In this document: piece after piece, positions 1-62,587 of the stretch
Numbering within the stretch: position 1 is the first letter of the stretch
Layout of the letters: each line of letters begins with the position of its first letter
Assembly (NCBI GenBank): GCA_030264375.1
Contig: JASCQW010000119.1
Location: forward strand, 47,720,636-47,783,222
DNA: 62,587 bases
Reading direction: 5' to 3'
DNA from: Carcharhinus longimanus
Taxonomy: Eukaryota
The notes under the pieces: generated by a model
The model's input: the letters and a program-made list of their open reading frames with translations, nothing else
Database searches by the model: none
Told to the model about the DNA's origin: nothing
Program-made: the position numbers and the translations under genes

Positions 1-1242
1 CACAGACATGGTGAACCTCAATTATCCATGTTGTGTGCATATTTTTTTCGCTGTTGTCGGATGTTTCTACAGTGAAAGTCATTTTTTTGTGGGGGGGCAG
101 GAAGCGGGGGGTGGGGGAAGCTAGTAAACTGTCCTCCTCCCCCTTTATTCTTTCTGGCATATGTGGTGAAATTTAATATGTGATGTATTATTGTAGTCAG
201 AGAGTTTATTTTTCTTGTAGTTTGCTTTGTAGTGTCGAAAGCCAGCCCATAGCTATGCAGACCAGGGTTCCTGCCCATAAATGAATTACACACTGTGTAA
301 TGTTACTAGTTGGGCTACGTCCGAGACTTGAGCGTGATCCTCAGACATGCTTGAAAGTTGTGGAATTAAGCCTTCGTTTGGTTGTGAAGCATTGCTGCTG
401 TTTACAACCCCTCCCCGCCCCCATCATTTTTTAACTGATTACCATTATAGGCGGTTAAAATAATCTTCAAAATACATTCGGAGTTGTAGTTAAATTGTGG
501 ATGTTGAGCATCAAAGTCCATGTGAAAAGATTGTATGGCATGTTTTCTTTAACCACATTATGTTGTCATCGCGCCTTGTACATTACACATTGTCAGTAGC
601 ATTGCTTACAAATAGATATTCATGTACTGTGCCATACCATCTACACAATCATTATTTTGAATACCAATTTGAATAACTTGGAGTTTATAGGTTTTGCATT
701 AATTGTACATTTATAGGCATTAAGTGATAGAATTTCCTATTCATGTAAATTCTTGGTGCAAAACTTTTAAGCAACACGGTTGTTAAATCTTAGGTATGAA
801 TCATTTGGTGTGGATTAGGTTGCAGTAAGCTTATGCTTATAGAGTCATTGAAGGAAGACATCCCACAATGCTGTATGTTTTCTAGAAAATGCTTCATTGG
901 AATCGGGCAGTAACTCAATCTTTTGGGATTTAAATGGTTGCTTTAAAGCTTTTCATTTCCCTTACCTTTGTATAGCATTGATTTCAAGGAACAGTTTTTC
1001 TGTGTTGAACCAACAATGGCTACCATCATGGACTATTTAATGCTGCAACCAAAGTATCATATTTACATTCAAAATTTCTTGTAGGTTACTGCCTCATAAT
1101 GACCACCATAGAACTAACAATCTAGTGAGTACCCTTGTAACACATGAAAGAATATTTGTCTATGTTTAATATTTAATTGAATTATGATACTTTTGGAAGC
1201 ATCAAGAACCTATTCCATAATACGCCTTACAGGGAAGATAAA

Positions 1243-1668
1243 GGGGCACACTGGTTAGCACTGCTGCCTCACAGTGCCAGGGACCCAGGTTCAATTCCCA
1301 GCTTGGGTCGCTGTCTGCAGAATCTGCACGTTTTTCCCGTGTCAGCGTGGGTTTCCTCCCAGTGCTCCAGTTCCTTCCCACTGTCTGAAAGACATGCTGG
1401 TTAGGTGAATTGATCATGCTCAATTCTCCCTCAGTGTACTCAACTAGGTGCCCTGAGTGTGGCAATGAGAGGATTTTCTTAGTAATTTCATTGCAGTAAG
1501 CCAACTTGTGACATTNNNNNNNNNNNNNNNNNNNNNNNNNNNNNNNNNNNNNNNNNNNNNNNNNNNNNNNNNNNNNNNNNNNNNNNNNNNNNNNNNNNNN
1601 NNNNNNNNNNNNNNNTCTTAGTAATTTCATTGCAGTAAGCCAACTTGTGACATTAATAAATAAACTTT
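1243..1668 (+). mobile_element. tRNA-derived V-SINE (HE1-like head) with a non-HER1 tail; spans a gap with duplicated flanks
   Basis: TGGTTAGCACTGCTGCCTCACAG...GGTTCAATTCC boxes, V-domain GCGTGGGTTTCCTCC, tail ...TTGTGACATTAATAAATAAACTTT. Confidence 0.85.
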
Positions 1669-4112
1669 AAAGTTATTCACTTTCCCATTTGACGCAGTGT
1701 CCATAATTACTTTCATCATGGTGCTTTAAAGGAGAATCCCACAATCCATAAAAATGTGCTCCAAGGGGAAAGCCATATGTCTGAACTAAAATTCTGTGTT
1801 TTAATTTAAGCTACACTGAAGCAAACGTGCTTGGAGTTTTTCTGTTGTATCCTTATGAATTCCTAGTTGTCTCATCTTTTTCCTTCCTCCAGGACAGTTA
1901 TAAGGACAGAGCATCAGGCAATCCATCTTTACCCCAAACACTAGTTTTTGCTTTATTTGTCTCATGCCTGCAATGGTATCCCTTTCTTTTCAGATACTAA
2001 AACTGCTTTACGTGGGAGTGGGTGTCCAGTGACCAATCGTCAAATTTATTTCCTGGGGATAGTAATGGTAACCGGTCGTTACGAGTAGCAACACCAGCAT
2101 CCAACGTGGTGGCAGACAATAATTTCAACTTGGAAGCAATGAAGTGTTTATGTTTTTTTTTAAAAAGCTATTCAAACTCTTCCAAAAAGTGGGTTAAATA
2201 GTGGGTTTAGTGTCACAGTTAGATTTTGAGTGGGCAGTTTATTTACGTAGTAAACTTCTTTAGGTTGATGTTTAAAATCAGGCACTACATACAAATTACT
2301 GCTATCATTAAAAATAATTTTGCTGTTGCTTCTGAAACTATTGCTGTACGTTTTCCAGAATCAGAATTTGAAACTTGAGGTATATTTTTGGTACTTGAGA
2401 CTGGCTATAATTAGAAAAATCAACACTATAGCTTTTTTTATTTTACATAAATTTATTGAGCCAGAATTTGCTGCCAAGGTAACAGGCTTATGGCACTTGC
2501 CATTATTTATGCACAAATGGTATGGCAACATTGGGGTGGGGAGGAGACACGCAGATTAAAACTGAACATGATGAAGTTGCTGTCTGAGTTCCGTTTGGCT
2601 GTTAGTTTCACAATGTCAGTCTGCTGTCTGACTTACCACAGACATGAATAGCATTAAGCTGCCATATTTTTGTGGTGGATAGAAATTAAATTTCCTGCAG
2701 AAAATTGGGTCTAATTCATTTCAGTCGAATTACACTCTTCATGTTGTGATAAGTGTTAATTACTCCAAAATAGATTCTTGGGCACTCAGGAAAATTAGCT
2801 AATGTAAGTGTGGAGTCTCATTCCATCTCATCTTAATTGTTGATTTTCTACATATAACTTTTTTTAATACCATTCCTTTTTGCCACTCTTCTCTCAAATC
2901 AAACTACTTTCCCTCTTTTTAATTTCTCTTTCTGACTCTGATTTGACATTCACCCAGTCTAGTTTGCACTCCCTCCTTGATTCTTGTGCTGTTTGTTTCA
3001 CAATCTTTCACTCTGATTAAGGAGACATACAGTTGCTTGCCTTTTTCATTCTGGTTCCAGTTATTCAATTTCTCATGCTGCATTGTTATCCACTTTCAAT
3101 TTTAGATTTGCCAGATATAAAAAAAAAAGACAAAAGCGAGAGCAAGTTTAATTCAACAAATGTTTGAGATGATCTGCTATAGAGACTTGTGTCCTGTTCT
3201 CTTCAGTTTTGACATTTTAAATGTCTTCAAATCCAAATGTCATAATTAGTCAAACCTGAATAACAGTTGAAAATAAACACAAATGAGGGAGATTTTGGCC
3301 AAAGTAGTTCATCCTTTTTTTTAAAAAAAAACTTGTTTACCTCCAGTCAGCATCTAACTACTTGACTGGACTTCAAGATTTTGGTCTCATTACTCTAGCT
3401 GGAAAATCATTCCCACTGCTAATCATTTTGTGTGAAGAAATACTTTCTGATGTCCTTTCTGGACCTGCTTTGTGCAAATTATTTGCCTTACCTTGTCCTG
3501 CTGCCCTAATTTAACTACAGTAGTGCTCTGGATTAACCTATTATTTCAGTCAGGAGTGTAGTACATACCTCATTGGCTCCATTTACACTCGCCTGCTTTC
3601 AAGCCTAGAGTCCAAGTTTTCTTAACTTTACCTCATAATTCTGCAATCTGACACAAGAAATTGGCCGTGTATCCTATTCTGTGTCATTCCCAGGGCTCAG
3701 TTGTCCTTCCAGTTTTATCCAAACTGAATGAGATGCTTAGACAGTTTCAGCATTAGTGGCACTTTTGCAATGTCTGAAGTAAATGCAGAAATTGACTATT
3801 GCTTTTTCCACCTGTGAAAGCAGACTTAAAGCAGTACTTACTAAAGAAAATACATGGCACTGTGGATTGCTGAAAACTTTCCCATTCTAATAGTTGTACT
3901 AGTGTTAATGCTGACTAAAATAACTATGTTTCAGAATTTGTCACTTTAACTAATGCTTTTGAGACTGGTTACACAATGCAAGTTAGCGCTGACAAATAGT
4001 ACTTTTTGAGTGTGCTGGATGACTATATATCTGCATTACTCATATGGTCTACACTATAAATGAGAAGGGTGTCAAGTTCAGTGAAAAGCCCATGCTGAAT
4101 CCCAGACTCTGA

Positions 4113-4620
4113 CAGAATCGCAGAATTGTTACAGCACAGAAGGAGGCCATTTGGCTTGTCATGTCTGTGCCAGCTTTCTGCATGAGAAATTCACCTAGTT
4201 CTGTCCTCTTTCATTCTCTCTGTAACCCTGCACTTTCTTTCCTTTCAAATAATCCAATTCTCTCTTGAATGCCTTAATTGAACTTGCCTCCACCGGGCAA
4301 CACATTCCAGATCTTAACCACTTGATCTGTGAAAAAGTTGCTCCTCATGTCTCCATTGCGTCTTATGCCAATTACTTTAAGTCTGTGCCCCCTCATTCTT
4401 GATCCTTCCAACAGTGGGTCAGTTCCCCTTCTACTGTGTACAGACCCCATGTGATCTTGAGTACCGCTATCAAATTTCCCCTGTTCACCAAGGAAAACCA
4501 TTACAATTTCTCCAGTCTATCAATTTTACTGAAATTCTTCATTCCTAGCACGAGTCACATGAATCTTTTCTACATTTTGTCTAATATCTTCACATCTTTG
4601 CTGAAGTGTCATGGCCAGAA
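4113..4620 (-). mobile_element. CR1/HER1 LINE 3' fragment
   Basis: Minus-strand peptide SRMRGHRLKV...NFFTDQVVKIWNVLP is the typical CR1 ORF2 C-terminus, followed by a CR1-type 3' tail. Confidence 0.85.
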
Positions 4621-5209
4621 CTGGATGCTGATTCGATCTGAAATCAGAATTTGTATGCCAGTTTTTTTAAAGCAATATTCCTGATAAATATTGCTGAAGC
4701 AATATTCCTGATAAAGTACTTTATATCAACAAAATTGGCACTTGGATATTCTCCTTAATGTTCCAAAATAGTTTTCAGTAGTTTGTTAAATTTGTATAAG
4801 GCTGCAATTACACTGTATCTGAAGCCGTGAGGTGTAGCCAAAAGATTAGAATTTTACAATATATTGTGCCCATCTGCAAATCAGAATGGCCTGTTTGGAA
4901 AGAGCAAATTACTTATATTCTCAAACTAATTAAAAATATTTGTACTAAATTTATAAAAGTACTCTAGATGCTCACTTGGGGACTTTAAGCCAAAATGGAG
5001 TTGAACTGTTGCAGAACCTAAACTGAGATGTTTTCCTGGAGGAACATTGGTTGGATTTAGTATGCTCCGATGTCAGGTTCGGACTTAATGGGTTATACAG
5101 CCAGATTCCTGTTGGTACACGCCTGATGCTGCTGCTTAACATGAACCCATGGCCATTGAAATAAACCACTGTAGATGACTGTAGTCAATATTTTTCTTAC
5201 CTCTGTAAT

Positions 5210-5450
5210 GGGGCCGGTTAGCTCAGTTGACTAGATGGCTCGCGTGTGGTTCAGAATCGTGTCAACAGTATGGGTTTGATTGCCATTTTGGCTGAGGTAG
5301 ACTTGGGACTTCAAGGCGTTCTTGCCGTGCCCTGGATGTAGAAGGCAATTCTGAACCATCGCTGACAAAAACTGTGGAAAATGACCGAGGATGAAGCATT
5401 AGCTGACCATGAGCCAAGGACTTGCCTTTGGGCAGAGCCCCTGTGAAGAA
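5210..5450 (+). mobile_element. tRNA-derived SINE, family not assigned
   Basis: GGTTAGCTCAGTTG A-box head and degenerate B-box; the same head occurs at 55611. Confidence 0.6.
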
Positions 5451-8400
5451 ATCTCTTGTAGCATTTAGCATTCACTTTGCCAACATTTTACATTTAATAC
5501 TTCTGTAATTTGGCTCAATTAAGAACAATGCCCTTGTGCTCATTTAATGAGTTTAGTGTACAAAAACTAAGCTCCCTACTACAAAATCAGTAATTTATAT
5601 ATAATTAGTATAAGAGAACTGGTTTAGAGCAATATAAACGTGATTTAAACTGCAGCAGTTTGAAATCAAGGCGATTTGCTCCTAGGTCTTTATGAACTTC
5701 AAGTTGAAGTCAGGCTTACTGAATTCTCCCAAATGCCGAACTTGTTCTTGCCATGTCCATTATAGCATCATTGAGATGTGGGTAATGTTTATGAGTTAAT
5801 GGGGAAACATTAAAACAAATATTCTCTGCCTCCCAAATTTCAGCTAATATCTAGGTTTTATCAGCTGAGCATGTCTTAATTTTGATATTTTCATGACTAA
5901 CAGATTCCAATGATCTTGAGTTGTCTGTATTTGAATTAACATGATGCTATTGTATCTGAGCACTATTGTGTTCAGTTATTTTTCTTTGTACAGGTTATAT
6001 GTGCTTGATAACCTTCCTATGCTGGTCTTTAGATGTAAAGTCTATTATTGGGAAAGGGTGGGTGAAGGAGCAGGATTGCAATTTGGATATAGCTTAACTA
6101 GGAAGCATATGGGTACGATTTTACTTTTGTTTAAATTTAGAGCTTTGTGTGTCATGAGATGAACTATAGGTGGTTGTCTATAGGTCTGGATTTGTCAACT
6201 TACTGTAAAACCTTTTGTCTGGGGGTACAGCATTACTGATTTGACATTTTAATTTTTGAAACCACAATTGCAGTCTTTCTCTGACCATTGTAATGTTTAG
6301 TTTTGATTTTTCTAAGACTCATTGCTCAGAAGGGAATTTACTTATTGCATGTTCTGAAACAGCAAGCTAGAATATATACCACCAACTCCTGCCCTCCCAC
6401 CTCCTCCCCTGACCATCTTGCCAGCATGCCTACATTTTAGTGTGGAATTTATTTCTAAAAGCACAAAACCATGTTTATTAGTGAGCAAATCAGTAGTTTA
6501 TTGTCACGGAGTAAAAAAGGAGTCAGTAGAAGATGCATATTCCCAAAGAATAAAGGGAATACATTTATAAGATACCAAACAATAAAGTCCAATACTTTGA
6601 TTTTTTTCTCTAGTATTCTCTTCTGTAGCAGATTAATAAATACGATAATTACATAAATCTTTTCTAACAATTTACTGTCCATCTCATTTGTATGTAGCTT
6701 TTTAGAGTGGTGAACTTCAAAATATATATCTTGTTTACATCTTTCTTCACCCAATATCTGCAAAAATACTTCAGAACCTTCCTCCAAATTTGAATAATGG
6801 CATAATCCTTGCAATTGTTTGTGTACATGCAAAATTATTGCCTTTAGACTCCTGTGTAAACACAAAATCAGTTATGGTAGACATTTAGATTACTTTGCAA
6901 GATATGAAGATCCTCTGCTCAAATTTATAATTGACCATTTCATTTCATATGTAACCTGCGATGAGCAGCCTCTTGGAAAATTACTCAACAGTTTTTCTTT
7001 CAATTTGGCACAAGCAAAATGGTAGGAAATCTGCTGAGATATATGTAGTATTATATGTGTCATATTTAAAAACTGATCTGAACTCTAATTGTATAAAGGA
7101 GTTCACTTCAAATTAATTCAGAAAGGTGCAAGAGTTGCAAAAATTGATCCTAATGTGACCATAACACTAAGTTGCATTTTTGCTTTAGAATATTAAACTA
7201 AGTATTACATAGTATAATTTTCCTGTCCTCCTTAAAATAGCATATCTTTTAACTTGTAGCAAGCAGTGCCAGGGAAATCTTCGAGATAAGTGATTGGGGA
7301 TACATAGGAAATGAGCTCAACTAGATTCGGGACATTTTCATGAATGTTTGAAGTTTTGGTGGTTCAAATCTGAACGACAAATCTGAACACTTCATTTTGA
7401 TACAGATAAAGTAACTGCTTCCATATGCCATTTTGAAATTTGTTTATAATCAAACAATGAATCTACACTAGTGTAACTGACTAGAATACTGTAACTACTT
7501 GAATAACCTCTACCTGACTTCCTTCCAACAGACTATTATTTAAATAAATTTAGCAGCTTGTCATCTTAAACAGTGTTTTCTGATCTGTAGACTTGGTAAT
7601 TAACTACTGACATTACAGCTCCCAAAATCAGTGTGCAGCACAATGTTAAAGATTAGCTTTTTTGTTGGAAGGACTCTAGGGCCATGAATGTTTTGAGTAG
7701 TGAGTACAGATTATTTAAGATTCTGAGTTCCGTGGTTCACTGCCTCTTAGCAAATTTTGGTTTTTTGATTCTTCATGAGCTGAAATGTAATTTTTCTAAA
7801 ATCGTGCTTTGAAAGAGAAAAAGTGATGCTTATTTCAAGTGATACAATTATAAATTCATGTTCTGGGTTTGCTTAAGATACCCTGAGAGTTTACAACTTC
7901 AGCCCTGCTGGATGAAGCACTACATTAGGTTAAATTTGCATTGGAATCATGATGAAATATTGCCGGATGCTTCTTTACAATGGTGCAAATGAAATATAGA
8001 CTGTCTCGTACAACTGAGAAGGTTGCAAACCAGAAAAGATAATTAACCCTTCCAACCTGCTTTTTGATTCTGAACAGATCTGCTCAATTTAGTCCATGTC
8101 TTAGTGTGCATGTTGTTTTGTGATGGATTTTTGTTTTTGCCTTGTTCAAATGAGCGAGTGATATGTGCATGTAATTTTTTTCCCCTATTTCTGTGGGGAA
8201 GTACCTCACTTACATTTGGGGCCTCCCCTGACTGCGCAGCTCACATCATGAAAATTGTGTACTTTACATTAAATACTCCTTATGAAGCATTCAGTTAGGG
8301 TTATTTATGCTGTGGTGCAATTGGGACTGGGTGTTTTCCAGTAACAGTCTTGCAGTACATTGCAAATATATTTTCTGAAATGGAGTGGTTTTTTGTGTTG

Positions 8401-9981
8401 TATCAGGCTGCAATATTAATGAATATATATTTGTGGGGAAGGGAGGTAAACCTTAGAAAAAGGGAAATGCTGGATATACAAAACAACTGTTTGAAAGAGC
8501 AAGGACAGATTAACACTTAACTGGAGACCTTTAATCAAAACCCAAGCTTTACTTATGCAGCATTCGAATTACAAAATTGAAGCCCTCAAAATTCTGTCCA
8601 AGTAACTTGACAGTTTTTGGCACTGTTGTGGAAACTGTAAAATCCTCAATTTTTCCTGACAGTTTCACTCCCACCATCCAGAAGTCTGAACCAATACTAT
8701 TACATGCTTTATAGAGAGAACTGACAAGTCAGTTATTTCTGTCCCCACATATCTGAAGATTTTACATATCGTCAGTCACTGTGATCATCAGTTAGGCTAA
8801 ACAATATGCACATAGAATTTAATCATGTTCATTCAGTGTTACTGTTTTTGGAATGATTTGCAGCGCTTGTGAATTGTTAGTTTGCACTGTTGTTTTCTGT
8901 GGCACCAGACTTCGATTCTGGATGCAAAATAATGGCACATGGCTAAATATTTTGGTGAGGNNNNNNNNNNNNNNNNNNNNNNNNNNNNNNNNNNNNNNNN
9001 NNNNNNNNNNNNNNNNNNNNNNNNNNNNNNNNNNNNNNNNNNNNNNNNNNNNNNNNNNNNGGTGAGGAGCATTTACCTTATCAAAACTTCAGCTAGAAAT
9101 CTTGGCAAGACTCTTCATGTTTAGGAAGTCAGCATGCTAGTTATTTTGAACCCTGATCTGTGCTTAAACATCTGCAGAAGTTGCACCAAGTTGCATTGTT
9201 TTAATTTTATCTAAATGAAACTTTGGATTTCTTATTGTCTGAGTGTCATGCAGTGTAGTACAGTCCCAAACAGATTAGGACGCTTCCGGTTCTAAACAAT
9301 AATATTGCATGGATCCATGCGTTTGTACATAAATTATAGTTTCAGCATCTCTGGGCTAGAAAGGAATTTCATTGTCTTGTGACCATAGCTGTAAAGTTTG
9401 TGCGTGTAATAGTCAGGATTATGCTAAGTTTTAAGGCTTTTTTAGAAGATAGCCTAGCGCCATTTGTTAGCTTGGCTTCTGGTGAAGAACGGTCATTTGG
9501 TTGAAGTACCAGAGCATTGCCACTGTTTGTTTTATCAGAGACTGTATTCTGTGCGTGTTGCCGTTATCGCGAGGGGATAAGTAAAAGTATCTTTCAGTAT
9601 ATCTGTGGTAGTGAATTTATCTTCAATTAGAGGACAGGTGATAAACTGAGCCCTCTATCCCTATGGGGGAAGACCTGTTATTAATTTAAAAAGCTGGTTT
9701 TGTTATGACTAAGATGTTAGTCCATTAAAATGCACAATGCACTATAGATTATTCTATTCTGTCTTCATCTCTTCAAAAAGTGTCAATTTACAAGGGTCTT
9801 CCTATAAACTGTATCTTAAATATTAATGTGGCCATAGTTTGCAGTTTGACTAATTGCTTTAAAGTCCTGTGGATTAAAGAACATGCATCACGTATATTGC
9901 TGCACATGATCTTTTTCTTTTCAACCTTTTTGTGCTGTCAGGTAATGGTTGACTTGGATTTCAGTACATATCTGTCCACAG

Positions 9982-10064
9982 GTGTTGGAAAATTACTCAG
10001 ATGCTCCAATGACCCCCAAACAGATTCTACACGTTATAGAGACTGAAGGACTCAAAGAAATGAG
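9982..10064 (+). CDS. ASXL1: ASXL1 exon 2 (83 nt, phase 0 to 2), HARE-HTH: [27 protein letters not shown]
   Basis: ccacag|GTGTTGGAA...ATGAG|gtcagt. The translation is nearly identical to human ASXL1 [27 protein letters not shown] as recalled, and the 83-nt length matches. Confidence 0.96.
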
Positions 10065-10334
10065 GTCAGTTGTGGTGAATGGATTTGCTAGGAGAATGTC
10101 AATGGGTTTTGTTAAATATAAATGCTGAATTTGAAAGCAGGGAAGAGTCCTATCTGACCTAGTCTCCTCTTGTAACCTACAGTAATAGATGGGAATCTGC
10201 TTGAGGATTGTTTTATTTTAAATTTGAATCCTAAAGTTATAACTTTTAAAGTCTTTTTGTTTTCCTTTCTTGTGGCCATTATTGGCACTGATGCTTGAGC
10301 CTGCTTTTGTATGTATTCTCCATGGAAATCAGAG

Positions 10335-10880
10335 TCAGTAGCTAAAATATTGACTCACCAAAGCCTGTCCAACATTTACAATGCACAGGTCAAGAATGTG
10401 CGGGGGAACTTGTCTGAATGAGTGTGTAGCTCCCAACAATGCTGAAGAAGCTCAATGCCATCCAGGACAAAGTAGTCCACTTGATTGGCAGTCCATCCAC
10501 AAACATTCACTTCTCCATCGGCCGAGCGCAGTGGTACAATTCCTGCGATGTGTGCCATCTACAAGATGAACTGCAGGAACTCCTAAAGGCTCCTTAGATT
10601 GTAACTTCCACATCCATGAGCACTACAGTCTAGAATGACAATGGCAGCAGATGCATGGGAATACCACCATCTGGAAGTTCCCCTCACATAACATCCTGAT
10701 TTGGAAATATCCTGGCATTCCTCACTGTTGCTGGATCAAAATCCTTAAACTCCCTTCCTAACAGCTCGAGGTCCATATCCAACATGTGGACAACAGCTGT
10801 TCAAGAAGGCCGTTCACCACTTTCTTAAGGACAATAAATGCTGACCTAGCTAATGATGACCACATCCTATAAAATTATTT
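10335..10880 (+). mobile_element. LINE 3' fragment of a second CR1/L2-group family
   Basis: Homologous to 14535-15935 (GCCATCCAGGAC..., tail AATAAATGCTG.CCTAGC...CACATCC). Confidence 0.7.
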
Positions 10881-12406
10881 TTAGAAAATGGGACTTAGTA
10901 AGCTTCTCAAGGTACATTATCAAAGAAGGCTATGTTGAGCAGTAGAAATGTCATTACTTGTCAGTTTGTTTTTAAAACTATAACAAAAACTATAAGGCAG
11001 GGCTAAAAGGCTGTACAACAGCTGGCAGTGCAAACTAAAGGGAGGACACGAGAGGTGGAAGACAGTGGCACACAGATTGTGACATGAAGCTGGAGACAGT
11101 CACAGAAGTAGACTGGAACAAGGCCTTAGAGATTTGTAAATGAGAATTTAATCATGCAGTGATCTTTTGGAGATCATTAAAGGCAAAGATTGTGGGGAAC
11201 GATACAAGGATCTGTTTTGTTGGAGTTTTGGATGAGTAGGAGTATATGTAAGGCTCAGCAAGGAGGATGTTGGAAAGATGAAGACAAAGGCTACATCCAA
11301 CGGCCAGATCAATATCTAATAAAACCCATTCAAGCCTTGGCTCAAATGTCAGTCATGGTTGAAATTTGAACCGCAGTTTATCGAATGGACATTCAGTAGT
11401 CTTTGTAACTAGAACTGTTAGGCTGTGTACTCTGATTTTTAATGGACGTTGAAGACTTGCTTATTCAGTTGGAAGAAAGAAAAAGGCTTAAGATTATCAA
11501 TTGTTTCAGTCAATGTTTGATTTTTGTTCCAAGGAGACAGTCAAAACACAGTTCATATTAAGTATTGTCTATTTCTCCCATATGCCTCATTTAAATGGCC
11601 ATTAATATTCAGATGCCCCATATTTGCAGCCAATTACTGCCAGACTCACTTCCATTTTAGCAAGCAATTGCTTTATTTGTGTCTCGATAGGAAGAAAACA
11701 AAGAAGAAACAAATACTTGGATTGATATAGTGTTTAAAACGTGCTCTTCAAGTATCAGAATGTTAATGCCCAATTAGTTACTGACTTGCAAAGAGGTTTG
11801 TTGTGTAGACAAGCAAGGTAAATGGAAATTTCTTCTCAAGGCCTCCAGTTTATGGTGAGGAAGTCCAATTCTATTTCATAATATGGGATTCTGGAACAAC
11901 TTCTTGGGGTTTTGAGGATTGTGTTGTACAGCTCTGTGCGTGAAACTCACATCAGTGGTGTTCTGTGTAGTTAATGTGTTGTTAGTGATTTAAGTTTGAC
12001 ATTCTGCAAATTCATCCTGACAGTTAACAAAAAAATTTTAATCCCTAAATGTGATTTTCTATGAGCCCCTTGCGCTGCTGAGCTCAGTATCTCTACTTAG
12101 TCATTTCTTGATTGCTATCTTACTGATGTTGATTTTAATACAGTTAGAAACCAAAGAAATTAAACCAAATATTTTAAGATTCATTAGTATAAGAAGAATA
12201 ATTTTACAATGTTTATCACAAGGTCCTTATTTAAACAGTTTTATTCAGCTTCTGGTAAATTCCAATTTAATTTCAATTGTATTTAATAAAATAAAAATTA
12301 CAAAACATTTTTCCTATAGTATGTTTTATTTTGATAATATATGTTGGATAACACTAATCATTGTTTTTTCTTTTTCATGTCCATGTTTTTGATGCAATGG
12401 CTGTAG

Positions 12407-12409
12407 AAG
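12407..12409 (+). CDS. ASXL1: ASXL1 exon 3, 3-nt microexon AAG (adds the Arg of KEM-R-SGTS)
   Basis: ctgtag|AAG|gtaagc, preceded by a long AG-free U-rich tract, a CACTAAT branch-like motif (12352-12358) and TGC (12393-12395). ATG AG|A AG|T GGA restores the MRSG of human ASXL1, which has a 3-nt exon here as I recall. Confidence 0.9.
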
Positions 12410-14264
12410 GTAAGCACCAGTTAAGCCAAAAATATGCTGATAAATACAATTTTGTATTTATGTAACATGTCAAAATACAAGAGTAAATTTCTGTTTAGAA
12501 CATTATGGTAATTTGTAATTCTTCGCACTGCTCGGAATGCTTTGGTAGCAGATGATTATGATTGTCCTTCTAGCAACTGCTGCTGCACAATAGTGATTTG
12601 TGATTCTGCTTCCTTAAATCATCGCATTCTTGGTGCAATTTAATGCATTCCATTATCATGCCAGCTTATTGTACTGACTGACACCCTTACAAAAGCAAAT
12701 ACTCCCCTATTCGAGGAAAAATGCTTCAACAGCATTTCAGTGTACATAGTGTGTGTGTATTGGATGCATTCAATTCATTCATATGGGCTTGAAGTAAACA
12801 TTAGATTTATTGATCCTGGATTATATAGTGTTGCATGTTTTCAAGCACTGGAAATTAAAAAAATTCACTGAGCAGTTGGGCACAAGAGTTACTTTATTTT
12901 AAATTTAACCCTAAAAGTGGAGGCCCTTTTTATGTCATGTTATTTGTTTATAAAGGTGAGATTAATTGAATTTATGGTATGAAATAAATATTAGATATTT
13001 GAAGTTTATAGTCACTATTTCGTAAATCAAGGGCATTGTAAAAATATTAATCTGTAGATATGATGAATGAAGCTTGCACATTTCAAATTTATTCTTTCTG
13101 GGGCAAAAACAGGCAGATGTGGAATCCATTTAGGTCAAACCACTGAGAACAGTTAAACAATTTCTTGTATGTTGCAAGAGGATTTCCTAGTCCTCATTGA
13201 AAGCACGTTGCTTTTAATCACCCAGCATCCACTTCCTCCTGAATGGTAACTCAAATAAAGGAAATAAGGTTTTGATTTCCACAGATCTTGTTGAATAATC
13301 AGTGCATTCTCCCAGTTTAGTGCTGCTTTGAAGCCAAAATCACTTCAACCCAATACTCAACTTGCATAGACTAACTCTGAAATAGATGATGCTCTCTCCT
13401 TTTAAGAGTCTTGCTTCATTTTGCCCTGGAGTCAGGATGGTGCTCCCTGATAATTTGGGGCCATATATGCAATGACGTGAAATTGATTCATACTGAAATA
13501 TCCAATTGTAATAGAAACACTCCCCAAAAAATAAACATGCAATCTTAGTATTTTAGATTTACAACTAATGTGACAAATAACTTGTATGATGGATTTAAGA
13601 CAGGTTAGATAACAGTTTAAAATGACAATTGACTTATTGGTCAAATTTGTGCAGTGTTCCATGCTCTCTTTACTTACAAACTTGATGAACAGCCCACTTA
13701 CAATGTTTGATCTGTTTTGTCTGTGTGTTCAGTGGACTAAACAATAAGCTGCGTAAAATGCTGGTTGCTTTACTGATTTGCTGGGTCTGTAGTTCATTTA
13801 TTCTTTTCCATCAATTTCTCATCATATCAAGAAAAAAATGTATTTTTATTCATGATGGGCAACCGTACTAATGCTCATGGCTTATGTAATACTGTTTTGT
13901 GTTTACTATTTAGCTTTTCTTTCAATGCACTGCCATCAGTTAGTGGGGATGCTACTTGCGTAAATAAATAGTCCCATTAATTTCTCCAGTCTAAAAGTTG
14001 ACAAATAGCCTGGACCTAATGGACTTCAAGAGTTTTAAGAGGTAGCTTTAAGAGGATAGTGGATCCCTTGGTTTTGATTGTACAGCATTCCATCTATCGT
14101 AGATCAATGGACAAGAACATATTGAGAGTGGCTGCTTAGTTGTTGATTATATGCAAAGTACAGGTTGAGCTTTGGAAATTAAAGGGATTATGTGGATGAG
14201 ATGGAAAGATGAGGTTGAGGTAGAGTAATGTTTGTGCCAGACAATGACCATTTCCGTCAAGACA

Positions 14265-14531
14265 TGGTGGTTAGCACTGCATCATGGAGCTGGATTTGAT
14301 TCCAGCCTGGGTGACTGTCTGTATGGAATTTACATGTTATTACCGTGTCTATGTGGGTTTACTCAAGTTGCTTTGGTTTCCTTTCTCCAGTCTTAAAGAT
14401 GTGCAGGTTGGGTAGATTAGCATGGTAAATGTGCAGGGGAAATGCATGGAGTGGGCCTGGGTAAAATGTTCCTTCAGAGAGTTGGTGAAGACGCGATGGG
14501 CTGAATGGCCTCCTACATTGTAGGGATTCTA
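14265..14531 (+). mobile_element. HE1 SINE with HER1-type tail, inserted in a LINE
   Basis: GTGGTTAGCACTGC head, V-domain, tail GATGGGCTGAATGGCCTCCT...GTAGGGATTCTA. Confidence 0.85.
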
Positions 14532-15029
14532 CGAGAAGACACGATCTAATGATTCTGACATTCAAGATCTTTATCATTGTTGAATCCCTCACAATCCACA
14601 TCCTGGGGGTTACAAATAACCAGAAACTGAACTGATCTAGCCATATAGACATATGGCTGAGAGTAGGTCAAAGGTAGAATTCTGTGGTGAGTCTCTCCCC
14701 TGCTGACTCCCAAAAGCATGTCCACAATGTACAAGATGCAAGTCAGGAGCAGCATGGAATACTCTCCACTTGCCTGTATGTGTGCTGCTCCAACAACACT
14801 CAGAGCTTGATGCCATCCAGGACTGAGCAGCCAGTTTGGTTGACACTCCCTTCACAAACATTCACTTGCTCCACTAATGACGATAGCATCAGTCTGTACC
14901 ATCTATATGATACACTACAGGAACTCAAGACCTTCGACTTTCCAGTCCACGACTACTGCCATCTGGAAGGACAAGGGATGTAGATACCACCTGAAAACTT
15001 CCTTCCAAGCTATTCACCATCCTGACTTG

Positions 15030-15736
15030 TGTTAGAGTACCAGATTAGGGACCCCAAAGTATGTTGTGAAGCTCAACTAGGCCCCAATAATTTTTCTATG
15101 TTTGATGTGTGAGAGTATAAATTGTACTTCATTCCAGATCTGATTTCTATTGACATACTTGACAACTTTTATCAAAACAAACTTTAGTAATACAATTAGC
15201 TTAATTTTAGAAATATTTAAACATGACCAGAGACAATTGTTAATGCTAACCTGTCTCAATTAGTTCTAATTCAAGCAATATTCCTTTATAGATTTTAAAC
15301 TCCTCTTCAAAATGAATTAGTAACACACAGGCTTACATGCTTGTACTTGGGCTGCTAGTCCAGGAGCTTCCAGAACACCCCTGTGGAGAGAGAGAAATCT
15401 ATTTTATCTAGCAGGCCCGAGACAGAGACACTGATGCTGCTTTCAGAACCTGGCAGAAATTGCCTGCTTTTCCCTGTAAGATTAGCTCCTCCCTTTAAAC
15501 ACATGATATTGTCAATCAACCTAAACAAAACCCTACTCTGAAATCCCAGGTGAAAAAAAAAATGAGCAGAAGTGCATTAACTCAGATTAAAACAAACACA
15601 TCCCTAACTGAAATTGATCATGAGCTTCCTGTTTTGCAGACAAATCGGTACTGTGTAAAACAAGAGCTCAATTCGAACGTATTCGTCACAAGAAACATGA
15701 TATAAATACATTTCTTAAAGGCACAGTATCATCTCA
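15030..15736. mobile_element. Candidate solo LTR (707 bp)
   Basis: TG...CA termini, flanked by CTTG/CCTG (4-bp TSD with one mismatch). It splits the host LINE cleanly, and a related sequence begins at 54727. Confidence 0.65.
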
Positions 15737-18351
15737 CCTGGAATATATTGCCATTTCTTCACTGTCACTGGAATAAAAAGCTGGAACTCCTTTCCTAATA
15801 GCACTGAGTGTACCTACGCTGCATGGCCTGCAGTAGTTCAAATAGGCAGTTCACTGCCATCTTCTCGAGGCAAATTGGGGATGGGTAATAAATGCTGGCC
15901 TAGCTTGCAAAACTCACATCCCTTGAGTGAATAAAAAGTGATTAGCTAATACAGTATGATTTGGTTGAATGATTCAAAGCCTGAATGTCCTGCTATTATT
16001 TGTTGCATTTTTAATGTTTTGTGTGCCTTTTGGTATTCTATGTTTTCCCTTTTTTCTTTTGCTTCAGAAAAGTGTTGGGTTACTAATCCGTTGTCTTTAT
16101 CTTCAAATTCACAACTATTGGTGAACCCATCAAATGCATGGAAGTTGCTGCTATTGTGCATTCCTGTCAGTTATTTTCACGTTACCGTAGTTCTTTGCAT
16201 GAATTTTAAACTTTTTATTTCTATATCCGTAAAAGAATACTGTTTTACATTAGCTGTGTTGACTTAGTGTAAAATACTCTGAAACAGATAAGACAGGGAA
16301 CATATTAATTTGAGACTTCCCTTCAAAAGGAAGGGCTCATCAAAACCAACCCTTTTCACTGTTGTTAATACATCTTACTTCTGTATCACTTTCACCTCTA
16401 TACAGCACCATGACATGCTCACGATTAGAGGCGCTACATAAATGCGAGTTGTTGGTAGTGCAAGAATTTGGGAAATCCTGTAATTTTTTTGTGTGGAAGC
16501 CTTTATTGTAATACGTTCTGCAAGAAAGGATTTTTGTTCTGATTGTGGGCCAGACCCACATGTTTGGCATCAGTAACTTTGTTTCAAGTGGGCAACGTTT
16601 GATATTTAAGACACTTGCTCAGAGAATAAAACAGCAAGATTTCATGGCTTTTAGACAAACAAAAATAAGTGTTACTAAATCTTAACACAGATTTATCTTA
16701 ATGTTGAGCATGGAGGCATAGTTCCCTTAAATTTGAACATCCTGCACATACCCCAGTTGTGCATGTGCAGTTCAGCAGATGTGCGTCTTTAAGTTCTTGG
16801 GGCCAGTGACTGGCCCAATGCATTTGTGCATAAGAGAGACAATGTGAAAACCCAGTGACCGGCTGTGGAATGCCATTGCCCGAAGTGCCCCAGGCAGTGG
16901 GCAAGGGCCACAGGATAGGGAGAGCTCCCAAAAGGATGTCCCAGATAAGGGCCTGAAACAGGACTGAAAACAGATGCCATTTAATTTAGAGGAAGAGTGG
17001 GGAGCAGAGAACAAAGGCTTCATGTGGGGAAAGGGCAGGCTTTTAAATGAAGTAGGTTTGAGAGAAGCTCTGAAGATCCAGGAAAGCAGCCAAATGTTGG
17101 TGAATCAGTGCTGCTGGGACAAAGGTAGTCCTTTGGAGCAGTAATGTTCTGTTTGTCAGAGCTGCAGAGATGAAGTTGTGCTAGACTTGGTATTCAAGTT
17201 TAAACTCAGGAATCTAGGGGAACGAAATGCTGGGAGATGAGATTGAAACCCTGTGTGGGACATCATTGAAGTTGCCTGAATTGGGGTGACATTTTGTGAA
17301 TTCCAAGATTTGATCTTCAAATGTGAAGAATTGAATCCTTCATTTGATAAATGATAGACTCAGTGTTAATGATGTTGGAAGGGTTGTTGAGAAATTCATG
17401 GATTCTGTTTTTGGCCACATCTGCTATTGTGAGATGTGGTGTGTTTGACCATAGTTGGCTTGATAATTTAACATGCTCCTCATACTTACCCTGTATGTTA
17501 GAGTAAAGGGTAGATATTCTAAATAGTTTTATCATTCTGACCTTGTATTGTAAATCTGAGGGGAATCTTGAAGTTTTCTTCTAATAGCAAGTGTCTTGAA
17601 TTTCAAACTTCGTCTACTCTAAACAAAACATATTGGTCCCTAAGCAGATCCTATGAACAACTTGGGGGATCTGGTCTAGGATTGTATAGCAGATCAAGAT
17701 AGATATTGTAAACTGATCTATCTTGTACTCTAACATTCAGCGTTAATATGAAGTGTGTGTGAATTAAGAGGCAAACTGTTGAACACGTGACATTGCTGAT
17801 AAGTGGCGAAATTGACCAAGACACATTCCACGGATTTCTCAACAACCCACCCAGATGTTAGTAATGCTGCGAGCCAACTAATCTCATTTAATCCCTCTTG
17901 CGCGATTCCAGTCTTCACCTTCAAAGATCATGCTACGCAATTCTGTCCAAAGTCACTTCAGCTTAAATGGTTTCAATTCCAGCCCACCTTGTAGCATTGC
18001 ACTTTTCTCACCTGAGACTCCATTCCCTTGGGTTCCAGAGTTTGCACTCCCAGAGCAATTCATGAGCATAACTTGACCTCTTTAGCTGTGGCGAGCAAAA
18101 TGCTACTATTCCAAAGATGTACCTTCATGTCAATGGCTCACAACACAGAATCACCAAACTCCTGTTGGTGCTTTCAGTCTTCTGAGTTTCTCTTGAGCCC
18201 TTGTAACCTGTAGCTGTTTTTCTGCTTTGGACTCTGTTTCCCAGATTCCCTAATGTTCTTCTTAAACTAGGATCTGCTCTTGTTCCCCACCTGGCACTTT
18301 CTTTGATTTGTGGCACTCCATTCCTGGTTGCACAACTGGGGTTTCTGCATT

Positions 18352-18445
18352 CATAGAGCAGATAGTATAGGCCCTTTGGCCCTTGATGTTGCGCCGACCT
18401 GTGAAACCAATCTAAAGCCCATCTAACCTACACTATTCCAATATC
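18352..18445 (-). mobile_element. CR1 3' end running into a gap
   Basis: Near-identical to 20550-20650. Confidence 0.75.
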
Positions 18446-18609
18446 NNNNNNNNNNNNNNNNNNNNNNNNNNNNNNNNNNNNNNNNNNNNNNNNNNNNNNN
18501 NNNNNNNNNNNNNNNNNNNNNNNNNNNNNNNNNNNNNNNNNNNNNACAGAGCTGTGATTGCAATGTAATTTATTACATTAAGGACGCCACATAAATAAAA
18601 GTTGTTGTT

Positions 18610-19085
18610 GTTGAGCTCTGGGCGCCTTTAAAGATTCAAATGAGAGAGTCGCCGGAAACACCCGAGTCCCCGCCGAGTGGCCACGAGCGGCCCCGAGTCT
18701 CCCTGAACGGTCACGAGTCCTCCCCGAGCGGCCCCGAACGGTCTCGAGTCCCCGCCGAGCGGTCCCGAGTCTCCCCGAATCACCCCGAGCGGCGCCGAGT
18801 CCCCCCGCGTCCCTGTCGCCGCCGCTGGGCCGGCCTCGCTCCGCTGGTTTGGAGCTTGGCGGGCTCCGAGCTCCGGGATGGAGGCTCACAGCCTGGAGAC
18901 GGAAGCGGAGATCCTCCACAAATCGCCGATGATCCACGGGAAGGAGCAGCTCCGGCTCGGCCACAAACCCCCCATCCTGCTGCCGGTGGTGAGTCTCCCG
19001 GCCCGGCTCCGCCGCTAGGCCCAGCGCCTCCGCCGGGTTTTCCTGCACAGCCCGCCCCAGGGTGAATCCTCCTCCCGGGCAGACC
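18610..19085 (+). promoter_or_regulatory. Intronic CpG island / candidate internal promoter
   Basis: Abrupt GC- and CpG-dense block in an otherwise AT-rich, CpG-poor intron. It has GGCGCC-TTTAAA-GATTCAAA at 18621-18640, short CCGAG repeats at 18647-18805, and contains a Kozak ATG and a strong donor. Confidence 0.7.
18878..18988 (+). CDS. Candidate first coding exon (37 codons, phase 0): MEAHSLETEAEILHKSPMIHGKEQLRLGHKPPILLPV
   Basis: GGG-ATG-G Kozak context, GTG|gtgagt donor, and 33 of 37 codons ending in G/C. I do not recognise the peptide. Confidence 0.6.
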
Positions 19086-20040
19086 GCTGGGCACTGAGGG
19101 CAGAGCTGCACCCTGATACCCGGGCACTGGGGTCACAGCTGCACCCTGATCCCGGGCACTGGGGGCAGAGCTGCACCCCGATTCCTCAGGCACTGGGGGC
19201 AGAGCGGCACCCCGATCCCCGGGTACTGGGGACAGAGCTGCACCCCGATCCCGGGCTGTGGGGGCAGAACTACACCCCGATCCCCAGGCACAGGGGGCAG
19301 AGCTGCACCCCGATCCCCAAGCACAGGGGACAGAGCTGCACCCTGATCCCGGGCTGTGGGGGTAGAGCTGCACCCCGATCCCCAGGCACAGGGGACAGAG
19401 CTGCACCCTGATCCCCAGGCGCTGGGGACAGAGTTGCATTCTGATTCCTTGGGCATTGGGGGCAGAGTGGCACCCCAATTCTTGGGCACTGAGGGTAGAG
19501 TGGCACTCCTATTCCTCAGGCACCAAGGGCAGAGCTACACCCCAATTCTTGGGCACCGAAGGCAGAGCTGCACCCCTGTTTCCAGGCTGTGGGGGCAGAG
19601 CTGCACCCCGATCTGGGGCACGGAGGTCAGAGCTGCACCCCGACACCTGGGCTCTGGGGTCAGAGTTACACTCTGATCCCTGGGCACTGGGGTCACAGCT
19701 GCACCCCGATCCCAGGCTCTGGGGGCAGAGCTGCACCCTGATTCCTCAGGCACTGAGGGCAGAGCTGCACCCTGATACCTGGGCTCTGGGGGCAGAGCTG
19801 CACCCTGATACCCAGGTACTGGGGGCAGAGCTGCACCCTGATACCCAGGTACTGGGGGCAGAGCTGCACCCTGATACCCGGGCACTGGGGGCAGAGCTGC
19901 ATCCTGATACCCGGGCACTGGGGGCAGAGCTGCACCCCAATTCCTTGGGCACTGGGGGCAGAGCTGCACCCTGATTCCCAGGCACTGGGGTCAGAGCTGC
20001 ACCCCGATACCCGGGGTGCTGGGGACTGCACTTTGATTCC
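19086..20040. repeat. GC-rich minisatellite, about 29 copies of a 32-33 bp unit (CTGGGGGCAGAGCTGCACCCTGATACCCGGGCA-like)
   Basis: Tandem units are directly visible and produce the 11-aa periodic ORFs (LGAELHPDTQV) in the track. Confidence 0.95.
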
Positions 20041-20226
20041 CACACACTAGGATCAGATTTACGCAGTACCAGTATTCCAAGTAAACTGAACAGGATGATT
20101 TAGCTGGGTTGAGGCAGGGAGATTTGTTGATGAATTGGTTTAGTATTCCTGTCAGAGTAACACTGCTAAGCCTGCTTCACGCTCATGGCTTCATCCGTGT
20201 CTTCCTCAATCAAATATTGATGTTAA

Positions 20227-20527
20227 AAAGTAAAATTTATTTATTAGTGTCACATGCTTACATTAACACTGCAGTGAAGTTACTGTGAAAATCCTCTAGT
20301 CGCCACACCGCTGGTGCCTGTTCGGGTACACTGAGGGAGAATTTAGCATGGCCAACGCACCTGACCAGCATGCCTTTGGACTGTGGGAGGAAACGGGAGC
20401 ACCCAGAGGAAACCCCGCAGACACGGAGAGAATGTGCAAACTCCACACAGACAGTGACCCAAGCCAGGAATTGAACCCAAGTCCCTGGTGCTACGAGGCA
20501 GCAGTACTAACCACTGTGCCACGTGCC
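20227..20527 (-). mobile_element. Full-length V-SINE (same tail type as the 1243 copy)
   Basis: Reverse complement reads GGCACGTGGCACAGTGGTTAGTACTGCTGCCTC...GGTTCAATTCC...CACAGTAACTTCACTGCAGTGTTAATGTAAG. Confidence 0.9.
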
Positions 20528-20549
20528 GAGGTTGCGGTTACATTGGAAA

Positions 20550-20750
20550 AGATAGAACATGATAGCGCAGCACAGGCCCTTCGGCCCTCGATGTTGCGCC
20601 GACCTGTGGAACCAATCTAAAGCCCATCTAACCTACACTATTCCAATATCATCCATATGTTTATCCAGTGACCATTTAAATGCCCTTAATGTTGGTGAAT
20701 CCACTATTGTTGCAGGCAGGGCATTCCATGCTCTTACTACTCTGAGTAAA
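20550..20750 (-). mobile_element. CR1 3' fragment
   Basis: CR1 tail plus the end of ORF2 (GCATTCCATGCTCTTACTACTCT, encoding RVVRAWN on the minus strand). Confidence 0.75.
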
Positions 20751-21439
20751 GAGAGTAATTTTTCTTCGTACAGACACATTGGGCCTGTCCACAGCCCAAG
20801 GAACTTTAAAACACTGGATTGTACATGTGCTTCCTAGTCTGTGTATGCACAAAAAGTCCCGAGGCCTCTTGGGACTTAGTTTCCATACCTAGTAGAAACA
20901 GATTCAGTTTGTATCTTGTAATGGTTTTGATTTTTTTTGTCTAGCACTTTGCAATTTGGTTAAAAATTAAAATGCAATTACTATAGCTTCTCTCTCACTC
21001 TGAAATTTTAGTGCAGCTTATTATACAAATACTTTGGGTTTTTAGAATAATTATACCAATTATTAGAGATAATTAGTATTTGGTTGTGTCAACATTTGTT
21101 TTCTAAATATTTAAATGAGAAAAATTGGTCACTATGTACATTTCAACCTTTCTACCATGTAAATTTGAAGCTTCATTAGGCTTTCCAAATAAATTCAACA
21201 TCAAATCTTTATTCTAGCCCTGCTTTAAAGTGCAAGAAAACACAATTTGGTGTGGTGTAGACATTTTTTTGAACATATATATTAAAGACAATCAACCCAT
21301 ATCTCACTATCACCTCTGTCATCGACTCTACTGTTGCTAAATTATCAGATTGCTTTTGAGATCTTAATATTGAGTGAACAGAAATTTCCTTCAATTAATT
21401 TCAAATCTTTGTTTTTGGTCCCTGCTTTCAACTCCATTC

Positions 21440-22070
21440 CGTAACTACTGATTTCATCCCTTTCCCTCCCAGTACCCTTAGATGAAACCAGTGTGTTTAC
21501 AATCTTTGTCACATTTGACTCCCAAGATGAGCTTCCAATGCTGTATTCACAATGTCACTAGGACTACCTATTTCCATCTCTGTAAATCTAACTTTGTTGA
21601 CTTAACTCAAACATTGTACTCTGTATTCTTGAGGTCACCCAAAATTCAGCTGTTTGTGTCTTAACTGTTCATGCCTTAATTTGCACAGTCCTGTTCATCT
21701 GTTGCCACTGTGCATGCTAACTTGCATTTGGTTTTTGATAAGGCAGCACCTTGATTGAAAAGTTAACATTCTTGTCTTCAAACTTCTTCACGGCCTCATC
21801 TCCAAGTTTCCCTCAAGTTTCGTTCAGCCTACAACACTCTAATTCTGGCCTCCAGAACAGTCACGATTTCATTGCACCGCCATTGGTAGTTGCAACTTCA
21901 GTTGCCTCAGCCCAACTGTCTCTACACTTCTCTGCCCCGCCGTCCTTCCTCCGTTAAGACAATCCATTGTCTGACCTAATATCGTATGTGGTTCAGTGTC
22001 ATACTTGTTTTAGAATACTTTATGGAGTGCTTTGGGATGTTTTATTATGTTAAAGGCATTATATAAATAA
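21440..22070 (+). mobile_element. Degenerate L2 LINE 3' fragment
   Basis: TTYFHL-like ORF2 remnant and L2-type tail GTGCTTTGGGATG...AAAGGCATTATATAAAT. Confidence 0.6.
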
Positions 22071-22499
22071 CAGCCCTATATCCCATGCAGGGTTGCTCAC
22101 TCAAAGCACCAAAATGGAAGAAGGGCCCAGTTGTTATAACTCAGGAAACCATAAGTAATTTATGAAGCTGTTGCTCTATTAAGTCAGATTTGGGGGGAAG
22201 TATACCAGGACAATTAAATATAAAGGCACAATTCTTGGATAAGGCCACATCAAGAATACTGTATCCAGTTTTGGGCCCCCTCATGCCAAAGGATGAGGCC
22301 CTGAAAAAGACTTGAAGGAAGGTGGGTTGATTTTGTTAGATTTGTTATTGCCCTTGACTTAGAACTTGGGAACCCTTAAATTTGAGAGAAAAATTGTAGG
22401 GGTAGTGGGGAAATCAGACAATGATATTTCAGGAAAGGTGTTACGTGATTGGCTTATGTGTATTGCTGCTTTTTTGCTTTCTCCAAAGTTAGGGATTGA

Positions 22500-23880
22500 G
22501 TCTAAGCAGCTGGGAGATTTAAAACATTAAATAAATAGAATTAAAGCATTCAGTTATCTTTCTTGTATGTAAAGACATCAACAGAAGGAAAGTGAGTGGC
22601 TTGAGGTTTTTTTTAATGTTTATTAGTAACAGTGAGGCTTATCGATAGTAGCAATGGTAGGGCTGCCTCAGCCTAGAGTGTGCATCCTATGCTGTGTGGG
22701 AATTCAAGGCCGCTTCCTGTGTCCTGTATAACCCCAGGGGCTCAACGTGTCATCAGCTCCAGTTTTGTGAGCTTGAGCAGCAGCTGGCATCACTGCAATG
22801 TATCTGTGAAGTTGAGAGCTTCATGATGGCATGTTTATAGATGTGTGGTCACCTTGCAGTTTGAGAGTATGCCGAGGCGGAATAGTTGATCACCAGGTAG
22901 TCGGGAAGAAACGGGCATGATTCCCAAGTGCATCTTTCTCTCCAACCATGGTGATGAAAGTAATGTTTAATCTGGGAATGGAGGCAGAATCAAATCCATG
23001 GCACCACAGTTGGCTCAGCTGTATGAGAGCATAAAGAAGACCAGAAGAGCAATGGAGATGATCATTAAGGGGATCAGTATAGTGAACGCTAGCAGTCATA
23101 ATTTGCATCGATATCAATTACATAGGCAGGAAGAGGGATGTAGTTCTGCAGTTAAAATTTAGGGAGGTAGGTAGGAAAGTAGCAGGTAGAAGCTCAAAAG
23201 TAGTAATCATTGGATAATTCTATTATCACTTGTTAATAAGTTAATAGGAGAGAAAGCAGATGACTGCAAGGCTGGAAAGATGGTGCAGGAGCAAGGAACA
23301 TTCTTTGTCACAATTAGGACCATCTGTGGGAGAAGGCGGGACCTGCACAGCTAGGCAGGTTGCTCATAAGCAGAGCCAGGACCAATTTCTCTGGGGTGAT
23401 TTCTACCAAGTTGGCAGTGTTGTGAGAACCAGGAGATAATGTCAAGATGCACAATACTGGGAAGGCAGATGGCACAAGAGTAGGAAATAGTAAATAATTA
23501 GGTGCAGCCAGAGTAAGAGAGAGAGTGATCTTGTCTAAATTTGGGCTACTGTGTATGTATGTGAATGTGTGGAGTGTAGCAAATAAGTTCCAGATACAGC
23601 TAGCTATGTGGAAGTATAATGATATGACTATAACGGAAGCCTAGCTCAAAGAATCACAGGAATATCTTTATTCCTTGGTATTAGGTACTGAAGAGAAATA
23701 AGCAAGGGAAGTTGGGGAGGATGGCAGTTTTGATTTAAGAAGAGAAAAAGAGGATGTCCCAGTGGGGTCAATGACAGAATCGATTTGATGAGAACTGAGG
23801 AACAAAAAAAGGTGCAATCGCGTTCCACGATGTAGCCTATAAGATGCCAACTGGTAGGAAAGATGTGGAGTAGGTTGATC
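22500..23880 (+). mobile_element. Degenerate CR1 5' half (ORF1 and endonuclease start)
   Basis: Cys-rich and GAGCTTGAGCAGCAGCTG coiled-coil ORF1 remnant, plus an endonuclease-like start near 23550-23650; heavily mutated. Confidence 0.55.
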
Positions 23881-24354
23881 TCCAAGAGTTTGATTTTTCT
23901 TTTTATTGTTAAGCAGATCTTTTGTAACCTGATGCCAAGGAGTGTGGTTGATAGTGAAGTACCATGAAGAGACAAGACAGTCGAGTACGCTATTGATTAA
24001 AACTGCGAGTGTGTGCAGTGATGGTCATAGCAAGGGAAAACACACACCTGAGTTTAAGGCAAAGGAATTCTCATGGGAAGGGCAGTAATAGTTGAGTTAG
24101 GGCAAGAAGCAGGCCACTTGAGATGTCTAGGGGAGGGGGTATGAGAGGTAGACAATTGAGGACAACAAATCAAGGTAGAGCAGTGAAAATCCGTTCCATC
24201 CATCTACATCTAACAGCTGCCAATCACATTGCCATCATGTGAATGTGTTTGGAATCTTTTCCTCTCCTCTGGTCTCGTCCAGTTTTAATGGTAAAATAAC
24301 AAACGTAATTGGACTTGGGGGTTTTACATTTTACAATGTGCAGTCACAGGAGGA

Positions 24355-24965
24355 CAGAGTGGTGATGAAGGCATTCAGCATGCTTGGTTTCATTGGTTAG
24401 AACATTGAATGCAGGAGTTGGGATGTCTTGTTGAAGATGTACAAGACATTGGTAAGGCCACACTTGGAATACTGTGTACAGTTCTGATCACCCTATTATA
24501 GAAAGGATATTATTAAATTAGAAAGATTTACTAGGATACTATCAGGATAGTTATAAGGAGAGGCCGGATAGACTGGGATTTTTTTCTCTGGAGCGTAGAA
24601 GGTTGAGGGATGATCTTATAGAGGTCTGTAAAATAATGAGGGGCATAGATCAGCTAAATAGTCAATATCTTTTCCCAAAGGTAGGGTAGTCTAAAATTAG
24701 AGGGCATAGGTTTAAGGTAAGAGGGGAGAGAAACAAAAGGGTCCAGAGGGTGGCGAGTCTCTGGAACAGGTTGCCAAAAGTAGTAATAGAGGCGGGTACA
24801 ATTTTATCCTTAAAAAGCATTTAAACAGTTACATGGGTAAGATGGGTATCGAGGGACATGGGCCAAATGTAGGCAATTGGGACTAGCTAGGGGGGTTTAA
24901 AAAAAAGGTGGCATGGGCAAGTTGAGTTGAAGGATCTGTTTCCCTGCTGTAAACTTCTGACTCTG
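24355..24965 (+). mobile_element. CR1/HER1 LINE 3' fragment
   Basis: TTGGTAAGGCCACACTTGGAATACTGTGTACAGTTC (LVRPHLEYCVQF) and AGAGGGCATAGGTTTAAGGT (RGHRFK). Confidence 0.9.
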
Positions 24966-25944
24966 TGATTTTCTATAGCTGAATTATATTGATTTGAAGG
25001 GGCACAATTTGCTGCAGACCTTGGATTTTTTTGATTTTAATAACGGAGCAAAAGTTTGAAGGCCTTTTGAAAGTCAGTGGAGCATTTGAGGCTTCCAGTC
25101 TACAACATAGCCTATAACAACAGGTCAACAGTGCTGTTTGAGAAATATTACTGTGCACAAAACTGCTGTGTTAAATTACACAATAGTAACTGGGCTTCTA
25201 AAAATAGTTATTTTGTGATTTTTGGGAGATGTGACGAGCTACGATGTAATTGCAAATTCTTTCTTTACCAGAAGACAGTTTGTCATTTACCTTTTAATCT
25301 CTTTGCAGCACTGCTACCATTATAGGCTCAGATTTCCCAATTCCATTGCAGTGACACGCAAGAGCATGTTTTCTATTTCAGATGTTAGATGAGAGTTGTA
25401 ATGGGAAAATTAATTGTACTGAGAAATCACTGTTTGAAGTACAACTCTGATGTATGCATATATTTGGCATTGCTTCAACCTATTGCTGAAAGTACAGTTG
25501 TAATCCCATAGCGGTAGTTCCTGTTGCTGTTCACAAAGCTACACAAACTGCCTTTAAGAGATATGTCACACAAAGAAGGTAAAATGATGTTTATTTAAAT
25601 ACATATGCCATAAATTGTGTATAAAACAATGATCGACAAATGATTGGTATTAATTCAGAAATGCTTGATTTATAAACTGTTCATGTTTTGCCTGTGTGCT
25701 TTAACATTGTCAGAATGACAGAATTTGAATTATTGCTTTCTAATTTATTAGACATCACTTGGCAGAAGCTAAATATTTGCTAAATGTGAAATGTTTGATT
25801 TTCTAAAGTTTAGATTTTCACACTTTGAACTAATTTAATCAACAACAGTGAATGTTTTAGTTCCGAGTTGCGATATTAAATTATCTTCTCCTTGCAAATC
25901 AGTGTGCAGTTATTACATAAATCTTCTGTACACTTGCTTTTCAG

Positions 25945-25958
25945 TACAGTTTTGACAG
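25945..25958 (+). other. Candidate 14-nt microexon TACAGTTTTGACAG
   Basis: cacttgcttttcag|...CAG|gtgagc: strong sites on both sides with an upstream TGC. Confidence 0.45.
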
Positions 25959-27079
25959 GTGAGCGAGTCCTGTTTATTCTAAGTGCGTTAACGCCTCTTA
26001 GAATAGCGGAAAGGAATTTAATGTTGAGCGTGTTAAGTTTTGGAGGATAACATCAGGAGCAATTTATACCCCATTGATAATTTAACCTTCAATTGTGAGG
26101 TTTATTTTCTATTTCTCTCCCTCCAAATCGCCCATTGCCTGCTTTATCCTTTTCTTTGTGAATTTGCTCTTGGAATATGAGTAACACCACTGAGCCAATA
26201 TTTGTTTCCCATGCTTGGTTGTTCTGAAAACATTGAATCGATGATTACAGTATAGCACTGGCATAATGTACCGAGTGGCTGGTTTCACTAAGGGCAGGAG
26301 TGAACTCGTTGGGTTTTTACAAATATCTTGACAGCTTTTATCGTCATTTATTGAATTCTGTTTTGTAAGTTGTATGGTGGGATGACCTCTGCATTGCTGG
26401 TTAAATACTATAATCATAAAGCTGCTATACCCACCAGTGTGTTTTGTTCCCCCCCCTCCCTCCCCCCCACCCCCGACCCGCCCCCCCAGCGCAAACCTTC
26501 ACTGACCTGATGTGAAAACCTCTCCATTTTTCATCTAATGGATATACTTCCCTTATTGTCATAGTGATATAACTTTAACTGNNNNNNNNNNNNNNNNNNN
26601 NNNNNNNNNNNNNNNNNNNNNNNNNNNNNNNNNNNNNNNNNNNNNNNNNNNNNNNNNNNNNNNNNNNNNNNNNNNNNNNNNNNNNNNNNNNNNNNNNNNN
26701 NNNNNNNNNNNNNNNNNNNNNNNNNNNNNNNNNNNNNNNNNNNNNNNNNNNNNNNNNNNNNNNNNNNNNNNNNNNNNNNNNNNNNNNNNNNNNNNNNNNN
26801 NNNNNNNNNNNNNNNNNNNNNNNNNNNNNNNNNNNNNNNNNNNNNNNNNNNNNNNNNNNNNNNNNNNNNNNNNNNNNNNNNNNNNNNNNNNNNNNNNNNN
26901 NNNNNNNNNNNNNNNNNNNNATCTTATTGAATGGCGGGGCAGGCTTGAAGGGCTAGATGGCCTACTCCTGCTCCTATTTCTTATGTTCTTATTATGTAAG
27001 CCTTCGTTACTGTTAATATCACCTTGTATCACAGCAGAAACAAGAAGAATATTTGCTACTTAAATCTGAAACTGGCATT

Positions 27080-28500
27080 GATGCCCATCATTAAGAATGT
27101 GTGATGGCTAGGGAAGGCCTATGAAATCCAATGCTGTGTAGACCAGCATGGCATGTGCAATTGCTTCCAGGCTGCCAAGACCATCATTGGACCAAAAACA
27201 AAAGGTTGCTCACTACGAGCTAAGGATGCCAAGACTCAAAGATGATGCAACCATCTGAGACTGTTGAAAGGAACGTTACATAACCTTCAGAAGTGCGAGA
27301 CACTTGTATCAGAAAGAAAATCCAAGCAAAATTTCTCTGCAGCTTGAGTGGTCAGATTTGGATGTATTGCAAACTACTGTCTGATATACAGAAGACTAAC
27401 TAGTCATGTAGTCTGGGTAACATTGGCATAGAGATCTGTAATGCTAGTAGTCAGCAACACTGTCTTTGATCTTTGACAATAACATTAACAAGAGGAGGTA
27501 CTACCTCCCAACTCCTGCAGTGCCATTACTGTTTCATTTTTCAAGAAGAGTGACGAATCAATTTGTGCAAACTATTGAGGAGTATCCCTTTTGTCCACTG
27601 GGGAAGATTCTTGCACACATTCTTCTGAACTGCCTGGTACCTGCCTCAAAGACATCCTTCTAGTGTCTCCAGCATTACAGTGGAATTACTAATCTTTGAA
27701 GCTTGATGAATACAAGAAAAATGTCTGGAATATCGCACAGAATGGTACATGGCCTTTATTGATCTGTCAAAGGCATTTGACTCCCTCAGCAACAAAGCAT
27801 TTCAATAAATCCTACAGACACTTGGATATTCCAACAAAGCTTAGTCTCCTGAAACTTGAGGCAGCAACTGTCTTTGACAGTGGATTGGAGTTGGAGGCCT
27901 TTTGTATCTGGATGGGTGTCAAGCGTGATTGTGCCAAATCTTTTCACTTTCTACCTTGGCCTACTCACAGAATCCATTAGTAACTAGCTTGCAGAAAAGT
28001 TATGATTAAGTTTGAACTCAGCAAGGTCACCATCAAAGCATTGAAGAAGAGACCCAGCACAGAATCACTGCTTTGACTGTCAAGATCTCCATAAGACTAA
28101 GGCTTCAGTCTACGACACTTGTCACTACCTTTTATATATTGCAGTGAGACTTGGATTACCTGCCAAAGGCATGTCTACACACTGGAGAATTTTCAGCAGT
28201 GACGTCTCTGCAAGACCTTCAGTCAAGTGGGCAGACAGATGAACAAACTTCACATCTTCACTGAAGCCAATTCCTCTAGTCTGGTAACCACGATCATACA
28301 AAATCAGTTTCATTGGCGTCAGAACAATTAATCTGCTTCTGAAGCAGATACTCTGCTCTCAACTTCAGGATGTCACCTGAGCATGAGGAAGGCAGAGGAA
28401 ATGTTGCAAGGGCTCTCTGGTCTCGTAATGGGGATTAGTTGGCCTCTATGCATGGGAGGAACTTGCTGCCAAGTGTGCCACCTGGTGGTGTCTCCTTTAA
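27080..28500 (+). mobile_element. Degenerate RTE-like LINE reverse transcriptase fragment
   Basis: GCCTTTATTGATCTGTCAAAGGCATTTGACTCC (AFIDLSKAFDS), a GVKRDC remnant and an LKQILCSQL C-terminal remnant. Confidence 0.6.
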
Positions 28501-28894
28501 TGAGCTGCAAATGGGAAACTAGCTGGACAGGAGAAAAGAGAATCAAAATCTGGATTGAGGAAACTCCTATTTTCAGGACAATTCTTGTCCTTTCTGCTTA
28601 AAAACTTGTAGCTCCTGAATTGACCTGAGTTACCTGAGGACACATCATGAAACGTGGCAAAAATCATGTTTGTTTTAAAGGATTGATGCCAACTCGCCCT
28701 GTGTTCACCACAAAAGATATGCAGTATGTGGCCCAAATTCTTCCCCTGCCCATGAGCTGTAGAACAATGGGTATCCTCAGCATTGGCTTTTAGTACCCCC
28801 CACCAAGTATTTCAGAAACAAAATCACAAAACGTGTTTATTGCCACAACCTCTCGCAATAAAAGACAAATGAGTGCTTGAAGCTGTAGAAGATA

Positions 28895-29130
28895 GAACAA
28901 CAACTTGTACTTATTTAGTGTTTAACATAGTAGAACGTCCAAAAGTACTTGGCAGGAGATTAGCAAAATTTGACCGAGATACAAAAAAGAATATATTAGG
29001 GACAGGGCGGGGGAAGGAAAGGAGCGAGGAGCGCTGATAACTTGAAAGTTGGAAGGACTGGTGGAGATGAGAGCTGGGCAGGTTCAAGGTCATGGAGAGA
29101 TGAAAAAATGGGTGCGAACACTAGAAATGA
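28895..29130 (-). mobile_element. L2-type 3' end
   Basis: Reverse complement of the tail at about 22030-22070; a similar piece lies at 44070-44230. Confidence 0.5.
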
Positions 29131-30145
29131 AGAGAGAACGGTGTGATGAGCAGGACCTAAAAACAAGAGTAGCAGTAAAGCAGGTGAATAGAGAGTGTTG
29201 TATGTTATTCAAAGTTTATTTTGATAGTGGGGGAAATGCTTGATGTTTAAACAGGTACTGTTGCTCAATTACATTTTAGTTATTCAACATGCTTGATGAG
29301 AATTGATGGCTTGAAAGCTGCTCTTTATTCTTCAGTGAAATTCTACAGAACAGTCGATCTATTTGTACATCAGTGTGAAGTATGTTCTACAGGAATGCCC
29401 ATTCTTTACCCATTTGAATTTCCTTGGTTTAAAAAAAAGTGAAGGAAATACTTTCCAGCTCAATGGCTGAGAATTATGTTTGGGCTCATCGTTGCTTATT
29501 GTACAAATAATAATGTGTTATATAGTTTGACACAAGTTAGATGGGCCCCAGAGCTCTGAATGTTTAAACAGACGGCTGCAGTAGTAAGCTTTATAAGGAG
29601 TGGAATAGACTCAGTTTTTGAGCGAATTCAGTTGACAAAATGTATGGTATTATTACTGCAACTTGAAGTTTGAAGCTTTTTTGCCAGTACAGAATATTTT
29701 CATGTGCTTATCAAAATATAATAGTTTTTAATGGTCAGCGAAACTTGTTATTTTGGCTATAAGTTAATATAATTGTAAAAGCAGTAAATTGTGAACTAGA
29801 TCTGCTTGCATTTGCTGTTCACTGTCATTTAATCTTGCTTGTAGAATTTGTGGTGGTGTTATGTCTTTCTGGTGTTGTTTCAACATTACCCTCTAAAGAT
29901 GGATTGTGTTGTGTTGCTGGTCCCAAAGTATGTAACATTTGTGCACTGTGGCAACCTGAATTTAAATTTGCTGAATCTGCAACCACCCAGTTTTTTTCTG
30001 TGTTCATAACAAACAAATCTCAGCTTACATTTGGGTTTCTCTTAGTTGTTGACAAGATCCAGGTATTATGAGCACTTTCCGTTCCCCTTCAAAGCTAATG
30101 TACAAGCAATTTAAGGAATTTGTTCAGTTTTGCTCTTTTTCTCAG

Positions 30146-30156
30146 TGACTCTGCAG
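30146..30156 (+). other. Candidate 11-nt microexon TGACTCTGCAG
   Basis: ttttgctctttttctcag|...CAG|gtatta. Confidence 0.4.
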
Positions 30157-30452
30157 GTATTAATTGATTTTTCTCATTGTGGAAAGGAGTAAGAAATATT
30201 AATCTACAGCTATCTTTTTTTGTTTCTGCCTATCTCATGGACTGAAAATATACCAGAAAATGCCCCTTTAACATTAACCTTGTGCAAAATTGGTAGCAGC
30301 CTTGGCTGACAGGGAATGCTTTTTGAATTTCTGACTTCTAATATAGCATATCCTGAGTTTATTCTTATCAAGGAGAAATTAGTTGAACTTATTTTCGGTG
30401 CACGTAGCTCGAATCTTATTGCCTGTGCATGTTCTTTCTTCCTCCTTTTCAG

Positions 30453-30465
30453 GCAGCACCTTTTG
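30453..30465 (+). other. Candidate 13-nt microexon GCAGCACCTTTTG
   Basis: tgcatgttctttcttcctccttttcag|...TTG|gtaacc. Confidence 0.4.
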
Positions 30466-33400
30466 GTAACCGAGCCTTCAACTGTCTTGGCTACATAATC
30501 CGGAAACTTGTGCTTAATCCTTTAAACTCCTGTAGTTTGTCATGGGTCAGCTTGGCTTTGTTGGAAGCAAAATTGACTCTGATTATGGATTCCATTGAGT
30601 TTAGTATAAAATCTGTTGATGCAATGCAGAGTTGTATTGTTGGGGGTGTTGCCATGCAGATCTGATATGAAACGGTGTTCTCATGCACTCACTATTTTAT
30701 TCTCTTTTGTCTCATTCTCTTTTGTGCCTATGGCTATCTGCCCATATGGTAGTGTGATGACACAAATTCTTCCAGTATTTCATCCATGTAGCTATTCTTG
30801 AAGTGGGGCACATGGTAAATGTTGGCATGCTCTTATTTCATTAGTGGGAGTGTGGCATTGTTATTTATGTGTTAATTTTCTATCAGTCCCGCTGTTGTCC
30901 TGTTTGTACATTTATAAACTATTGCACTCTGAAGTCTTTCTCACAAACTGGGGATAAAAGTTGAACTTGCATTTTGTAGGTTCAATACTAGATCACAATG
31001 CACCAAGACACAGGCAAGAAACCTGCATTACAAATTTTTAATGAGCACAAATTTGTAGTGTAGAGATAAGTGACAGATCTAATATTGAATTGGTAGCTAA
31101 GATTTCTGTTCAGCACAAAAAATAAAATGAAACTATTCTGACCGTGGAAAATCTTGGTAGAACCAGGATTGGCATTCAGCTCATCATGGTGAGATTTTAG
31201 TATTTAAAAAAAAATTGTAAAAATCAGAACAATTTACAAAAGAAATGGTGGGGCTGATGGGAAGAACATAATTACTACAGCATCACTAAACCCATTCAAT
31301 AGTCTGCAGTACAAGAATCTCCTCTTTTTTTTTTACTTAGCTGATGTGTGATGTTTGTTCTTTGGATATGGTCCACGCTGGCAAGGTAGCCTGCGAAAGT
31401 GGTAGTACTCCCAAGATGGTGTCAGGAAGCAAATTCCTAGTTTGTAACTTAGTGAACATGATCAAAGATTAAGAGCAAGTCGGGATGATTTGTGGCATTA
31501 GAAGTGCATTTGTATCATTTGTTTGTTTCTGTCTCAGTATTTGAGGTCACATGGCTTGGGTCTGCTGTAGATGTAAGATTTTGATTTGCTATAGTGCATC
31601 TTAAAGATAAACCTCTCTCCGTTGATATACGTTACAAAGTTCATTGACTGTGTTGCTGGTGAAACAGGCTAATTGACCCTGCATGATATTGAGCTTATTG
31701 ATTGTTGTTGATGCTATTGTATCCACCCAGGTAGAATGTTAAGCATTCTATCACATTCTGGGATGTTGGATAAAAGATACAGATGTTGAAAATGATTACA
31801 TTAATTTACATGACTAGCTTGTGGAAAAGCTAATTGATTAAATTGAGCACCCACCTATAGGTGTTGGTGAGGATAATTTTGTTCTGCTTGTTGTTGAGTC
31901 CATGTTAAAGGTAACTTATTTTGTTTTGCAGCAATTGTTTTTGCAACTCAGTTGTTGCTAGAGCACTTCGGAGAGCATTAAGCATTAGGCAGTTATTGTG
32001 GGCTCAAACTCTTAACCAGTTTAATGCTGAGCTTGTGATTTGTGGGGTATAAATTGTATCCCAGTAACTGCTGCTCATGTTGGAAATTGGTTGTTCAGTT
32101 TCATTTGTGATGATGGATGGAGTTCAGCATTTGGATTTGGGATCAAGCACGCGCACGCAATCTTTCTCAGTTTAGCATATTAGACAAATCCTGGCAGAGA
32201 CATCAACATTTCCTAACTGCCCGTATGTATAGATTTGCTATATGCCTGATTCTCATTTTTGGAGCAGAATTTTAATGAAAGTTGCATTGCAGAGGTTGAT
32301 GAGTTAATAGGAAAATGCTGTTAACAAGAGTCATTGTTGAGAAATAGATTAATTATTTGTATTATCAAATGAAACAGCTGTGTCTTAATTTTAAATGGTC
32401 TTTGCTTTAGAAACATAATTTGGACATTACTGAAACAGATCCATGCTGAAACTGAAGGTTCAGGTATTTAAACAAAACAGTGTTATGCCTGTTTAGTTTA
32501 CTAAATGAGTAATAATATCCATTGTGGGTACAGAAATAGCTTTGAATACATCCTTTTGCAAGCCTGATAAAAGTTCAACTTCTCAGGCAGCTCAGTGTTG
32601 AAATCGCTATATATAAAATGTTGCCAGTTATTGGATGACCTTGTTGCCATATGTAAATACTTATTGACAACTAGTACTGCAACATTTGTGCATTTTGCAG
32701 ACTGAACAACTGTACACTGATGCTTCGTGTTCTGTAAAACAAGCCATAGTCCATGGTTTCTGGATTTCTATTTGTCGGAATTCGTTGAGTTGGGTGTCAG
32801 AAATGACCAATGAGCTGTGGTGTCACCTGATAATGTTATGACTTGAATTGTCATATTACATTTTGGATTAAATTCTGAATTGTTTGCTGGTGCTATGCTG
32901 TAGGCTTATGTCAATCCATGAGTTAGTTTCACAGCCGTTAATTATGTTTAAATTGGATGCAGCAGAACATATTTTCAGTATATTTGTGTGAAAAATGATG
33001 AATTAAATAAAATAACTCTGAAATGATTTCTGATTCTATTCCCTAAGGGGAATGGATGTTCATTGGCAATGTGAGGTTCCTCAATTAGTAGAAAAATATG
33101 GTCAAATCCAATGTTAATTACACACTGCCACAAAATCTTCCTTAACCTCAGATTATTGCTGTTCCACCAGTCTGATGTTTTTCTCCGAAATTTGTGATCT
33201 TCCCTACTACCTCTAAGTCAAAAGCGCCAATCCAATTTCTGGCATTTCAATGGATATTGCCCTCTCTTAACTAGACTAAGAATGTTCCATCTTCCTCTGG
33301 AGAAAGGTGGGAAGTGATTAATGAACCCCAGCTAGCTTTCAACCTGTACCATCTGTTAAAGGATAGCTGATTAAAAAGTTTAAGGTAGGTTTAATATTCC

Positions 33401-34052
33401 ATAATCTAAAACTAATCAAGGTAATTCAATTCATCCTCAATCACCTGCAGTGTTATTGGAGTTGGAACAAAACTTTGCATGGCAGTTATGAATCTGAGTA
33501 TATTTTAGTTGCACTGACGGGAAGATTGAAAATCCAAGCCTGCAAAAATATGCAGCAGAATAATTGAGTTCAATTTTAAGGCAGCTTCATTTTGAGCAAA
33601 TCTTTTGAGCAAAATTTTGAGCAAAAAAGTATGACTTTATCAGCAGACAAGTCTATATCTGGAAACAGTGATGGAAACATTTTGGACAATGTTTTTTAGG
33701 TAGTTAAATAATTCCAGATGGATGTAACCCATGTGCTGTACTTGTCCTATTTATCAAGGGACAATTGTGAAATTCTTCAATCCTTAATATTTCAGGCTGA
33801 TGTCTGAAGCAAAATTATGTGGATTCGTGGAAATCAAAAGACTTAACAATTGCGAACGATTTTGAATCCAATTGTAGTGTTGGCTTGATTATAAAAATCA
33901 AAGTGTCATTTAATTTCCTGTTTTTGGCATCTTTTACAGTTTTTAAAAATGATAGGGAAATTAGCCAGTTGGAGCAGAATATGTGCCAGTGTGCCAATCT
34001 TAACGTTATGAGGTATTTGCATAAAATGTGCTTTTTAATCTATTTTATGTAG

Positions 34053-34161
34053 TGGAACTTCTCCCTTGGCATGTCTGAATGCTATGCTTCACACTAATTC
34101 TCGTGCAGATGATGGAATGTTTTACAGACTTCCAGGGCGGATGGGTCTTTATACATTGAAG
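34053..34161 (+). CDS. ASXL1: ASXL1 exon 4 (109 nt, phase 2 to 0): (S)[36 protein letters not shown]
   Basis: ttatgtag|TGGAACT...TTGAAG|gtaaga. Contains the ASXL-family HARE-HTH motif [13 protein letters not shown]. Confidence 0.97.
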
Positions 34162-35326
34162 GTAAGAACTATTGTACCATTTTGTTGCAATCACTCTAGG
34201 GATTTCCAAGCTTAGCATTTGTGAGCACCACAGGTGGATACCATGGTCCCTGGTGTCCGTATGAAGAAATAAAGGCGCAGTCACTTTTAATTTGTTTGTG
34301 TATATATATTCAGTTGCAAATATTCACAAATCTTCCAATTTAGGATTTAGCTTGAAATGTGGCAATAGAATCAACAACCTTAATTCCCAAAGCTCCAGAC
34401 TCAAAATCAAAACTGGAGAAATCAATAAGTAATAAACAAGCACAGACTCAGTTACTGGGGCTTCAGGGTCTATTGCGATTCTAGGGTCACTTGTAGCCCA
34501 CAGACTGCAGATTAGACACATCTACTGTCTTATTTACAGTACTCCTATTTTAAAAGAAAACTGTCTTATTAAATTGAAAGGCTTAAATTTCAATGTTATT
34601 TCAAGGGAACAGTTGTTGTAGGGGAGCTACTTTTAGAATAAAGTGTATATTTTTTTTGTCCTGCACAAATAAATTCATTCACCAACTGTACCCTCCCCCG
34701 ACTCTCGGGTCCACTCAGCAGGAATACCTAGTGATAAGTTGCCCTGAGGGCACTGATATTTTGAGAAATATTGCTGGTTTTCTTTACCATGACTTTATAT
34801 TAGGAATTTGTCTGTTGAAGACGTAACAGAACACAAAATGATATGAGGTGGTGTGTATAATCCAACCTTAAATTGAAATCATGTTCACTAATACATTTTG
34901 ATCATGTTATTTGTTCTTTAGCAATGATTGTGTGGCCTGGAAATTAAAATGATGTGGCTGCAAGAACTTTTTGGAAGAGGCTGTGGCCTCCAAGCACTTA
35001 TTCCACACAGTATCATATTACTGCACAGCTGCAGAAAGATATTTTTCAGTGTGTCCCTCCTACTCCCACTGATCTTCAGGCTCTTTTGTTCCTGAAGAAA
35101 ATTTGATGCAGGTTGACATTTTGAAAGACTCCATTCTGAGGCAGATAAAGTATTTGCATGCACAATACTCTGAATGCTCTTGCATTTTCCACCTAACATC
35201 CATACCTTTCTCTCACATGAAAACCATAAAGCTTTATAGAAGACTTGCATCGTTCCTAAGGCATTGAATATTTTCTGTACTTGTTTCATTAACTTCTGTC
35301 TGCAAGCTTATGTTATATTTTTTCAG

Positions 35327-35563
35327 AGACGTTAGTATGCTGCAGCTAATGTCCATTTAAACAGAACTGATTCAGACTGATTTGGATAAAAGAGCTTGTG
35401 GTTTGGTGTCAAATTATGGATTTTAAAACCAGGTTTAAAGCACCTGATTTAACTTGGAGTATCAGTGTCAGTTGTGATTTAGGCAATAATAGAGTTACAA
35501 TGTAAGTACTATTGTTTGTTAGATTCTTTCAGTTAAATAAAATTTGAATAAAATAAGAATAAA
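35327..35563 (+). other. ASXL1: Candidate alternative last exon or poison exon in intron 4 (AGA CGT TAG, then three AATAAA)
   Basis: ttatattttttcag|AGACGTTAG. AATAAA at 35536, 35547 and 35558. Possible donors after 35432 and 35501. Confidence 0.5.
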
Positions 35564-35634
35564 ATTTGCATACTGCATGTTCTCACTTTTTTAGACCGAT
35601 AAACTGGGTATTTTCCTGCGAGCAGAGAACTCTT

Positions 35635-35980
35635 GCATGGAGGGCATGATTGAAGTATATAAAATTGAGGGACATACACAGAAAGCAACTCCTCCCTTAG
35701 AGGAGGGATCAGTGACCTGGGGGATAGATTTAAGGTAGGAGGTTTAGACGGGATCTGAGAGATTACTTTTTCACACACAATGATGGGAGTCTGGAACTTA
35801 GTGCCTGAAAGGGTGGTGGAGGCAGAGACCCTCATAACATGTAACAAATATTTTCATGTGTGCTTACAATGCCAATGCATAAAAGGTGATGGGCCAAGTG
35901 CTGGAAAATAGGATTTGAATGATTAGGTGGTTGTTTTGGCTGGCGCAGATGTGATGAATTGAAGGGCCTTTTCTGATGTA
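35635..35980 (+). mobile_element. CR1 3' fragment
   Basis: GGGGATAGATTTAAGGT...TTTTTCACACAC...GTCTGGAAC and CR1 tail. Confidence 0.8.
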
Positions 35981-36734
35981 GAGATCTGGAAATGGTGCTG
36001 CAACTCTTTGTGCTTCTGCTTTATTTATGGTCCTGTTGAAAAAGATGAATGTCCGAGAACCTTGGCAACAAAATGGAAGACAAGAGGTGATTAAGTAATT
36101 TCAAGCATAGATTTTAAAAGCATGAAATAAGGAAGTATTGAAGGTGGTAAGAAGTCCCAGAACTTTAAGAGCTTTACATCCTAAGAATTAAGGAGTTGGG
36201 GTGCAAAAACTGCCATAGATGTTGCTTTGAACACCAAAGAGGAAGGCTTTTTGCAATGGGGTACTTGAAGCTTAGACCGAATGAAGGTAACATTAGTATC
36301 AGTAAGGACAGAAAAAAATACATGATGGAGAGATATGTTGGAAGTCGGAAGTAAGAAAGGGGTCAGCTGTTAGATGTCAAACTGTGTCTTTTGTTCTGTT
36401 TAGAAGTAAGAATCAGTCCTTGAAATATCTTTGCATAAATGAGTGCAGCATCTTAGTTTTATTAGAGCGTTATTAAAAGTGGATGAGGGGAAAAAGTTTG
36501 CAAAAGGGCAGCTTCAAGTTTGGTAGAGTTGAGAAATTGTTTGAAGTTGAAACAAATAGATCCAGATTGATTTGCAGAGAGGTAAAGTTGGCACCATCAT
36601 GGTCATAACTGGTACTATTAGTTGCTAGAAACCTGAAACTGTGACACATTTGAAGAAGCCATATTCAGTCCATGGAGGAGACCATGGACCCTAAGATTCA
36701 GCTATTCCATTGAGAAGGCTAAATAAGACGCGGG

Positions 36735-37010
36735 TTGATGGGTTTTTGATAAGAGAGGGGATTAAGGGTTATGGGGAGAGGGCGGGAATGTAGAACTGAG
36801 CCACGACAGATCAGCCATGATCTTATTGAATGGCGGNNNNNNNNNNNNNNNNNNNNNNNNNNNNNNNNNNNNNNNNNNNNNNNNNNNNNNNNNNNNNNNN
36901 NNNNNNNNNNNNNNNNNNNNNNNNNNNNNNNNNNNNCATGATCTTATTGAATGGCGGGGCAGGCTCGAAGGGCTAGATGGCCTACTTCTGCTCCTATTTC
37001 TTATGTTCTT
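36735..37010 (+). mobile_element. Young CR1 3' end spanning a gap
   Basis: ATCTTATTGAATGGCGGGGCAGGCTCGAAGGGCTAGATGGCCTACT...TTCTTATGTTCTTA, shared with copies at 26921, 51338 and 52573 (minus). Confidence 0.85.
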
Positions 37011-37539
37011 ATAATGGATAAGCTATTTAATCAGTGGAATATGCCTTAGATGTAAAGAAGGAACAGAAGGAAGACCTCTTTTTGGAAAAATGTCTACTTT
37101 GAAAGAAAGACATTTTAAAAGGATGAGTCATTGACTGCAGTGTACAGATAGTGTTCATAGTTACCATTTATAACAGCAAGTTCTTTAGATGTGCCGAATG
37201 CTAGAAACTACCCATGAAATGCAAGGAAACAACCATTGGTTCAGCAAAGATTATTTCAGGAAGAGCATTGTCTTGTCAAGAGCATTGGCTCAGCAACAAA
37301 ATGGGTAGTGAAGTAGGCATGCTGAAGTCATGTTTATCACATCTGTAGAAGGTTGAGTATTTGGACAGGAATCATTTGAATTAATCACTGATCACTACTT
37401 TGAGCTGCAACTTTCAAGCAATAAATTGGCTTTTTACGTGGCTTGTTGAAGGGAATATGGTATTCCATCGAATCTGTGGCTAATGCATATTTTGATTGCG
37501 ACTAATCAGTTTCTGTGACACATTTAACTTAACCCACAT

Positions 37540-38268
37540 GATAAACTGTAAATAATTTTGTTAAAAAGACCAAATCAATGAGTTGGATATTTGCAGTAGA
37601 TGTGATTTATTTGAATTTTCAAAAGGCCGTGGATAAGACACCCCACAATAGACTAATAAACTTAGAGAAGGTGGAGCCAGGGCAAGTGGCAAAATGAGTT
37701 GCTAGTTAGCTTCTAGACTGGAAGCCGTGGGTGGATGTAATGTCTCAAGGATTACTGCTTTTCATAATTTAACAATTTGGACTTTGGATTAAAAAAAAAT
37801 TTGTAAATTTATGGACGACACCAAAGTAAGCAGGAGTTACCTATATTGATGAGGACTGCGCAAATTATAGGAGGACATTAATAAATTTGCAGAGTGGAGA
37901 AATAATTGGCAAATTAAATTCATGACCAATAATTGAGATGGAACATTTTGGTTGGAAGGATAGGGAGGTCATATGTTGCATGGGAGGTGTAAATCTGAGT
38001 GGGGTAGAGGAACAAAGGGATCTCTGGTTAGCAAGGCCATAAAATCTGGATTTCCAGCAGGATGGATTTGAATGTGGAAAAGTAATGTTGAACCTGTACC
38101 TAACTTCAGTTGGACTACATGCAGTTTGATTTGCCACATTATAAAGAAGATAGAGGCACAAGAGAGGATGCATTATAGGTTTACATGCATGATACCAGAA
38201 AAGCTTAGGTATACACATCAGGAAAGGATGACAGGCTGAGTCTCTTCTCTCTTGGGGGGTGGGAGTGA

Positions 38269-38299
<31 letters not shown>

Positions 38300-38660
38300 A
38301 AAGCCCAAGAGGTTACTTAGTAGTTCTTGAAAATTGAAATGTTTTGATAGGATGAATTTGGTGAGATTGTTTCCTTTTCTGGAGTCCATAATGACGAAAG
38401 GCCATCAATATAAGCGAGTTACCAAGAAATCCAATACTGAATTTGAAAGAAACTTCTTTACCCAAAGAGTGGTAAGGATGTGGAACTCACTGCCATGGAG
38501 CGGTTGAAGCAAATAGTACAGATATTTTTAAAAGGAAGCTAAATGCGCATTTGAAGGCGAAGGGAATAGATGGACAGAATGGTAGATTTAGATGAGGAAG
38601 AATGATAGGAGGCTCGGGTACAGCATAAACACCGGCATGGTCTGTTTGTGTTGTGTATCT
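37540..38660 (+). mobile_element. Degenerate CR1 RT-to-3' fragment containing (GT)12 at 38269-38292
   Basis: DVIYLNFQKA-like, FMDDTK and RNFFTQRVVRMWNSLP remnants. Confidence 0.8.
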
Positions 38661-39184
38661 GATGTACATACTGGCAGCCCATCTAAGTGGGTTGGCAATG
38701 TCATGACCAATTGATTGTGAAATAAGTTGATACGTCACTACAGAAGCGAAGAGAACTTGTTTCTCTCCTCTCTCCCCCATTTCAGTTATCTACCTTAAAT
38801 GGTTTGTTTGATTTCGGTTTTTAAAATGAGAATCAATCATTGTTTGTATCAATTAATAGTATTAGGCACCCAACGAAGAATAGAATGAGTTCTTGGAATA
38901 TGTGCTGGTTTTCTCAATAAAGTACCATATTCTGAGATCACTGAGTCAAATGGTGGAGTATGACAGAGCAGCACAGGTAGACTTCCAATCTTAGTTTTCT
39001 TCCTCCCTCCTGTATTGTGGAAATATCTCCTTGCTGAAAACCAAGTTTTGATTGTGTTTTTTGTTGTGTAATGATTTTAACAACTATCCTTCACTTTATA
39101 ATACTGGTAGGGAAAGGATATGTTTTGTTTTGCCACTTGTATCCGACTTAGTGTGTGTCGTGACATTTTTGTGTTCTGAAAATT

Positions 39185-41670
39185 AATGGGAATAAAGACA
39201 GGTCTCCTGTATCTAAAGACCTGCATCCTTTGGGCCTTAAAAGGAAGTGGCTGCAGAGATGATTATAATCTTTCAAAATTGCCTAGATTTTGGAAAAATA
39301 TCAGTGGGAAGGAAAACCATCAACGTACCATTATTCAGAAGAAAGAGGGTGACTGAAAGCGGGAAACAAAAGTTAACGTAACATCTGTCGTTGGGAAAAT
39401 ATAGAATCCATTCATTATTAAAGAGGTAGTAATCAGACATTTAGAAAATTTAATGCAACGAATCAAAATCAACATGGTTATGTGACAGAAAATTGTGTTT
39501 GACAAATTTGAGTATTTTGAGGATGTAACAAGAAGGCTCAAGATTGGGAAATAATTGATTTAGTGTGTTTGGATTAAGTTGTTTGATAGGTGCCACATAA
39601 AAGGTCATTGCACAAGAGAGGGTTGGCTACCTAACAGGAAACAGTGAATTTGGATAAATGGGTCATTTTCAGGTTGGCAAACTATAGCTCATGGAATGCT
39701 GCAGAGATCCATGCTGGGACCTCAACCAATTGCAATTTGTTAATTATTTGGATGAAGAAACATCCTGTGTTGTACAGGAGCATTCTGTGTTGTAGCAGAA
39801 TTTGCTAATGACGCAAAGACAGATAGGAAAGTAAATTGTGAGGAGGATACAAATAATCTGCAAAGGGATATTAATGGGTTAAGTGAGAAGGCATAAAATT
39901 GGCAAATGGAATGTAATGTGGAAATGAGGTTGTCCACTTGGTCAGGAATAACAGAAAGCAGAATGTTATTTAAATGAAGAGTGTCCACAGAATGTTACAA
40001 TGCAGTGTTATCTGAATGCCCTTGAACATGAATTTCAAATGATTAGTTTGTGAATATGTTAATCAGGCAAATGGATTGTTGTCATTTATTGTGAGGGGGT
40101 TGGGTATAAAAACTGGGGAGTCCTGCTCCAGCAGTACAGGGTTTTGGTGAGATCGCACCTGGACTATTGTATACAGATGTGGTTTCTTAAGGATGAATTT
40201 ATTTGTATTAGTGGCATTTCAGAGAAGGTTCACGAGGCTGATTCCTGACATTTTAATGTGTGATGTGATTGAAGGAGGGTTGTGACTGTGAGTGAGGTAG
40301 GTAAGGTGATCAAGAATACAGAGGTGAAGGAGCCTCAACTTTTGCAGTAGTCCAACATATTAGTGTTTCCTATAGCTTGTGGGGCTAAAGTGGGCACTGT
40401 AGTGTGGATGAGTGAACTAATGAAGGCACTGTGGTACAAGAAACCATTCAAGTTTTGGTGGGGTTGAGGAGAGGGGAGACAGGAGTTAATTGGAATGCAT
40501 TGGCTATAGGGAAGTGTGAATGTGGTGCACTTGGATTTCCAGAAGGCATTTGACAAGGTGCTACATCAAAGGTTACCATGCAAAATAACTTCTGGTGTAA
40601 GGAATTAACATATTAGCATAGGAAGAAAACTGGTTAGGCTTAACCGGAAACTGCAAGTAGGCACAATTGGGTCATCTTCACATTGGCAACATGTAATGAG
40701 TGGCATGTCACAGGGATGAGAGCTGGAGTCTCAACTAATTGTCATCTGTATCAATGATTTGGATGAAGGAACCGAATGTCTGGTTGCTAAATTTGCTGAT
40801 GGCACAATGGTGGGTAGGAAAATAACTTGTGAAGAGGACTTAGGGAGCCTGCAAAAAGATATAGATGAGTTAAGTGAAAGTAGAAAAATGGCATCTCGAG
40901 TATTAAGTGGGATAATGTGAATTTGTCCACTTCGGCAGGAAAAAAACAGTATATTAATTAAATGGAGAAAGATTGCACAGTACAGGGAGATCTGGGTGTC
41001 CTGGTACTTGAATGACAAAGTTAGTATGTAAGTAAAGTAAATGATGATGAAAACAAATGGAATGTTGTTGCATGGGGAACAGAATATGAAAGTATGGATA
41101 TTTTGCTGCAGTTCTGCAGGGCATTGGTGAGTCCACAAGTACAGTGGTATGTAATGTTTGGATTTCTTATTTAAGAAAGATAATTGTATTGAAAACAGTT
41201 CAGAGAAGGTTCAGTTGGCTGATTCCTGAGATGGTGGGGGGAATCTTCTGAGGAATGGTTGGATAGGCTGGGCCCATATCCATTGGAGTTTAGGAGAATG
41301 AAAAGTGATCTTATTGAAACATTATCAGATCCTAAGGATCTTCACAGAGTGAATGCTGAAAGGATGCTTTCTCTTTTGGGAGAGACTAGAATCAGGAGGC
41401 ACAGCTTAAAAATAAGGGGTCTTCCATTTAAGATGGAGATGATGATTTTTTTTCTCTGGAGGGTCATGAGTCTGTGGAACTCTGAGAGCAGTGGAGGGAA
41501 GGTCACTGAATATTTTGAAGGCAGAGGTAGATTTTTGGTTAACAAGGAGCCAAAGCGTCCAGGGATGGTAGGAAAGTGGAGTTGAGGCTTAATCAGATTG
41601 TCATGATCTTATTGAATGGTGGTGGAGCAAAATTGAAGGGCTGAATGGCCTATTCATCCTAGTTCATATA
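39185..41670 (+). mobile_element. Two tandem degenerate CR1 RT fragments (about 39185-40250 and 40505-41670)
   Basis: LDFQKAFDKV, KFADG/FANDA and LEFRRMKSDLIET...TRIRRHSLKI remnants; CR1 tail at 41590-41670. Confidence 0.85.
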
Positions 41671-44659
41671 TACGTTCGTTAACTTCACAATTCAGTTCTT
41701 TAACCTAAAAGACAGTGATAATTCAGTGGTATTTACAATAGTAACAACTGGCATATATTTTCTACGAATCAAAAATGGCTTGCAATAGTGAAGATAATAG
41801 TTGGCTTGCAATGCATTATTAAAATTTAAGCTTTGCTGCAACAACTTGACACTACATACCCTCATGCAAATCTTGTATCTGCCAGCTACTCCCTGTGTAT
41901 TTTATTAAATATTTGAAATCTAATTATTTAAGAGAAAATGTAACATGGTTTTACATTATGATCCTTTACATTTTAAATTTAGTGAGACAAAATTTGCTGT
42001 AAATACAGAAGCTGTGTGCTCTTTCATGCCCATTATTGGGTAGGGATTGGAATTGCTGATGGGAACGTTTCTAACTCTGTTTTATTTGTTAATGCTGTAA
42101 CACCCCAGAAGCCAAATAACCTATTGGTTATAGTTCTGGCCAGTAATCTGTTGAGGTTGTGACCTCAAAAGTGCTGCCATGGCAAATTCTAATTTGTTCG
42201 TGGGATGTAAAAGTTGCTGGCAAGGCCAGCATTTATTGCCCATTCCTAATTAGCTAATTTCCCTTGAAGTACCTCTGCAGTCCACATGATTGGGTAAATC
42301 CAGAGAGCTGTTTGGGATGCTACTTTTCTGTAGCAATTTATAGTGGCTTATTTGACCATTTCAGAAGGCAACAAAAAGCCAGTCACATTGCTGCGTGTCT
42401 GGGTGTGATGTAGGTTCAAGTCAGGTAAGGATGGCTTTCCTTCCCTGAAGGTAAACAAATTAAATGGGTTTATGACAATCAGACAGTTTCTCTGTTTTTG
42501 CCCCCAATCCCACTGCTGATTTGTAATATTCTTGTCAGTCTGTCTATGTTAAGGCCAATGTTCATCTGTTGATCTGTGAAAAAGCGAGTACCGCCTTAAT
42601 CATTAATCAGTGGGCATAGTGGAAATAATTGCATTACATTCTATGCACAAGGTGTATAAATTACACAGATCACCTGATCCACTTGTCAATGTAAAAGGTT
42701 CCAATAATGGAAAAAATTTGAGATTGTGAACTAACATTTCAGCTCTCCGCTTGTGTAGGGAATCAGTACAGTTTCTACTCTTCTACATTATATGGTTTAG
42801 CAAAACAGCTTCTCAGTTTTTTCACTTTTCGGTAATGGCATCTGGTATTGTTCCTGTTCAACACTGGTGAGGTGCAAGCCCCTGTTACTCACCTCCACCC
42901 CCTGCTCATGTTTTGTCAAATGATAACCTCTAAGGTGCAACGCTTCCCTTTGGAAAGTCAGGATATGATCACCAAGTTATGAGAAAATATGACAGAAATT
43001 TGGCATTGCTATCTAGAAAACAGGTGCTAAAGTAATATACAAAAATGTCAATTTATAATATTTTCCTTTATTATGGGGAAAATTTTAATACAAAGAACCA
43101 TGTACAATGGCATTGCAAATAGAGGAGTGTAAATGCAAATACTTGAATTGTTTTGGTACTGCAACAACTGGCAGATGACTGTCGGATGAATACCGTAAGA
43201 TGGGTTTCCTTACCCTGAACTGTCATTTAACTTGTCAATCTTAATTGAATTTTCAAAGGCAGCATGTTAGTTTTTCCAGTGTACTTCAGCATCATGATGT
43301 TTTCAGGTGCACTGCAGCTAGTGTAACTTTCTATTATCAATAGATCTGGTGTAAGAATTTAGAAGGTGTGAATGCTGTCCAGTTATGTTTAACTTCAATG
43401 TTTTGCAACCTGTTTTTCCCTCCTCAGTGTTCAGATTTTTTACCTGCTGTACTCCATTTGTCCATTTCTTTTCTTTACTTGAGGCACGGTGATATTTGCC
43501 CTGACACCATTTGCACCCTTAAGGGTTCTAATTTCTTGACTCGAGTGAACATGGCCTGTGTTTGAATGCTATTTAGTATTGGAATTTTTGCTTCTGAATC
43601 CTGAAAACTTGCATTTTGGGACTGCAAACTGGGACTTCTCCTAATCCACATTTTGTTCCTTTTTATTGTCCATCTAGGTGTGTTCTTGCTTTGTAATATA
43701 ATCACTCGATCTTTTGAAATCTTGATGTTAACACACAGGCCATTTGGCCTATCTGATCTGAGCCAGTGTTGCTTTCGTTAGGGCATCGAGTTTATCCCAC
43801 GCCCTCGCACCTCATATTTTTCTATTTTGTAATTTATTTTCTAGAAAGTAACCCCACTTTAAAAGACTCACTGGACTCTCATTTCATTAGTACTTGTATC
43901 AGGACTTTTTCCTATTCTCACCTCAGCCCACTCCCAATACAACATTTCATCAACTTGAAGGTAACCATCACATCACCCTTTTTCTGCTTTAGTGAAAAAG
44001 CTGTAATATTAGTTAGTGTCTCTCTATAAATGTTAAACCCTCCCTGATAACGATAATGAAAACACCTAATGAGAACAACTTGCATCTTTATAGCACATTT
44101 AATATAGAAAAATGCCCTAAATTTGGTGTAATCAGAAATGAAGGAATCTAGAGCCATAAGAACTACTTGGGAAAGGTGATCTCAAGATTGGGCAAAGAGA
44201 TTTAATTTAAGGTGGGTCTTAAAGGAATCCTTCTGAGTCTTCCCTTTGCTTTTATATCCTTCAATTTATTGGTTGTTCATTTTTCCAAATAATAAAGTTG
44301 AATATTACTTCCTTGAGTTTCAGAATGACAAGGTAATATCGCAGACAACTCCAACATATAATGAATTTAAAAGGAAATTGCTGACAAAACACTTCTGTGA
44401 AGTAACCATTCTTTAAAAATAATTTTAATTGTTTTGTGTTTGAAAATTGAACATTTAAGTGGTAGAATTCTTCCTGTTTGTTACCCTTTTATTATCTCCT
44501 TTTGTCGTTTGAATCTTGTTTCCTAGATAGATTGATCATCTAGTGGATCTGTAATTGTTTCACAGCTTTCCGGTTAATGTCTGCATTGCTTTTGTGGTGA
44601 ATTGGAAATGTGTTTTCTGCCTGCTTTGAACAGTTATATTTAGGTTTCTTCTTGTATCC

Positions 44660-44790
44660 AGCAGCTGAAACTGTGATGAAAAGTCATCAACCCTAAAAAA
44701 AACCTCTCTCTCTCCCCACAGACAACCTGCCGAGTGCTTTTGGCAATTTCTGTTTTTATTTCAGATTTCCAGCATCTACAGTATTTTGCT
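44660..44790 (+). mobile_element. Degenerate Penelope terminal repeat
   Basis: GTGATGAAAAGTCA...CTCTCCCCACAGA...TTTCAGATTTCCAGCATCT, homologous to 59740-59842. Confidence 0.6.
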
Positions 44791-45227
44791 TTTGTGTTTG
44801 TACCTGAGAATGTTGTTCGCCCAAGGAAGAGTACTTGATATTGCTTGTATGAATAAGATTCAATATTCCTTGTAATTATAATGGTGATTATTTTTGTAAT
44901 TAAAATATTTTTATTCATAGATTTGTGCTGAATTATATGTAACTTACCGCTTCAAATCATAGTGGATTCCAAACTTGGTTTCAGGGAAACAAACTTATCA
45001 ATTTGGTTAAAATAATGTGTCTGACAAGCGATACACTTTAACGTGCTTTCAGAAAGATACACTGCCTGGAGCATCTCGTGCAACTTCTAAAAGGTGCAAG
45101 TCCTCAATGTAGCACTTCCTTGTTGTTGCTGATATAGTTGCTCCTCTTATTCTCACCACCCCCCAACACCTTCTCTGAAAGAGGATGTAGACAGTCAGCC
45201 TACTCCCTGCCTGTACCTTTGTAAGAA

Positions 45228-45525
45228 CGTACAACTTAGGAACAGAAGTAGGTCATTTGGCCCCTTGAGCCTGTTAAGCCATTTGGCGGATCTAATTGTG
45301 GCCTCGGCTTTACTTACCTGCCTACCCCACATATTTTTTGACTTGCTTATCAATCAGGAATCTTAGATATTCAGTGACCCTGCCCCCACTATTATCTGGG
45401 AAGACAATTCCACAGACTATCCTTAGAGAAAAAACATTTTAAATGGCAGATCCCTGATTTTTAAATTGTGCCCCTTGGTTCTAGCCTCCCCCATAAGGGG
45501 AAACATCCTGTCCGTATCCACCCAT
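45228..45525 (-). mobile_element. CR1 3' fragment
   Basis: Reverse-complement CR1 tail (AGGAACAGAAGTAGGTCATTTGGCCCCTTGAGCC). Confidence 0.7.
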
Positions 45526-45984
45526 AAATGTCAGTTAATTAAATGACCATTCTGGGGTATCTTTCACAAGTTTTCATTTGCTCTATAAAAAGAAAATTAC
45601 AAATTCTCAGTTTGGCAGCATTTCTGAAGCAAGGTGCAAAATTTGTATGGAGGGAATTGCTTTTGTCTGAATCTGATAACTCAGAAATGGAAGGAAATAT
45701 GGATGGAATAATGTTTTCAAGTTACTGTGAAGATCAACTTTCGGCTTTTATTTGCACATATTTTAAAAGCACATATTCCTTCCATTATTACAAGGATAGT
45801 TTTATTTCAAATATTCTCCTCTGCTATTCAAAATAGTTAAATTGCTTTTTTAGTTAACACAAAATACTGAAGGTAACAATTCTTTTTTTCATGCAGCATT
45901 ATACTCATTTCCATCGTCAATCATTTGTAGCTTAATTATGTTTATTCTTCAGAGAATTTATTTTTAAAATTTTTATTAATTTAG

Positions 45985-46105
45985 AAAGATGCACTGTTAT
46001 GGCCCAAAAACATGCCCATTGGCGATGGTGAAAGTTATGATGATGGACCTGACTTGGAGAGCTGTGACTCTAATGAAACCAGTACTACAGGCGAAGAAAA
46101 TGATG
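45985..46105 (+). CDS. ASXL1: ASXL1 exon 5 (121 nt, phase 0 to 1): KDALLWPKNMPIGDGESYDDGPDLESCDSNETSTTGEEND
   Basis: aatttag|AAAGAT...GATG|gtatgt. Aligns to human ASXL1 KDALQW...DVESCGSNEASTVSGEND as recalled, and the phases match the neighbouring exons. Confidence 0.93.
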
Positions 46106-46776
46106 GTATGTGACAGTTTGCTTAAAACCATAAAAACCAAAGCAGTAATGATCATGTGCCAATTATTGAATAAATTTAGATAGGATTATCTGCGTATGAA
46201 ATCCAGGAGGAACCATCAGTTGAAAAATTGCCACAAAGGGATTGAGGGAAGTCATCAGAAGAAATTATTTTATAATGAGGTTGTTAGAACATGAAAACTT
46301 TGCCAGAGGGAGTTGAGGTGGGAGCCATTGTGCCTTTTAAGAGAATTGGCTAACTATCTAAAGCAGAGGAAGGTACGAGGCTACTGGGCAGCAGGGCTGT
46401 GAACTGGCTTTATCATTTAAGCTATAGATTTGCCCACTTTTCTAAACTTGTGCTGGAGAATGATTGCACTAAAGTCTTAAAGGGGAATTCAGATATTCAA
46501 GGCATGAAACGCATTTTGTTTTTGGAGGTGTCCTGAGTTTGCAGAATGCAATTTGGTGAATTTTAAGCATTTTTATAATTTGCAATTGGTTTTTTTTTAA
46601 TGCTTTTATAAAAAAAAAGGAAAACTGAAATATATTCTAAAACCATATTGAACAAATTGTCTTTGCGATTTAGTTGCATCTGTGAATGCTAATTGCCAGT
46701 ATTGATGAAGCAGTGTGTGTGATGAACAAGAGAAGGGGGGAGTAATCTTAAACACTTTCCTTCACTCCATAATTAG

Positions 46777-46883
46777 CGTCACCGGTGTCTGATGAGAGTT
46801 CCTCAAATGCGTCATGTTCCACTGATATTCAAGGCAAACAGGTGTCTCCTGGCAAGCAGAACAGTCACAAAGCAACCCAGCAG
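46777..46883 (+). CDS. ASXL1: ASXL1 exon 6 (107 nt, phase 1 to 0): (A)SPVSDESSSNASCSTDIQGKQVSPGKQNSHKATQQ
   Basis: aattag|CGTCA...CAGCAG|gtaagt. DESSSNASCST matches the ASXL1-type DETSSNASCST. Confidence 0.93.
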
Positions 46884-49284
46884 GTAAGTGAGGTCCTTTT
46901 TGATAAATTTGTACTGCAGCAGGAACAATTCACAACCTATCAATTTTAGAAACTGTTAAGGACGTGGAGTTTTGCCTAAATACTTTAAGGCAATAGTAAC
47001 TGATGTACATCAGTGGAAAACCTATTGGCGAATGACTGCTTAAAAATTGAAATGTAAGCTGGCGCTGAGCCTTGATTGCTTGTAAGGCTTTCTGGTTTCC
47101 TCCCCAGAGCCGTGTTGCTTAGCAGCACTTAGCAGTATTAGCAAGTTGCATAGCTGCACTGGATCTGAAAGGGCTACTGAAGAGTTGGACTGTGCTTTTG
47201 TATCTAATAATTACATGGATTTGTTTTTCCAGATGCAGAACCCCACAACTTAAGACGCCTTCTTGAATGTTTTGTCCAAAGGAGTGATTTAATTCTTTGC
47301 TATTTAACGTGCAGGCTCCTCAACTGGATTACCATCTGACTATAGATGTTATACACTTACATGTTTAATTTAATTTTTATTTTGTATGAAAGAATCATGA
47401 AGTCAGATTTCACCCATCAACACTGGATGGCTGTTATACTGAAGTATTCTGGAGCAGTTGTGCTATATCCATTTACAATGTTTTCATTTTACAATAGAAT
47501 AGTTTTTTTGAAAAAAACTAATTCATTCTCTGCTTGTGAGCATTGCTGAAAAGGCTACTTATTGCTCATCCGTCGTTTGCCTTGAGGACGTGATGTACTG
47601 CCTTGCACTGCTGCAGCTTGTGTGGTTGAAGATGCTTTCACAGTGTAGATAGTTAAGGAATTTCATATTTAGATCTAGCGTTGCATTGTATGATGAAACT
47701 AATCGGAATAGGGTGACTGATGGGTTCATTGGTATTAGTTTGAGATGTCAGCTTTTCCTAGTCACAAACATTATGCCATTGCTGATATGGAAACTGTTTG
47801 CAGAATGGATAAGAAATATCAATTAATTGTAAGCTAACTTTGATTCCCTAATTTATTCCTGTGCAAATCTGATTTGTTTGTAATGTCCTAGTGAAGCAAT
47901 TTGCACATTAAAATCAAGATGTGTGTTGGGAGAGTTGAATCAGAAATATATGCTTGTAGATTGTGCACACATTAGCTGTTGAACAATCAAGATTTTCCTA
48001 ATATAACACTGCATTTAGATATTCTGAAGATATTTCACAAAGCATTAGCAGTAGAGCAAAATGATGCCCTGTGTTAATTCATTTTTCTGAATGTTCTATG
48101 GCAATTTTTTTTGTTTTAATTGGTTTAATCTTAATTTGATATATTGTCATAATTAGCACACAGTTGTACTTGTTTGGGCTTCTTATTGCAAATTAACTAA
48201 AGCATAGAACGGTTACAACATAGAAGGAAGCTATGTGGCCCATCATGTTTGGCTATCTGCAAGAGCCACTTGTATGCACACTCACACCCTGCAAAACTGT
48301 GTAGGCTGTCAGAATTGTAAAAGGAACAAGACTTTTATAAAATTCTTTACTGTGTTTGTATCAATATTGGTATGCATCTGTCATAAGAATGTAAAGTTTG
48401 AAACTGTTCTCTTTGGCCTGCAGGTGTTCATCCAATTAGCTACTAGATTTAATCCAATAGTTAATGGCTGAACGACCAACAGCTTTTTCATTGAAGCTGA
48501 GTCAGTTCTTCCTAGTTTGTTACCAGCTCACTTAATACTGAACACTGAATATCCTTGAAGTGCAGTTAATAATGTGAAGAATGTGCACTGGCATAGGACA
48601 GTGGGTAAAGTACCTGATTCAGTAATGTAAATTCTGTTGTAGCATCACCCTTTTCAGGCTATATAGTAAATTCTGCCATTGCGAGTGAAACCCCACATCC
48701 TGAAATTTATTTTTACAACTTGCCATTTTATGTAAAGCCAAAGATAAATGAGAAGGAAATGTCCAGTTGTGTTTTTGGATGAGGGAGCTATGTTGACCAT
48801 AATAAAGTACATCTGGAATTTCAGTTATGTATAATTTGAGAAAACATTCCACGCCCATTCTTATTTTCTTGCACCCTCACTTCCATTATCTTAAATCTTT
48901 GGGAGAATCAATTTTCTTCATGTCCTTGACCAGGGTTGCAAAGCAGTTTGTATTTTGGTTGTTCAAATTAAGTGGATTTCAGCGTAGAATGGTTGATGAC
49001 ACATTGTTTCATTAAAAATGAAAGATGCAAGTGAGTTTGAGTACAGTTTGACTTTCAAGTCTGGAAACGCATATCCCACTCTGGAGAACTTCACTCCATG
49101 ATCTCTAACATCATAGTCCCTAAAACTAAACAGCTGACTTTTATCTCCTTCCTAAAATTCTTACACGAGTCTAAACTGGTCAGTGTATTGTTACAGCTAG
49201 TTCCTGTCGAACTGAACTAATTTCTTCTCATTTTGGCTTACTTTTTCTTCCTTTGTTCAACCTCTTCCCAGCTACATGGTACCA

Positions 49285-51408
49285 AAAGAGATGGTGGGAA
49301 AAATAGCAAATGCAGTAGTGGTAATTTACCAAATTTCGTTGGACTCGGGGGTGGTTCCTGCAGATTGAAAAACAGCAAATGTGATGCCATTGTTTAAAAG
49401 AGGAGGTAGACAAAAGGCAGGTAACTATAGGCCAATTAGCTTAACTTCTGCAGTAGGGAACATGCTTGAATCTGTCATCAAGGAAGAAATAGCGAGACAT
49501 CTGGACATAAATTATCCCATTGGTCAGATGCAGCATGGGTCATGAAGGGAAGGTCATGTTTGATTAATTTGGTGGAATTATTTGAGAACATTACATGTGC
49601 AGTGGACAATGGGGAATCTGTGGGTGTGGTGTATCTGGATTTCCAGAAGGCATTTGCCAAGGTGTCATGCCAAACGCTGCTACATAAGGTAAAGTTGTAC
49701 AGAGTAATGGGTAATATATTAGCATGGATAGAGGATTAGTTAACTAACAGAAAGCAAAGAGTAGGGGTAAATGTGTGTTTTTCTGGTTGCAATGAGTGAC
49801 TACTGGTGTGCCTGAGGGATCAGTGTTGGGACCACAATTGTTTGCTATTTAAAAAGATGATTTGGAAATGGGGACTAAATGTAGTCTGTCAAAAGTCGCA
49901 GATGATAATAAGATAAGTGGCAGGGCAAAGTGTGCAGGGGACATTGAAAGTCTGCAAAGGGACATCGGTAGTCTAAGTGAGTAGGTAAGAGTCTAGCAGA
50001 TGGAGTACAATTTTGGTAAATCTGAGGTCATCCATTGTCGTCGGAATAACTGCAAAAGGGCCTATTATTTAAATGTAAAAAATTGCAGCATGCTGCTGCA
50101 GAGGGACCTGGGTGTCCTTGTGCAAGAGTTGGTTTTCAGGTGCAGCAGTTAATTAAGAAGGCAAATGGAATGTTGTCCTTCATTGCTAGAGGTGTGGAGT
50201 TTAAAAACAGTGGGGTTGTGTTGCAGTTGTATAAGGTGCTGGCCATATCTGGAGTACTGTGTACAGTGTCGTTCTCCTTACTTGAGAAAGGATATACTGG
50301 CACTGGAGGGGATGCAGAGGAGATTCACTAGGTTGATTGTGGAGTTGAGAGGGTTGGCTTATGAGGAGAGACTGACTAGAACGGAGCTATACTCATTGGA
50401 ATTTAGAAGAATGAGGGGAGATCTTATAGAAACATATAAGATTATGAAGGAAATGGATAAGATTGAANNNNNNNNNNNNNNNNNNNNNNNNNNNNNNNNN
50501 NNNNNNNNNNNNNNNNNNNNNNNNNNNNNNNNNNNNNNNNNNNNNNNNNNNNNNNNNNNNNNNNNNNNNNNNNNNNNNNNNNNNNNNNNNNNNNNNNNNN
50601 NNNNNNNNNNNNNNNNNNNNNNNNNNNNNNNNNNNNNNNNNNNNNNNNNNNNNNNNNNNNNNNNNNNNNNNNNNNNNNNNNNNNNNNNNNNNNNNNNNNN
50701 NNNNNNNNNNNNNNNNNNNNNNNNNNNNNNNNNNNNNNNNNNNNNNNNNNNNNNNNNNNNNNNNNNNNNNNNNNNNNNNNNNNNNNNNNNNNNNNNNNNN
50801 NNNNNNNNNNNNNNNNNNNNNNNNNNNNNNNNNNNNNNNNNNNNNNNNNNNNNNNNNNNNNNNNNNNNNNNNNNNNNNNNNNNNNNNNNNNNNNNNNNNN
50901 NNNNNNNNNNNNNNNNNNNNNNNNNNNNNNNNNNNNNNNNNNNNNNNNNNNNNNNNNNNNNNNNNNNNNNNNNNNNNNNNNNNNNNNNNNNNNNNNNNNN
51001 NNNNNNNNNNNNNNNNNNNNNNNNNNNNNNNNNNNNNNNNNNNNNNNNNNNNNNNNNNNNNNNNNNNNNNNNNNNNNNNNNNNNNNNNNNNNNNNNNNNN
51101 NNNNNNNNNNNNNNNNNNNNNNNNNNNNNNNNNNNNNNNNNNNNNNNNNNNNNNNNNNNNNNNNNNNNNNNNNNNNNNNNNNNNNNNNNNNNNNNNNNNN
51201 NNNNNNNNNNNNNNNNNNNNNNNNNNNNNNNNNNNNNNNNNNNNNNNNNNNNNNNNNNNNNNNNNNNNNNNNNNNNNNNNNNNNNNNNNNNNNNNNNNNN
51301 NNNNNNNNNNNNNNNNNNNNNNNNNNNNNNNNNNNNNTGAATGGCGGGGCAGGCTCGAAGGGCCAGATGGCCTACTCCTGCTCCTATTTCTTATGTTCTT
51401 ATGTTCTT
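49285..51408 (+). mobile_element. Relatively well-preserved 5'-truncated CR1/HER1 LINE (RT domain to tail), with gap 50468-51337
   Basis: GNYRPISLTS, KGRSCLINL, YLDFQKAF, GVPEGSVLGP, VADD, LEYCVQ and RGDLIETYKI motifs with stops and frameshifts; ends in TTATGTTC repeats. Confidence 0.93.
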
Positions 51409-51459
51409 AACTGTAGATGATGCCACAACTGCAGTTTTATCTCCTTCCTTCCCATTGTT

Positions 51460-52105
51460 CAGAGCCCCAAACACTCCCAAATCAAGCAGCACTTGTCTAC
51501 TTTCAATTTAGTGTATAATGTTGCTATTGCTATTCACAATGTGGTCTCTACATTGGGAAGATGAGGCAAACTGGGTGACTGCTTTGCATTCTGATTCAGT
51601 TGTCAGTAGCATTTCTGACTTTCAGTTGCCTGCCATTTTCATCCTTCATCCCACTCCTGCCTTTGCTGTCTGCAGTGTTCCATGTGAAGTCCAACGCAAG
51701 CTGAGGGTACAGCACCTCACCTTTTTGAATGGACACTTAGTCTTCGAGACTCCATGTTGATCTCAACAATTTGAGATCACAACTTGTACCCTCCTGTTGA
51801 TTTCTTCTTTACTTTGTTTTGTCTTTCCCTTTTTTGCTTTTAGGTGACAGTGATTATGATTCACACTTCTTCTTGATGTGTCTCTTATTCCATGATTACT
51901 TCCCTTTTGTCATTTTAATTTCCTTTACTCTCCAGCCTATCACAGCCCTTCGCTTTTGATCTTTTTTTCCATCCTCTGACTCCTCACTTGCTCAAAAAGT
52001 ATTATATTTCTATTGTTCGAGTTCAGATCTGAAACATGAATATTTCTCTCTCCACAGATGATATCAGACTTGTTGCATATTTTCAGCGCCATCTTGTTTT
52101 TGTTC
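51460..52105 (+). mobile_element. Penelope-like element 3' fragment (GIY-YIG remnant plus terminal repeat)
   Basis: CTCTACATTGGG (LYIG) and QRKLRVQHLTF remnants, followed by the terminal repeat CTCTCTCCACAGATG. Confidence 0.65.
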
Positions 52106-52572
52106 CAGAATAAACTTAACTGTCCCTTTCGCTTATATGAAAAGCACATGGGCCTTCCAGAATCTCATTTTGAAATAAATCTCTTTGCTTGTCGAATACC
52201 CAAAATAATTTTCAACTGTTAAAACTGCACTGCTAAAGCAGCATACTTCCAATCCGTTGCTGCAGAAAATAAAAATCTATTCACATTTCAGTTCCCCTTT
52301 ATCTCCTAGATGAAGGAGATCATCTCGTAAGAATCCTGGGCAGTCATATTTTGTTCGCATCACAAATTGTTGGTATAAATTGAGCATTTGCAGTTGCATT
52401 GTTTTGTTATCAAGACAGCTATAAATGAGACCAGCAATGAGGCAGTTAACTGTTGATCCAAAAAATGATTGCTTAATTCATGATGTCCAAGCAGGCATCT
52501 TTGTGGACCACATAGCTGCATATTACATAGCCTTGGGAGTCAGGCTAAAATGTTTCAATCTATGGTTTTGTT

Positions 52573-52647
52573 ACATAAGAACATAAGAAATAGGAGCAGG
52601 AGTAGGCCATCTAGCCCTTCAAGCCTGCCCCGCCATTCAATAAGATC
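52573..52647 (-). mobile_element. Young CR1 3' tail running into a gap
   Basis: Reverse complement of the 26921-26990 copy. Confidence 0.85.
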
Positions 52648-52829
52648 NNNNNNNNNNNNNNNNNNNNNNNNNNNNNNNNNNNNNNNNNNNNNNNNNNNNN
52701 NNNNNNNNNNNNNNNNNNNNNNNNNNNNNNNNNNNNNNNNNNNNNNNGCCTGCTGCAGTTTTTTGCCACGTAAGTAATAATCCTTCCTACCATTATTCCT
52801 ACCAAAGTTACCTTGCATGTGCACTCATT

Positions 52830-53003
52830 GAAGTTTATTTATTCGTGTCACAAATAGGCTTACATTAGCACTGCAATGAAGTCAGTGTGAAAATCCCCTA
52901 GCTGCCACACTTCAGTGCCTGTTGAGGTACATTGAGGGAGAATTTAGCATGGCCAATGCGTACCTAACCTGCATGCCTTTCATACTATGGGAGGAAACCG
53001 GAG
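52830..53003 (-). mobile_element. V-SINE 3' part
   Basis: Homologous to 20227-20400. Confidence 0.85.
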
Positions 53004-53584
53004 NNNNNNNNNNTATAGCACAAGCACTTATTCTGAAATAAAGCCTTGTGCAAGTCTCTCGGCGCTCAAATTTAAATCTGACAAAACCAGCAAACATGAA
53101 ATGTAATTTTGCACAGGTGGAAGTTTTGTGGGCTTTGTACTTAAATAGCCAGGTCTTGGGTTGCACGTGATCCTTGACTGATTGGACATCCATCCTTTGT
53201 GTGCAGTGAGAAATTATTAATGCTTTTTGTTGGATTGATGCAACAGCAAAGTGTATTCATTTAGTCATGTTCTTATTAGGCTTGTTTTCCTCCTTTTAAT
53301 CAGAACTTTGATCTGGAAAATGCAGTAAAATCTGGATGCACAAATACTTGAACCAAGTTTTGAATTTGCATACCACTGTTAAAGCCAATTATGTCACCGT
53401 AGGATCAACATTACATTTAATGTAAACAATAGACCTGGAATTACTTCCTGCCTGGCCCAATATAGTGAAATGACTAACTGTGGAAGCACATCTGCCACTC
53501 TACCCTTGACTCAAACTTGCGCTACCATCCATGTGCAAGCTACAGAACGAATGCAGCTTGGAGATATGACATTACTGTAGAGCT

Positions 53585-53985
53585 GTGGCTTACTTCACTC
53601 GGTGGTTGCATGTTGCCTCTGAGGCCAAAAGATAGTGGGTTCAAAACCTATACCAGAGCGCTTGCGTCTACAACATAGCTGACTTATTCATGCGATAATG
53701 AGGAAGTGCTGAATAAAATGTTAAATCAAGGCCTCATGTACTCTTAATGTAACAAAACCTGTAGTGCTATTCCAAAAAAAGCTTCGTGTCCTGGTTAGCA
53801 TTCATCCCTTAACAGCATCATAATGCTTTATCTGTTCATTTATTACATTGCTGTTTGTGGATTTTGGCTTGTGTAAACTGGTGTCAGTGTTTTCCAACTT
53901 TACAACTGTAAACATGTTTAAAAATGACTTGGTTGCCTTTGTAGCATTGTTACATTGAAATTGTGAAAGGTATAATTGTAAATCA
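53585..53985 (+). mobile_element. Old DeuSINE (SacSINE1-like)
   Basis: tRNA head (GCCTCTGAG...GTGGGTTCAAA), Deu-like GTGTCCTGG..ATTCATCCCT and TTACATTGCTGTTTGTGG, L2-type tail GTGAAAGG. Confidence 0.65.
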
Positions 53986-54040
53986 AACTATTTCCTGAAC
54001 TTAATAAGTTTGTACCTAAACTCTCTGTCTTACTTAACAG

Positions 54041-54158
54041 CCTGTGAAACAGCAGCCAAAAAAGAAGATTGGAGTTCCAGTTATGATGAGCAAATCCATT
54101 CCAAGGGTTGTATTGACACCACTGAAAGTAAATGGAGAACATGTGGAGTCTGCTTCAG
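54041..54158 (+). CDS. ASXL1: ASXL1 exon 7 (118 nt, phase 0 to 1): [39 protein letters not shown](G)
   Basis: ttaacag|CCTGTG...TTCAG|gtaaaa. [19 protein letters not shown] is diagnostic for ASXL1. Confidence 0.95.
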
Positions 54159-54726
54159 GTAAAATGTGGGAAGCTTAGTTTGAATCTGCATCCTCTCCCT
54201 ATGTAATCCTTATTTTTGTAGCTTCTTTGAAGCCTTTTTGCATGGCAGGTTTCCATTGAAAAGGTGTTAAGTTTCAGAATGAAGCGAGCAAAAATGGAGC
54301 ATGGAAATAGTGGTGAGGAACCAGTGCTACAAGAACAAATATCAGGAGCTATAGCGTTTTAACTAACGAGCTGGAGTTTATAATTGAATACAAGTATTTT
54401 GGGTAATCTGAAGCAAATGGTCCAGAAAAGATTGGGGGGTGGGGGAGGTGGGTGGAATTGGCATAATTTGTTTACAAGCAGAGCGTTATTGGAACATGGA
54501 GTGCTTTGTCAACTGTAACTGTTAAGCGGGTACTTTCTAACATTAATTAAAAAGGAAATAGAGTAGGTGTTTGAATTGGAACAATATTAAAAAACAAAAT
54601 AATGTGAAATGTAATTATATAAACAACAGGACATTTAATTGAGTAAACAACTACAGCTACAGACATTGCATCAGCACAGGCATTTGAGACTGAAAGTCAT
54701 CTGTACCCTAATTGGGTTCCAAGAAT

Positions 54727-55090
54727 TGTTATAATCAAGGTCAGAAATGCCAAAGTGTTTTATGAGGTCAGCTTGGACCATAAGCTTTGCACTTTGAATT
54801 TGGCGCAGTTAAGCATAAGATGTTTCATTGCAGGCTGATTTAAATGACCCACTAGGGAGCTTTTATCAAACCAAGTTTAATGAAGAATATAATTGACACA
54901 TAGAAAATTAGCAACAACTTTTACCAATTACAAGCAAGAAAAAAGAATGATATTGTATAAACGTTAATAAATAAATGCACTGTTTCAACCAAACCAACCT
55001 CCTTATCAACAGACGCCCACCTCAAGTTTAGCATAGAAAATGCTCACATGATGTTGGGCCTTAGTCCTTTGGTTGGAGAATTGAAACTCT
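54727..55090. mobile_element. Diverged partial copy of the 15030 LTR family
   Basis: Shares TGTTA...CCAAAGT...TTCATT.CAG..CTGATTT...CTTTTATCAAA.CAA in the same order as 15030-15185. Confidence 0.55.
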
Positions 55091-55610
55091 GGCAAGGGAG
55101 GAAATACAGTGAAAAGTCTGACAACACCAGGGTTAAGTCCAACCAATTTATTTGATAGTAAACTCACTAGCTTTCGGGTTTGTCCCTTTGTCGGGTGAAT
55201 TGTCCCCCTCAGGGACGTTGATAGTCAGGGATTCAGCAATGGCGATGCCATTGTACATCAAGGGGACATGATTAGATTCCCTTTTGTTGGAAATGGTCAT
55301 CGTCTGACACTGGGACTGGAGCCACCTGAGGCCGGACCAGATAAGGTTGGCAGATTTCTTTCCCTGAAGGACATTAGTGAACTTGGTAGGATTTTCATGG
55401 AAACCTGGTGACTTCATGGGGCAGGATTCTTCGATCTCATCTGTGGCTGGACCCATTGCGCATGAGAATGGAAAATTCAGCATTCCAGCCCAAGTTCCAC
55501 TCACTATCAGCAGCACCGGAGAATCCCAGCCGCGAACGAGGACGATACGTTATGGCATTGGCCACCATTACTGTCACTAACATTTCATTCCTTATTTACT
55601 TAATTACTCG

Positions 55611-55785
55611 TAGGTTGGTTTAGCTCAGTTGGCTGGATAGGCTGGTTAGTGACACAGAGTGACAAGAACACCGTAGGCTCAATTCCCGTATGGGCTGACG
55701 TTATTCATGAAGGCCTCTCAACCCTCATGAAGGCCTTCTCAACCTTGCCTCACACCTGTGGTGTTGTGACCCTTGCCACACCTGA
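55611..55785 (+). mobile_element. tRNA-derived SINE head (family of the 5210 copy)
   Basis: TTTAGCTCAGTTGGCTGGA...GGCTCAATTCCC. Confidence 0.6.
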
Positions 55786-56118
55786 GGGCGGCACAGTGGC
55801 ACGGTGGTTGGCACTGCTGCCTCACAGCGCCAGGGACCCGGGTTCAATTCCAACCTCGGGTCACTGTTTGTGTGGAGTTTGCTCATTCTCCCTGTGTCTG
55901 CATGGGTTTCCTCTGGGTGCTCCGGTTTCCTTCCACAGTCCAAAGATGTGCAGTTTAGGTGGATTGGTTGTGCTAAATTGCCCCTTAGTGTCAGGGAGAC
56001 TAGCTAGGGGAAATCATGGGTTTATGGGAATAGGGCCTGGGTGGGATTGTTGTCGGTGCAGGCTTGATGGGCTGAATGGCCTTCTTCTGCACTGTAGGGG
56101 TTCTATGAAATTCTATGA
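55786..56118 (+). mobile_element. Full-length HE1 SINE with HER1-type tail
   Basis: GGGCGGCACAGTGGCACGGTGGTTGGCACTGCTGCCTCACAGCGCCAGGGACCCGGGTTCAATTCC...GATGGGCTGAATGGCCTTCTTCTGCACTGTAGGGGTTCTATGA. Confidence 0.92.
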
Positions 56119-56690
56119 AACAGAATTACCCATTGGCCTTGGGTGAGATTTATGAACCTTGCTTGAACAAGGTTGTAAAATACTGGCCAAAATCTCACTG
56201 GATTTGGAAGTGAGGGAAAACTTGGACTGGATAGAGAAAGTTAGATTAACAAAGTTGCTGTGGGGGGAGAAATATATAATTTTCAAATGGCAAAGAACCC
56301 CAACCAGTACTCTAACATCTAAATAGTGCGCTTTATAGCACCTCAGTTCGGCCACACTTGGAATATAGTGTTCAATTCTAGTTGCCACACTACCAAAAAG
56401 ATGTGGAGGTTTTGGAAAGGGTGTAGAAAAGATTTACCAGGATGCTGCCTGGTATGGAAGACATTAGCTATGAGGAGAGGTTGGAGAAACTTGTTTTTTT
56501 TTCANNNNNNNNNNNNNNNNNNNNNNNNNNNNNNNNNNNNNNNNNNNNNNNNNNNNNNNNNNNNNNNNNNNNNNNNNNNNNNNNNNNNNNNNNNNNNNNN
56601 NNNNTTCTGGCCTCAGACAGAGCATATAAAGCACAGACAGTTTACAGATTACTGATTAGAATGCGAATCTTTACACCTAACTTACTCTCC

Positions 56691-56729
56691 ATTTACCTGA
56701 CGAAGGGACAAACCCGAAAGCTAGTGAGT
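56691..56729 (+). ncRNA. Minimal type I hammerhead ribozyme motif in a Penelope terminal repeat
   Basis: AUUUAC-CUGACGA-A-GGG-ACAAA-CCC-GAAA-GC-UA-GUGAGU: 6-bp stem I (two GU pairs), intact core, 3-bp stem II and palindromic AGCU stem III. Confidence 0.7.
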
Positions 56730-57099
56730 TTACTATCAAATAAATCGGTTGGACTTAAACCTGTTGTTGTCAGACTTTTCACTGTGTTTACCCCAGTCCA
56801 ACGCCGGCATATCCACATCAAGGGAGGAAATGGCAGCAGCCCTAGCAATTATTTTAAATTCCTCTGTGGCCACAGGAGAAGTCCAGTAAGAAGTCTGACA
56901 ACACCAGGTTAAAGTCCAGCGGGTTTATTTGTTAGCAAACGCCACTAGCTTTTGGGGCTCTGCCCCTTCAGGTCACCTGACAAAGCGACAGAGCCCCGAC
57001 AGCTAGTGGTGTTTACTACCAAATAAACCTGTTGGACTTTAATGTGGTGTTGTGAGACTTCTTACTGTATCCCAGTCCAATGCTGGCATCTCCACATCA

Positions 57100-58200
57100 C
57101 AGGAGAAGTGCTAGAGGACAGACAATGTAGGACAATTATTCAAGAAGGTAGGTGGGGATTAACCAGGCCAGTCAGTCTAACCTTAGTTATGCAGCTACTA
57201 TTGGAAGCAATTTTGAGACAATTAATCTGCAATTGGAAAGGCTGGGATTAATCGAAAACAGTATGGCTTTGTTAAAGGGAGGTCATTCCTGACCACCTTG
57301 ATCGAATTTTTTGAAGAGGTGATCAGATGTGTAGATGAGGGCAGTGCATGTGATGTAGGCTTTTGACAGGGTCCCACATGGGAGACTGATGAAGGTAAGA
57401 GTCCATTGGATCTGAGGAAATTTGGCAAATTGGCTGAGTAGCAGGAATTAGAGGGGGGTGATTGAGGGATTTTTTTTCTGACAGGAAGCCTGTGTCCAGT
57501 GGGCTCCTGCAGAGATCAGTGTGGGGCCCTTGCTGTTTGTGGTTTGTATAAATGATTTGGACTTGACTGGGAGAATTGATCAGTAAGTTCGTGGATGATA
57601 CAAAAACTGGTAGGTGGTAAATAGTGAGGAAGATGTTTCAACATTACGAAAAAATATAGATGAGCTGGTCAGATTGACTGATCAGAAGCAAATGGAAATC
57701 AATCTGAATAAGTATGCACTTGGGCAAGACAAGGGACTAAATGATGAACAACAGGAGCCTGGGAAGCACTGAGGATCAGAGAGATCCTGCTGTGCATGTA
57801 CCCCAGTAACTTCAGGTAGCAATAATTTGGTGGATAAAGTGGTTAAGAAGGAAAAATGGTATACTTTGTTAGCTGAGGCATAAAGTTTAAAGACAGAGGT
57901 TATGCTGCAACTAAATGAGATGTTGGTTATGCCATAGTGAGGATATTAGGTGCGGATCTGGAATCCACCTTTATAGGAGGGTTGTGATAACACTGGAAAG
58001 GGTGCAGAGGAGACATACCAGGTTGTTGCCTGGGCTCAAGACTTTACATGGAGAGATTGGTTAGACTGGCGTTAATTTCTTTGGAGTAGAGCAGACTGGG
58101 ACGCTCCCACTTGGGTGCACACTGACTCACCAGAAAATGGATGGTTGCTTTTGAACGGTGCAGACGTGGTGAGCCAAAGGGCTTTTTCTATGACTATATG
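57100..58200 (+). mobile_element. Degenerate CR1 RT fragment (another small piece at 56330-56504)
   Basis: RPVSLT, GFVKGRS, FVDDTK and LERVQRR remnants. Confidence 0.85.
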
Positions 58201-58244
58201 ATGTGCAAGGCTTTCCAATCATCATCCTGTTAGTTGTTTAATCA

Positions 58245-59340
58245 TCGACATTGGCTTAACTCTGTCCATTGCATGTTGCTTCTGCTGTTTGGGATGGAAA
58301 TAGTTCTGTGTTGCAATTTCACCAGGTTGACATCTTGTGCTGCTTCCGGCATGCCCTCCTGCACTCGTCAGTGAACCAGAATTGGTCTCCTGGTCTGATG
58401 GTAATTATAGAGTGGGGGAATATGCTGTGTCATGAAATTACCAATTGTGGTTGCATGCAACTCTGATGACCACCGCACCTCATGGATGCCTGGTTTTCAG
58501 GTTCTAGATTGCTTGAAATTTATCCCATTTAGTGTGGTGGTGTGCCACACGACATGAAGCATATCCTCAATGCGATGGGACTCTGTCTCCGNNNNNNNNN
58601 NNNNNTGCGCAGTGGCACAGACAGATACCTCTGAGAGGTAGATTGATGAGGATGAGATCAAGTGGAATTTTTCCACTTGGTGCTGACGCAGCTTGGCAGC
58701 CAAGTCTTTTAGGGCTCTTACCAAGCCACTCTTGGTGATGGGCATTGAAGTCCCTCACCCACAGTTCATTCTGTCCGCTTGCTCAGTTCTTCTTCCAATT
58801 GGTGATCATCATGGAGGATACTGATTTTTAAGCTGAGGGAAGGAGGATTGTAGATGGTGACCATGAGCTTCCTTGCCCATGTTTGGCCTGATCTATAAGA
58901 CTTTGTGTGATCTAGAGTCAATGTTGGGTCTCCCAGATCAACTTCATCGCAACTGTATACTGTGGTCCAGCAACCTCTGGTATCAGTGGGACAGGACATA
59001 CCCAGGGATGGTGATGTTAATAATGGCATATTGTCTATCAGGCTGTTCTTCAACTAGTCTTCGACTCCCCCTTAAAAGAGGCCAGATATTAATAAGGAGG
59101 ACTTTGCAGTGTTTGCTGTGATTTCTGGTGCCGAGTATCCAGCATCAATGGTCTGTTTTCTTTCCTTGTAAGACTTTGTAGCACCTCAATGCAACTCCAT
59201 GTCTTGCTGGACCATTTCAGAAGGCATTTATAAGTTAACCACTTGGCTATGGACCTGGAATCACGTATAGGTCAGAGATCGCAGATTTCCTTTTCTAAAG
59301 AATATTAGTGAACCAAATGGATTTTTATTACAATTGTTAC
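58245..59340 (-). mobile_element. Degenerate LINE with an endonuclease remnant
   Basis: Minus-strand DFNAHHQEWLG and LDLILINLP are APE-domain motifs. Confidence 0.7.
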
Positions 59341-59486
59341 TGTTACCGATTTATTATCTTTTATTTCCAGACTCGTGAAAAAAAACACATCAATTAGAAT
59401 TGTGTGAACTATGNNNNNNNNNNNNNNNNNNNNNNNNNNNNNNNNNNNNNNNNNNNNNNNNNNNNNNNNNNNNNNNNNNNNNNNNN

Positions 59487-59842
59487 GCTGAAAAATCTCA
59501 GCAGGCCTCAGCATCTGTGGGGAGAAAATAGAGCCAACGTTTCGAGTCTAGATGACCGTTCGTCAGAACTGAACAAAGAGAATCAGCAGAGATTCATACT
59601 TTGAGGGTGGAGGAATGGGGAAATGGGGACAGAGGGATAGCACCATTTCAGCCTTCTGTATCCTCATTTACATTACCTTTCTCCCATTCTATCCCGTGTG
59701 CCCCCATCCTCGTGATATAAATCTGATTCTGTTTCCCCTCATCTCTGATGAAGAGTCACCTAGACTCGAAACGTTTGCTCTATTCCCTCCCCACAGATGT
59801 TGTAAAGTCTGCTGAGATTTTCCAGAATTTTCTGTTTTTGTC
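59487..59842. mobile_element. Penelope fold-back element with two inverted terminal repeats, each carrying a hammerhead-like core
   Basis: CTGATGAAGAGTCACCTAGACTCGAAACGTT at 59745-59775 and a reverse-complement copy at 59536-59566. Confidence 0.75.
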
Positions 59843-60189
59843 CCCAGGTTGCTGGATTGCTAACATTATCACTGCACTACTTCCTCCCCCAATAATTTGA
59901 AGTGTTTCAGAAATTTTACACTCCTAGACAATTATTAAGGCTGCAAAATTCTAATTCAGAGGTCTGTTTGAAGAGTGAATCATTCTATGGCCAATCTGCA
60001 AACTTGGAAATGGCAATAAAAATGATAAATACAAACCACTACTAAAAGATGGAAAAGAAACAAGATCACTCCCAAGTTTGCTGGTTTGTCAAAAATCTAA
60101 GGATTTGTGGTGTATAAGTATTTCCTGGTACTTTGATTGGAGCTGTGACCCTTCAAAATTTGCAGTTCTGATTAAAAGTTTACTGCCAC

Positions 60190-60447
60190 AAGAGGATACA
60201 GGTTTAAGGTGTTGGGAAGTACAGAGGAGATGTCAGGGGTAAATCTTTGACTCAGAGGGTGGTGGGTGAGTGGAATCGGCTGCCGTCGGTGGTGGTGGAG
60301 GCAAATTCGTTAGGGTCTTTTAAGAGACTTCTGGATGAGTACATGGCACTTAATAGGATTGAGGGTTATAGGTAAGCCTAGTGGGTAGAGATAAGATCAG
60401 TGCAACTTGTGGGTCAAAGGGCCTGTTTGTGCTGTAGTTTTTCTATG
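60190..60447 (+). mobile_element. CR1 3' fragment
   Basis: TRGYRFKV...TQRVVGEWNRLP plus tail. Confidence 0.85.
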
Positions 60448-61429
60448 ATGAAGTCACTCAGTTTCCTTAAATTAAAAGCAATTTTTCTTATCTCAGAAAA
60501 GGCAATTTCCTGTTGTCTAGAAAACCTGCAGTACATTTTACTTTTCAATTAATTCACTTCCAAATTCCAACCCCTGTCTAAAGATGTTGACTTAGACTGG
60601 TGTACAATTTCATAGGTGTAAGCCATTCTATTGGGAAATTTTCTGATTGCTCTAGATGTTCCTGACAGCAGGCTATTAACTGAATTGATTAGGTCATGTG
60701 TGATGATCACGATCAAAATCCTTTCTTATTTGTACATGTCATCATCACCATTCAGATAACATTCGGGAGGAGGAAGATATGACCTTCCCTTCTGACTTGG
60801 TCCCGAGTTGGATGTAGCATGTCTTTAACAGGATTAGTGATACAATTTTTTTAAGTTGTTAACTCTTGTATGCTAAATTGCTTGCATGTGCAACTGAAAA
60901 CTCAAGTTACTTGTTGAAGATAAGCACTTGTCTTGTACATGAGTTATTGTGATGATGATTAGAACCTGTAGCTGTCCACAGGAGTGATTTCAGTTGCTCC
61001 TGTTACGGACTTGCTGTTTTGGATGTTCTGGACTTTACACTGCCAATTGTTGAACCCCGATCATCTTTCCCTTTGTGGTAATAAATGCATACTGAAATTA
61101 AACGTTCTGGGCAATCTTGTACATGACTCACTTTTCAGAATTAGTTTACGTAATTCTAATTGATGAGCTTTTTTACAGCATTGCTAAGTTTGTACATTTA
61201 AACTGTGCTGTCACCTAATGTGCCAGTGTAAATTTGGTGCTTCGGTGTTTATTCTGCATGTTGACAGTCTCTCTCTTTCCTTGATCTATTCATGTATCGA
61301 CCTTTGAGCCAGATGGAAATATTCACATCCATCATATGTAACTGGTCAGAAGTATATTTTAAAAATTAGATTTCCTGTTTTTCTGACCTTGGTGGCAAAC
61401 CTCGCCCTAAGTTCAGGAATCGTAGACCA

Positions 61430-61580
61430 AAAGAGAAAACACCTGAAAAATCTCAGCATGTCTGACAGCATCTGTAAGGAGGGAAAAGAGCTGAACTAAA
61501 CTTTGAAGAAGACCTGCTGAGATTTTCTAGCATTTTTGCTTTTGGTTTCAGATTCCAGCATCTGCAGTAATTTGCTTTCA
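61430..61580. mobile_element. Short Penelope-derived inverted repeat
   Basis: GAAAAATCTCAGCA versus TGCTGAGATTTTC, with the same tail as the 44660 and 59780 copies. Confidence 0.6.
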
Positions 61581-62587
61581 TTCAGGAATCGCAGAATTAT
61601 TATGATGCGGAAGCAGGTTATTTGGTCTATTGTATTTGCACCAGCTTTCTGAATGAACAACTCGCCCAGCACTATTTCCCACTTTCTCCCGCGACTCTGC
61701 ACATTCTTCCTTTACAGATAAGCCTAGGATACTGTACGCTTTATTAACTGCTGTCTAAGGATTTTCAGGCAACTGATAATTGAAACGAGCAACCCTTTGT
61801 TTTTAGCCTGTCAATGGCCTACAGTGCTCGAATGGATGCAGAGAATATGCCTATTTAGATTTATTCCCAGATCTCTGTAACTTTGGAGGCACGGCAGATT
61901 AAATACAGCTTCGCCATAGCAACTTTATCACACCTGCATCCCAGATATTGTCTTGTCTCAGACGATCAGTTGATCCACTTAATTCAGGCCATAGGTGATT
62001 TGAAGTAATTCATGCAGTAGATTATCCAAACAATTACTTTTGGGGAGAAAACATGAACCGGAGTTCCAGGTACAATGTTTTAATTCTTCAGCATGAATTT
62101 GCTGCAATGTGATTCCTTGGACGTTAAAAACAGAACATGCACGAAATTCTCAGCGGGTCAGATAGCAGACTGATGACTTCTTGTCAGAACTGGAAGGAAG
62201 TTAGAGATTGAGTGATAAGGGATAGTGGCGCAAGGTAAAAGCAAATTGTAATGGAAAAAGTGACAAAATGACAAATGCATCTACAAGGATATAAATGTTA
62301 AAAGCAGAATTATTGCCATCAGCTGTTGTCTGAAACAAAATGGGACAGAGGTTATGATAAAACCGTAAAATCCCTACAGTGCAAGAGGATGCCATTTGGC
62401 CCATTGAACCTGGCTTTGAGGCAGCAGTGCCACCGTACTGCTTGAAATTGTTGGTCTCTGTGATCTCCTGATCTGAAATTGTTGAACTCCCTGTTGAGTC
62501 GGAAGGCTGTCAAGTGCCTAAACTAAAAGTGAGGTATTGTTCCTTGAACTTGTGTTGAGCCTCATTTGGACAGTGGCAGAGGCTGAG

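Follow-up and report, generated by a model that had tools for sequence, protein, structure and literature searches.

Human ASXL transcripts consist of 13 exons, the third of which is only 3 nt long according to a figure legend (PMC5644247, Fig. 1). circASXL1 has been described as a product of exons 2, 3, and 4 (PMC11234283). The ASXL1 exon numbering used in PMC5063410, as we understand it from the accessible text, omits the 3-nt exon, and the accessible text of PMC3721406 does not discuss exon 3. Our literature searches, with subscription papers and VastDB outside their scope, returned no paper on the regulation or the function of the 3-nt exon of ASXL1. The HARE-HTH domain has been reported to bind DNA with selectivity for 6mA in vitro (PMC6591016). 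Two human ASXL1 chains in the Protein Data Bank (8h1t_N and 8svf_L) contain the sequence KEMRSG; the matches found by sequence search of this database were full-length ASXL1 constructs only. The 3-nt exon 3 of ASXL genes is already known, and shark RefSeq proteins already carry the arginine that it encodes.

The accessible mouse microexon table of PMC7821500 lists annotated 3-nt exons at chr2:153354649 (AAG), chr12:3445451 (AAG), and chr18:22406970 (AAA), assigns all three to the constitutively included MicroExonator cluster I1, and sets their difference flags for brain, heart, muscle, and adrenal to FALSE. The discovery coverage is 0 in two of these three rows. The rows carry no gene names, and queries by gene name or Ensembl gene identifier gave no match, so that the rows were located by coordinate; from these coordinates we presume that they are Asxl1, Asxl2, and Asxl3, respectively. 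This assignment is backed by the triplets, which agree with the proteins, and by the length of the upstream intron, which is 2,378 nt at chr2 and 2,342 nt at the shark locus described below. The part of the table that was counted contains 32 rows with NAG triplets (AAG 11, GAG 11, CAG 8, TAG 2) and 14 rows with other triplets (AAA 2, GTG 6, ATG 2, GAA 0, CTG 4, AAT 0). NAG exons are the commonest 3-nt exons in mouse among the 10 of 64 triplets counted.

Two other described systems bear on exons of this size. RS-exons, which accompany recursive splicing, have been defined in PMC6224609 and PMC5126111. For SRRM3/4-dependent microexons, UGC occurs in 79% and 74% of two target classes (bioRxiv 2024.09.17.613571); the main text of that preprint does not mention ASXL1, and its supplements could list ASXL exons.

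The DNA analyzed here is a window of 62,587 nt from the shark Carcharhinus longimanus that covers part of ASXL1 on the forward strand. Exon 1 lies about 500 nt upstream of the start of the window, and the later exons extend past its end. Exon 2 (9982–10064) is 83 nt long, closes with ATG AG in phase 2, and is followed by the donor GTCAGT; exon 4 (34053–34161, 109 nt) encodes the remainder of the HARE-HTH domain. The peptides of both exons are 100% identical to shark ASXL1 records. Pfam finds HARE-HTH, ASXH, and PHD domains on the shark ASXL1 protein, as expected for a member of the ASXL family. The span from exon 2 to exon 4 measures 23,988 nt, of which intron 2 contributes 2,342 nt and intron 3 contributes 21,643 nt. 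The region around 10300–10970 within intron 2 is a high-copy repeat that is matched by thousands of contigs. Mapping of contigs onto positions 9700–12700 covered 4 of 23 runs, all as assembled contigs and none recorded as RNA. One contig of 6,220 nt, from run X1, matches exon 2 (9981–10064) with 0 differences and has no further piece on this stretch; that it represents RNA is a guess. The bin that holds the microexon drew no contig from runs X1, X2, or X6, a result that carries no weight for an exon of 3 nt.

Between these two HARE-HTH exons lies a triplet AAG (12407–12409) that is preceded by the acceptor TAG of intron 2 (12404–12406) and followed by the donor GTAAGC of intron 3 (12410–12415), which matches the consensus at 7 of 9 positions. 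The triplet is thus bordered by a canonical AG and a canonical GT. We consider it very probable that this AAG represents exon 3 of the shark ASXL1 gene and behaves as a conventional microexon that adds Arg47 and is included in most transcripts. The last AG upstream of the acceptor is at 12318, leaving 85 nt (12320–12404) free of AG. This zone contains the heptamer CACTAAT (12352–12358), the likely branch point, with its presumptive branch adenosine at 12357, 49 nt before the end of the acceptor. A pyrimidine tract (12358–12392, 77% C+T) follows at a distance from the AG, and a TGC (12393–12395) occupies positions −14 to −12 relative to the exon. An earlier note on this DNA had described the same arrangement of acceptor, triplet, donor, AG-free zone, CACTAAT, and TGC, and the sequence agrees with it at every position. 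A branch point set far upstream with its pyrimidine tract, the long AG-free zone, and the strong donor would together allow the spliceosome to recognize an exon of this size. The short form of the transcript would then result from simple exon skipping, with exon 2 joined directly to exon 4. A second site that seemed to resemble this arrangement, CAGCAG-GTAAGT at 46878, was rejected because an ordinary coding exon ends there.

The triplet fits the reading frame. Exon 2 ends with ATG AG and exon 4 begins with T GGA, so that insertion of AAG yields the codons AGA AGT. The earlier note had proposed that the triplet toggles the protein between KEMRSG and KEMSG, and joining exon 2 to exon 4 with and without AAG gives exactly these two readings. 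The microexon completes the codon of Arg47 (AGA) and begins that of Ser48 (AGT). Arg47 falls inside the Pfam HARE-HTH domain (residues 11–82), where, judged from sequence, it is probably part of the turn that links helices 2 and 3 in the winged helix-turn-helix. A visual count among divergent relatives gives about 16 with the short spacing at the position of the arginine and about 9 with a longer one; this variation in length suggests that the loop tolerates such changes. An Atlas search returned clusters of HARE-HTH and winged-helix proteins with scores below 0.9, which we treat as leads only.

Protein records are the main source on the use of this exon. The shark ASXL1 set comprised eight clusters, with 69 records listed of 74 members; 32 of these records lack the exon 4 motif and 8 have a different upstream sequence, and both groups were set aside. 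The records that join the two flanking exons read MRS in 26 of 29 cases and MS in 3 of 29, counted among the 69 listed of 74. The 26 records with arginine represent 11 named species plus 2 Logan assemblies; none is from the species of the window. All 3 records without arginine are UniRef-only entries from Callorhinchus, which we take to be automatic gene models, prone to missing tiny exons. Among the RefSeq and Logan entries of the 69 listed of 74 members, we found no ASXL1 record that skips the exon. The statement that the exon is mostly included in shark is based on these protein records together with the mouse data, and RefSeq models and assembled contigs omit minor forms. Three catshark ASXL1 isoforms, which belong to the 8 records set aside for their upstream sequence, carry an insert of 12–13 residues at the junction of exons 2 and 4 that begins with arginine; a comparison of this insert with intron 3 of the window gave only a weak gapped match at 15387–15410.

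The mostly mammalian ASXL1 set was obtained from the best 120 of 712 matches by removing 4 sharks. The resulting 116 records, drawn from the best 120 of 712, divide into 54 with MRS, 1 with TRS, 56 with MS, and 5 with MSS. Logan-only records in the same selection (n = 10) read with arginine in 9 cases and without it in 1, a ratio biased by the order of the list, which follows similarity to an arginine-bearing query. In another set of 120 records, 72 have the short form, reading IS. Since many database models omit the exon, databases overstate the short form; some of the short forms are real and some are probably annotation misses. Pairs of isoforms from the same species differ by the arginine alone in 5 of 8 cases tested, and the other 3 pairs differ elsewhere too. 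The single-residue pairs comprise four from mustelid ASXL1 and the X1/X2 pair of catshark ASXL3. Their occurrence in mammalian ASXL1 and in catshark ASXL3 indicates that skipping does occur.

The genome contains two ASXL genes besides ASXL1. In ASXL3 (contig C61, position 53052162), the same sequence TAGAAGGTAAG stands behind an AG-free zone of 72 nt, which contains neither a TGC nor an ACTAAY motif. Exons 2–4 of ASXL3 are on this contig, and an ASXL3-like exon 1 is found on C72 (106852400), possibly because of a split in the assembly. Among 32 shark ASXL3 records, 6 read MRS, 12 read MS, and 14 are uninformative. KETRNG is the reading of amniote ASXL3 in 12 of the 15 informative records (29 in total) and in all 8 of the Logan records that cross the junction; one hippopotamus record reads KETRSG. 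The KETRNG reading implies that the amniote triplet is AAA, which lacks the second AG and turns the following serine into asparagine. The Logan records therefore also indicate that this exon is included although no second AG is present. The earlier note had cited KETSG of human ASXL3 as a case without arginine. This part of its argument does not hold, since ASXL3 does have the exon, as AAG in sharks and as AAA in amniotes. The short KETSG forms of amniote ASXL3 occur in gene models only and are absent from the Logan records, which, like the hippopotamus record, counts against the conventional reading of the exon.

Some ASXL1 and ASXL3 models contain an extra serine at this junction (MSS, TSS), and the row that we presume to be mouse Asxl3 gives the downstream exon two acceptors separated by 3 nt. 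There are hints that a tandem acceptor at exon 4 is real in amniotes; the exon 4 acceptor in the window has no tandem AG.

ASXL2 (contig C27, 74316611–74362878) offers only a weak candidate for TAGAAGGTAAG in an intron that includes 3,089 unread bases. This candidate, at 74358024, was rejected as a well-formed microexon because its AG-free zone measures only 17 nt and its pyrimidine tract is weak. Shark ASXL2 lacks the arginine in 7 of 7 informative records (13 in total), as does zebrafish asxl2 in 3 of 3 informative records; ASXL2 records from bony vertebrates include both forms. These sequences raise the possibility that the microexon was lost from shark ASXL2. The presence of the exon in both ASXL1 and ASXL3 of sharks suggests that it likely predates the duplications that gave rise to ASXL1, ASXL2, and ASXL3. 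An alignment of the introns of the three paralogues revealed no clear common motif beyond composition.

The chance that AAG is no exon at all, and that a different site or a shift of the splice point at exon 2 or exon 4 supplies the arginine, is very nearly negligible. Of 300 dinucleotide shuffles of the span from exon 2 to exon 4, 17 do contain the bare pattern YAG-RAG-GTRAG, and the real span holds 200 unread bases and three AG-RAG-GT sites besides the one at 12405. When an AG-free zone of at least 40 nt is also demanded, 0 of 300 shuffles of the same span contain the pattern, and the motif and the long AG-free zone together are beyond chance. Because only AAG or GAG can produce Arg-Ser, the candidates in the span are limited to these 4 sites; the one at 12405 alone combines GTAAG with a long AG-free zone, and the others lack both signals. 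A shifted splice is opposed by the absence of a tandem AG at the exon 4 acceptor and by an exon 2 donor that allows no in-frame shift of 3 nt leading to Arg-Ser. The recurrence of the same arrangement in the paralogue and in the mouse rows also argues against coincidence. A different reading accepts the site and assigns it to recursive splicing: exon 2 would be joined to the distal AG (12408–12409), the junction would rebuild a GAG-GTAAGC donor, and this donor would then be spliced to exon 4. The geometry permits such a ratchet, and the rebuilt 9-mer fits the consensus as well as the native donor of the exon does. Moreover, TAGAAGGTAAG is also present in shark ASXL3, for which catshark has an isoform pair that differs by one residue. 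The distal AG is directly followed by a strong donor, as at recursive sites, but this property is automatic for any exon that ends in AG. Since the donor consensus has AG at positions −2 and −1, every 3-nt exon whose donor fits this consensus resembles a NAGNAG acceptor or a ratchet point. On the same grounds, the second AG of the shark site would simply conform to the donor consensus and open a conserved serine codon, which leaves little for a ratchet to explain. The AG-GT is conserved in ASXL1 and absent from amniote ASXL3, where the triplet is AAA. The site also lies just 2.3 kb, about a tenth of the way, into the 24-kb span, so that a recursive step would hardly shorten it. No strong RS-exon donor is evident; the donor-like sites at 12508 and 12956 within the next 690 nt match 6 of 9 positions by a crude count. 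Neither the main text nor five supplements of PMC6224609 mention ASXL. Use of the distal AG would give the same mRNA as plain skipping, and mature transcripts therefore cannot separate the two routes. On this evidence from sequence, recursive splicing at the microexon is unlikely, and the resemblance to a NAGNAG double splice site is probably a by-product of its ordinary splice signals.

A tissue switch under the control of SRRM3/4 or QKI, in which a neural or muscle microexon would tune DNA binding through the arginine, seems to us improbable as well. In its favor, a branch point set far upstream, a pyrimidine tract, and a UGC between this tract and the acceptor correspond to the layout described for SRRM3/4 targets, and isoforms that skip the exon do exist. 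The earlier note had read the UGC as a mark of SRRM3/4 control. However, TGC occurs within 19 nt upstream of 72 of 198 YAG sites that have an AG-free zone of at least 20 nt in the same span, which places the TGC near the microexon at chance level, and the AG-free zone of the ASXL3 paralogue has neither TGC nor ACTAAY. The presumed mouse orthologues (cluster I1) show no neural-specific inclusion and no heart, muscle, or adrenal difference, and this constitutive behavior argues against SRRM3/4 control. The interpretation of ACTAAT as a QKI element fares no better: at 49 nt before the AG and directly 5′ of the pyrimidine tract, it occupies the place where a branch point would be expected. Short forms are nonetheless common in databases, which leaves some room for regulated skipping. 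We see only a slim prospect for a broader scenario, in which a one-arginine switch predates the gene duplications, the short form of ASXL1 arises by recursive splicing, the arginine alters binding to DNA or 6mA, and the paralogues have been retuned, as AAA in amniote ASXL3 and by the apparent loss in shark ASXL2.

We therefore return to exon 3 as a conventional, mostly included microexon. The proposal of a one-residue toggle within HARE-HTH that was retained from sharks to mammals survives in part: the 3-nt exon, the shared arginine, and the skipping isoforms stand, while SRRM3/4 control, the QKI element, ASXL3 as a case without arginine, and the ratchet find no support. The observation is mostly ordinary. 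The modest additions of this analysis are comparative and consist of the presence of the exon in shark ASXL1 and ASXL3, the AAA triplet of amniote ASXL3, and the apparent loss from shark ASXL2. If the arginine changed binding by HARE-HTH, the exon would constitute a single-codon switch in a gene of leukaemia and Bohring-Opitz syndrome and would deserve a direct test.

How does this exon compare with described systems? The mouse row at chr9:49531973, which we take to be the AAG exon of NCAM1, likewise contains a single AAG with the same AG-AAG-GT appearance; the title of one cited reference names "exons a and AAG". In contrast to the ASXL1 exon, it is developmentally regulated (cluster NN1) and belongs to a cell-adhesion protein. 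Recursive splice sites, RS-exons, and cryptic microexons repressed by the EJC, as far as they are described in the accessible parts of PMC5126111 and PMC6224609, share with the shark site a YAG beside a GT donor, and a recursive two-step route could in principle yield a very short exon. The known recursive sites consist of AG-GT with no intervening exon, are found far inside long introns, and owe their definition to an RS-exon further downstream, whereas the site in shark ASXL1 is the first AG past an AG-free zone and is followed by a conserved coding triplet. Among the constitutive mouse microexons of cluster I1, the presumed Asxl1, Asxl2, and Asxl3 exons (AAG, AAG, and AAA) are annotated and included (PMC7821500, accessible table). 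Intron 3 is 21.6 kb long in this shark and about 2.4 kb long at the presumed mouse locus. A close counterpart is exon 3 of human ASXL1, ASXL2, and ASXL3 (PMC5644247, Fig. 1 legend): it shares the family, the position in HARE-HTH, and the size, human ASXL1 also reads KEMRSG, and the shark exon differs from it only in the species.
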